This document shows, one piece after another, positions 1 to 64,000 of a stretch of DNA of 64,000 nt. Where the stretch lies: positions 1,922,001 to 1,986,000 of the forward strand of contig OZ218965.1 in the NCBI GenBank assembly GCA_965112735.1, read 5' to 3'. A program made the translations under genes and the position numbers. The notes under the pieces were generated by a model. That model did no database searches. It saw nothing but the letters and a program-made list of their open reading frames with translations, and was not told the DNA's origin. Positions within the stretch are counted from its first letter, which is position 1. The number at the start of each line of letters is the position of its first letter. This DNA comes from Phaeosaccion multiseriatum. Lineage: Eukaryota; Protista; Ochrophyta, other classes.

Positions 1-84
1 CCCTCACTCGACCAATTGTCGTATCTTGGCCTGTGAGAAGCCACTGCGAGCTCAGGGAAAGAAGAGGGAGCGAGGGAGGGAGGG

Positions 85-265
85 AGTGAGCGGGTGCGTG
101 CGTGGGTGGATGCGTGGGTGGGAACGTGCGTGCGTGCGTGTGTGCGTGCGTGAGTGAGTGAGTGAGTGACGAATGAATGAATGAGTGCGCGTGCGTGCGT
201 GAGTGAGTGAACGAGTGGGTTAGCTAGGGTGTGAGTGAGTGAGTGAGTGAGCGTGTGCGTGCGTT
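85..265. repeat. Compound (GCGT)n/(GAGT)n/(GAAT)n microsatellite (second copy at ~12609-12776)
   Basis: Directly visible tetranucleotide runs. Confidence 0.9.
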
Positions 266-1426
266 TGTGGGTGGATGCCACACTGTCACACTGGTGGAGT
301 GTTTGCATGATAAGTGGGTGCCTGAGAAGTGGGGAGTGAGGACGAGGAGGAGTGTCAAAGCTACACCCTCCTGCGCTGTCACTCGCTGCCTGGCTGGACC
401 ACGCCTTGCACACTTTGTCTCAAGATGCTGCCCTTGCTCTACCTTATGAGGGCCTGCTGTCCAAGTGATGTTATGATGCTGAGAAACGAAGTTTTCAAAG
501 GGTTGTTAGAGAGAGAGAGGCCCTAGCCAAAGGAAGGGCCCAGCAGAGGAAACTTGGGGTCCCCTAGCTAGGCCAGGACCCAACAGAGGTAGGTTAGGGG
601 TTTTGAGCTCCCCCTAGGCCTAGCTAGGCCAGGGACCTGCGTCTCTAAACCTAGACCAATAGGCCGGTCTGGAACCGAGGAGGGGAATCGGAGGGCTACC
701 ATGATCGTGTAAGTTGGGCGTATGTTTGGTTTCACAGCTGGCACTTCTCTTCTCTGATTCGTTCGATGTTTGCACGGCTAAGTATGTTCTTTACAGGGCC
801 TAGGCCAGGAGCCTGCGGCTCCTCTAGGCCGGCCGAATTTAGACCTAGGCCAATATTGGGAGATTCTTCTCTGTCAGTCTCTTCAAGCACTGTCAGTTGA
901 TTACTAATATTAAGTCAATAAATAATTCTTCTCGTGTTTCAAATTTCTTCTCTCTGGTTCGTTGACTCCTTCTTAACTCTAGTACCTCTTCTCGTCCTCT
1001 CCATCCCACTGCTAAATACGGCCTAGGCCATGGGCCTGCGCCACATAGGCCGGTCTGTGGCCGAGGAGGGGTACCAATCGTGTAAGAAGTTGGGTTAGTT
1101 TCACAGCTGGTACAGTACTTGCTTCTCGCGATTCGAGAATATACTGAAATGGTTCTTTGCACGGATAGCTACGTTCTTTGCAACGGCATCACCATGTTAT
1201 ATTGTATATGCACCCCAATTCAGTAAAATGTATGCGAACTACCTACTCGGCCCATTCTGTATTCTGGCGGGTTGTTATGCTGGGCACGCAATTATGGAGG
1301 GGGGTGCTTGCTCGAAGCTCGAGGAACACAAATTAGGCTTGAATGCAGTGGTGGTACAATCACAAACACAAGAACAAGAAGGAAATATTTGCAAAAAGCA
1401 CGACAGGATATCTACGACAAGCCAAC

Positions 1427-4400
1427 ATGAAGATGAAGATGCACCTGCTGCCTGTGTGCGCGGTGCTTTGCGCCCTGCTTCCGGCACGTCTCGTCCAGGG
1501 ACAAACATGTAAGAGAGCGAGGAGGATGCAAAAGGCAGGGTGGGAGTGGGCAGCCACTGGTTGGGGAGGAGCAGGCAGCCAGCGCCGCAGCAGCAGCGAT
1601 GGCCCGTGGCCCGCTACCCTCCTGGCTGCTGTTCTGAATGACCGGCCTCCCAGCCATGGCTGGCTCATGATGCCTGAGACCTGACGCTGGCCTTCCTTCT
1701 TGTATTTGCTTGCCGCCACGCTTTGTTCCTTGGCCCTTGCTGCCTTGCCGTGGTTCTTCTGTTGTTCTTCCGACAACACCAGCTTCAACACCGGTGCGTA
1801 GCTAAGGCCTGGGAATGGTTGTGCGTGTACTCGAGTACACATACTAGTCCGGCTGCTCCAGTCATGCGGCTTTCTTTTTGCAACGACGACGTATTCTCTT
1901 CTCTCTTTAGTGTATACCCTTCTGAAAAAAACAGTCTGATCTTTCTCAGGCACAGTGTCCCTCTTTGCTCCCTTCAACACCTTGATCTTACCTCCTCCTC
2001 TCTCACCCGTCCCTCCCGTCAGGCGCTTTCGTCGTGTCAAGCCGATGCAGACGCCTTCCTGAGCATGACTGACCAGGAGCTTTTCGACATGCAAGACTCC
2101 GACAACAGGATTGGCGAATACTGCTACAACCGACAAATCTCTAGCAGCTCTGCTGCCTGCAACTACTATGTCCTAGCGGTACCGAGCGCCACTCATTCCG
2201 GCTGGCCCCGCACCACCCCAGGCGACGCAGGGACGGGCTGTGTGTATGAGGGTGACGGGGGCCCGACCAGGTGCTTCTTCCAGGACTCCAGCTACAATCT
2301 CACCGGGGCGGAACGCAGCTCTATGTGCACGCAGGACGTCGTGGCCAATGCGGCGGCTCAACTGCGCCATGCCATCACGAATGGAGCTTGCTGTGACGCG
2401 ACGGAGGTATGTATGTATGCATGCATGTACGTGTGTGTGTGTGCACGGGCAGGGATGGCAATCTATGGATGTACATACGCAGACGCGGATGGTGGGCAGC
2501 TCATCTGCGGCACACCCGCCCACCCCCTTTACCCACCCACCCACCCACTCACCCAGTCGCCGCGTCTGTTGGAGATGTTCCATCTGGACTCTCCCGCCTC
2601 TAATGCCCTCTCGCCCATCCTCCCCTCCTCTCTCTTATTCGTACGCTCACTGTCGGCCACAGGAACCCACGCCAGTCCCCACTCCGCCCCCTACACCTGT
2701 CCCGACAACACCGCCTCCAACACCGGTACGTCCCGAAGTGCTTAACCTTGTCGCTCTCAGCGTCTCCATGTTTGCTCACTTCAACACCTGCACCTGCGTG
2801 TGCCCCACATCCTCCTCCGCCCGTCCTCCCCTTCAGGCGCCTTCGTGTCAAGCAGATGCGGACGCCTTCCTGAGCATGACTGACCAGGAGCTGTTCGACA
2901 TGCAAGACTCCGACAACAAGATTGGCGAATACTGCTACAACCGACAAATCTCTAGCAGCTCTGCTGCCTGCAACTACTATGTCCTGGCGGTACCAAGCGA
3001 CACTCATTCCGGCTGGCCCCGCACCACCCCAGGCGACGCGGGGACCGGCTGTGTGTATGAGGGTGACGGGGGCCCGACCAGGTGCTTCTTCCAGGACTCC
3101 AGCTACGATCTCACCGGGGCGGAGCGCAGCTCCATGTGCACGCAGGACGTCGTGGCCAATGCGGCGGCTCAACTGCGTCATGCCATCACGAATGGAGCTT
3201 GCTGTGACGCGACGGAGGTATGTATGTATGCAGGCATGTACGTGTGTGTGTGTGCACGGGCAGGGATGGCAATCTATGGATGTACATACGCAGACGGATG
3301 GTGGGCAGCTCATCTGCGGCACACCCGCCCACCCCCTTTACCCACCCACCCACCCACTCACCCAGTCGCCGCGTCTGTTGGAGATGTTCCATCTGGACTC
3401 TCCCGCCTCTAATGTCCTCTCGCCCATCCTCCCCTCCTCCTTCTGCTTCGTATGCTCACTGTCGGCCACAGGAACCCACGCCAGTCCCCACTCCGCCCCC
3501 TACACCTGTCCCGACAACACCCGCTCCCACACCGGTACGTCCCGAAGTGCTTAACCTTGTCGCTCTCAGCGTCTCCCTGTTTGCTCACTTCAACACCTGC
3601 ACCTGCGTGTGCCCCACATCCTCCTCCGCCCGTCCTCCCCTTCAGGAGCCTTCGTGTCAAGCAGATGCGGACGCCTTCCTGAGCATGACTGACCAGGAGC
3701 TGTTCGACATGCAAGACTCCGACAACAAGATTGGCGAATACTGCTACAACCGACAAATCTCTAGCAGCTCTGCTGCCTGCAACTACTATGTCCTGGCGGT
3801 ACCGAGCGATACTCATTCCGGCTGGCCCCGCACCACCCCAGCCGACGCAGGGACGGGCTGTGTGTATGAGGGTGACGGGGGCCCGACCAGGTGCTTCTTC
3901 CAGGACTCCAGCTACGATCTCACCGGGGCGGAACGCAGCTCCATGTGCACACAGGACGTCGTGGCCAATGCGGCGGCTCAACTGCGTCATGCCATCACGA
4001 ATGGAGCTTGCTGTGACGCGACGGAGGTATGTATGTATGCATGTATGTGTGTGTGTACGAGCAGGGATGGCAATCTATGGGTGTACATGTAGACGTAAGG
4101 TGTGCAGCTCATAGCGGCACCACCCCACCACCCCCACCCACCCACCCAGTCGCCGCGTCTGTTGGGGATGTTCCATTTAAACCCTTGTGTACCCATCACT
4201 ACTAATACCCTCTCGCCCATCCTCGCCTCCTCCTTCTGCTTCGTACGCTCACTGTCGGCCACAGGAACCCACGCCAGTCCCCACTCCGCCCCCTACACCT
4301 GTCCCGACAACACCGCCTCCAACACCGGTACGTCCCGAAGTGCTTAACCTTGTCGCTCTCAGCGTCTCCCTGTTTGCTCACTTCAACACCTGCACCTGCG

Positions 4401-5651
4401 TGTGCCCCACATCCTCCTCCGCCCGTCCTCCCCTTCAGGAGCCTTCGTGTCAAGCAGATGCGGACGCCTTCCTGAGCATGACTGACCAGGAGCTGTTCGA
4501 CATGCAAGACTCCGACAACAAGATTGGCGAATACTGCTACAACCGACAAATCTCTAGCAGCTCTGCTGTCTGCAACTACTATGTCCTGGCGGTACCGAGC
4601 GACACTCATTCCGGCTGGCCCCGCACCACCCCAGGCGACGCAGGGACGGGCTGTGTGTATGAGGGTGACGGGGGCCCGACCAGGTGCTTCTTCCAGGACT
4701 CCAGCTACGATCTCACCGGGGCTGAACGCAGCTCCATGTGCACGCAGGACGTCGTGGCCAATGCGGCGGCTCAACTGCGTCATGCCATCACGAATGGAGC
4801 TTGCTGTGACGCGACGGAGGTAAGTATGTATGCAGGCATGTACGTGTGTGTGTGTGCACGGGCAGGGATGGCAATCTATGGATGTACATACGCAGACGGA
4901 TGGTGGGCAGCTCATCTGCGGCACACCCGCCCACCCCCTTTACCCACCCACCCACCCACCCACCCACCCAGTCGCCGCGTCTGTTGGAGATGTTCCATCT
5001 GGACTCTCCCGCCTCTAATGTCCTCTCGCCCATCCTCCCCTCCTCCTTCTGCTTCGTATGCTCACTGTCGGCCACAGGAACCCACGCCAGTCCCCACTCC
5101 GCCCCCTACACCTGTCCCGACAACACCGCCTCCAACACCGGTACGTCCCGAAGTGCTTAACCTTGTCGCTCTCAGAGTGTCCCTGTTTGCTCACTTCAAC
5201 ACCTGCACCTGCGTGTGCCCCACATCCTCCTCCGCCCGTCCTCCCCTTCAGGAGCCTTCGTGTCAAGCAGATGCGGACGCCTTCCTGAGCATGACTGACC
5301 AGGAGCTGTTCGACATGCAAGACTCCGACAACAGGATTGGCGAATACTGCTACAACCGACAAATCTCTAGCAGCTCTGCTGCCTGCAACTACTATGTCCT
5401 GGCGGTACCGAGCGACACTCATTCCGGCTGGCCCCGCACCACCCCAGGCGACGCAGGGACGGGCTGTGTGTATGAGGGTGACGGGGGCCCGACCAGGTGC
5501 TTCTTCCAGGACTCCAGCTACGATCTCACCGGGGCGGAGCGCAGCTCCATGTGCACGCAGGACGTCGTGGCCAATGCGGCGGCTCAACTGCGTCATGCCA
5601 TCACGAATGGAGCTTGCTGTGACGCGACGGAGGTATGTATGTATGCATGTA

Positions 5652-5684
<33 letters not shown>

Positions 5685-6785
5685 ATGTATGTTTGTGACC
5701 ATGGGCAGGGATGGCAATCTATGGATGTACAAGCATAGACGGATGGTGGACAGCTCATTAGCGGCACCACTCCACCCTCTCAACCCACCCATCCATCCAC
5801 CTACCCAGTCTCCACGTCTGTTGGCGATGTTCCATCTGGACTCTTGTGTACCCGCCTCTAATGCACTCTCGCCCATCCTCCCCTTCTCTTTCTGCCCCCT
5901 GCTTCCTACCCTCACTGCCGGTCACAGGAACCCACGGCAGTCCCCACCCAGACCCCTGTACCCACGCTGGTCCCCACTCCGCCCCCTATCAAGGAGATCA
6001 ACTGCGCCTCGCTGGGATGGCCGGGCAGCTGCGGCGCCTTCACCGACGCTGCGTCCTGCAACTGCTGGACCTCTTCCTCCTTCGCGTGCTCGTGGTCCGG
6101 CAACAGCTGCGGCACTGGTGGTGGTGGCGGCGGCCCTACTCCTACTCCTCCTCCACTGGCCACCAGGCCCCCGACGATGGCGCCCACGCCAGGGACCCCG
6201 CCTCCTGTCGGAGAGGTGAACTGTGCCGCGCTGGGATGGCCGGGCAGCTGCGGCGCCTTCACCGACGCTGCCTCGTGCAGCTGCTGGACCTCTTCCTCCT
6301 TCGCGTGCTCGTGGTCGGGCAACAGCTGCGGCACTGGTGGTGGTGGCGGTGGCCCTACTCCTACTCCTCCTCCACTGGCCACCAGGCCCCCGACGATGGC
6401 GCCCACGCCAGGGACCCCGCCTCCTGTCGGAGAGGTGAACTGTGCCGCGCTGGGATGGCCGGGCAGCTGCGGCGCCTTCACCGACGCTGCCTCGTGCAGC
6501 TGCTGGACCAAGTCCTCCTTCGCGTGCTCGTGGTCCGGCAGCAGCTGCGGCACTGGTGGTGGTGGCGGCGGCCCTACTCCTACCCCCCCTCCATTGGCCA
6601 CCAGGCCCCCGACGTACGCGCCCACGCCAGGGACCCCCCCTCCTGTGACTTCCCCCGAGGTGGACTGCACGCGGCTGGGCTGGGGCGGATCGTGCGGCGG
6701 TTTCACCTCCGAAGGCGAGTGCGAGTGCTGGGCATCTTCGTCCTTCGCATGCGGCTGGAGCAGCGCCGATCAGCAGTGCCACTGA
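1427..6785 (+). CDS. Secreted modular Cys-rich protein A1 (~1036 aa): signal peptide, 5 x 8-Cys domain with Pro/Thr linkers, 4 x 6-Cys/Trp modules
   Basis: Exons 1427-1508 (MKMKMHLLPVCAVLCALLPARLVQGQT), 1783-1793, 2023-2406, 2663-2725, 2837-3217, 3472-3534, 3646-4026, 4265-4327, 4439-4819, 5078-5140, 5252-5632, 5928-6785. All introns are GT..AG and the frame is continuous to TGA. The micro-exon is inferred. Confidence 0.85.
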
Positions 6786-7302
6786 AGAGAGTGATCGCCG
6801 AGCAGCGAGGGCCAGCTGTTGCCATCAAGGGTAGTTCTTACTCGGCGGACGGCTTGTGCTCGTCTCTTACTTGTACGACTTGGAGGGGGCTGCAGCCAGG
6901 AGGGAAGGAAGGGTGTGATTGGACCGGACTGATGGCTGCACACGTTTGGGGGGTTGAGTTGTGGGGCGATTCCTGCCCAAGCTGGCGGGGCGCCGACGAG
7001 AGGGAGAGTGTGTGGAGTGGGCGCGTGTGTGCGTGCGTGCCGTGTACAATAGTTGGAAAAGCAAGATGATTTCGTATCTGTCCACGTGGTAAGATTAATG
7101 CATTTGAAGTACACATCTTCCGGTCTTGCGTCTTCCTCCTAACCCATCTAGTTTGGAGCTAGTGAACGGCCCACGCCTTGGTTCTCAAGCCACGTCTCAT
7201 ATGTATGCTCACTTCGTATACGCCTGCTGCTATTCTTGCAACAACAGTGGGAAGAGACCTTCACAAACGGAGGGGTGGAGGGCACCTTATCTCCTCCGTC
7301 AT

Positions 7303-7660
7303 TCTGCCTGCTGCTCCTCTTCCTCGCTGTGGCCTCCTCTCGCCGACTCTACGCTGCCGCCTTCGCTTCGTCCGTCAGCCCCGCCTCTTTCTACCCCCTC
7401 CTCTTTCTTGGTCTCTTGCTGCCCCTTCTCGGCGTTCTGCAGCCTCTGTGGCTTGAACCTCCTCCGCGCTGCTCAGGAGGGGAACTTCCATTCCTGCTGC
7501 GCTTTGTGCCGGCTGCTCCGCAGCTCCGGCAGAGCTGCTTCCCTGAGCTACCATCCCTGCGCTGCGCAGAGAGCAGCGCGATGGCGCTGACGAAGAGCCT
7601 GCATCATCCCCCGGGAGAGCTTCAGCTCTGAGAAACTCCATAGCCACGCAGATCGCTAGT
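7303..7660 (-). repeat. Dispersed degenerate repeat (other copies ~11941-12340, ~19066-19425, ~56405-56780)
   Basis: Shared blocks such as ctctgcctgctgttcctcttcctcgctg, tcgtccgtcagccc, ttggtctcttgctgcccc, cctgagctgccatccctgcg and gctctgagaa occur in all four places. Boundaries are approximate. Confidence 0.8.
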
Positions 7661-8714
7661 ACCCCCTTTGCCCCTGCATTGCGTTGCCATGGGCACAACA
7701 AAGAGAGCAGGACCGGCAGGAGTTGATCACGACTTGACATGAGCCCGATAGCGATGCCGAAGTTGCCGGCCCCCGAGGAGGTCTCTGCTCAGCTCACACG
7801 CCGCTCTGAAGGCTGAACAGTCCTGCTTGCACCAGCAGTCTCCTTCACGCACTGCGAGCTTCAGGGGAGGGTGCCAACAGCCGAGGCAGCGACTCAGAAA
7901 GAGCACCTGCTGAAACATTGCGTTGGCAGGTTGTGGATCTGATGCTGCTCGCCGTGCTCTTCGTGCTCTCCCTGCCCTCCGTGCCCTCCGTGCCCTCCAT
8001 CCTCTCGCTCCTCCTGTGGCGTGGAGGGGACAGACGGAGCTACAGGCGACTCGCTCCGCGCCCCCCGGCCCCGATCCTGAGCTCCCCCGCCCCCCTCCTC
8101 CTTTGCACCTTAGCCGCCCTCGCTCTCTTCCTCTCTCCCGTCCTCTCGTTCGGCATCCTGTTCCCCCTCACACTCTATGTGTCCTCTATCCTGGCCTCAA
8201 CATGTACATCAGGCCACAGTCCGACTTATTACTCACGCCATCGCGCGCCTCGCTCCAAAGGAGTCCAGGAGAGCGCCTGAAGCAAAGTGTGACATCTGAA
8301 CCAGGGCAAGGATTGGAGGGTTAGTTCATGCCCCCTATTCTATCTTCAGACCTCTATCCGGACACTTACCTTTTAGTATTTAGGGATCCGGCAGGTTAAT
8401 TTTAATTTGAAGGGAACCGCCTTCGGAAAGCCAGCCGTCCTGTTGCAAGTTGGTCATTCGAGTCACAGTTGGGCATACGGCGCCATTTTCTTTTTCTTTG
8501 ATCACCATTTACAACAGCAATTGTTAGACGTTACAGATCTGTTACAAGTAGTTGGTATGTTAGTCACGCAAGCATGGCTCAAGGCTGCCAATAAGGGTGG
8601 TCGGTACGATAGAAAGCTTGAAGGTGTGACTTACCGCGCTTGCACGCGATTAAACTGGCACCATGTACAGTGGCACAACCCAGACACGACACAAAAAAGC
8701 AGAACCACGACAAC

Positions 8715-9618
8715 ATGAAGATGAAGATGAAGATGCTGCCGGTGTGCGCGGTCCTGTGCACCCTGCTTCCAGCACGTCTCGTCCAGGGACAAACACGTAA
8801 GAGAGCAAGGGATAACATGGACTGGTTGTTGCAAGCACTCAAGAAGACGGGTAGTGGGAGTGGGGAGGAGCAGCGCCGCAGCAGCAGCGATGGTCCATGG
8901 CCCGCTACCTTCCTGATGTCATGAATGACTGGGCTCCCATGCCTGACCTGACGCTGCCCTTGCTTTATTTCTTGCCGCCACGCTATGCTGCCGTGGTTCC
9001 TGCTGCCCTCGCTCTGCCTGCACCTGTTCCGACAACACCAGCTCCAACACCGGTACGTATGGGAATGGTCGTGGTACACAGAGACTTCTTCATGCGGCTT
9101 TCTTCATGTAGTTGTGTGCTCTCAGTGTGTGCAGTCTTATCTCCCTCAGAGGGTCCCTCTTTGCTCACTTCAACACCTTTACCTTACCTCCTCCTCTCTC
9201 GCCCGTCCTACCGTCAGGCGCCTTCGTCGTGTCAAGCAGACGCAAACGCCTTCCTGAGCATGACTGACCAGCAACTGTTCGACATGCAAGACTCCGACAA
9301 CCGGATTGGCGACTACTGCTACAACCGACAAATCTCTAGCAGCTCTGCTGTCTGCAACTACTATGTCCTGGCGGTACCGAGCGCCACTCATTCCGGCTGG
9401 CCCCGCACCACCCCAGGCGACGCAGGGACGGGCTGTGTGTATGAGGGTGAGGGGGGCCCGACCAGGTGCTTCTTCCAGGACTTCAGTTACGATCTCACCG
9501 GGGCGGAACGCAGCTCCATGTGCACGCAGGACGTCGTGGCCAATGCAGCCGCTCAACTGCGTCATGCCATCACGAATGGAGCTTGCTGTGACGCGACTCA
9601 GGTATGCATGTATGCATG

Positions 9619-9652
<34 letters not shown>

Positions 9653-11419
9653 TGTATGTATGATGATGTATGTACATATATGTATGTATGTGTGTGCACG
9701 GGCAGGGATGGCAATCTATGGGTGTGCATACGTAGACGGATGGTGGGCAGCTCATCAGCGGCACAAACGCCACCCTCTCCACCCACCCACCCAGTCTCCG
9801 CGTCTGTTGGGGATGTTCCATCTGGACTCTTGTGTACCCGCCTCTAATACACTCTCGCTCCCTCCTCTTTCTGCTTCTTACCCTCACTGCCGGCCACAGG
9901 AACCCACGCCAGACCCCACTCCTGCCCCTACAATGGTGTCCACCACGCTAGACCCCACTCCGGCCCCTACACCTGTCCCGACAACACCCGCTCCAACACC
10001 GGTACGTCCCGAAGTGCCTAACCTTGTTGCTCTCTCTCAGAGAGTCCCTCTTTGCTCACTTCAACACCTGCACCTGTGCCCCACCCCTTCTTCCGCCCGT
10101 TTTCCCCTTCAGGCGCCTTCGTGTCAAGCAGATGCAGACGCCTTCCTGAGCATGACTGACCAGGAGCTGTTCGACATGCAAGACTCCGACAACAGGATTG
10201 GCGAATACTGCTACAACCGACAAATCTCTAGCAGCTCTGCTGCCTGCAACTACTATGTCCTGGCGGTACCGAGCGCCACTCATTCCGGCTGGCCCCGCAC
10301 CACCCCAGCCGACGCAGGGACGGGCTGTGTGTATGAGGGTGACGGGGGCCCGACCAGGTGCTTCTTCCAGGACTTCAGTTACGATCTCACCGGGGCGGAA
10401 CGCAGCTCCATGTGCACGCAGGACGTCGTGGCCAATGCGGCCGCTCAACTGCGTCATGCCATCACGAATGGAGCTTGCTGTGAGGCGACTCAGGTATGTA
10501 TGTATGCATGTATGTATGTATGTATGTATGTATGTATGATGTATGTATGTATGTATGTATGTATGTGTGTTTGTGACCATGGGCAGGGATGGCAATCTTT
10601 GGATGTGCATACGTAGACGGATGGTGGGCAGCTCATCATGGCACCAGGCCACCCTTTCCACCCACCCAGTCTCCGCGTCTGTTGGGGATGTTCTGTTCCA
10701 TCTGGGCTCTTGTGTACCCGCCTCTAATACACTCTCGCCCATCCTCCCCTCCTCTTTCTGCTTCCTACCCTCACTGCCGGCCACAGGAACCCACGGTAGT
10801 CCCCACCCAGACCCCTGTACCCACGCTGGTCCCCACTCCGCCCCCTACCAAGGAGATCAACTGCCCCTCGCTGGGATGGCCGGGCAGATGCAGCGCATTC
10901 ACCGACCGTGCTTCGTGCAACTGCTGGACCTCTTCTTCCTTCGCCTGCTCGTGGTCCGGGAACAGCTGCGGCACTGGTGGCGGTGGCCCTACTCCTACTC
11001 CTCCTCCACTGGCCACCAGGCCCCCGACGATGGCGCCCACGCCAGGGACCCCGCCTCCTGCAGGCGAGGTGAACTGTGCCGCGCTGGGATGGCCGGGCAG
11101 CTGCGGCGCCTTCACCGACGCTGCCTCGTGCAACTGCTGGACCAAGTCCGCCTTCGCGTGCTCGTGGTCCGGCAGCAGCTGCGGCACTGGTGGTGGTGGC
11201 GGCGGCCCTACTCCTACTCCTCCTCCACTGGCCACCAGGCCCCCGACGTACGCGCCCACGCCAGGGACCCCCCCTCCTGTGACTTCCCCCGAGGTGGACT
11301 GCACGCGGCTGGGCTGGGGCGGATCGTGCGGCGGTTACACCTCCGAAGGCGAGTGCGAGTGCTGGGCCACTTCGTCCTTCGCATGCGGCTGGAGCAGCGC
11401 CGATCAGCAGTGCCACTGA
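8715..11419 (+). CDS. Secreted modular Cys-rich protein A2 (~530 aa): signal peptide, 2 x 8-Cys domain, 3 x 6-Cys/Trp modules
   Basis: Exons 8715-8796, 9042-9052, 9218-9601, 9900-10001, 10113-10493, 10787-11419. Same splice architecture as A1, with an open frame. Confidence 0.85.
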
Positions 11420-12419
11420 AGAGAGTGATCGCCGAGCAGCGAGGGCCAGTTGTTGCCATCAAGGGTAGTTCTTACTCGGCGGACGGCTTGTGCTCGTCTC
11501 TTACTTGCACGACTTGGAGGGGGCTGCAGCCAGGAGGGAAGGAAGGGTGTGATTGGACCGGACTGATGGCTGCACACGTTTGGGGGGTTGAGTTATGGGG
11601 CGATTCCTGCCCAAGCTGGCGGGGCGCCGATGAGAGGGAGAGTGTGTGGAGTGGGCGCGTGTGTGCGTGTGTGCGTGCGTGCCGTGCACAATAGCTGGAC
11701 AAGCAAGATGATTTCGTATCTGTCCACGTGGTAAGATTAATGCAGTTCAGGTACACATCTTCCGGTCTTGCCTCTCCCTCCGAACCCGTCTAGTTTGGAG
11801 CTAGTGAGCGGCCCAGCGCCTTAGTTCTCAAGCCACATCTCATATATTCTGCTCGTACACACCTGCTGCTATTCTTGCGACAACAGTGGGAAGAGACCTT
11901 CACAAACGGAGGGTTGGAGGGCACCTTATCTCCTCCGTCACTCTGCCTGCTGTTCCTCCTCCTCGCTGTGGCCCCCTCTCGCCGACTCTACGCTGCCGCC
12001 TTCTCTTCGTCCGTCAGCCCCGCCTCTTTCTACCCCCTCCTCTTCTTGGTCTCTTGCTGACCCTTGTCGGTGTTCCACAGCCTCTGTGGCTTGCACTCGC
12101 TCCTCCGCGCTGCTCAGGAGGGGAACTTCCATCCCTGTGGCAGCGCTTGGTCCCGGCTGCTCTGCGGCTCCTGCAGAGCTGCTCCCCTGAGCTGCCATCC
12201 CTGCGCTCGATGAAGGCCCCTGCTCATCCGTGTCTTCTGCTCCTGCTCTGCGCAGAGAGCAGCGCGATGGCGCTAACGAAGAGCCTGCATCATCCCCCGG
12301 GAGAGCTTCAGCTCTGAGAAACTCCATAGCCACGCAGATCCCTAGTACCCTCTTCGCCCCTGCATTGCGTTGCCATGGGCACACCAAGCAACGAGAGCAG
12401 GACCGGCATGAGGGAAGGT

Positions 12420-13566
12420 CGGCCACAGACCGGCCTATAAGCCTATGCTCTAGGCCGGACTTATCTTCAGCCAAATCTGGGCTTGACCAGGGGGGGCGAG
12501 CTCTGTATCCCCTACCGAACCCCTCACTCGACCAATTGTCGTATCTTGGCCTGTGAGAAGCCACTGCAAGCTCAGGGAAAGAAGAGGGAGCGAGGGAGGG
12601 AGGGAGGGAGTGAGCGGGTGCGTGCGTGGGTGGATGCGTGGGTGGGAGCGTGCGTGCGTGTGTGCGTGCGTGATTGAGTGAGTGACGAATGAATGAATGA
12701 GTGCGCGTGCGTGCGTGAGTGAGTGAACGAGTGGGTTAGGGTGTGAGTGAGTGAGTGAGTGAGCGTGTGCGTGCGTTTGTGGGTGGATGCCACACTGTCA
12801 CACTGGTGGAGTGTTTGCATGATAAGTGGGTGCCTGAGAAGTGGGGAGTGAGGACGAGGAGGAGTGTCAAAGCTACACCCTCCTGCGCTGTCACTGGCTG
12901 CCCGGCTGGACCACGCCTTTCACACTTTGTCTCAAGATGCTGTCCTTGCCCTACCTTATGAGGGCCTGCTGTCCAAGTGATGTTATGATGCTGAGAAACG
13001 AAGTTTTCAAAGGGTTGTTAGAGAGAGAGAGGCCCTAGCCAAAGGAAGGGCCCAGCAGAGGAAACTTGGGGTCCCCTAGCTAGGCCAGGACCCAACAGAG
13101 GTAGGTTAGGGGTTTTGAGCTCCCCCTAGGCCTAGCTAGGCCAGGGACCTGCGTCTCTAAGCCTAGACCAATAGACCGGTCTGGAACCGAGGAGGGGGAT
13201 CGGAGGGCTACCATGATCGTGTAAGTTGGGCGTATGTTTGGTTTCACAGCTGGCACTTCTCTTCTCTTGATTCGTTCGATGTTTGCACGGCTAAGTATGT
13301 TCTTTGCAGGGCCTAGGCCAGGAGCCTGCGGCTCCTCTAGGCCGGCCGAATTTAGACCTAGGCCAATATTGGGAATGATTCTTCTCTGTCAGTCTCATCA
13401 AGCACTGTCAGTTGACTACTAATACTAAGTCAATAAATAATTCCGGGGGTAAGCAAATTTCTCTCTTGGTTCGTTGACTCCTTAGTACCTCTTCTCTTCC
13501 TCTCCATCCCACTGCTAAATACGGCCTAGGCCATGGGCCTGCGCCACATAGGCCGGTCTGTGGCCG
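12420..13566. mobile_element. Possible non-autonomous element bounded by a 19-bp perfect inverted repeat
   Basis: cggccacagaccggcctat (12420-12438) is the reverse complement of ataggccggtctgtggccg (13548-13566). The interior is rich in CTAG/CCTAGG palindromes. No clear target-site duplication or transposase. Confidence 0.3.
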
Positions 13567-13925
13567 TGGAGGGGTACCGATCGTGTAAGTTGGGTTAGTT
13601 TCACAGCTGGTACTACTTGCTTCTCGCGATTCAAGCAAGAATATACTGAAATGGTTCTTTGCACGGATAGCTACGTTCTTTGCAACGGCATCACCATGTT
13701 ATATGCACCCCAATTCAGTTAAATGTATGCGAACTACCTACTCGGCCCATTCTGTATTCTGGCGGGTTGTTATGCTGGGCACGCAATGATGGAGGGGGCG
13801 GGGTGCTTGCTCGAAGCTCAAGGAACACAAATTAGGCTTGAATGCAGTGGTGGCACAAACACAAACACAAGAACAAGAAGGAAATATTTGCAAAAAGCAC
13901 GACAGGATATCTACGACAAGCCAAC

Positions 13926-16900
13926 ATGAAGATGAAGATGCACCTGCTGCCTGTGTGCGCGGTGCTTTGCGCCCTGCTTCCGGCACGTCTCGTCCAGGGA
14001 CAAACATGTAAGAGAGCGAGGAGGATGCAAAAGGCAGGGTGGGAGTGGGCAGCCACTGGTTGGGGAGGAGCAGGCAGCCAGCGCCGCAGCAGCAGCGATG
14101 GCCCGTGGCCCGCTACCCTCCTGCTGTTCTGAATGACCGGCCTCCCAGCCATGGCTCATGCCTGAGACCTGACGCTGGCCTTCTTTCTTGTATTTGCTTG
14201 CCGCCACGCTTTGTTCCTTGGACTTGGCCCTTGCTGCCTTGCCGTGGTTCTTCTGTTGTTCTTCCGACAACACCAGCTTCAACACCGGTGCGTAGCTAAG
14301 GCCTGGGAATGGTTGTGCGTGTACTCGAGTACACATACTAGTCCGGCTGCTCCAGTCATGCGGCTTTCTTTTTGCAACGACGACGTGTTCTCTTCTGTCT
14401 TTAGTGTATACCCTTCTGAAAAAAACAGTCTGATCTTTCTCAGGCAGAGTGTCCCTCTTCGCTCCCTTCAACACCTTGATCTTACCTCCTCCTCTCTCAC
14501 CCGTCCCTCGCCTCCTGTCAGGCGCTTTCGTCGTGTCAAGCAGATGCAAACGCGTTCCTGAGCATGACTGACCAGCAACTGTTCGACATGCAAGACTCCG
14601 ACAACAGGATTGGCGAATACTGCTACAACCGACAAATCTCTAGCAGCTCTGCTGCCTGCAACTACTATGTCCTGGCGGTACCGAGCGACACTCATTCCGG
14701 CTGGCCCCGCACCACCCCAGGCGACGCAGGGACGGGCTGTGTGTATGAGGGTGACGGGGGCCCGACCAGGTGCTTCTTCCAAGACTCCAGCTACGATCTC
14801 ACCGGGGCGGAACGCAGCTCCATGTGCACGCAGGACGTCGTGGCCAATGCGGCGGCTCAACTGCGTCATGCCATCACGAATGGAGCTTGCTGTGACGCGA
14901 CGGAGGTATGTATGTATGCATGCATGCATGTATGTGTGTGTGTGTGTGCACGGGCAGGGATGGCAATCTATGGATGTACATACGCAGACGCGGATGGTGG
15001 GCAGCTCATCTGCGGCACACCCGCCCACCCCCTTTACCCACCCACCCACCCACTCACCCAGTCGCCGCGTCTGTTGGAGATGTTCCATCTGGACTCTCCC
15101 GCCTCTAATGCCCTCTCGCCCATCCTCCCCTCCTCTCTCTTATTCGTACGCTCACTGTCGGCCACAGGAACCCACGCCAGTCCCCACTCCGCCCCCTACA
15201 CCTGTCCCGACAACACCGCCTCCAACACCGGTACGTCCCGAAGTGCTTAACCTTGTCGCTCTCAGCGTCTCCCTGTTTGCTCACTTCAACACCTGCACCT
15301 GCGTGTGCCCCACATCCTCCTCCGCCCGTCCTCCCCTTCAGGAGCCTTCGTGTCAAGCAGATGCGGACGCCTTCCTGAGCATGACTGACCAGGAGCTGTT
15401 CGACATGCAAGACTCCGACAACAAGATTGGCGAATACTGCTACAACCGACAAATCTCTAGCAGCTCTGCTGCCTGCAACTACTATGTCCTGGCGGTACCG
15501 AGCGACACTCATTCCGGCTGGCCCCGCACCACCCCAGGCGACGCAGGGACGGGCTGTGTGTATGAGGGTGACGGGGGCCCGACCAGGTGCTTCTTCCAGG
15601 ACTCCAGCTACGATCTCACCGGGGCGGAGCGCAGCTCCATGTGCACGCAGGACGTCGTGGCCAATGCGGCGGCTCAACTGCGTCATGCCATCACGAATGG
15701 AGCTTGCTGTGACGCGACGGAGGTATGTATGTATGCATGTATGTATGTATGTATGTATGTATGTATGTATGTATGTATGTATGTATGTATGTATGTATGT
15801 TTGTGACCATGGGCAGGGATGGCAATCTATGGATGTACATACGCAGACGCGGATGGTGGGCAGCTCATCTGCGGCACACCCGCCCACCCCCTTTACCCAC
15901 CCACCCACCCACCCACCCACCCAGTCGCCGCGTCTGTTGGAGATGTTCCATCTGGACTCTCCCGCCTCTAATGTCCTCTCGCCCATCCTCCCCTCCTCCT
16001 TCTGCTTCGTATGCTCACTGGCGGCCACAGGAACCCACGCCAGTCCCCACTCCGCCCCCTACACCTGTCCCGACAACACCCGCTCCCACACCGGTACGTC
16101 CCGAAGTGCTTAACCTTGTCGCTCTCAGCGTCTCCCTCTTTGCTCACTTCAACACCTGCCCCTGCGTGTGCCCCACATCCTCCTCCGCCCGTCCTCCCCT
16201 TCAGGAGCCTTCGTGTCAAGCAGATGCGGACGCCTTCCTGAGCATGACTGACCAGGAGCTGTTCGACATGCAAGACTCCGACAACAGGATTGGCGAATAC
16301 TGCTACAACCGACAAATCTCTAGCAGCTCTGCTGCCTGCAACTACTATGTCCTGGCGGTACCGAGCGACACTCATTCCGGCTGGCCCCGCACCACCCCAG
16401 GCGACGCAGGGACGGGCTGTGTGTATGAGGGTGACGGGGGCCCGACCAGGTGCTTCTTCCAGGACTCCAGCTACGATCTCACCGGGGCGGAGCGCAGCTC
16501 CATGTGCACGCAGGACGTCGTGGCCAATGCGGCGGCTCAACTGCGTCATGCCATCACGAATGGAGCTTGCTGTGACGCGACGGAGGTATGTATGTATGCA
16601 TGCATGCATGTATGTGTGTGTGTGTGTGCACGGGCAGGGATGGCAATCTATGGATGTACATACGCAGACGCGGATGGTGGGCAGCTCATCTGCGGCACAC
16701 CCGCCCACCCCCTTTACCCACCCACCCACCCACCCACCCACCCAGTCGCCGCGTCTGTTGGAGATGTTCCATCTGGACTCTCCCGCCTCTAATGTCCTCT
16801 CGCCCATCCTCCCCTCCTCCTTCTGCTTCGTACGCTCACTGTCGGCCACAGGAACCCACGCCAGTCCCCACTCCGCCCCCTACACCTGTCCCGACAACAC

Positions 16901-18563
16901 CCGCTCCAACACCGGTACGTCCCGAAGTGCTTAACCTTGTCGCTCTCAGCGTCTCCCTCTTTGCTCACTTCAACACCTGCACCTGCGTGTGCCCCACATC
17001 CTCCTCCGCCCGTCCTCCCCTTCAGGAGCCTTCGTGTCAAGCAGATGCAGACGCCTTCCTGAGCATGACTGACCAGGAGCTGTTCGACATGCAAGACTCC
17101 GACAACAGGATTGGCGAATACTGCTACAACCGACAAATCTCTAGCAGCTCTGCTGCCTGCAACTACTATGTCCTGGCGGTACCGAGCGCCACTCATTCCG
17201 GCTGGCCCCGCACCACCCCAGGCGACGCAGGGACGGGCTGTGTGTATGAGGGTGACGGGGGCCCGACCAGGTGCTTCTTCCAAGACTCCAGCTACGATCT
17301 CACCGGGGCGGAGCGCAGCTCCATGTGCACGCAGGACGTCGTGGCCAATGCGGCGGCTCAACTGCGTCATGCCATCACGAATGGAGCTTGCTGTGACGCG
17401 ACGGAGGTGTGTATGTATGCATGTATGTGTGTGTGTATGTATGTATGTATGTTTGTGACCATGGGCAGGGATGGCAATCTATGGATGTACAAGCGTAGAC
17501 GGATGGTGGACAGCTCATTAGCGGCACCACTCTACCCACCCATCCACCCACCTACTCAGTCTCCACGTCTGTTGGCGATGTTCCATCTGGACTCTTGTGT
17601 ACCTGCCTCTACTGCACTCTCGCCCATCCTCCCCTTCTCTTTCTGCCCCCTGCTTCCTACCCTCACTGCCGGCCACAGGAACCCACGGCAGTCCCCACCC
17701 AGACCCCTGTACCCACGCTGGTCCCCACTCCGACCCCTGTACCCACGCTGGTCCCCACTCCGCCCCCTATCAAGGAGATCAACTGCGCCTCGCTGGGATG
17801 GCCGGGCAGCTGCGGCGCCTTCACCGACGCTGCGTCCTGCAACTGCTGGACCTCTTCCTCCTTCGCGTGCTCGTGGTCCGGCAACAGCTGCGGCACGGGT
17901 GGTGGCGGCGGCCCTACTCCTACTCCTCCTCCACTGGACACCAGGCCCCCGACGATGGCGCCCACGCCAGGGACTCCGCCTCCTGCAGGCGAGGTGAACT
18001 GTGCCGCGCAGGGATGGCCGGGCAGCTGCGGCGCCTTCACCGACGCTGCCTCGTGCAACTGCTGGACCTCTTCCTCCTTCGCGTGCTCGTGGTCGGGCAA
18101 CAGCTGCGGCACTGGTTGTGGTGGTGGCGGCCCTACTCCTACTCCTCCTCCACTGGCCACCAGGCCCCCGACGATGGCGCCCACGCCAGGGACCCCGCCT
18201 CCTGTCGGAGAGGTGAACTGTGCCGCGCTGGGATGGCCGGGCAGCTGCGGCGCCTTCACCGACGCTGCCTCGTGCAGCTGCTGGACCAAGTCCGCCTTCG
18301 CGTGCTCGTGGTCCGGCAACAGCTGCGGTACTGGTGGTGGTGGCGGCGGCCCTACTCCTACTCCTCCTCCACTGGCCACCAGGCCCCCGACGTACGCGCC
18401 CACGCCAGGGACCCCCCCTCCTGTGACTTCCCCCGAGGTGGACTGCACGCGGCTGGGCTGGGGCGGATCGTGCGGCGGTTTCACCTCCGAAGGCGAGTGC
18501 GAGTGCTGGGCCTCTTCGTCCTTCGCATGCGGCTGGAGCAGCGCCGATCAGCAGTGCCACTGA
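13926..18563 (+). CDS. Secreted modular Cys-rich protein B1 (~897 aa): signal peptide, 4 x 8-Cys domain, 4 x 6-Cys/Trp modules
   Basis: Exons 13926-14007, 14277-14287, 14522-14905, 15168-15230, 15342-15722, 16031-16093, 16205-16585, 16852-16914, 17026-17406, 17679-18563. Confidence 0.85.
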
Positions 18564-20460
18564 AGAGAGTGATCGCCGAGCAGCGAGGGCCAGCTGTTGC
18601 CATCAAGGGTAGTTCTTACTCGGCGGACGGCTTGTGCTCGTCTCTTACTTGCACGACTTGGAGGGGGCTGCAGCCAGGAGGGAAGGAAGGGTGTGATTGG
18701 ACCGGACTGATGGATGCACACGTTTGGGGGGTTGAGTTGTGGGGCGATTCCTGCCCAAGCTGGCGGGGCGCCGACGAGAGGGAGAGTGTGTGGAGTGGGC
18801 GCGTGTGTGCGTGCGTGCCGTGTACAATAGTTGGAAAAGCAAGATGATTTCGTATCTGTCCACGTGGTAAGATTAATGCATCTTCCGGTCTTGCGTCTTC
18901 CTCCTAACCCATCTAGTTTGGAGCTAGTGAACGGCCCACGCCTTGGTTCTCAAGCCACGTCTCATATGTATGCTCACTTCGTATACGCCTGCTGCTATTC
19001 TTGCAACAACAGTGGGAAGAGACCTTCACAAACGGAGGGGTGGAGGGCACCTTATCTCCTCCGTCACTCTGCCTGCTGCTCCTCTTCCTCGCTGTGGCCT
19101 CCTCTCGCCGACTCTACGCTGCCGCCTTCGCTTCGTCCGTCAGCCCCGCCTCTTTCTACCCCCTCCTCTTTCTTGGTCCCTTGCTGCCCCTTCTCGGTGT
19201 TCTGCAGCCTCTGTGGCTTGAACCTCCTCCGCGCTGCTCAGGAGGGGAACTTCCATTCCTGCTGCGCTTTGTGCCGGCTGCTCCGCAGCTCCGGCAGAGC
19301 TGCTTCCCTGAGCTACCATCCCTGCGCTGCGCAGAGAGCAGCGCGATGGCGCTGACGAAGAGCCTGCATCATCCCCCGGGAGAGCTTCAGCTCTGAGAAA
19401 CTCCATAGCCACGCAGATCGCTAGTACCCCCTTTGCCCCTGCAATGACCATGGGCACAACAAAGAGAGCAGGACCGGCAGGAATTGATCACGACTTGACA
19501 TGAGCCCGATAGCGATGCCGAAGTTGCCGGCCCCCGAGGAGGTCTCTGCTCAGCTCACAAGCCGCTCTGAAGGCTGAACAGTCCTGCTTGCACCAGCAGT
19601 CTCCTTCACGCACTGCGAGCTTCAGGGGAGGGTGCCAACAGCCGAGGCAGCGACTCAGAAAGAGCACCTGCTGAAACATTGCGTTGGCAGGTTGTGGATC
19701 TGATGCTGCTCGCCGTGCTCTTCGTGCTCTCCCTGCCCTCCGTGCCCTCCCTCCTCTCGCTCCTCCTGTGGCGTGGAGGGGACAGACGGAGCTACAGGCG
19801 ACTCGCCCCGCGCCCCCCGGCCCCGATCCTGAGCTCCCCCGCCCCCCTCCTCCTTTGCACCTTAGCCGCCCTCGCTCTCTTCCTCTCTCCCGTCCTCTCG
19901 TTCGGCATCCTGTTCCCCCTCACACTCTATGTGTCCTCTATCCTGGCCTCAACTTATCACAGTCCGACTTACTCACGCCATCGCGCGCCTCGCTCCAAAG
20001 GAGTCCAGGAGAGCGCCTGCAGCAAAGTGTGACATCTGAACCAGGGCAAGGATTGGAGGGTTAGTTCATGCCCCCTATTCTATCTTCAGACCTCTATCCG
20101 GACACTTACCTTTTAGTATTTAGGGATCCGGCAGGTTAATTTTAATTTGAAGGGAACCGCCTTCGGAAAGCCAGCCGTCTTGTTGCAAGTTGGTCATTCG
20201 AGTCACAGTTGGGCATACGGCACCATTTCTCTTCTTATTTTCTTTGATCACCATTTACAACAGCAATTGTTAGACGTTACAGATCTGTTACAAGTAGTTG
20301 GTATGTTAGTCACGCAAGCATGGCTCAAGGCTGCCAATAAGGGTGGTCGGTACGATAGAAAGCTTGAAGGTGTGACTTACCGCGCTTGCACGCGATTAAA
20401 CTGGCACCATGTACAGTGGCACAACCCAGACACAACACAAAAAAGCAGAACCACGACAAC

Positions 20461-23209
20461 ATGAAGATGAAGATGGAGATGCTGCCGGTGTGCGCGGTCC
20501 TGTGCGCCCTGCTTCCAGCACGTCTCGTCCAGGGACAAACACGTAAGAGAGCAAGGGATAGCATGGACTGGTTGTTGCAAGCACTCAAGAAGACGGGTAG
20601 TGGGAGTGGGGAGGAGCAGCGCCGCAGCAGCAGCGATGGTCCATGGCCCGCTACCTTCCTGATGTCATGAATGACTGGGCTCCCATGCCTGACCTGACGC
20701 TGCCCTTGCTTTATTTCTTGCCGCCACGCTATGCTGCCGTGGTTCCTGCTGCCCTCTGCCTGCGCCTGTTCCGACAACACCAGCTCCAACACCGGTACGT
20801 ATGGGAATGGTCGTGGTACACAGAGACTTCTTCATGCGGCTTTCTTCATGTAGTTGTGTGCTCTCAGTGTGTGCAGTCTTATCTCCCTCAGAGGGTCCCT
20901 CTTTGCTCACTTCAACACCTTTACCTTACCTCCTCCTCTCTCGCCCGTCCTACCGTCAGGCGCTTTCGTCGTGTCAAGCAGACGCAAACGCCTTCCTGAG
21001 CATGACTGACCAGCAACTGTTCGACATGCAAGACTCCGACAACCGGATTGGCGACTACTGCTACAACCGACAAATCTCTAGCAGCTCTGCTGTCTGTAAC
21101 TACTATGTCCTGGCGGTACCGAGCGCCACTCATTCCGGCTGGCCCCGCACCACCCCAGCCGACGCAGGGACGGGCTGTGTGTATGAGGGTGAGGGGGGCC
21201 CGACCAGGTGCTTCTTCCAGGACTTCAGTTACGATCTCACCGGGGCGGAACGCAGCTCTATGTGCACGCAGGACGTCGTGGCCAATGCAGCCGCTCAACT
21301 GCGTCATGCCATCACGAATGGAGCTTGCTGTGACGCGACTCAGGTATGCATGTATGTATGCATGTATGTATGTATGTATGTATGTATGTGTGTATGTATG
21401 TATGTATGTATGTATGTCTGTATGTATGTATGTGTGTATGTATGTATGTATGTATGTGTGTGCATATGTATGTATGTGTGTGCACGGGCAGGGATGGCAA
21501 TCTATGGGTGTGCATACGTAGACGGATGGTGGGCAGCTCATCAGCGGCACAAACCCCACCCTCTCCACGCACCCACCCACCCAGTCTCCGCGTCTGTTGG
21601 GGATGTTCCATCTGGACTCTTGTGTACCCTCCTCTAATACACTCTCGCTCCCTCCTCTTTCTGCTTCTTACCCTCACTGCCGGCCACAGGAACCCACGCC
21701 AGACCCCACTCCTGCCCCTACAATGGTGTCCACCACGCTAGACCCCACTCCTGCCCCTACACCTGTCCCGACAACACCCGCTCCAACACCGGTACGTCCC
21801 GAAGTGCCTAACCTTCTTGTCTCTCTCAGAGAGTCCCTCTTTGCTCACTTCAACACCTGCACCTGTGCCCCACATCCTCCCCCGTCCGTCCTCCCCTTCA
21901 GGCGCCTTCGTGTCAAGCAGATGCGGACGCCTTCCTGAGCATGACTGATCAGGAGCTGTTCGACATGCAAGACTCCGACAACAGGATTGGCGAATACTGC
22001 TACAACCGACAAATCTCTAGCAGCTCTGCTGCCTGCAACTACTATGTCCTGGCGGTACCGAGCGATACTCATTCCGGCTGGCCCCGCACCACCCCAGCCG
22101 ATGCAGGGACGGGCTGTGTGTATGAGGGTGACGGGGGCCCGACCAGGTGCTTCTTCCAGGACTTCAGCTACGATCTCACCGGGGCGGAACGCAGCTCCAT
22201 GTGCACGCAGGACGTCGTGGCCAATGCAGCGGCTCAACTGCGTCATGCCATCACGAATGGAGCTTGCTGTGAGGCGACTCAGGTATGTATGTATGTATGT
22301 GTGTGTGTATGTATGTATGTATGTTTGTGACCATGGGCAGGGATGGCAATCTATGGATGTGCATACGTAGACGGATGGTGGGCACCTCATCATGGCACCA
22401 GGCCACCCTCTCCACCCACCCAGTCTCCGCGTCTGTTGGGGATGTTCTGTTCCATCTGGGCTCTTGTGTACCCGCCTCTAATACACTCTCGCCCATCCTC
22501 CCCTCCTCTTTCTGCTTCCTACCCTCACTGCCGGCCACAGGAACCCACGGTAGTCCCCACCCAGACCCCTGTACCCACGCTGGTCCCCACTCCGACCCCT
22601 GTACCCACGCTGGTCCCCACTCCGCCCCCTACCAAGGAGATCAACTGCCCCTCGCTGGGATGGCCGGGCAGGTGCAGCCCATTCACCGACCGTGCTTCGT
22701 GCAACTGCTGGACCTCTTCTTCCTTCGCGTGCTCGTGGTCCGGGAACAGCTGCGGCACTGGTGGTGGTGGCGGTGGCCCTACTCCTACTCCTCCTCCACT
22801 GGCCACCAGGCCCCCGACGTACGCGCCCACGCCAGGGACCCCGCCTCCTGCAGGCGAGGTGAACTGTGCCGCGCTGGGATGGCCGGGTAGCTGCGGCGCC
22901 TTCACCGACGCTGCCTCGTGCAACTGCTGGACCAAGTCCGCCTTCGCGTGCTCGTGGTCCGGCAACAGCTGCGGCACTGGTGGTGGTGGCGGCGGCCCTA
23001 CTCCTACTCCCCCTCCACTGGCCACCAGGCCCCCGACGTACGCGCCCACGCCAGGGACCCCCCCTCCTGTGACTTCCCCCGAGGTGGACTGCACGCGGCT
23101 GGGCTGGGGCGGATCGTGCGGCGGTTACACCTCCGAAGGCGAGTGCGAGTGCTGGGCCACTTCGTCCTTCGCATGCGGCTGGAGCAGCGCCGATCAGCAG
23201 TGCCACTGA
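20461..23209 (+). CDS. Secreted modular Cys-rich protein B2 (~542 aa): signal peptide, 2 x 8-Cys domain, 3 x 6-Cys/Trp modules
   Basis: Exons 20461-20542, 20784-20794, 20960-21343, 21690-21791, 21902-22282, 22541-23209. Confidence 0.85.
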
Positions 23210-24025
23210 GAGTGATCGCCGAGCAGCCAGGGCCAGCTGTTGCCATCAAGAGTAGTTCTTCCTCGGCGGGCTGCTTGTGCTCGTCTCGTACTTGCACGAC
23301 TTGGAGGGGGCTGGAGGAGGAGGGAAGGAGGGAGGGAAGGAAGGGCTAATGGATATCTTGTGTCAGGAAGGAGGGAGGGAAGGAAGGGCTAATGCATCTC
23401 TTTGTCATCCTGTCTTTAGGGCTGGATGGAGTGGAGTGGAGTGGAGGGGACGGGATGTACATATAGTTGGGTCAGGATTTGTGTTGTGCAGCGATACGCT
23501 TGTGCCCAAGCCGTGGCATGCAGAGAGTGGAGTGTGTTGGGCGTCGGTATGTATGTATGTATGTTTGTGTGAGTATATGTGCGTGTGTGCGAACCATTGA
23601 GCACAACAAGCAAGGAGGTCATCTCGAAGTCGAAACAAACCTAAAACAAGTCTACCTCATGGGCCAAGCAGTTCAATGCAAGTAAATTACTAAGTCCTTT
23701 TTTAATAACGTGGATGAAGAAGTAGGAGGGGCCCTCCCCCAAGGGGGTGCTTCCTCTTGCCCTCTTCACTGACTCCATCTCCACCTCCGGTCCAGTGGCT
23801 GTGGTGTCCAAGACGTTCCGCTTCAAGCGACTGAGCCGCAAAGCAATTCCTTTCCTCTCTGCGACACTAAACAAAAGCAGTCACCATTACCAAGTCCATC
23901 GCAGGATTGCGAATCATCTCCCCTTCCTCTATCTCTTCTTTCTCTCTTCCTCTCTCTCAATCTCTCTATCTCTCCCCCTCTCTCCTGTCCTCAGTATTCC
24001 CCTTCCCCCCCCCTCCTCCTCCCAA

Positions 24026-24483
24026 TCAAAAGAGTAACACCCCACCATTTTCTCCTCCCCCCCTCCTCCGCCTCCCGCACACGCACTCCTCTAACTGCTC
24101 CGGTGTAAACAGCGGCAGCGCCACCCTCGGCACCACCGCCGTAAAGCCTGCGTACAGTGCACTCAGCGCCGGCCGTCCCTCGCAGCCCAACAGGCCGACA
24201 AGCAGTGACCGATACTCCTCCACATCACGCAAGCTCGCAACGCGCCGCTCCTTGCCCCCAGGGCACAGCTCGAGCAGGAACCCGTTGGTCAGGGGCCCCA
24301 CAAAGCGAAGGTCGGCCTCTGCAAGCAGCTCTGTCAGCGCCGCCTCCCTCTCCTCCCCCTCGCGCTGCTCCTGTGCCAGCCTGCGCGCCTCTCGACCCAC
24401 AGACGACGACGTCGAGGACGAAGAAGACGACGATGACGAAGAGGAGGAAGAGGAAGACGCTACTGCGGCTGCCACATCACCAC

Positions 24484-24529
<46 letters not shown>

Positions 24530-25407
24530 TGTCGATGCCTCTCGAAGGGCTCTTGATAGTTGCCCGAGGCCTTCCACCGTAGCGAGACCGTCGCCAGACA
24601 AACCACACAGATCCAGTGTAGTAACCAGGGGCGTGGAACTGAAACTGGCTTGGGCTTGGGGTTCCGAGGCCACGTGTCCACTCAGTACCTGCCACACCAC
24701 CGAGCTCAGGCGCACAAAGGGTAAGGGCACATGCATACGCAGCGCCACCCCGAGGAGCTGCCCCAGCGTGTAGTACAAAGATACGCGGGTAGGGTCGAAC
24801 TCGAGGAAGCGCTGCTGCTGCTGCTGCTGTTGCTGTCGTATCACCAACTGCTGCTGTTGCTGATGACGCTCCTGCGGATGGACGCCTGTCGCGGTGGCGG
24901 GAGTCATGAGGCAGAAAGCAGTGTTGATAGTATAGTACTCCCCCTCCTCCTCCCCCTCCCTTTGACCTCCACCTACACCACAGCCCTTTACCCCCAACGG
25001 CTGCACCAGCGACGGCTGCTGATCTCTGTGAAGAGGGCGGCCGGAGGCGGCGGAGGACAAGGAGGACAGAGCGGACCGCGCCAGCGCCACCCCGGGGAGG
25101 GAAGAAGATGCCCCCCCGGGGAGGCCAGCGCCGCCATCGGACCCACTGCGCAGAGAGCTTGGAGAGAGCAACGGCAGCGGGGCTCTGCGTGAGGTTCGAA
25201 GGGAGGGGGATGGGGGGTCCTGGCCTGGCGACGACGAAGTGATCTCCGTCCAGATCACCTGCATCAGCGCCTGATGGAGTGGTGTTGGATTGAGGAGCAG
25301 AGGAAGGGGTCGTAGGCAGAGTGCGAAAGATGGGTGGAGGGGTGGAGGGCAAAGTGGGGGGGTGGGGTAGAGTTTGCTTAGCCTCAGGAAGAAGGAAGAA
25401 CAAGTAA

Positions 25408-25467
<60 letters not shown>

Positions 25468-28025
25468 AAGCAGTAGTAGTAGTAGTAGTAGAAGCAGTAG
25501 CCGTAGTAGCAGCAGAAGAACAAGCACGCCACACTACACCACACCCAGCCCTTCCCATCCTCGCTTCCAAACACACACCTCAAAGGCGCCCCTGTTGCTG
25601 CTGCTGCGGCCACTGCAGCCCTCCCCATCCTCGGTCACTCCCTCCCCTTCCTCCCCTGCCTCCCCTTCCTCTCCTGCCTTGCCCGTGTCGGGAAGAGTCA
25701 CTGTCAGCACCAAGCTCTCCGCTGCTGCTTTGTCCGGAGGCGGTGGGTCAGAGGGTCCCCCGGGGAAGCCCCCCCCGGGGGAGGCCCTGCGCAGGAAGAG
25801 TGACCCTGCTCCCTGCAGCTGACGAGTCACTTGCTCCAGCGCGCTCTCTCTCTCTTCCTCTCCTTCGTGATGGTTCCGACACCCGGCGCTTGCTGGTGCT
25901 CCGTGCCGCTGCTGCTGCTGCTGCTGCCAGCCTTGCGTGCCGCCGCCCGGCAAGCCGATGAACACTCGAAGCGTCGTTGTCGGGACACCTCCTCCTCCTC
26001 CTCCTCCTCCTCCTCCTCCTCCTCCTCCTCCTCCTCCTCCTCCTCCTCCTCCTCCTCCTCCTCCTCCTCCTCCTCCTCCTCCTCCTTCTCCTGCTGCCCC
26101 CCCTATTGCTCCCTCTGCGTCTCCTCCTCCTCCTCCTTCCCCTCCTCCTCGTCTGAGTGCCGCAGGATAAGGTTGGCTGCTGCCATGTGCTGCTGCATCA
26201 CCAACTGCTGCCGCATTGCCAACTGCTGTCGTATCACCAACTGCTACTGCTGGGAGGAGAGGGAGGGAGGTGTGGCGCAGGAGTCGATGCAGCAGCGCTT
26301 GCTTGGCCGAGGGGAAGAGCAAGTGACTGTGCCCCAGCACAGCCCTGCCCGCAGGCGTGCTCGCACCCGTCCCTTCCTCCCCTGTGGACAGGTCCACGAG
26401 CGGTAGAGCGGGCAGCAAACAGTCGTTGAGGTGCAGCAGCAGCGCACAACGAGCCACCAACTCCGCGGCGCTTACCATCCCCACTTCCACCCCTCCGCCG
26501 CTCCCTCCACTCACTGCACTCGCTCTACTGCCCCTTGGCCTTGTCCTCGTACTCCTCCTCAAGGCCCATGCTTTCACATCCTCAAAGGGCAGGTTCAGTT
26601 CTGCGCCTTCCTCCCCCTCTCCCTCCCCTTGCCCCTGCTGCAAACCTCCTCCTCCTCCTCCTCCTCCTCCTCCCCCTCCTGCGGCCAGTCTTCCAAGCTG
26701 CTCCGCTAAAGCCGCGTCCATTGCCGGGGTCCACTTGGCGAATGATGCTTCCATTAAAGACAGCGGCAGCAGCTCGAACACCTCTTCACTACCACCCTCA
26801 CTGCCTCTGCTGCTGACCCCTCCTCTATTGCTGTCCCTACAACTGCCGTCCTCGCCACCCCGCTGAGTCTCTGCCTCACTCTCGTCGCGAGGCTCGGAAA
26901 AGACCCCCGTCTTCCTCCTCCCAACGACCCCCCGGGATCCCCCTCGGGATCCCCCCCGGGAGCCCCCCATACCCTGGCCTTGCTGCTGCTGCTCCTGCTG
27001 CAGAGTTTTGTTGACAGGGGTGACGCGAACCTCCAGAGGGCCGCTCAGAAGCTCCGACACCTCCGCTCGCGTCCAGCACAGGGCCCTTCTCTGCAGGCCC
27101 ACGCACGCGCCCACGCCCACGCCCGCGCCCACACGCCGAGCACTCGTACTGGACGGCCCTCCTGTCTTTATCTTGTTCCTCTTCGCCTTCTTCTCGCCGC
27201 CTTCGGAGCGACTGCCAGCCCCTCTAGGGAAAACATCACCCCCCGGGGCATGTGTGGAGCCCCCCCCCGAAACAGTCGTAACCGCCTGATCCGTCGCCGA
27301 AGTGACCGCCGCGTGGAGGGCCTCCGCCTCCGCCTCCAGCAATGCCCCACCCTCTACCAATGTCGAGGACCTCGACACTGATGTCGACACCAATGTCGAC
27401 CTCACTTCGCCCCTCCTGTCGACCCTTGCTAGGAGCGCCGCCGCCGCGTCAGTGGCATTAGCACTGACCTGGAGCAAGTCTGCTGTGCTCACCGCTGCAG
27501 CAGTTGGTGATACAGTCTCCACGGACGCTCCCGCACCTGCACGACGCCTCACCCTCCCACCTTCGACACCTTCGACACCTTCGACACCCCCTCCCCCTTG
27601 CTCCTCCTCCCCTTCCCCCTCCTCCTTCCTCTCCCCCTTGCTCCCCCCCTCCTTCCCTTTCCCATCGCCCTCCTCCTCCTTCTCCTCCCTCTCCTCCCTC
27701 TCCTCCCCCTCCTCCCCCTCCCCTTCCCCCTCCACCTCCCCCTCGTCGATGTAGTACCAGAGACAGTGCCGGGCCACCCCTAGCACGGTGATGACTCCAC
27801 CCGCGCCTCCCCCCGCCCCCATCTGACTCCCCTTTACTCCCGCCCCTACTCCCACCCCGGCCACCTCGTCCCCGGCCCCTAGGCCGAAGGGTCGGCACGC
27901 CTCTTCAGATGTGTCCACGTGAAGTGCCATCCCGCCATGAGTAACGATGCGAAGATACTTGCCAGAGGCCCAGCGCTGCATGCGGTGCCACACTTGCCGC
28001 AGGAGCCGCGGCGGCTGTACCACCA

Positions 28026-28086
<61 letters not shown>

Positions 28087-30638
28087 TTGTTGCTCGCCTT
28101 CGCCGCCTTTGCCCTCGCTCGATGGAGCAGTGGAGGAAGCCCCTGCCCTTGCCCCTGCCCCTGTCGCACGCAATTCGTCGAGGGCTCTGAGCGCATGCAG
28201 CCCCTTGGCAAGACTCCGTACCGCGCACTCCGCCGTAAACGTGCCACTCAGACTACTCCAGCAAGGGGAGGGTGAAGACGATGAGGTGTTTCTGCCGCCG
28301 CTGACTCGACCCGCCCCCCCCCTTCGCTTCCCTCCTCCTCCTCCTCCTCCTCCCCCTCCGATACTGTCTGGCGGCAGCAAAGTAAGCTGGTCGTTGATGT
28401 TGTAGAGCGAAACGGCCGGGAAGAGCTCCCCCTGTCCCCTCAGCCCCTGCACCGCAACGCCGAGGTCCCTTCCGTTACGCGTGAACCAAAGGGACCCAAC
28501 GTCCATGTCCAGGTGCACTCCGATGGTATCGCCCTGCCGGATCAGTTCCCCGTAGCATTTCATCTGCAGGCATACGGTACAGTTTGGTGGGTTGCGTTAG
28601 GATGTATCTGGAGGCATACGGCAATTTTTAATATAATATATACTTAGTATTAATATGAATGAATAAAATATATAATACTTCGAAGTATATCATTTTAGGT
28701 AGTTGCGTTAGGATGCATCAGGAGGCATACGGAACTAGGCAGTTGCGTGCGTTAGCATATGGGGGAAAGGGGGGGGGCTCTCCGCGGCACATGTCAGCAT
28801 GAGGCATATAGGCACATTTAGGGCCACACGGGGAGTTAGGGAGGGACATCTGGAGGCATGCGGCTGAGTAGTTAAGGGACATGTGGAGCTCCGTATGCGG
28901 TACGGTAGGAGGGAGAGGGAGGGTAGACACAGCCCACCCGACCCGCTGGCACGCATCGATGTATAGTAGATGCGTTCGATATTTGACATCGAAGCATCAA
29001 AACAAACTGAAACTGAAACTGAAACTGAAACGGAAACGGACCTTTCCCTTGTTGTGCCAAATGGCCTTGTTGGCCAGGTATCCCCAACTCTTGCGGTCGC
29101 TGCCGATGTAATTGTCAAGCCCTGAGCCTTCGGTCATGACGCCTACAAAGATGTTCTTGCTTACACACCTGTGCCACAGAAGAGGGGGGGTGAGAGGGAG
29201 AGAGGGGTGGGACGTTTGAGCGAGCAGGAGAGGGAGGGAGAGGATGGGAGAAGAGGAGGGGAGGGAGAAAGAGGAACGGAGAGACGAAGGGGCGAAAGCA
29301 GCCTCGAGGGCCTCCCCTCAGAAGCCTTGGACCACCAACATGTTAATTTTAACAGGCCGGCACTCGCTTACGCAAACTTCCGCGGACTCACACATACGCA
29401 CCTATCGACGTGAACTTCCCAACTATGCACACCGGAGGAGAAGGCAACCGTCGCTCGCACGGCGTTCCATTTCTTGTTAGCCTGAAAGAGGAGGAGGTGG
29501 GGGGAGGGGTGGGGTGAGGGGATAGTTTGGGGGGGGTGTTTGGGCGGTGGGGGGTCAGGTATCGAGTGGATGGCAAGGCGTATGGGTGAGGAGGGTAGAG
29601 AGAGGAGTCAGAGGAGTCCTGACACCAATCGCTAAGGTCGGTCGAATCCTGACACCAATCGCTAAGGTCGATCGAGTCCTGACACAAATCGCTAAGGTCG
29701 GTCGAGTCCTGACACCAATTGCTAAGGTCGGTCGAGGCCTGTGCCTCTTGTTGCGTTTGATTCTTTCTTCACTTACCACGTTGGTGACGGTGAGGTTTCC
29801 GCCGCTAAGCACGAGGTTGGGCCCGCAGCCATCCTTGTCGAGCAGGAAGGGCCGAGCAGGGGGGGTCACCACACACAGGCTCCGACCCACCGCCCCGACA
29901 GTGGCCAGTGCCAGTGTCATGGCCGCCTCCGTCTCTTTCGCCACCCCGCCTTCGTCTTGAGGGGCTGAGTCTTCACCGGGGTCTCTCCCGTCCTCCCGCT
30001 GGCGTACCACCAACTGCTGCCCGTGCTGCTCCGAGCCCACCGCGAAGGCCTCGCGTACATCGTCCACGTCTTCCTCCTCGTCGTACGGGCTTGCCATGCC
30101 CGCCGCTACTCTTGCCCGAGGCAGCACCTTCGCCCTCCCACCCCCCTCTCCCCCCCTACTCCCATCCGCGGCCAATCCGTCCTCTCCCTGTTCCTGGGCG
30201 TGTTCCCCAAACGGTTCCACTCCATCTTTGTCTTGGCCTTCGTCCCCCTGGGCCGCCTCGCCAACTGAAACTGAAACGGTTACTGGAACGGACGCCGCCC
30301 CTGGTGCCGCTACTGCTGCTGCGGCTGCTGTGGCTGCTGCGGCTGCTGGTGCAGCTGTTGTTGATGTTGTTGATGTTGTTGATGATGTTGCACCCTCTCT
30401 GTCCGCTCTGCCCTCCATGAGGCCGAAGATTAGCGCCTGGCGCTCCTCCTCCTCCCTCCGCAGCACACCTTGTTCCACCCTCCTCCTCCTCCTCCTCCTC
30501 CTCCTCACCCTCCTACCCCTCGTCGCCCTCCCACCCCCGATCCGCTCGTCGCCCTCCTCCTCTTCCTCCTCTTCCTCATCTTCCTCGTCCTCCTCCTCCT
30601 CCTCATCATCATCATCGTCATCCTCCTCCTCCTCCTCC

Positions 30639-30675
<37 letters not shown>

Positions 30676-33583
30676 CCTCCTCCTCCTCCTCCTCATCCTC
30701 CTCCTCCTCCTCCTCCTCGCCCTTCTTCCCGGACTGAACCACAAGTCTGAACCAATACCTGGTGTCAGCATCAAGTCCTGACACCGTATACTCACCATCA
30801 AGAGGCAGCCCCGTAGCCACCGGTCCAAACTCATACCTTCCCCACGGGCCCCAAGAGGCCATCTCAAGCGTCAATCGCACATCCGCTGTGAGTGCCAGTG
30901 TCATGGCTGCCGTCGCCACCGCCGCACACGAGGGCGCTCCCTCCCCACCGCCCACTGACTTAAGACTACCCATATGACTGCTGCTGTTGTCTCCTCCTAC
31001 CCCCTCGGATGAGGGCATCACTCGGCCGCCGTCCCACAACACCACCCCACCATCGCGATCATCAGACGAGGGGAAAACCCAACTCAGCGAGACCGAAGAG
31101 GGCCCCACGTCCTCCAGCACCAGCACCACGGAGCGAAGAAAGTCGCACACAAGCCGCTCCCTGGCCCTGTAGGGGGGGTGCTCATCCAGCGGGCATGGAC
31201 TCGCCAAGACACGTCCGTCGGGCGCGTGGGTAGCGGCGCACAACTCTGTATCTAACTCTATGTCTCTCCCCTCTTCTCCTCGTTCGCCCTGCCCGGAGTA
31301 ATCGCCGGGGGAGCGTGCTTGCACTTGCTCATGCTCTTGCCCTTGTCCTTGCCTTTGCCCCTGTCCTTGGCCAGCACCAGCAGCAGTAGCAGTAGCAGTA
31401 GCAGTAGCAGTAGCTGGTGCAGCAGTTGGTGATCCGACCCCATCCGAAATGGCGTGTGGGTAGTAATCCCACCCCTCCGGCGCCTCAAAGTCCATGAGGT
31501 CCGAGTCAGGCTGTCCCTGCCACCCCCCCAAGAGTAACAGGGGGTCGCCAGGAGTGACTCGAGGCTGAACCACCAACCGGTGTAGCTGTTGCTTCTCCTG
31601 CGCACCACCCACATCCGCCTCCTCACCTTCCCCTCCACAACTGGCACCGGAGCACCAGCTCCTGCTCCTGCTGCTGCTGCTGCTACTGCTGCTACTAAGG
31701 AACTTCTCCTCCGCCGTCCACACCCTCAACGAGAGCCACTCCGCGAGCAAGCATCCCAGTGCCTGCAGATAGGAGCTCAACACTACCCGTCCAAAGCTGC
31801 GCTCGCTAGATAGCCGGGCAGCGAAGGACAGCACCAGAAGCCGCTCCCGGGCGGGGAAGCTGAACTCCGAGGGGCAGCAGGAGGAGGCCCCGGGGGGTAC
31901 TGCGCACCCCGGGGGGGCGTCCCCTCGGGGAGAGGGCGTGCTGAACGTGCTCGTGCCTGGTGATGACGGCTGTTGCTGCTGCTGCTGCTGCTGCCGTATC
32001 GCCAACTGCCGTAGTCGCCGCATGGATGGCAGCATCTGCTGGTGCAGAATGGAAGCGCAGAGCTTGTAAGCAACATGCCTGTGCGACATGTTGGCCCCTC
32101 GGGAAGTGCTCAGCACCGAGAAGAACAGGTCAGGGGAGCGCCATCGGAGGGCCGCCCGACGGATGGCCGTAGCGGGGGAAGAGGTAGAGGCAGAGAATGA
32201 AGAGGCGAGGTCGTCGGACCCCCCCTTCCCTCCGTCCTCGTCCTTGTTCTCTTCAGACGCAGAGGCTTCGTCGGGCCGTCCATCTCCTCCTCGTCCCTCC
32301 CCCCCCTCCTCCTCCTGTTCGTACTCCTTCTCCCCCTCCTCGTCCTCCTCCTCCTCCTCAGCCGCCAGTAGCCTTAGGACGGAGTGCACCAGCCAGTGGG
32401 CGTAGGCCAAGTTGGGGCGGCTATATAGCTCTCGATCGGGCCACGCTGTACCACCAACCGCTGTACCACGTACTGCCAGGAGGCCATTGGACAACCACTG
32501 CACATGTCTGTATTGCCTCTCCCTCGCCCGCTCGAAGTGACCCACTGCCGAGTCGAGCACCACTGAGAGCATGCGGGGGACGGCGCGGAGGATGGCAGTG
32601 GACGAAGACGCCGCCACCATCACTTTGGGGAGAGTAGCAGCGTCGCCTCCTCCTCCTCCTCCTCGTCCTCCTCCTCCTCCTCCTCCTCCTCCTCCCGCCC
32701 TGCCCGATGCCCCCACCATGCTCTTCAACAGCCCCTGCACCGCCTCCAGAGCCCTCCTCGTGGGCAGACAAAGTGCTGCAGACTGCCCCTTTGTACGCGT
32801 CAGAGGCCAAGCGTCCAGACCGCACCTCAGCGTGTCACACGCATGATCCGCCACCGCCACAAATGGCGACGACCCCGAATGATGAGCATCGCCCCTCCCC
32901 GTCCCTGTCCCCGCCCTGGCACTAGACGAAGCTCCCGCCCCTCCTGTCCCTCCCTGACCACCGCCCCTTGCCGCGGAAGAGCAGGAGCCCTCCTCCACCC
33001 CTCCCCCCTCACGAGCACAAGGCCCGGTGACACAGCGACAGCCACTCCCTCTGAAGGTAGAGCTGCTTGCCCCCCCCCACATGGCACTGAGCAGCTGCTC
33101 GTCGAGCGGAGAGCCGAGGTGCACATGTTGGTTCTGTCCCACCAGGATCGTCGCCAGCTGGAGAGTGCGCTCCAGGGACACAGAGTCCAACGCCAGAGTC
33201 GACAGGATGGCACCAGACAGGAGGGGGGGTGCGCTCTTCTCACTCGTGTCGCTCGTGTCGCTTTTGTTAATTCCTCCTCCTCCTCCTCCTCCTCCTGTAT
33301 TACCAACTGCCGCCCATCTCGACAGGGCAGGATGGGGCAGGAAGGGCACCATGTCCGTCGTTACCGCTCCTCCTCGAAGAGAGGAAGAACCCCCGTCACA
33401 GGCGGGCGACGGCCCCTCTACCCCCCCCTGCTGCAAGACGTTGAGTACGGCAGCCCTGGCAAAGAGTACCGCGAGGGCCGTGTCGAGCAGCAAGGACAGG
33501 GCAGGAAGCTCAGAGGGGTGAGCCCGCTCCACCAGGCGGAGAACGCTCGAGCTCCCTTGCCCCTGCTGCTGTATTCCCAACTG

Positions 33584-33627
<44 letters not shown>

Positions 33628-36600
33628 GCTGCCCTCGAGGATGCTGCTGCCCCCCCCGCTCGGTCGTCCCTCGGTCCTGACCCTCCCATCCGCTGCCATC
33701 CCCTCCCCCGCCGTCAGCAAAGTACACTTCTCCGTACGCCTCCTCCCCCCAATTGGGGTCCTCCTGCTCGCCGGACCCAAGCACGCCAACCTCTCCCTCC
33801 CCCCCTCGCAGGGCCCCTTGACCGGCTTCGGATACTCCTGCTCCTCCTCGTCCTCCTCGTCCTCCTCCACCTGCTCCTTCTGCACCTCCTCCTCCTGCTC
33901 CTCCTCCTCCTCCTCCACCACCACCACCACCGCCACCACCTCCTCCTCCTCCTCCTCCTCCTCCACCGGCTCTCGAGTCTCCACCGCCAGTTGTGACTGC
34001 GTACCCAGAGTAGTGACCTCCTTCCCCGTCCCCCTCCTCGTCACCATCGTCAGAGTAACCCCTCACTAGCAGCCTTCTCCTCGCCATGAGTCGTTGGCGG
34101 CTGCCCCCTCCTCCTCCTCCTCCTCCTCCTCCTCCTCCTCCTCCTCCTCCTCCTCCTCCTCCTCCTCCTCCTCCTCCTCCTCCTCCTCCTCCTCCTCCTC
34201 CTCCTACTCCTCCTCTCTCTCCTTCCCCCTCGCCCTCGCCCCCCCCCTCCTCCTCCCTCCCTTCCTCCCTCCCGCTCAGCAGTTGAGATTGGTGAGCCTC
34301 GCGAGCAGATTGATGCTCTCCCCCTCCGCCCATGTCCATGCCCTCCACCTCTGCCTCCATCTTCGCATTCTCCACCTCCATCCTCTCTATGATCCAGGCA
34401 ATAGCATTGCTCTCATTGAGACTCTCGTCCGTATGCTCTGCCGCACGTATGGCCCACTCTACAGGGAAGCCCATCCCGATCAGGTTCTCCACAAGCCCCT
34501 GCCTACGAAGCTCCATCTCAGCCCCGAGCTCTTCCTCCGCTGACATGGACATGGACATGTTGGTCATACCCCCTCCAATCATGTCGCCATTTGAGCGTAC
34601 GCCTCCTCCACCATGCCCCCCGTCGCCCCCCCTGCTGCCCCCGTGTCCCCCTCTGTCCTCCACTCCGTCCCCCCGCTCATAGCCCCCCCCTTCCCCCCCG
34701 GTTCCTTCGTCGTCGCGTCCCCTGCTACCGCCGCCGCCGCGATATCCGTCCTGTGTGTGGTGAGGAGTGACAGTTTCAGGCACAGTTTCAGTTACATTTC
34801 AGTTTCAGGTGTTGGCTCGAATACCGATCCCATCGAAATCAGCACGCTCGAGAGGGGCGAAAGGGCCACCCCGTCACGGCTATGAGTGCGCTGCACGTGT
34901 CTCGGGCTCTCATATGCACTCGCTCACTCCCTCACTCACTCACTCACTCACTCACTCACTCAACTCACTCACTCACACAACTCACTCACTCACTCCCTTA
35001 CTCCTTCAATCACCCACCCACCCACTCTCTCCCTCACTCACACACTCACTCACTCAATCACTCACTCCCTCACTCACTCACTCACTCACTCACACACTCA
35101 CTCACTCACTCCCTCACTCCCTCACTCCCTCAATCCTTGACTCCCTCACTCACATACTCACTTACTCACTCGTTCACGCACTCCCTCCCTCACTCACTCC
35201 CTCCCTCTCCCAGTCAATCACTCACTCACTGACTCCCCCACTCACTCACTTCGTCACTCACTCCCTTACTCACTCACCCTCCCACTCACTCGCTCACTCT
35301 CTCACTCCCTCACTCCCTCACTCCCTCACTCCCTCACTCACTCACCCTCCAACTCACTCACTCACTCACTCACTCACTCTCTCACCCACTCACCCACTCA
35401 ACTCACTTACTTACTCACTCCATCACTCCGTCACTCACCGACTGCCCTCACTCACTCACTCACTCACACACTCACCCCCTCACAAACTCCTCCCTCCATT
35501 CACCCACACCTTCTTGATCTACACCCTTATCCACCTCCCCCCCGACCCATCCATCCATCCATCCATCCCCGCATCTCTCACCATTGCCTCGCGCAGCCCA
35601 TGATGGACAGGATAGCCTCCGAAGCCTCGCATCAGGCCTGCCCCCCTGCCTGCTTCACAGATGGCGCGGAAGGGCTGGCCATCCCCCGGGGGATGCACGA
35701 AGGGGGAGTGGCCGAAGTTGAACCGCGCCGCCTGGACAGGGAAAGGCAGTGAGTGGCGGGGTCAGAGGAAGGCAGTGGATGGGTCAGAGGGGAGTGCAGG
35801 GGATGGGTCAGAGGAAGGAAGTGGGTGGGTGATAGGAAGGAAGTGGATGGGTCAGAGGAAGGCAGTGGGTGGGTGATAGGAAGGAAGTGGATGGGTGATA
35901 GGAAGGCAGTGGATGGGTGATAGAAAGGCAGATGCGAAGGCCGGTCCCGTAGCCCCTTCGGGAATACCTCCCTCCCTCCCTCCCTCCCTCCCCCACGTCC
36001 CTCTCCCGCTTCCTCACCTGCCCAACGTTCATACTGGCCGCTGGGCAAAGCCCCTCTGCATTGAAGCCCACGAAGGCCACGCCTTGATCTTCCCCATTGA
36101 GAAAGAAGGTCATCTCCAGCAGTTCCAAGTCCAGCAGCACACCCACGACATCGCCCGTGCGCCATCGGCCCCCATAGGGCGCGGAGTTCATGCACCACTT
36201 CTTCTGCCTCAGGCCATCATATGCCCAAGAGTGGCCGTGATCGCCCACCCCCTGCCCCTTGACAGAGTGGCACTGGAAGAAAGGGTCCACCCAGCCGATC
36301 TGCATGAGGCCGTCTGCGAGAAGCAGCACTTCGTAAAACCATCTCGATCCTACCAGTCCACCACCACCACCTCCTCCACCACCACCTCCTGCTCCTCCTC
36401 CTAGCCCGACCCCAGCGGTGAGGACGCCCCCCACCCCCGCGAGCTTGACGGTGGGGAAGTGCGACAGCGCCTCAACCCGGTAACCCTCCACAAGTACCTC
36501 ACCTCCGAGCACCACCAGAGGTAGCCGCGGCCGGCAGCGCAGCCTCAAGGCGCCTCGGCTTCTTCTCGTGGTGTTGCTGTGGCTGCGGCCCGCTCCGCAA

Positions 36601-39600
36601 CCCATTTGATCCCCGTGGCGGCCGTCGCCCTCCCCCTCATCCTCTCCTTCGTCATCTCCCTCATCCTCTCCCTGTCCCTCTCCCTCTCCCTCTCCCAGCC
36701 ACCAAGCACACCGCAGGGCATCTTCAGGGTCCGCCGAAGCAAGTCTGTGTGCCAGCAGCACAGCGGCCTGCTGCAACGTCTCCATCTCTCTGTAGCTACC
36801 CGCACTCACCCCCTGTGCCAGTAGAGAGGCGAGCCCAGCCACAGAGGGCATATGCAAGAAGGCAGCAGACACCGCCTCCACCTGTTGGTCATTCAGAGCA
36901 CCACAACCACCATCTGTGAGACTGAGGCTGGTGCTGCCGTCGCCATGTGTGAGGTGGCTGGGGTGGTTGGGTCCCCCCCCCAAGTTCCCCCCCCCCAAGC
37001 TGAGTAAGGGGATGGTGGCCAGGTCCGTGGTAGCAAGCTTGAGCAGAGGGGGCAGGAGCTTGCTCTTGACGGTAAGGAGGGAGAAGGCCGCCCCTCTGCT
37101 GCCGTCGTGGCACTGCACCGCTATGGCTCGCACCAGGCGGCAGCGCATGTGTGCTCGTGCCAGACTCCAATCAAAGGCGGACATGCCGGCGGGAGGAGGA
37201 GGAGGAGGGGGAGGAGGAGGAGGAGGAGGAGGAGAAGGAGAAGGAGAAGGGGGGTGGGCACCAGAGGAGCGGAGCGGCACCATCGGACTCACGGTCCCCA
37301 CGTCTGCTTTAAGCGCTCCCATCGCCGTCCCGAGTGGTCCGCCATTCTTCTCCTCCGCTTGCTCTCCCTCCTTCTTCTCATCCTCGTCGTCTTCCTCGTC
37401 CTCCCTCCTCTTTCCCTTCCCCTCCTTCTTCGCCGAGGAGCAGGCGGAAGAGGAGACGGTCAGGCATGGCACGTCGTCCAGTAGAGCCAGCACAGCAGGC
37501 ACGGCCTCCACAGAAAGCAAGTAGTTGGCAGCCGTCGTAGCACCAACGGCCGTAGCACCAATTGCTGTGTGTGCCTCTTGTTCTGTGAGATACATGGTGT
37601 CAGCCTCGCACACTCTCACGACAAGACCCCGACCCACTCGAGACACGCAGCTGCAGTCAAAACCAGTGGCTGGGCGAGAGGATTGGGACTCCAAAGGCTG
37701 CTGCCAACTGTGACTCTCCCGAATGCAGTGTTCGAACTCCGGGTCCACAGCGACGAGGAGCTGGGCCGTTTCGCAGCTCCACCCCATCCGACAGTGCCCG
37801 TGGGCCCCTCCCTCTCCTCCTCCTGCTGCCCCTCCTCCTCCCCTGCCACCTCCCCTGTTGGCCTCTGTGGCACCCCTCCTCTGACCACTTAGGGACAAAG
37901 ACGTCGAGGTGGAGGACGAGGAGGACGAGCAGTAGCGATTGGTCATACAGCCGCAGCTGTACCCCGACCCCCCGGGGACCTCACCCACGACAGTTCCGTA
38001 ACAGGCGAGACGCACAGCCTTGCTGCCTCTCCTGCCCCCGCCCATATGACTGCCCCTGGCGCCATCTGTGACTGTTGCAGGAGGCAGCAGCAGCACGCGA
38101 GCACCTAGGCGGGGGCCTTCAATGTGGCCACCTGCCACGTGAATCGCCGCAAGCGCAGTCCTCCACGCCCATAAGGGTTGGCCCTCTGCCCGTTCAGAGA
38201 CGGTATCACCAGCGGCTGTACTAGTAGCTGTATCATCAACTGCTGTAGTAGTAGCTGTATCACCAACTGCTGTAGTGGTAGCTGTATCACCAACTGCTCG
38301 CGTAACTGCTGCTGTGGTTGGCGTCCCATCCGACGGCGGGTGGGGCCCTCCCGGGGGTGTGAGCAAGGGCACCAAACCAGACAGAGCCGAGGCAAAGTCC
38401 TTCGCCAGTAGCGAATTTGAGTTTGAGCCTCCAGTGGGCCATTGACTGCCATCCCCATCCCCCTCTCGGTTCAGGATGTTCCTCAGCAGCTGCACAGCCT
38501 CTGATGCGAGGGAGAAGGAACAGAAGGACGTGGGTGTGTGCGGGACCGTCGCAGCACTAGCACTCACACTGGACCTTGCACTGGGGCCGGAGTAGACAGC
38601 TTTGGCCACGAGTGAGCAGAGCCGGTCTGGCAGGAGCTTCAGGGTCGGACCACCAACTGCTGCTTTTACTGCTACTGCTGCTGCTGATGATGATGATGAT
38701 GTTGATGATGATGATGATTTCCTGCGTTCTTCCCCCTCTGCTGTCGCTTTCGTGTTGCCAAGCCCCACCTTCACCCCGCCCTTCGACCATGCCCTTGACC
38801 CATGCAATGCCATTGCCCCGCCTCCTCCTCCTGCTGCCGCTGCTGTATCACCAACTGTTCCTTCAGATCGCTGCTGGTGCTGGCGTTTCCCCACGCCCAC
38901 CACACAGCGGAGCACTCTGAGCAGGGGCAAAGTGTGCGATTGTTGCATGCCACCCCCACCTTGGCCACAACTCAGTAAGTCGAGCCATAGTTGCAGCCAC
39001 TCAGGACTGCCCAGTGAGAGAGAGACATGGGTGGAGCTGCTCGCTCCGACTGAGGCGGAGGGAGGGAGGGAGGGAGGGAGGGAGGGGGTACTTCAGACAC
39101 CGCGAAAGCCAAAGCCAGCACAGATCATGTACAATGCCTTCCCTCTTTTGCTAAGCTTTGCTTTTCCAGTCGGCTGGTGCGCTTCACTAGCTTACTGCAC
39201 TCACTTCACAAGCTTACTGCACTACAACACAACTCACCGTAGGCCAGCGAGACAAGGCGCTGACAGTACGTGTCTGCGGCTCTCTGATGGCGTTCCGTCA
39301 GAGATGGCACCGGACGGCAGCTCATACGGCTCGCCCCCCCTCCTCCTCCTCCTCCTCCCCTCCGGCCCGTGGACAAGCGCCTGACCATCTTGGCAGACAA
39401 GTGCCGAGGATGCCACTGCACATCACACACGAGTGGCCCCTGCTCCTCCGTCCCGGCCACCGCCAGCGCCAGACTCGGTCTCTCCTCCCCCCCCACAACA
39501 AGCTCGCTGAAGGCATGCAGGGGTACGGTGGAGCGAGACAGAGGCACCCCCCCGCCTTCTTTTCTGTAACGGTCGCGTCCGGAGTGTTCGTCTCTCCCCC

Positions 39601-41869
39601 CCCCCGCCTTCTCCTTCTCCCTCTGCTCCTCCTTCAGCTTTGCGATGTCCTTCTCGCCCGTCACCCGCCCATCAACATACACTCGCATGCTCTCCGCTGG
39701 GAGTGCACCAGATGGTGATACGGCACCAGCGGCGGGCTGAGCGAAGACGCAGGCAACGTGCACCCACTGGTTCTCCGGCAGCGCGTCGCCCGCCTCCAGA
39801 CAGAATATGCCCAGGGGGGGAGGGCCCGAGTGGGCCAAAGAAGAATAAGAGGCCCCTCTAGGGTTCGATCCGGGCTCATGTTGGGATGTTGCAAGCCCCA
39901 TCCCCCCTACGGTGGCACCTTCGTCGTCGTCGTCGCTCTTGTTGTTGTTGTTGTTGCTGCTGTTCATGTTGCTGCTGCTGTGGTTGTTGCTCTTGTCGTC
40001 GTCGTCATCGTCGTCGTCGTCGTCGTCGCTCTCATTGTTGTTGCTTCTTCTGCTCCTGCTGCTGTCGAGACTGTGGCCTGGGCCCTCTCTGCCCCCTGCC
40101 CCTTGGCTGTGCGATCCTCCCTTCGACCTTGGCATGGGCGACACCACAACCATCTGCACAAAGGTGGGCGTCCTCCTCCCCCGCCTCTTCCTCCTTCTCT
40201 CTCCTCCAACCCCTCCCCCCCCATCCTCCTCCTCCCCCTCCTCCTCCCTGGGATCGCTCCTCCTGATGAGGTAGACACTGGGGTGTCCTTCCTCGTCGCG
40301 CAACCCCCCGTCCTCATCCTCCTTGTTCACCCCCCCTCCCACGCCGCCACGTGTCGTCCCCGCTGCCGCCGCAACAGCCACCTCGGGCACGCGTGCGCAG
40401 AGGCGCATTCGCACGTCGTTGTTCCTCCCCCCCCCCCTCTCTCCACCTCTTCCTCCCCCTCGTCTTGCTCCACCACCTGCACTGCTCAATAATGATGATG
40501 ATGAATCAGCGCACGAAGGAGAGGAGGAGGAGGAGGAGGAGGAGGAGGAGGAGGAGGAGGAGGTCGAGGTCGAGCTGACCCAGACCCAGAAGCTAACCGC
40601 AAAGCCCCCCCCCCCGTCCTCCTCAAAGGCTTCAGGAAACGTACTAGGTGTCAGGTCCATCAACGCCACAGGCCCAGTGTTGCTTCCCAGGAGGGCATTG
40701 GCCCTTGACTGCACCAGGGCAGCCTCCTCCCCTTGCCTCTCCCTCGTCAGGAGGAGGAGCGTCTCTTGTGCCCGCCGAAGCTCTCGGAAGAGAATGTGCA
40801 GACTCGCTTCGACGCCCTGCTGCTCAAGCTCGTCCACGCCGTAAGTGCCCTCTCGTGCTGTCTGCGCGTTGCTATCACCCCCTGCCTTGCTGCTCTTGAC
40901 GTCAGCAATCCCTCGCCAGCTACTCTGCTCCCCATAGGATTGTCCATGCGCTTGCCCATGTTCTTTCCCCACCTCAGATGGCTGCGGCCTCTGCCTCTGC
41001 CTCGCTGCGGCGCGGTCCCAGAGCTGCAGGCAGATGAGGCGGAAGGCTGTGAAGGCGCTGGCGTGCAGCTGAGCACGCTCTTGGGAACGTTCTTCGGAAC
41101 GCTCTGAGGAACGCGCTTCACTGACATCACCAGCACTATCACTATTCCACGCTGGCCTTGACCCATGCAAGGCCCGCCCCTGACCGAGGCAGTGGTGTTG
41201 GCCACGCACCAGCACGGCGCCCTCAGTGTCACTCAGGACTCGTCCCAGCAGCGAAAGGACCCTCCCAAGTTGTGTAAGTTGGGTAGTCGGCACCCCAACG
41301 CCGCTTCCTCCTCCTCCCTCTGTCCCCCCTGTCGGAGAGACGCGGACAGCCAACGCTCGAAGGAGAGCCATCTGGAGCCCCAATCGATGCTGCTGCTGTA
41401 TCACCAACTTCTCCTGGTGGTGCTCCTCCTCCTCCTCCTCCTCCTCCTCCTCCTCCTCCTTCCTCTTGCTCTTCTTTGTCTTCTTCTCCTCCTCCTCCTC
41501 TTTCTTCTTCTTCTTCTTGCCTTGTACTTGTCCTCCCTCCCCTTCTCCCTCCCTCAGAGAGGTATGGAGTCGGTCAGCCAAGGCCCCGTACAACCCCGTC
41601 AAGGCCGAGAGTACCTCCTCGACCGAACGCGCATCCGCGCCTACCAAATCGTCCAGCAGGTGGGCGGGAAGATGACCCTCCCCCCAGGGGGACACATCCC
41701 CTTGCCTAGGCCTGGGCCCGCTTGCAAGGCAGTCGGCGATCTGTTGGGCTACACGCATCCCAATCATGTCACCGCCCCCTCCATCTTGTGTGAAGCCCTC
41801 TTTCCCTTTCTGTAACGCTTCCGTGGTCAGCTTTCTCCCCTTGCTGCTGCTGTTAGTGCCCGCTGTAAC

Positions 41870-41902
<33 letters not shown>

Positions 41903-43277
41903 CACATGACTGCTGCCTCCCTGCCCATAAGACTGCGAGGGGCTCAGACTCAGCAGACTGCTCAACAGCTCCAACCCGCCCGCCCTGAGCCTGGCCCTGA
42001 TGCCCTGGGCCGCCCTCCTCGCGAGCGTGTCAGCACCGAGCGGGAGGAGGCCCACGCACAGCAGCAACTCCGCCATGGTCCGTCCACTGCCATCCCTTCG
42101 GGTGCCACCCCTGCCCTCCCTACTATCCACTGCCATCCCCTGCCATCCCCTGCCATCTTCATCTTCGTCACAGCTGCTAACGTCGAGCGCGTGCATGGTC
42201 AGGGCGAGGAAACGCATCTCTCCATCCTTCCCATATGCCTCTTGCTCTCCGCGTCGGCTGCCATCCCCGGCTCTGCGGCTCCACCCGGCCAGCGTCGCGA
42301 TGGCTCGCTGCATGTTCTGCTGCCCATATGCCTGCCCATATGCCTGCCCTGCTCCACGGCCGCCCGTGGCCTTGTGCAGACGCTGCGACAAACGTCTCGA
42401 AGGGGCCGACGAGGAGGAGCGGTGCAACAGCTGCGACGACTGTACCACCAACCCCTGTCCCTGTTTGGGATGAGGGCTTCTCTGCTGTAGCTGCATGGCC
42501 TCGATTCTGACGCTGCCGGAGAGGAGGAAGCGGCAATTCTCCCTCACCATGTCTAGAACCCGTTCCGCACGCGCACACCCACACCCGCCTCCACCTCCTC
42601 CTCCCTCCTCCTCCTTCTCCTCCTCCGCCTTCCGCTCACCACCCCCCTCCTTCCCCTCGTCGCTCTCCTCTTTCTCCCCACTCTCGCCCCCCCACGACCC
42701 TGGCTTGTCCTTCCGAGTCGTCTCGTGTCGTCCTCCTTCCCTCGAGCTCTCTACCGCTAGCACCGCCAGCCTCTCCAGCTTCTCATCAGCCTCCCATCTC
42801 GAGCTCTCTACCGCTAGCACCGCCAGCCTCTCCAGCTTCTCATCCGCCTCCCACAGGGCGTCCATCACACTCATGAGCGCCGCTGGGGCAGGAGAGCCGG
42901 GCTCGGGTCTAAGACGAGCAAAGGCGTACGCCTCCGCGGCCATTTGTGAGTTGCTGCGAAGCACCACCGCAAGGAGGGCTCGCAGTGCCTGCTCGAGCTT
43001 GGTGATCACCGAGGGAGACAGCATCGAGGAGTAAAGGCCTCTACCATCACCACTACCACCACCACTAATAATGCCACCATCGCCACAAGTAGCAACAGCG
43101 CTAGCACCCCCCGGGGCGGTGGTCGTCGGTGCGTTCGTTGAAAGCTTCTGTAACGCTCCTCCCTTGCGGTTACGCACCCCCCCACCACCGCCGCTGCCCA
43201 GGGGGGTGGTGCCCCGGGGGGTGCCCACGGAGGAGAGCAGGGGGGCCGAGGTGGGGGGCTGGCGGTTCAAAGACCCT

Positions 43278-43312
<35 letters not shown>

Positions 43313-45018
43313 CTGTTGTTGTTGCTGTCCCCTCCAGCCCTCTCTACTCACCGCCCTCTTGCCCCCCCCACTCCCCTCCACCCTCCCACTCCCTTCTCCC
43401 CTCCCATCCCCTTTACCACCGCTACCGTCGTCTCTGGATGATGCCGCCGCCCGAGCGGCTACATGAAAGTGCCTCATCCACGCAAAGAGGCTCTGTGACG
43501 CCCCCTGGGGTCTGTCTGCAAGCAGATCTTCCACCAGGTCGGGCGCGTCCTCCCCACTTGAGGCCAACGGTCTAAGCTCCCCCCTCCCCGCTCCCCTGAC
43601 CGAGGCAGGGCCGAGGGATGGTGACCTTGCCCGCAGGGGAGGAGGAGACGACATGTTGGGCGCATTGCTCAAGGAGGGGCGGTGAGTGTCGCGTGGATGG
43701 GGGCCGTCCGCTCCTCCTCCTCCTCCTCCTCCTCCTCCTCCTCCTCCTCCTCCTCCTCCTCCTCCTCCTCCTCCTCCTCCTCCTCCTCCTCCTCCTCCTC
43801 CTCCTCCTCCTCCTCCTTCATCGCCCCCTCCCAGCGGCTTGAGCAAGCCCGAAAGGCAGGATGTACTGTGTCTACGCGTTCTGATGCCCTCCCTCTCCCT
43901 CGCCTCACCACCCTCGGTGGCAGCGCTCTTCATGTCGTTGCTGCTGTTGTTGTTGTCTCCCCTCGCCTCTGCAAATGGCATACTCCTCCCCCAGCCGCCC
44001 CCCCCACCGCCTCTCCCCCCACCCGCAGCACAAGTCTTAGCAGCTCCCGCCCCCGTCTCCCCTCCACCTACACCCACTTTATAGACCCCCAAGTCTGCCC
44101 ACTTGGCGACCTCTCTGTCGGCCACAAGATAATCTGAAGACCACCCGAATCGAGATACAACCACCCTGAAGCTCTCCCCCGCACCCCCTGGGGGATCTGG
44201 CCCCCCCGGGTCTGCCCCTCTCGGGTCTGCTGCTGCGTCTGTCGTCACCGGCGGAGGTAAGTCCCCGGTGGGAGAGCCAACGCCACTGCTGCTGCGACTG
44301 CTGTTGCTGCCGCTGCTGGGGTTGATGGGGGTGGTGAGGGCAATGGCTCGAGGGGCTGCTGCAGCGACGAGTGAGGCTGAGGCTCCTTCTGTCTCCCCTG
44401 CCACGGCATCAACATCAAAGGCGTCGGAGGAGAGGAAGGCCGAGCGTAGCACCATCTCGTGCGCGGCGTCGAGCGTTGGCGTCGACTGAGGTCCACCCAC
44501 TATATCACCAACTGGTAAGGCCGCAGGGAAGGGGGCCACGTGCACGAGGAGTGCGGCGAGACGGGCGCAGAGCGTGGACAGGCAGGCGCCGAAGTCCGTC
44601 CAGAGAGAGAATCCGTCAAGAGATAGAGTCAAAGGTAGACACGGCGACAGAACCCCAGCCCCATCCGTCGACTCAGTTTCAGTTTCAGAGCCCTTTCCTT
44701 TCCCTTGGCCCTGACCCTGCCCCTGATGCCCACTCCGATGCCCAATTTGGTCTCTGAGCCTGTTGAGCTGCCGGAGGACAGGCACAGCAAGCGGGAGCAC
44801 ATGCGTTGCTAGAGCGATGCCCTCGCCTTCACGGGCACGTGCGACGCGAGCCCGCTCATCGCCCACCTGCCCTCCTCCTTCTTGTCTCCTCTCCCTCTCT
44901 AAGGGCCGCTCCAAGAGGCACTCCGACGGGCTTGAGAAGCTTGAGAAGCTTGAAAAGCAGGATTGGAGGGCGCTGAGCAGAGGCATCATGGCACCGAAGC
45001 AGTCCTCGAGGCACGCCA

Positions 45019-45053
<35 letters not shown>

Positions 45054-45575
45054 ATCACCAACTGCTGCAGCTGCTGCTGCGGCCCCTCTTCGATGTCCCG
45101 CAGGAGACAGGCAAGGGCGTCGTGCCAAACACCGAACAGCCTTGTGGTGGCAGAGAGCGTGAGCTGTCGAGCGGCGGCTGCTGCAGGAGCAGTTGGTGGT
45201 ACAGGAGCAGTTGGTGGTACAGGAGCAGTTGGTGGTACAGGAGCAGTTGGTGGTACAGCAGCAGGAGGAGCTCCTGGTGACGCTTGTGGTGGCTGGCTGG
45301 CGCTGGCCCACAGTAAAGCGAGCTGCCGCACCAGGGCCCGCAGAAGAGGCGTGTACATTGTATGCTCGCTCTCGTTGCCCCCTCCCTTCTTCTCCTCCTT
45401 CTCCTTGTCCTCCTCCTCCTCCTCCTCCTCCTCCTCCTTCTCCTTCTCCTCCTCTGCCTCTGGCGGAGTCACATGCCCACCCCCCGAGGCTCCTCCACCC
45501 TCCCTCTCCCCCCCTCTGCAGCTTCGTTGATAGTGGTCAAGGAGCTTGTTCAGCACGCCCTCGAGATCATGATAG

Positions 45576-45610
<35 letters not shown>

Positions 45611-48600
45611 TGGCGCTGCCTCTGCTATCATCACGTTGGGCTCCAAGCGCCTCTTCTTCTCCTCCTCTGTGCCTCCCTCGCTGCGACTGACCATCCCCCG
45701 TCCACTGCCATCCTCACCCCCACTCCCCTCTAACGCGGCCCTGACGAGGTCCCTCGCGTAGTCTTCAGTGGCAAGCCCCTCCGTCAACACGCCAAGCAGA
45801 CAGCCCCGCGCTACCCCAGCCTCCCCGCCCCATATGCCTCCTGCTGCACCGCCCTCCGCACTGGCATTCGCATTCTCCGTTCGCTTGCGTTTGCGCTTCC
45901 TCCGCCGCTGCCCTTGGCCTTTGTCTCCAGTCTCTTCCGTCCACCCACCAACGACCACGGGCGCCCCAGCCCCTGTCACTGCCCTTGCCCCAGCACGGCA
46001 GTCGTCGTCGAGCCTGTGACCACCACCCCCTGCCTCTCCCTCTCCCTTCCTCTCTTCCTCCCCCGCTAGCACCGCCGAGAGAAGCCTTCCCCTCTCTTGG
46101 GTGGTCGGGTAGAAGACGCTAAAGCCTGTGCGAATCGCGTCTGCCAGTTCGAATCGTATCGCCTCCGCCGCCTCGGAGAACAAACCCCGGGGGTCGGACA
46201 CGTCCTCTGCGTCAAGTGCCATCCCGGCTCCCTGCCGCGGCCGGCCCCATCCACTGCCATCCCTCTCCCCTTCCCCTTCCCCCTCCTCCTCCTTTTCCTC
46301 CACCTTCTCCTCCTCCTCCTCCCCCTCGCCCTCCTCTCGAGCGAAGGAGGAGAAGGCGAAGGCACTGGATGGCGTTGGTTTGGGACTCGCCACGACACTG
46401 ACGCTGTCTTGATTACTGCAGTCTACTCCTCCGAGCCGGCTCAGATCGAGACCCAGGGGGGCATCCTCATGACAACCATCTACCCCGGTGGCCTTATCGA
46501 CACCCCCCTGGATCTGCTGTGTGTGATCTGCTCCCTTGTCTGGGAGCCTCTCTGACCCTGACCCTGACCCTGACCCTGACCCTGGCCCCGACCCTGATGC
46601 TGACCCTGATGCTGACCCTGACCCTAATCCTGGCCCTGACCCTGGCCCTGGTCCTACACCTGCTACTGCTGTTGACGCGAACTGCCCCGCTCCTCCGTGC
46701 TTCCTCGCGCCGTCTCCCTCCTCAAAGAAGGACGGCATCAGCTCAACCGAAGACGACACAGAGCGAAGCTTGTCCACCCCTCCTCCTCCTCCTCCTCCTC
46801 CTCCCTCCTCCCCCCCCACCCTCCCGAGTGGTGTCTGTCTCTGCTGCTTGTGCCTCATCCATGGCACGGCGAGGGCGTCACTTTCGAGTAGGAACATTTG
46901 CAGTAAGTCAAGCACTTGCCTGAGCAGACTCGCCATCTCTGTGCTACCGCTGCTGCTGCTGCTGCTGCTGCCGCTGCCGCTGACGATACGACTGCTGCTT
47001 TTATCGGTCTCATCGGCCTCGCCAGCTCCACCCTCGGCTACAGTTTCAGTCTCAGCTTCAGCTCCAGACTCCGTTTCAACTTCAGATGGGGTGGCAGCAG
47101 CAGAGGTGGGAGCAGCAGCGCTGGAAGCGGCAGCAGTAACAGTTGGTGGTACAGCAGCAGCAACAGTTGGTGGTACAGTAGCAGCACCATGGCTGCCCTC
47201 CGATATCGCTTGGGGCTGGGCCACGATGGACGCGTTCCTCTGCTGCTGATGATTGTATGGGGGAAAGGGACGGTCTGCTGCTGTATCACCAACTGCTGTA
47301 TCACCAACTACTGCTGGTCCTGCCGTGTCCCTGCTACCCCCCCCGCTGCTGCTGTGGCGTGCTGAGGAGCGTGAGTTGCCATCCCCCCCCCTCCTAAGCG
47401 CTCTCAGTGTGGAAGTGTACACCAGGAGGCGCAGATTCTCCTTGAGAATACCGAGGGCGCAGCGGAGCGTCGACAAGTGCAGCAGTTGGTTCTCCGGGCC
47501 TCCTCCCCAACTCAAAATGGCAGAGTCCGCTCCGTGGCCGCCGCCGGAGCCGCTGTCCATATGCCTGCTGCCCCCCCTGGCGAGCCGCTCGTCATCATCG
47601 GGCGACATGCTGAGGAGATTGATGCTTCCTTGGGTGTCCGATAGACCCAAGTCGAGGCAGGAGGACGTCTCGAGGTAGCAGCTGCTGCCTTCCTCCAGAA
47701 ACGACCCCCCTGCCGCGCTCAAACCCCCCTCCCTTCCCTCTCTGAGTACATTATCGCGTCCAGGCTTGGGAGACAGCGTCTCCGGCGCGGTGACGTCATC
47801 ACTAACCGATGCTCTATCATCAACGACTGCACCTGTATCCCCAACTGGCGCTGTCGTATCACCAACCGCTACCGCCGCCTCTGCCTCTGCGAGGAATCGG
47901 CTTCGAAAGTCCTTGAGAAGAAGAAGAAGCATTCTGAAAGTCTCGGGGGAGGCGTCCACTTTGCATGCTTCAAACATTGAGGGGTCCCTGTCAATATGAC
48001 TGCTGCCCATATGACTGCCGCTGAGCCTGGCCGCTTCCCGCATACCAGCTACAGCTTTTTGCAGGCCTCCCCCCGCTCCTGGCCAGTCCCCCTCCTCCTC
48101 TCTCTCTCGGAGTGCGTCGAGACCATCACCATGATGATGATGATCATGATGATCATCGTCACCATCACCACTATTGCCATTGTCATCATCATCATCATCA
48201 TCATCACCAGCACCACCGTCATCACCACCGTTGCTAGAGTCACCACCTGATCTTCCTCGGCGCATGGCGTACCCTGCCCTGGCCCTTGGCATTGGCCTTG
48301 GCCTCGGCCTTGCCCTTCCTCTTGTTGCTCTCCTCTGCTCCCCCATAGCGAGGGATGCGGTGGAGAGGCGGTCTAGGTGCCCCATAAGGACCAATGCCAC
48401 CGTCTCCGAGTCCAGCAAGGGGCCAGGCTCCTGTTGTATCACCATCTGCTGCTGCTTCGAGAGATCCGACGGGTCGGGAGGAGGAGACGCATCGAAGTGG
48501 CGGAGACGGAGCTCAGGCCTCTGCAACAGCCACAAGGAGGACAGAAGAGGAGGAGAAGGCGTCCACTCCCTCACCCTCTCCTCCTGCTGCCCTATCTCGA

Positions 48601-49535
48601 CGCACCGCCCCTCGCCCCCGTCCTGTCCTTTGTCCTGTCCCTGATGGCCGTCGAAGGCAGGCGCGTGTACATCGCTGTCTCCCACGTGTCCACTGGCGGC
48701 GGCGGCGGTGGTGGTGATGGTGTTTGTACCACCAACTGCTGTATCACCCGGTGCCTGTGCCCTGGTTGCCCTGGCTGCCCTGCCTGCCTTATCGGTGCCC
48801 ACAATGACCAGGCAGAGCTTGTCTGCGGAGGAGAGGCCTCGTACCGCCAGGCCCTTGCCCAGCAGCACGCTCGTCACCCTGCGTGGCGTTCGAACTATAG
48901 CCGTTGGTGGTACGGAAGCGGAAAGGCCACCCTGCTCTCCCCCCTGGTCGTCGCCCGCTGTGCCTCCAGCCCCCCCGCCTGTGTCGCCGGGGTACTCTCC
49001 CGGCCTCCCCCCTGCAACCCCAGGGTTACCACCACTACTCCTACCAGTGCTGCTATTACTGCTGCTGCTGCTGCCCATATGAGTGCTGCTAAGCCCTCCG
49101 GTGTTGCCCCAGGCCAGAAGGGCCCCATCCCTTGTCACGGCCGCGCTATGATCGCACCCTCCCACGCATTCTGTAACCGCCACTCCCTGCAAGGCCTTGA
49201 CATGTGTGGGGATGGTCCTATTCAAGTCGTCTCCGTGGCCGAGTTTCCCTTTCTTACCGCAGCCCCATGTGTACAGCGCACCCCCTTGGGTCACTGCCAT
49301 ACTGTGATCCCTCCCCGCCGCCACGTGCACCACCTCCTCCTCGGGTCCGACACCAGGCACAGCGAGCACTGAAACTCGCACTGGCCTGTGCTCCGGCCCT
49401 CCACTGCCATCGCCGCTGCCACTACCGCTGGTGTCAGGACTCGGCCCGAGGCCCAGCACGGGGGCCCTCTCTAACCCAGCGCCGCCCCCTCCCCCTGCTC
49501 CTGCAACGCTGGCCTTCCCGAGAGGAGGTCGACTG

Positions 49536-49573
<38 letters not shown>

Positions 49574-52269
49574 CATAGGACTATAGCCTCCTCCACAAGC
49601 ATATACTCGACCCGACACATCCAACAGCAGCGTGTGCGCCCAGCCACCCGCCATCTGCACCACCATGGTTTCCGCTCCCTCGTCGTCTCGGAGGCAAAGC
49701 CGTCGCGGCAGCAGCTCATCGGCGGCCGATGCTGTGCTATTGCCACTGCTATAGGCGCTGCTTTTGACACTGGTCTGCCCTCCTATTGTGGTGCCCTCGG
49801 CAGCGGTGCTGGTGCCGCATTGGCCTAGGTGATTCCTTCCCCAGGCATAGGCCACACCCTGTGCGCTCACCGCCAGCGAGTGTGAAGCTCCGCATGAAAC
49901 GCTGGACACCACCACCCGGGGGAGGCCGGAGGAGAGGGCCTGCGCGAGTGGGTAGGGTGGGCACAGATACGCGGGGGGGGGGGGGGGGGGGGGGCAGCTT
50001 ATTCAGTGTCTAGGAGGAGGAGGCAGCAGAGTGGTTCGAGAAAAAGGTGCCGAAAGCCGCAAAGACCCAACTGACTTGCTCTCTGTCTCTCTCTCTCTCC
50101 TCACTGACTTGCTCTCTGTCTCTCTCTCTCTCCTCACTGACTTGCTCTCTGTCTCTCTCTCTCTCTCCTCACTGACTTGCTCTCTGTCTCTCTCTCTCTC
50201 TCTCTCCTCACCTCGATCCTGCTCGGCACATGCCGCTCTCTGCAGTCTCCGAGCCCAAGCCGCCCGTTGGCTCCATTGCCCCACGCGAACACCTCTCCGC
50301 TGCCCAGCAAAGCCAGCGTGTGCCCGTCGCCACACGCCACATCCACCACGGGAGTTCGATTCCCCATGGCGCGGTGCAGCACAAAGTCGTCTGGTCCTTC
50401 CTGCTGGAGCTGCTCGTGCCGGCCTTGGCAAGGAGAGTAATGAGCGCCCCAGTACAGCTCATGCCCTCCTCCTCCTCCTCCTCCTCCTCCTCCTCCTCCT
50501 CCTCCTGCTGCTGCTGCTCCTCCGTACGTCAGCCCCGCAGCGAGGGCGGGGTGGTGCCTGCGGTCGCTGCGCTCCCCTCTCCCTCCTCCCCCCCCTCCTC
50601 CTCCTCCTCCTCCTCCTCGCCCCACTCCACTCTCTCCCCTCGCCCCTCCCTCTCCTCCCACCCCAGACTGGCTTCCTCTCAACCTCCCCGCCCTCCCCAT
50701 ACCCCAGCCAACGGGAGGAGACCCCCCGCTGCCGGCCTCCTGGGTGAACGAGCCCCACACCAGGAGCTCCCCCTGTGACGTCACAGCCACGCCCTGACCC
50801 CCCTGGGCAGCCACCTTGACCACCTTCTCTCTTCGCAGCTGGGGTACGACACGGGGCTGCTTCCACCACCAGGAGCACTTTCCACCCCTTGCTAGCACAG
50901 TCCCTCGATCGTCGCTTCCAAAGGCGAGGGTCAGTCCACTACCGCTGCCAAGGCCGCCGCCGCCAGACTCTCTCCCTTGCGGTAGGTGGCCTTTGTTGTA
51001 GCTGCGCAGGGAGGCCCCCTCCAACTCGCGCAGTAAGGGCACGACGTGGGGCAGTGGCACGCTTCCGTGGTGATGGAGAGAGGCCCATGCCTCACGGTGC
51101 CGCAGGCCTCGAGCCTCATCGCCTTTACGGTATGGCCCAAAGCTGCCGCCAGGTGGTGCTCTCCCTCCCTCTAACCCCTGATCTTGGTGGATCTCGTCCT
51201 CTTGTTCGATCACATGTACATTCTGTGCTGTGGCATGGGCAGCCGCACCGATGGCAGCAGAGGGAGTCCTCGGTGAAACGGTCTGTTGCCCGAACAGGAG
51301 GAGGCGAACCACAGCCAGCAGCCGCGGTACAGAGCCGCTCTTGACCGCCAGACCCACTAGCGCGGTGAGCACTGACCCCAACCCTCCTTGAGGAGTCGCT
51401 CCTGGTTGTTGTCGGTGTGGCTCGAGCCGCCCCGAGGGGAGCGGGAGCAAGAGAGACGGGGTGACCAGGAGACCGTGGATGGCGCCCGCCATTGCGTCCA
51501 CTACGCTGCGCATCTCTCTTTCTTCCTCTTCTTCTTCTTGTCCTTCTTCTATTTCTCGTCGTGGGTCTCCTGCCTGCACGCGGTCGCTGCGCAAGCGATT
51601 ATGATGATGCTGCTGAAGAGCGAAGGGGGGCATTTCGGTGAGAAGCGAGGGCAGCTGCTCGACCAGACGGAGAATTCCTGCAGCATTCCTGTTGCGCTGA
51701 AGCGAGTCCAAGAGCCGAAAAAAGAGCCCCAAGGCGATCTGGGAACTCACGGGGAGGCTCGAAAGCCGCACCCCACAGGCCCTTCCTGTCAGGCTGGTGG
51801 TGGTGCTTCCCCTGTTTTCTTGCCCTCCCTCCCTCGCGCCTCTCTCACTACTTTTCTCCACATCTTGTGGACTGAGGTCGCAGCTCCCGCGTGAGAGTCT
51901 GAGGAGACTTGCCAGAGCTGCAGTTGACGACAGCAGCAGCTCAGAAGAAGCCGCGGCGTCGCCCCCAGCACGCTGCAGCGCCCCTCCCTCTCCTCTCCCC
52001 TGTTGACGCTGGTGCGCCTGCGCAGCCTCCGAGAAGAGCGAGTGGAGCACCACGGCTGCCTGGGTGAAGCGCCGTGACGGCTCTGCGGAGGATTGGCGCT
52101 GCTCGGTCTGGACGAGAGGCAGGACGGGGAGATACAGATCAGGTACACGAGAGCCAGTCAGGAGGGTCTTGATTTCACCCCCACTCCAACAACAACACGA
52201 GCAATGGTGTTCCTCCCTCTGCACTATGCCCACCAGCAATTCGTCGTGACCTGTGCAAGCAATCACCAC
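24026..52269 (-). CDS. Giant HERC-like RCC1/SPRY/HECT protein (~8,400 aa; 5' end unresolved, HECT apparently truncated)
   Basis: Exons (5'->3') ~52269-50212, 49939-39238, 39049-36018, 35731-35582, 34750-29777, 29481-29402, 29168-29042, 28563-25579, 25270-24026. All internal junctions are GT..AG with matching phases. Recognisable HERC1/2-like N-terminal helices (LTALVGLAVKSGSVPRLL), RCC1 repeats, two SPRY, UBA, FN3 and a HECT N-lobe. The start codon was not identified; additional 5' exon(s) are possible at ~52.3-52.7 kb. Confidence 0.85.
24075..25270 (-). other. HECT domain, N-lobe only
   Basis: YYTLGQLLGVALRMHVPLPF...VVWQVL...LELCPGGKERRV...GFTAVVPRVALPLFTPEQLEECVCG, followed by a stop 14 codons later. 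Confidence 0.8.
25404..25510. repeat. Intronic (TAG)n microsatellite
   Basis: Direct observation, inside the predicted intron 25271-25578. Confidence 0.95.
28375..29850 (-). other. SPRY domain 2 (spread over four exons)
   Basis: CGPNLVLSGGNLTVTNV|ANKKWNAVRATVAFSSGVHSWEVHVDR|CVSKNIFVGV...YIGSDRKSWGY...|...GDTIGVHLDMDVGSLWFTRNGRDLGVA...LFPAVSL. Confidence 0.92.
29614..29736. repeat. Intronic minisatellite, 4 x 30 bp (gagtcctgacaccaatcgctaaggtcggtc)
   Basis: Units start at 29614, 29644, 29674 and 29704, head-to-tail with no spacers. Confidence 0.95.
30735..31130 (-). other. Fibronectin type III-like domain
   Basis: VGPSSVSLSW ... YTVSGLDADTRYWFRL. Confidence 0.7.
34385..34500 (-). other. UBA domain
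   Basis: LVENLIGMGFPVEWAIRAAEH...NAIAWIIE, containing the MGF motif. Confidence 0.8.
34921..35475. repeat. Intronic degenerate (CACT)n microsatellite
   Basis: Direct observation. Confidence 0.95.
35700..36480 (-). other. SPRY domain 1
   Basis: WFYEVLLLADGLMQIGW...GVGDHGHSWAYDG...WRTGDVVGVLLDL...FFLNGEDQGVAF...PAASMNVGQ|AARFNFG. Confidence 0.92.
35745..35930. repeat. Intronic ~19-23-bp minisatellite (ggaaggcagtggatgggt(caga/gata))
   Basis: About 8 degenerate units are visible. Confidence 0.8.
39390..40610 (-). other. LamG/concanavalin-A-like domain, split by low-complexity insertions
   Basis: FAVSFWVWV ... LPENQWVHVACVF ... MRVYVDGRV ... LVVGG ... VCDVQWHPRHLS, in the order expected for Laminin_G_3. 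Confidence 0.65.
48800..50900 (-). other. RCC1-like repeat region of the HERC-like gene
   Basis: VACGDGHTLALLGSGEVFAWGNGANGRLGLG; VSCGASHSLAVSAQGVAYAWGRNHLGQCG; VAAGRDHSMAVTQGGALYTWGCGKKGKLGHG. Confidence 0.92.
50071..50211. repeat. Intronic minisatellite, 4 x ~33-40 bp, each unit re-creating a GTGAGG donor-like sequence on the - strand
   Basis: ctgacttgctctctgtctctctc...tcctca units at 50071, 50104, 50137 and 50172. Confidence 0.9.
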
Positions 52270-52879
52270 TGACCATGAGGATCTCTACGTGAGCGATGGC
52301 GTCAGTAAGGCGAGAAGTGTCCCCCATGTGCTGGTGGGCGAAGGGCGCCCCAACCAAGCCTCGTCGAGCCGGTTCTCGGCCCACAGGATTGCCGCCCCTG
52401 TCGCTTCTGCTCTGTATGAGGGGCATGGTACTGCCCTTGACTCGCTCTTGTCTCCAGCTCTACACCCTTCCCGCCTTGCTGAAGCTCATGTCCCGGGCCG
52501 GAGTCAGCGACGCTTCTTCTTTCTTGGCACCACAGCTGGTCCTCCTTTTGTCCTGTCTCGTCCACCGCTCCTACCCTGGGACTGTCCTCTCTCTGGGATG
52601 TGCTGTGGTTACTATCTCTTGATCTCTTTACAGATATTGTCGTTCAAGAGTGCCAACGGTTCCATCCATTGACTTAAAAGTGTGCCCATATGCTGCATAT
52701 CCACGCTTGCCAAGATTCTGAAACGCTGCGCACGTGCCTCAGCTGTGCTTAGAGAAAAGGTGAGCATTATGTACAACGGCGTCAAGCCCAGGCCGGGAGG
52801 AGGCAGGGAGCAAGTGGAGAATGCAAGCTTCCTACTGACATTTTGTCCTTTTCCCTTCCACCAGACAGACAACAGGATT

Positions 52880-54250
52880 ATGGAGGAGGAAAAAGTGGAG
52901 CGCACGCTGCTCATCACGCTGGCCCTGCCGGGACTCAGGCTGCTCACACGTGATCTCTGCGCCACAGTATGTGTCATCCTTCGTGCTTGAGGGCGAGGCA
53001 GACGGCGACGCAGAGGACGGGGCAGAGGGCGAGGCAGACGAGGAGGCAGGCAGCAGGAGAGACAGGCAGCAGCCATCCACCTGAGGGCGGCACATGCTGC
53101 AGCGTGGAGAACAAGGGTCAGCAACCTGAGTCCCGGTACAGCTGAAGTAGGGAGGACGATCCGTGCTACACCCCGTGCTTGAGCTGCACCGGGACTTGCA
53201 TGTGTCGTCCTTCGTGCTTGAGCTGTCGTGGGACTCAGGTTGCACACCCATGGTCTCTGCCTGCGCCTCCCGTACAGTGCCAATGCCCGCGCCGCGCAGC
53301 AGTTACGAACCTGGCTCGATGGTGTGGTGTCGGGGGAGGCAGCGGCGTGCTCTTGCTCTACAGGTAAGGAGTTGGCCTCTCCTGCAGCCCCCGCCCCTGC
53401 CAGAACAAAAAAAAAGGGCACCGACATCAATGGATAATGGTGGAGGCGAGGATGTGGGGAAGCAGCCTAAGGCAGCGGTGGATAAGCACATACCCCACCA
53501 CTCCACCAGGGGAGGGCACCGCCGACCGCGTCACTGGATACTGGGGCGGCGGGGGGGGGAGGCAGCGGAGGTTTAGCCACTCCGCCATTCTGGCCCTTTA
53601 CCCGCCCCGGCCGACGCCGACAACGATGTCAGCCGCCAGGAGTATCGCCTCAGTCACAGCCACCGCCAGCAGGAGGGCCTGCAGCAGCTGCTGTGGCCGC
53701 ACGGCCACGACTCAGGCCCAGACGCTCGCCCCCCCGGCGAGGCCGTTGTGTTATTGAAAACCAAATTCTACGAATCGATGGTTTCTCAGGAAGACCACGT
53801 TGCCTCCACCACGACGGCAGATGCGAGTGGCAACCAGGAAAAACGGAGGGGGGGGGGGCGGAGGCAGCAGAGGAGGAGGGATACGCACCAGAGGGCCGGG
53901 CAGAGGGCGAGGCAGGCAGAGGGCGAGGCAGCTAGAGGCAGCATTCCAGAACGGAGGGCGGCACATGCTGTAGCGGAGAGAACAAGGGTCAGCAACCTCA
54001 GGCCCGGTACAGCTCAAGCAGGGAGGACGAGACGTGCTGTAGCGGCCGGCAGAGGTCACGAGTGCCCACCAGCCCCTGTCCCACGACAGCTCGAGCACGG
54101 AGGACGGCACGTGGTGCAGCGCAGAGATCACGGGTGAGCAACCTGTCTGAGTCCCGATACTGCTCAAGCATGGAGGACGAGACGTACTGTAGCTCACAGC
54201 ACAAGGGTCAGCAACCGCAGCAGCTGCGAACCTGGCTCGATGGCGGGGTG
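52880..54250. repeat. Degenerate local duplication with direct and inverted ~60-70-bp sub-repeats
   Basis: 53083-53160 resembles 53955-54030 (direct); 52930-52963 resembles 54118-54156 (inverted); 53200-53235 resembles 54077-54112 (inverted). Confidence 0.7.
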
Positions 54251-54640
54251 AGCGCGAACGACCATATTCTTTCGGAGGAGCGCGGTGTGCCAGTCCAGTG
54301 CCCGCACGCATTGCCGGCACCATCGGGTTGATGCCTCTTCAGGTCGAGCAGCGGAATCCGGAGCAGCAAGCGGCTATACATCATTGGGTAAGCTCAGCAG
54401 CTCCAGTTCCTAATGTAAACTTATGTAAGTATGTACTAAGTACACGTCAGCCGCTTTTGGCTGTGTGTGGGCCGTGTTGTTAGCCATCAAGTGGCTGTCT
54501 CTATATAAACATTAAAACATACTCCACAGCAACTACTACCTACAGTCCAGCATCTGAATATCACAGCTTGCTTGACAGTTCCCCTCCTGTAAGCTCCGCT
54601 CACGATCTTGTCAGCGCAGTACTACTAACAAGTATTTGCA

Positions 54641-55392
54641 CTAAAAATAATGGCCTATGAGGATTCCAGATGAGATCACAAGAAGGCCACCACCAACCAC
54701 TTGAAGAGTGGCTAGCCATACTTGTGTTTGCATGTACCTAACCTGCAAATATGCAGCTACAAGAAGTAAAATTAGCGTAAGCGTGATGGACAGAGCAATC
54801 GCATGGTTTGGTTCATGGAGAAGGAATGGCAGGGTAGCTGATAGTCCGCCAGCCATTGTCATGATGCCGCAGGAAAGACCGCGTTTAACTGGCGAGCCTC
54901 GACCAGATACGTGGCCATCATCAGCGCATGCTTCCGTCCAGCCCATTGAAAGGCCCGCAGCAATTGTAGCCCCAAATCCAATCACAAAGGTCTGGTAGGT
55001 GTCGCGTGTCGAATACGCTGTTACGAGTAAGAGGCCCAGTATAGAGGCCAGACCATCCATAAGGCCCGCGACACCTGGTTGGATATACAGGAGCACCAGC
55101 TCTGCCTCCTGTTTGTCATCATGTGTCAACATGCCCGCTTCTTCGTCTCCTGAATCACTGCCATCAGGAGTTCGCTTGCAAGCGGAATCCTTGTCTTCGT
55201 CTGCCAGATTTTCACTAGTGAGCCACCTGCGAAGTAAGTGTGAGCGCAACACGGGAAGAGGAGAGCCCGGTCAGCTCGTCATGTAGAAAAGGAAGGGATG
55301 TAGTAGAAGGATTTGGTTGGTTACCCAACCTACCAACTTGGTGATGCCCAAGGAACTTTGCCTGACTGCATGATGTACGCCCGCTTCATCAT
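54641..55392 (-). CDS. VIT1/CCC1-family iron transporter, bacterial MbfA-type membrane domain (~214 aa)
   Basis: YIQPGVAGLMDG...AAGLSMGWTEACADDGHVSGRGSPVKRGLSCGIMTMAGG...TLPFL...RYM...LQVVGGGLLVISSGILIG matches the MbfA C-terminal domain signature. Exons 55392-55334 and 55226-54641 (GT..AG, phase 2); exon 1 is less certain. Confidence 0.85.
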
Positions 55393-55728
55393 CTTGCTTG
55401 CGTGCTGTTGTGGGTAGAGACGAGGGTGAGCTGATGTGCGGAGGATGATGTTGGGGGATGGTGAGATCAGCCAGCCGCGCCGTGAGCCGTGGGTTCAACC
55501 GTTTAGCCCCCATTGACTTATAAATATGCCCATATGCCTGTAACCAACTCCTCGCAATACCCTCATACCCCGCGGCACAGAAAAAAAATCAAAAAGAACG
55601 GCTTGAGGAGCCGCGGGAATATTTTCCAAATATTTGACAGCTGATGGTAGGGTACTGATAGAAAATAGAAGCAAGCTCCTCTCAAGGCGGGGAAAGGGTC
55701 TCCCGAGATTAAGTAACCACCCCCCTTA

Positions 55729-55790
55729 TATTGTTTAGGCGTTGGCTCTATTGTTTAGGAGGGGGCTGTATTGTTTAGGCGAGGGGCTCT
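55729..55790. repeat. 3 x ~20-bp tandem repeat (tattgtttagg core)
   Basis: Direct observation. Confidence 0.8.
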
Positions 55791-57078
55791 TAATGACCGG
55801 TTATTCGTTATTCGGCAGCTTCCGTGCTACCGAGCAATTCTCGGTCTCGGTAGTATAGCTAACAGGAGGAGAAGCGCCTGGCGGTAACAGGTAGCACGCC
55901 AGCGCACCGCTAGCAGCTGGCTCACGCCGGCGGTGGCAGCTGATGGTTGGCCGGCCGGCCGGCCAGTCGGCCGGTAGCAGGTCAAGGCCGGCTGACGCCG
56001 GCGGTAGCAGGTAGCACAATGGTGATGCCGGCGGTAGCACGTAGCACGTCAGGGGTCGAGGTTATTATATTAGCCCCTAACTTTGTGTTACTATCTACCG
56101 CAGGAACTCTATCTATGAGAGATCCACAGATGGCGGCGCGTGTGGGTGCGCGCGCCCCCTCCTAGGGATCCCCTTGGCCAAATGCGGCGGCTTTTCATAG
56201 GCCACTAGCTAGCTACGCGCGCGTCGTGGTTCGGCCCTCCAAACAGGGGGGGGGGAGAAACTGGAGACCACAGGAGGGCGCGATTTTTGGGCTGCTTTTG
56301 CCACAAATTAGAAGTGGCGCATAGGTATCGACGCGGGCGACAGCCGGAGCGAGAGAGGCGTTGAATTTCGTCTCGTCATCTAATGCTCCTTTTCTCCCCA
56401 CTTCCTCTGCCTGCTGTTCCTCTTCCTCGCTGCGGCCTTCTCCCGCCGACTCTCGGCTGCCGTTTTCTCCTCGTCCGTCAGCCCTGCCTCTTTCTGCTCC
56501 CTCTTCTTCTTGGTCTCTTGCTGCCCCTTCTCCTTGGCCTTCTGAAGCTTCCGTCGCTTGCGCTGGTCTGCGCTGATCAGGGGAGCTTCCATCCCTACGC
56601 TTTGTGCCGGCTGCTCTGCAGCTCCTGCTGCTGCTGCTCCCCTGAGCTGCCATCCCTGCGGTTGACGAAGGTCGCTGTCCATCCGCGTCTTCCGCTCTTG
56701 TGCCGCTCTCTAACGCCGATGAAGGGCCTGCAGCATCCACCCCCTAGGGGAGCACCGGCTCTGAGAAGCTCCACAGCAACATCTTTACATCCTTCTTTAC
56801 CCTTCATAATAATCGTTACATGCTACAAAATTCCCCGCACTGGGTGCTGCTGATTGATCGACTGAGCGTCAGCTTCCCTCCTGCCTGAGCCCTCCATGGC
56901 AAAACAAGTGACGCGCACCGCACCGCATCTCCAATAAGCTCGATCAAACTAGCCTGCTGCAGGTGCAGGCTCCCTCCCTCCCCATTACATGACCCATCCC
57001 TTGCCTACTCCAAACAAGGCTCCTCCCTCCAGTTCAAGGCCTCGATACAGGGGCTCCTCCCTGCCTAATACTGCCTGA

Positions 57079-58724
57079 CTACCTGGGGTCTGGGGTCATT
57101 CGCAAGTAGGGCTCAATGACTGTGGTGACGCCCTTGGGGAAGCGCTCAGCTGCTTGCTCGTCGGACACATTGGGGGGCACGACACAGTCCCCCCCTGCCT
57201 CCCAACCCGCAGGGGTGGCCAGCTCTTGGTTGGAAGTGAGCTTGAGAGAGTCAACCACCCTGAGGATCTCCTTCCCGCTGCGGCCGGTGGAAGCCTGAGA
57301 GCCGAGGACACAAGCACCCAAGGGCGAGGGAGGGAGATGGGAAGGGGGGCGAAAAAGAGGAGGAATCAGGGATGCATGAAGGACGAGGAGGACGAGGAGG
57401 AGGAGGAGGAGGAGGAGGAGGAGGAGGAGGAGGAGGAGGAGGAGGAGGAGGAGGAGGAGGAGGAGGAGGAGGAGGAGGAGGAGGAGGAGGAGGAGGAGGA
57501 GGAGGAGGAGGAGGAGGAGGAGGAGGAGGAGGAGGAGGAGGAGGAGGAGGAGGAGGAGGAGGAGGAGGAGGAGGAGGAGGAGGAGGAGGAGGAGGAGGAG
57601 GAGGAGGAGGAGGAGGAGGAGGAGGAGGAGGAGGAGGAGGAGGAGGAGGAGGAGGAGGAGGAGGAGGAGGAGGAGGAGGAGGAGTGGGGTGTCTCAGCTC
57701 CGTCCATTTGCCGGCTAGTCGCCCTCCTCCCCGCCTTCCTGTCCCCGCTCCGTGCTGCTGGTTCCCCTTCTACTGTCAGAGGCGAGGCCCCATGCACGCT
57801 TCTCATCAATGACTTACAGGGTAGGTGAGAGTGAGCCTCAGCTTCTTACTGTCGTCGATGACAAAGACGCTCCTGACAGTGAGGGGCAGGCCCTTGTCGT
57901 CCTTGTGGTTCTGATCGAGCATGTTGTACAGCACAGATACTTCACGTGCCTCATCGGCGAAGATTGGAAAGGGCACTTCCGAGACGCCTTGTGTGCGAAC
58001 AATGTCTTGGTGGGATAAAGTGAGAGCGGCAACGGATAGGGGGAGGGGGGATGAGGCGACAGAGGTGGGGTGGGGGTTGAGGTCCTGTCTGATTGCTCAC
58101 CTTCGATCCACTGCTTGTTCTTGTCTGCGGCATCGCAGCTGAAGCCCGCGAGCTTGACGCCTTTCGCGGCAAACTCTGGGGCCATTTTCGCCATTGTTGC
58201 CATCTTGAGAAGATTAGAGGGACGGCAGAGGGGAGGGAGGGAGACAGGTGGGAGGAAGGGCGAGAGAGATCGCAGAGGGGGTAGAGGGGGATCAGAGGGG
58301 CGGAAAAGCTGTGCACAGAAGGGGCGGGAATAGCTCTCCTGTAGACCTACCTCTGTGGTGCAGACGGGGGTCAGCGCCGCGGGATGGCTGGGGCCAGGTG
58401 GGGAGGGATGCAAGAGAGAAGGAGCAAAGTGAGAAGCGAAAGCAAGAAAATCATCGAAGGAAAACAGGGGGAGCGAGGGGCGATTTTCTCAAGGAATGTC
58501 TTTCTTTTTCTCTGGAATAACCAAAGATCTTCACCTGAAGAGCACGACCCACTCGTCACCCATGTACTCATAGAGGGAAAGCTTTCCCTGGGTGGAGTCC
58601 AGCGTGAAGTCCGGGCATGTGTCGCCTAAGAGCAGGGGGGGGGGAGGGCAGAAATAATTTAGAACTCCTCATCCTCATTTGAAGATGCTCTGCGCTCACC
58701 AAGTCGTATGTTCCACGTCGACAT
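57079..58724 (-). CDS. PRDX6: 1-Cys peroxiredoxin (Prx6 subfamily), ~219 aa
   Basis: Exons 58724-58700, 58625-58535, 58387-58351, 58203-58101, 58005-57818, 57294-57079 give MSTWNIRLGDTCPDFTLDSTQG...WVVLFSHPAALTPVCTTE...LPLTVRSVFVID...LTYPASTGRSGKEILRVVDSL...ATPAGW...PYLRMTPDP. Confidence 0.95.
57394..57684. repeat. Pure (GAG)~97 trinucleotide repeat in the last peroxiredoxin intron
   Basis: 291 nt of uninterrupted repeat. Confidence 0.95.
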
Positions 58725-60009
58725 TGCTCCCACGAGGATATGAGCAAAGGGTGTGTCCCTTTAAAAGGCAGGGTGAGGGCTGTGGGGGGGGGGGGGGGTA
58801 ATAGTGGGGCGGGGCAAAATGGCGGGGAGCGGGATAGTTTCAGTTTCAGTTTCAGACGGGGAAAGACCACTTTTGGTCGATTCGATTTTGGATATCGATT
58901 TTGTGCTGCTGGCTCCGCCGATGAAGGGAGAGCCCCGTGATGGAGAGGCGCTCGTCAGGGCAGGAGGCGTATGAGGCGTCCGAGTAGGCCACCAGCTGCA
59001 GAGGGTCACTGAGATAGGATGGAGCAGAGTAAAATGTGAGCGACCGCCTCCTGGTGTGCGACTGTGGGAGCGTGCGTCAGCTCAGACATAGCCCTCACAG
59101 CGTTCATGATGCCCGGTCGGCACACTCCGCTGATGTACTGCAGCACTCCGACGTTGGTGCGGTTCTGCTCCAGCTCCTAGAGAGAGAGGAGCTGATCTGT
59201 GGGTCGGAGGTAGCGGTAAGGAAGACTTGTGGGGGGAGCGAGGGTAGTAGGGATGGTGTGGTGGTAGCTAGTCATCGCTCGGCCAGCGCTCTGAGGCATT
59301 CCCTCGTGGCGACGCAACAGCAGCCTACGCAGCGCTTCGCAGCGTGTACGACTCAGTCAGCCTTTTCACTCTCTCCTCTAGACTAGCTACCATGGAGAAG
59401 ACTCTCAGCTTGGAGGTAGACATGACGAAGAGCCCTCCGGAGTACTTCTCGGAGGTGGACCATCATCAGGCTCGCCTGGCGCGCATGGCTGGGCGCGCAG
59501 TTTGGCTACGCCACCCTCATGGAAGAACCTGGGCACTTGGCTGCGTTCGAGCGCCACCATAAGACGCTTATGGTGGGACTATGATTTGGGGTGTGGTGCG
59601 AATGGTGTTTCGACCTTGCTACGGGAGTATGTGTGCGACTACAGTCTCTGGTCTTTGTCGCAAGGGAGGATATCATAGTGTGTGTGACATAGAAGATTCA
59701 TTGACTTACGGACCGAATGCCAGGGGTGACTGTGGAGCTACTTAGCTCCGTCTGCCCCTAGGCTCTACGTGGTCAACACGTGCGTAGGAAAAGAGTGCCC
59801 GCGCTGCGAGGAAGTGGCAACTTGGATTTGGGGAGAGAGCACAAGCGTGTTCAGCCCTGCTGGTGCCTATTATCACACTCCAAACTCCAGAAGGAAGCGG
59901 CCATCGTACAATAAGAAGCATGCCGAAGCGAGGCTAGCTACCAGCATGGAGAAAGACCGCAACCTACACGCACCAGAGAAGATGAGTCGAGTGCCGGTAG
60001 CTAGCACGC

Positions 60010-63000
60010 TCAGCGACCACCGGACTGCGCGGCCTCCACACTGCAGCTGCGGAGGGACGCGCCCGTGACCACGAAGCTTCCCTCCACTGCCGCGCCCTTA
60101 ATGCCGAATGCGCTTGGGAGGAGAATATCGTCCACCACAGCGCTGACGCTGCACGTCGTAGGGCCCGTGCTATCGACGGCACACGCCTGCTTGGCCAGGA
60201 GTGCGTAGGCGTCTCCGTCTTGCTGTATGTACACCTCCACAACTCGCTCCTCGCCGGCCTCAATGGCGGCGACTGTATACGTGATCGTGTACACCTGGCC
60301 GGCGACGGGGATGTCCAAGGCCTGGTACAGCTGCATGTGCCAATCCCTTTCCGCCGCCGTCTGGACGCTGTACAGGGCTCCGCTGCTCGTGGCGGTAATG
60401 CTGCCCTCCAGGGAGGTGTCTTCGGTCCTGACGTATGTGTTCCAAGAGCCCAGGCCGGCGTCGAAGTCCGGGTTGGGCAAAAGGTTGGCGGTGCTGGAGG
60501 GGCAGCTCAGGGGGGCCTCCGGCGGAGTCACACACAGCGCGGCCCCCGTCAGAGTGTACTTCCCCCCCTCCTCTCTGGCGGCTTCGTGCTCGAAGCCGAA
60601 CTTGATCGGCACGTTCACGTCGTCAAGCACCGCGGAAGCCGTACACACCGTTGTCGAGCCGAAGCCCCCGGGCTCACCAACGGAGCACTTTGTCCTGCCG
60701 AACACGTCATACAGGCCTCCGTTCTGCTGGATGTACGCCCGCCCGGCGCCTCCCTCGCCAGCCGCGGCCTCCATCACAAAGGTCAGAGTATACACTTGCC
60801 CGGAGACGCGCACGGCGACGGTCTGGAAGATTTGCATGTGCCAGTCGCTCTGGCCAGGCGTCTCGATGTCGAACAAGGCTCCGCTGCCCGCGTCCGTGAT
60901 GCTCCCCGCGAGGGAGGTGTCGGTCTTCTTGACGAAGATTGACCAACGCTCCAGGCCGCCGGCGAAGCCCGGGTTGCGCAAAAGGTTCACGCTGCCAGCG
61001 GGGCAGATCGGAACCGGCAGGACGGGCGGGACTGTGGGGTCTGTGGTTGGGACTGTGGACAGCGAAGATTGTCCATACATCCAGGGACATCGGGGGGGGG
61101 GGGCAAAAAAACAAAGAGGTATGAGGGCGGAGGGGGGGCAGGAGGCGGGAGGGGGGCATAAACGGCGAAGGTAGGGAATAAGGCGGAAGCAAGCAAGCTC
61201 CCATTTCTCTTACCTCCACACTTGATGGTGTCAGCGGGGCTATTGGTGATGCAAGCAAGGCCGAAGGGGGCGCCGGGGGGTGCAGAGGCAGGGAAGGAGT
61301 GAACGGCAGGCAAGCGAGAATGAGGAGGCGACACACAAGGGGGCGGGCGGGATGACGAAAGAGAGCCAGTGCGAAGGAGTGGGCAGTAGGTGCTCGTGCG
61401 GTGGGAGGCACAGACAGGGCCGCGAGATAAAGGGCCATGGCCTGGCTGGTTACGACGTGCACACCCCGCATAGTCAGCTAGCTCTACCTGCGACAACGTA
61501 CCAGTACGGACCGCCGCAGCATGATGCTGGACTGATGTTCTGTGGGTCAAGGCCGAGGGAAGAGCGCGGCAGAGAGACGGACGGTTACAATGGTAGGCCT
61601 ATGCTCACTTAGCTAGCCCCCAACCTCTCGTCAGCCATGACAGCCCCACCCACCTGGATAGAAACGCAGGCCTCGCTAGTCTCGCACGTTACGGAGGCCT
61701 GGTGGAACAAAAGACCCTGCAGGTGCAAAGGTTGGGGGCGGGGGCGACGGCGAGAGCAATGCAGCAGCCAGTGGAAAGCATTGCTTTTGAGGAGGGTGGC
61801 ATCAAGTGCTGAAAGCGCTGCATCATGGACGACCAGTAGTGTAATCGACTTACACTGCACGAACTTCGCCCGCTGCATGTCAAGTGAGCGGTGCACTCAT
61901 CTGCTCCTTCCCAGCAATAGCTGGCGGAGGTGGCACTCAGCGTGGTGGCACAATCCCAACAAAGTTCCACAGGCTGTGGAGCGAAAAGCAGTGAGTGACA
62001 GAGTAAGCATCGATAAGCAAGCAAGTCGAGGGAAACAAACAAGTGGAGGAGGCCACGGGTTGCTTAGGACGGAGGAAAGGAACGAGCGAGGCATAACAGT
62101 GCTGTTTATTGTGGTTGGAGGCCCGGGCACACAGCATTGGGTGGTTTGTGTCATAAAACGCGCCCGTGGATACTCCGAAAGAACCATGGCATGCGGATGG
62201 TGACAGAAGCAACAGATAGATTTTGGCCAGGCGGTAGGAGCGAAGCAAGCAACTGGTGGTGCCTGATACTCACATTACAGGACTGAAGGCCTTCGCAGGT
62301 GGCGGACGACGAGTCCACAAAAAAGCCATACTGTGTGGCGTAGAAGAGTAGTAGGAGAGGGGGGGTGGGAAGAGCAGAGAGCAGGACAGGAGTTCGGAGG
62401 GCGTAAGAGGCTTCTTGCTGCCGTGCAGGGCAGGCACGAGCAAGGCACCGAAGGAGCGACTTGGAGACGAGCAGCGGCAGGACAGGGGGGAGGGAGACAC
62501 GGACATCATGGCACTGACTGGGCACGCCGCGAGAGCGGAATTGCTTGTTTTGCTGCCACTCGTCCTCACCATACAGGAATAAGGGCCTTCGCAGGAAGCT
62601 GTCGAGGCCTCATTAAGCATGATGTACTTGTATGGTGCAGAGAGTAGCAGAGGGGGGGTGGGAAGAGCGGAGAGCAGGGCGGCAGTGAGAGTGCGTAACT
62701 AAGGCTCGGAAGGGAAGAAGGCACTGGAGTAGCGAGAAGGGGCGAGCAGGAGCAGGTAGCGAGCATTGCCACAGCAAGGCGAAATCAAGACAAGACGGCA
62801 AAATAGAGGACCACGGCTTCGAGGTTAGGCCTGCACATGGGGCGGAGATGTGGTCGAGCACTGCGCCACCCCGGGCCACAGCATCGACCGAGAAGAGCAC
62901 GGCATGAGCAGCCAGCACAGGCAGCAAGAGGGAGACACAGACTTGCTGGGCACGCTGCGATGGGACTTATTGTCGTGCCCTGTCTGCCCCATTCTCACCG

Positions 63001-63909
63001 GACAGGAAAAGGTGCCTTCGCAGGAAGCCGAGGCCGTTTCCCACAAACTGGTAGTCTGTGTGGTGTAGAGAGTAGGAGAGGGTCGGTGGGAAGAGCTGAG
63101 AGAGATTGACTTCAGAGGGGTGAAAGGCTTGCTTGCAGCCAGGCAACAAGGCACTAGAGGAGCGAGAGAGACGAGAAGGAGGTGCGTAGCGCATCGGCAT
63201 TGCCACAGCCAGCAGGGCGAAATCAAGACAAGACGGCAACACAAGAGGAGGGGATAGAGCGAGAGATACCATGGCTGGCTTCGAGGTTAGGCAAGCGCAT
63301 GGGGCGGAGCAGGCAGGAGGGGACAAGCAAGCAAGGACAGGAAGTGGGCGAGCAGCCACTGCGCCAGCCACCACGGGCCATAGCCTCGGCCGAGAAGAGC
63401 GCTGCATGGGCAGCACAGGCAGCACGAGGGAGACACAGACTTGCTTGCTGGGCACGCCGCGATGGGACTTGTTATTGTCGTGTCCTGTCTGTCCCATCCT
63501 CACCTCACACGCCAGCTTAGCAATACAGGAAGCAGAGGTAGTGCCCCGAAAAACGGCGCCCTGTGGAAGAGCGGAGAGCAGGACGCGGAGGTTCAGAGGG
63601 TGTAAGAGGCTTGCTTGCAGGGAACAAGGCGCTGGAGCGCTGACCGAGAAGACAACAGACGAAGGCTTGGAGGCATATGGGGGGCAAGGAAGAGGGGAGG
63701 GAGGCAGTCGAGGAGCGCTGCAACGCCATTACTTCCTCCAACTTGTTGACCTCACAGGCATCTCCCACACCCGACAATCAACCAGCCACCCAACGAGAGC
63801 AAGCCTAGAGCATTCGCATCCGCAGTTCCTTTGGGCGTCTGCCCACACAGTGACATGTAGGAGTACTCACCCTGCAAGACGACTCTTCCGTACATTGGAC
63901 GGCACAGTC
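60010..63909 (-). CDS. 5'-partial extracellular-type protein: exon-encoded Cys repeats (CxxxxxC), Pro/Thr linker, two CBM4/9-like domains
   Basis: Exons 63909-63871, 63560-63504, 63055-62999, 62626-62570, 62330-62274, 61973-61854, 61716-61654, 61539-61502, 61239-61214, 61052-60010. All are GT..AG and phase-consistent. The last exon has two NLLxNPxF..GL..W...DWHMQ...GQVYT(L/I)T repeats. The gene continues beyond the window. Confidence 0.75.
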
Positions 63910-64000
63910 CTTCACGAGTCGACGGAGACGCGGTGGGGAGGAGGGGGTCGGAGCGAAGCAGCAGTCCATATACGCGTACGCACAAACGCGACCAAAAGAG

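Follow-up and report, generated by a model that had tools for sequence, protein, structure and literature searches.

The resizing of mucin-like proteins by unequal crossover between symmetric exons is already a well-known general principle, and the domain-per-exon design is known from animals. The human protein DMBT1 (salivary agglutinin, gp340) is a secreted glycoprotein in which SRCR domains alternate with Ser/Thr/Pro-rich SID spacers, and its domain number changes via copy-number variation of whole repeat units (PMC4851238). The diatom adhesive proteins CaFAP1 and the trailins have alternating PTS-rich and Cys-rich parts and are described as mucin-like; their Cys repeats contain six cysteines and fit no known domain, and CaTrailin4 is predicted to be intron-free (10.1101/2023.03.06.531300).

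The locus described here, from Phaeosaccion multiseriatum, is a clean natural example of domain-per-exon cassette gain and loss outside animals. Because the resizing principle is already well known, the locus matters mainly for two undescribed protein modules, a Cys-rich domain of 127 aa and a tail module of 41 aa. Within the window (the whole 64-kb stretch of DNA analysed), four paralogous genes on the plus strand, A to D, occupied positions 1427–23209 (Table 1). The first-pass annotation had claimed an array of four genes; four are indeed present in the window, but two more, one with three domains and one with two, lie directly upstream of it. The array was thus made of three tandem 12.5-kb units, each with a long gene and a short gene, carrying 3/2, 5/2, and 4/2 domains. 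Spacers between the units were 92–97% identical, with indels, and the sequence downstream of gene D was unique. The region abounds in repeats, with stretches of up to 442 bp shared exactly between units, as would be expected if the units were haplotypes or mis-joined reads and the differences in cassette number were not real. A haplotype mis-join is unlikely, because there are three units and not two, extending upstream of the window, the spacers are 3–8% diverged, and the cassette counts differ (3, 5, and 4). The unique sequence after gene D and the state of the assembly (67 Mb in 22 contigs) also argue against an assembly artefact, which we regard as very improbable.

Table 1. Positions in the window of genes A to D and of their exons.
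Feature	Position	Strand	Remarks
Gene A	1427..6785	+	exons: signal, 11-nt micro, 5 domain, 4 linker, terminal (4 tail modules); ~1036 aa
Gene B	8715..11419	+	exons: signal, micro, 2 domain, 1 linker (102 nt), terminal (3 tail modules); ~530 aa
Gene C	13926..18563	+	exons: signal, micro, 4 domain, 3 linker, terminal (4 tail modules); ~897 aa
Gene D	20461..23209	+	exons: signal, micro, 2 domain, 1 linker (102 nt), terminal (3 tail modules); ~542 aa
Signal-peptide exon 1, 82 nt	A 1427-1508; B 8715-8796; C 13926-14007; D 20461-20542	+	donor gtaaga
Inferred 11-nt micro-exon	A 1783-1793; B 9042-9052; C 14277-14287; D 20784-20794	+	predicted from sequence
Domain exon A1, 384 nt	2023..2406	+	
Domain exon A2, 381 nt	2837..3217	+	query for most searches and fold
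Domain exon A3, 381 nt	3646..4026	+	
Domain exon A4, 381 nt	4439..4819	+	
Domain exon A5, 381 nt	5252..5632	+	zero differences from C3 over 375 nt compared
Domain exon B1, 384 nt	9218..9601	+	
Domain exon B2, 381 nt	10113..10493	+	
Domain exon C1, 384 nt	14522..14905	+	
Domain exon C2, 381 nt	15342..15722	+	
Domain exon C3, 381 nt	16205..16585	+	
Domain exon C4, 381 nt	17026..17406	+	
Domain exon D1, 384 nt	20960..21343	+	
Domain exon D2, 381 nt	21902..22282	+	
63-nt Pro/Thr linker exons, gene A	2663-2725, 3472-3534, 4265-4327, 5078-5140	+	EPTPVPTPPPTPVPTTPPPTP at 2663..2725
63-nt Pro/Thr linker exons, gene C	15168-15230, 16031-16093, 16852-16914	+	
102-nt Pro/Thr linker exons	B 9900..10001; D counterpart 21690-21791	+	
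Terminal exon, gene A	5928..6785	+	Pro/Thr lead-in, 4 six-Cys Trp-rich modules, 219-nt period, stop
Terminal exon, gene B	10787..11419	+	3 tail modules
Terminal exon, gene C	17679..18563	+	4 tail modules
Terminal exon, gene D	22541..23209	+	3 tail modules

Repeat finding returned 13 copies of the domain-coding stretch at a spacing of 793–939 bp. The 13 domain exons (381 or 384 nt) placed by script were all bounded by cag on the left and by gta or gtg on the right, were open in phase 0, and encoded eight cysteines each. Nine Pro/Thr linker exons were located, of 63 nt in genes A and C and 102 nt in genes B and D, all lying between ccacag and gtacgt. These numbers agree with those of the first-pass annotation, as do its cassette counts for genes A, B, C, and D (5, 2, 4, and 2) and its C-terminal module numbers (4, 3, 4, and 3, counted as six-Cys modules, spaced at a period of 219 nt, in the four terminal exons). 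All internal exons were symmetric (phase 0/0), again as claimed. The SRCR and SID parts of DMBT1 also lie on separate symmetric exons. As in DMBT1, with its Cys-rich domain of about 110 aa, the algal Cys-rich domain alternates with a short Pro/Thr spacer; unlike in DMBT1, the variation was seen between paralogues and the tail consists of another module. CaFAP1 and the trailins, secreted proteins of stramenopile algae that are taken for adhesive or matrix glycoproteins, are likewise described as having Cys-rich modules spaced by Pro/Thr/Ser-rich stretches. Unlike in CaTrailin4, predicted to be intron-free, every domain of the array is one exon. Protein lengths in Table 1 are exon lengths added up, and searches and folds were run exon by exon, without joining the exons into full-length proteins.

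At the 5′ end, the four start exons encoded a signal-peptide-like MKMK(M)..LLPVCAVLCALLPARLVQGQT (judged by eye only). An 11-nt micro-exon was placed in the 5′ model because its acceptor was the only stop-free, frame-keeping acceptor common to all four genes. An exon of 11 nt is unusual, and this was counted against the model. Longer alternatives for the second exon were rejected: each is interrupted in at least one gene, and indels that are not multiples of three separate the genes in this region. The 111-nt ‘intron 2’, in frame and stop-free, was rejected as coding sequence because the two gene types do not share a conserved translation of it and because its length in gene D is 110 nt. Intron 1 contained (GTAT)n microsatellites and in-frame stops, and its lengths were mostly not a multiple of three. 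The introns therefore behave as introns.

Cassettes, introns included, were 94–99% identical, and the domains within the array were 92–100% identical. Substitutions amounted to 2.3% in the domain exons versus 6.7% in intron 1. The ratio of synonymous to non-synonymous codon changes was about 1.2:1, which indicates that the domain exons are under purifying selection. The products of genes A–D were absent from the protein collections searched, in which no protein from Phaeosaccion multiseriatum turned up, and the genes might on this ground be silent or decaying duplicates with no current function. As the 13 domain, nine linker, and four terminal exons are all open with intact splice sites, synonymous change is in excess, and all cysteines are kept, we consider such decay highly unlikely.

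Cassette identity did not follow position. Exons A5 and C3 are equal, and the longest stretch shared exactly by two units, of 442 bp, links them. Because the identity is non-positional and cassette number differs between paralogues, the pattern fits unequal crossover or gene conversion. The locus can be placed among copy-number-variable exon-cassette genes, a class defined by function and not by homology, on its symmetric exons, near-identical cassettes with introns, and paralogue counts of 3, 5, and 4. The accordion behaviour proposed by the first-pass annotation gains support for the long paralogues, among which domain number varies with non-positional identity. It did not extend to the tail modules (4, 3, 4, 3) or to the two-domain short genes, because these are fixed differences between two gene types that are the same in all three units. 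As the short genes are invariant, with two domains and three tail modules in every unit, size change is apparently slow and restricted to the long genes.

Between diverged paralogues, the changes in the domain clustered in two stretches, one separating the second and third cysteines and the other following the third. Such clustering would suit fast-evolving recognition proteins, acting in mating, self/non-self discrimination, or defence against pathogens or grazers, as opposed to structural matrix proteins; diversifying selection would then act on copy number and on a variable loop. The closest analogue, DMBT1, is itself a pattern-recognition protein (PMC4851238). The near identity of the array domains and the purifying selection on them speak against a recognition role, which we judge unlikely.

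The products of genes A–D look secreted and mucin-like, with no hydrophobic C-terminus and no membrane or GPI-type tail in any of them. In this they agree with the surface, wall, or adhesive glycoprotein suggested earlier; secretion and glycosylation we infer. We consider it fairly probable that the four genes encode modular proteins of the matrix or surface, secreted and O-glycosylated, in which a multivalent head is joined to a shared attachment tail and whose size has changed through unequal recombination. In such a protein, the signal peptide would be followed by two to five compact, disulfide-locked 127-aa domains on stiff Pro/Thr spacers, and this string of domains would form a multivalent binding head. 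The products would probably be heavily O-glycosylated and belong to the cell surface or extracellular matrix. The three or four tail modules at the protein end may serve as a common attachment or cross-linking tail, holding secreted proteins in the cell covering. Misaligned recombination could add or remove whole domains with the frame intact, because domain and spacer are separate phase-0 exons and the cassettes are near-identical including introns; among the long genes this would have given 3, 5, and 4 domains.

The tail modules of each gene all lay in one terminal exon, not in one exon each. The module has 41 aa and six cysteines and is Trp-rich, with three invariant Trp residues and one Phe. 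At least 99 matches were found at about 40 loci on 11 contigs of this genome, and at five other loci inspected the module formed the C-terminal end of an open frame, behind unrelated upstream sequence. It was found nowhere outside this genome (the word search gave one candidate, which was no match, and the metagenome DNA scan confirmed zero loci). Neither 23 single modules nor the complete terminal exons matched CBM_1 or PSI in Pfam at E ≤ 10, and the PDB profile search returned only chance CDGSH matches (E 0.3). The AlphaFold model of the module (pLDDT 58, pTM 0.33) was too poor for a fold search. In cellulases CBM1 follows Pro/Thr linkers, and the tail module is likewise small, aromatic-rich, and placed behind Pro/Thr; its C-x-C-W...C-x-W spacing is reminiscent of the PSI motif. 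The number and spacing of its cysteines are different from those of fungal CBM1 and of PSI domains.

With its presence at about 40 loci, the tail module may be the handle by which the alga retains secreted proteins. If this is true, it would be useful for understanding the assembly of the cell covering and as a display tag. A broader proposal, which we hold only tentatively and at somewhat less than an even chance, is that the 127-aa domain is an undescribed extracellular fold of red, green, and stramenopile algae, that the 41-aa module is a lineage-specific, genome-wide ‘address tag’ fastening dozens of different secreted proteins to the cell covering, and that head valency is tuned by exon-cassette recombination. 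By analogy, such an address tag would play in the alga the part that wall-binding repeats play in bacteria or CBM1 in fungi.

No name was found in the literature for either module. The first-pass annotation had recognised no described family, which holds for Pfam and the PDB. The 127-aa domain is no orphan, as it belongs to a real, conserved algal family with relatives in a diatom, a red alga, and a green alga. The word search with the domain gave 30 matches, down to E 1e-29, and the profile search of 1.84 billion proteins gave 206 cluster representatives at E ≤ 1e-3 and 59 at E ≤ 1e-30. Homologues (E 1e-10 to 1e-178) shared seven conserved cysteines and the motifs G(W)PRT, GTGCV, and NAAAQLRHAI. 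In an alignment of 35 sequences (alignment A2), C4, C33, C45, C72, C83, C101, and C122, together with GxP, GxGC, and NAxxQLR, were invariant or at least 90% conserved. Named relatives included an ‘expressed unknown protein’ of Seminavis robusta (P0005) and proteins of Erythrolobus australicus (P0032/P0167) and Neomeris dumetosa (P0028). Members of this unnamed 7/8-Cys family mostly have one domain only and about 200 aa. Several of those from diatoms terminate in GDEL, and none elsewhere carries the six-Cys tail. Some relatives are tandem with Pro-rich linkers or are joined to reprolysin, TSP1, discoidin (F5/8-C), or PG_binding_1; the red alga Erythrolobus australicus combines reprolysin with five domain copies. 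At a paralogous locus on contig C8, domain exons adjoin a 1515-aa open frame rich in Pro/Thr.

The AlphaFold model of the domain was confident (pLDDT 84). Its fold had no match: the best scores were E 4.2 (Foldseek against PDB), Z 3.6 (VIA-align wide), and E 2.4 (BFVD viral). These values and the lack of a Pfam SRCR match set the domain apart from DMBT1 in sequence and fold. On Pfam the domain gave nothing above threshold, and none of the 35 aligned members matched any family at E ≤ 0.01. DUF5560 (PF17715) was rejected at 12.9 bits (E 0.07) against a gathering cut-off of 25 bits. The extender repeats of bacterial Lap adhesins (PDB 6xi3) were also discarded, as the whole-sequence E of 5.6e-6 came from four 33-aa stretches with individual E of 7–50 and was gone with the family profile. 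ESM Atlas gave no usable match for the window domain or the Seminavis relative, and the metagenome DNA scan with the domain alignment confirmed zero loci. Of the invariant polar residues, N108, Q112, and R114 belong to the last helix and others to the GWPRT and GTGCV motifs. Along with the position of the red-alga domain behind a reprolysin protease, they would be compatible with a small secreted enzyme or enzyme inhibitor, acting for example on wall polymers or proteases, whose arrays raise the dose. We think this rather improbable, given zero matches to enzyme or inhibitor families or folds; a tandem arrangement on Pro/Thr spacers is what one typically sees in binding modules. The surface and matrix composition of non-model marine algae is little known, and an algal extracellular domain that is conserved yet lacks a name, a Pfam model, and a structural neighbour deserves a family entry and a solved structure.

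P0035, one further relative of the domain, borders a region whose HPDPH motif, by eye only, recalls the diatom GDPH domain.

Repeat finding in the window, which was eukaryotic in character with about 60% G+C and many microsatellites, gave a 300-nt core in 13 copies (793–939 bp apart) and a second family with a period of 219 nt. By scripted placement, the four paralogous genes (A–D) held 13 domain exons of 381 or 384 nt, open in phase 0, with cag before and gt[ag] after each exon and a 127/128-aa product containing eight Cys. Nine linker exons, flanked by ccacag and gtacgt, encoded a Pro/Thr-rich spacer only and measured 63 nt in genes A and C and 102 nt in B and D. One long terminal exon per gene encoded six-Cys modules of 41 aa (4, 3, 4, and 3 in A, B, C, and D, respectively) connected by Gly and Pro/Thr stretches. 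Domain exons, linker exons, and module numbers were all as the first-pass annotation had described them. The 82-nt start exon of each gene encoded MKMK(M)..LLPVCAVLCALLPARLVQGQT, which by eye looks like a signal peptide, and the proteins ended in ...ADQQCH without a hydrophobic tail.

Exon 1 of each gene ended in phase 1. The sole downstream acceptor keeping all four frames open gave a predicted 11-nt micro-exon right before gt[ag]cgt, and this would be the only 5' model that suits all four genes. The region upstream of it was considered intronic, as the paralogues differed there by indels of 4, 7, and 6 nt. Because the sequence just upstream resembled linker coding sequence, the micro-exon looks like the remaining 3' end of an ancestral linker exon.

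The predicted exons are, on sequence comparison, constrained coding exons. Intron 1 contained (GTAT)n runs, varied from 238 to 346 nt, was mostly not a multiple of three in length, and usually had in-frame stops. For seven A/C cassettes (intron, linker, intron, and domain), substitutions per site were 6.7% in intron 1 versus 2.3% in the domain exon. Codon differences among domain exons showed about 1.2 synonymous per 1 non-synonymous change, so dN/dS was well below 1, and every Cys was retained. No Phaeosaccion multiseriatum protein was found in the protein collections searched with domain profiles. The intron between linker and domain exons was exactly 111 nt (37 codons) in eight of nine cassettes, all eight without an in-frame stop, and 110 nt in gene D. 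Its divergence (1.5%) was below that of the flanking exons (2.3%), and by length its retention in the transcript would preserve the frame. A coding reading of this stretch was dropped because its translation was not conserved between gene types, and we treated it as an intron with some constraint.

Coordinates of the array and related features (window positions unless a contig is given)
Feature	Position	Strand	Basis or remark
Genes A, B, C, D	1427-6785, 8715-11419, 13926-18563, 20461-23209	+	
Micro-exon, 11 nt	1783-1793 (A), 9042-9052 (B), 14277-14287 (C), 20784-20794 (D)	+	predicted from frame-keeping acceptor
Intron between linker and domain exons	2726-2836 and 8 equivalents	+	sequence
Variable patches, domain residues 34-44 and 52-58	e.g. 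2936-2968, 2990-3010	+	paralogue comparison
Paralogous locus on contig C8 (L015, L016)	C8:147893-161909		three diverged domain exons, 59-93% identity
Array neighbour	25534-52269	-	

The window corresponds to C16:1922001-1986000 in an assembly of 67 Mb and 22 contigs, and a scan of this assembly returned 21 domain matches: 13 in the window, five just upstream of it, and three on contig C8. Upstream of the window were a 3-domain gene (domains 74–79% identical) and a 2-domain gene near-identical to B and D. Spacer comparison resolved three tandem units, each of a long and a short gene, with 97% identity for long–short spacers and 94.5–95.3% for unit-joining spacers. Domains per unit (long/short) were 3/2, 5/2, and 4/2, and tail modules were 4/3 in all three, so the short genes and tail numbers were fixed and size changed in the long genes only. 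The copy-number variation claimed by the first-pass annotation therefore held for the domain count of long genes (3, 5, 4) and failed for the tail modules. That annotation had also considered a mis-join of haplotypes by the assembler, which is unlikely given three diverged units with differing domain counts. Whole cassettes of A and C differed by 0.9–5.9%, and their pairing did not follow position. The fifth domain exon of A and the third of C showed zero differences in 375 nt compared, and the longest exact between-unit match (442 bp) linked the same two. This pattern fits unequal crossover or gene conversion later than the unit duplication.

Exons were taken singly in all searches and fold predictions. 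The domain had no Pfam match (DUF5560 reached only 12.9 bits, its cut-off being 25). In PDB, a bacterial Lap adhesin matched at E 5.6e-6, and this match was rejected; it summed four weak 33-aa stretches and was lost with the family profile. A profile of six diverged paralogues, used in a word-type protein search, gave 30 proteins of 129–222 aa (E down to 1e-29), including an 'expressed unknown protein' of the diatom Seminavis robusta. In their alignment, seven Cys positions were conserved, as were the motifs G(W)PRT, GTGCV, and NAAAQLRHAI. A full HMM search of 1.84 billion proteins gave 206 representatives (E<=1e-3). A metagenome relative had four domains, the green alga Neomeris dumetosa had a domain-bearing protein, and in the red alga Erythrolobus australicus a reprolysin metalloprotease preceded five domain copies joined by Pro-rich linkers. 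Some relatives also carried TSP1, F5/8 type C, or PG_binding_1 domains; the predicted partner domains are extracellular, and from this context a binding role is putative. AlphaFold with the family alignment gave a confident alpha/beta model (pLDDT 84, pTM 0.81), for which no structural neighbour was found by Foldseek against PDB (best E 4.2), VIA-align over 48,161 chains (best Z 3.6), or a BFVD search (best E 2.4). With 206 representatives, no Pfam family, and no structural neighbour, the 127-aa domain is a real, conserved, unnamed family without recognisable fold relative.

Between diverged paralogues, amino acid changes and small indels concentrated in two patches, one bounded by the second and third Cys and the other directly following the third Cys, and the C-terminal helix NAAAQLRHAI was invariant. 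Several single-domain diatom-type relatives (P0005, P0006, P0010, P0014, P0015) had a second Cys-rich region, CYHCRKCKxNxExCKEGYKFCKLC, and terminated in the ER-retention-like GDEL; given these ends, some family members need not be extracellular. In another relative (P0035, a 605-aa MMETSP transcript), two domain copies flanked a central region without any Pfam match, whose HPDPH motif is reminiscent of GDPH, a diatom-specific domain found in proteins of adhesive trails.

On contig C8, the domain exons adjoined a 1515-aa Pro/Thr-rich open frame, small Cys-knot-like exons (DxCxxLDSFCxxQNDCCxGLEC), and a Ser/His/Pro-rich repeat, and six-Cys tail modules were absent from the locus. As domain exons occur there in other company and without the tail, the locus indicates probable movement of the domain exon within this genome by exon shuffling.

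Six Cys, three Trp, and one Phe were invariant in the tail module, whose consensus was EVNCAxLGWxGSCGAFTDAASCNCWTxSSFACSWSGxSCGT. It gave at least 99 matches in this genome, spread over 11 contigs and about 40 loci. Five loci were inspected (L018 on C2, L019 on C11, L020 on C5, L021 on C9, L022 on C4), with about 35 further loci listed. In all five, 3–4 copies on Pro/Thr linkers formed the C-terminal end of an open frame, and the sequence upstream of them had no relation to the 127-aa domain. At three of these loci, as in the window genes, the final copy was a variant with the ending ..QC[HSG]. Two of these frames had a common Cys-rich region (..GGLGCNxxGxxNCRxC..) without a Pfam match. Relatives of the tail module were found in none of Pfam, PDB, the protein word search, or metagenome DNA, and its AlphaFold model was too poor to use. 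Being small, aromatic-rich, disulfide-locked, placed behind O-glycosylation-type linkers, and common to many secreted proteins, it is a putative wall or matrix attachment module.

The products would be secreted modular glycoproteins in three parts: a multivalent head of 2–5 stiffly spaced domains, the Pro/Thr spacers, and an attachment tail common to many proteins. Because internal exons are all phase 0/0 and neighbouring cassettes near-identical, misaligned recombination would insert or remove domains in frame; skipping of any internal exon would, by phase arithmetic only, likewise keep the frame. Among known systems, human DMBT1 is the nearest working analogue: SID spacers separate its array of SRCR domains, and domain number changes by copy-number variation (PMC4851238). 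The algal array domain is not homologous to SRCR and belongs to no Pfam family. Another point of comparison is adhesive proteins of diatoms, in which PTS-rich and Cys-rich parts alternate and which are described as mucin-like (10.1101/2023.03.06.531300). The design is already known, and both modules are undescribed.

RCC1 repeats, two SPRY domains, and a UBA-like domain were identified in the array's neighbour, whose very long open frames measured 1009, 1742, 1046, 3569, and 711 aa; it is a predicted giant HERC-like ubiquitin-ligase gene.
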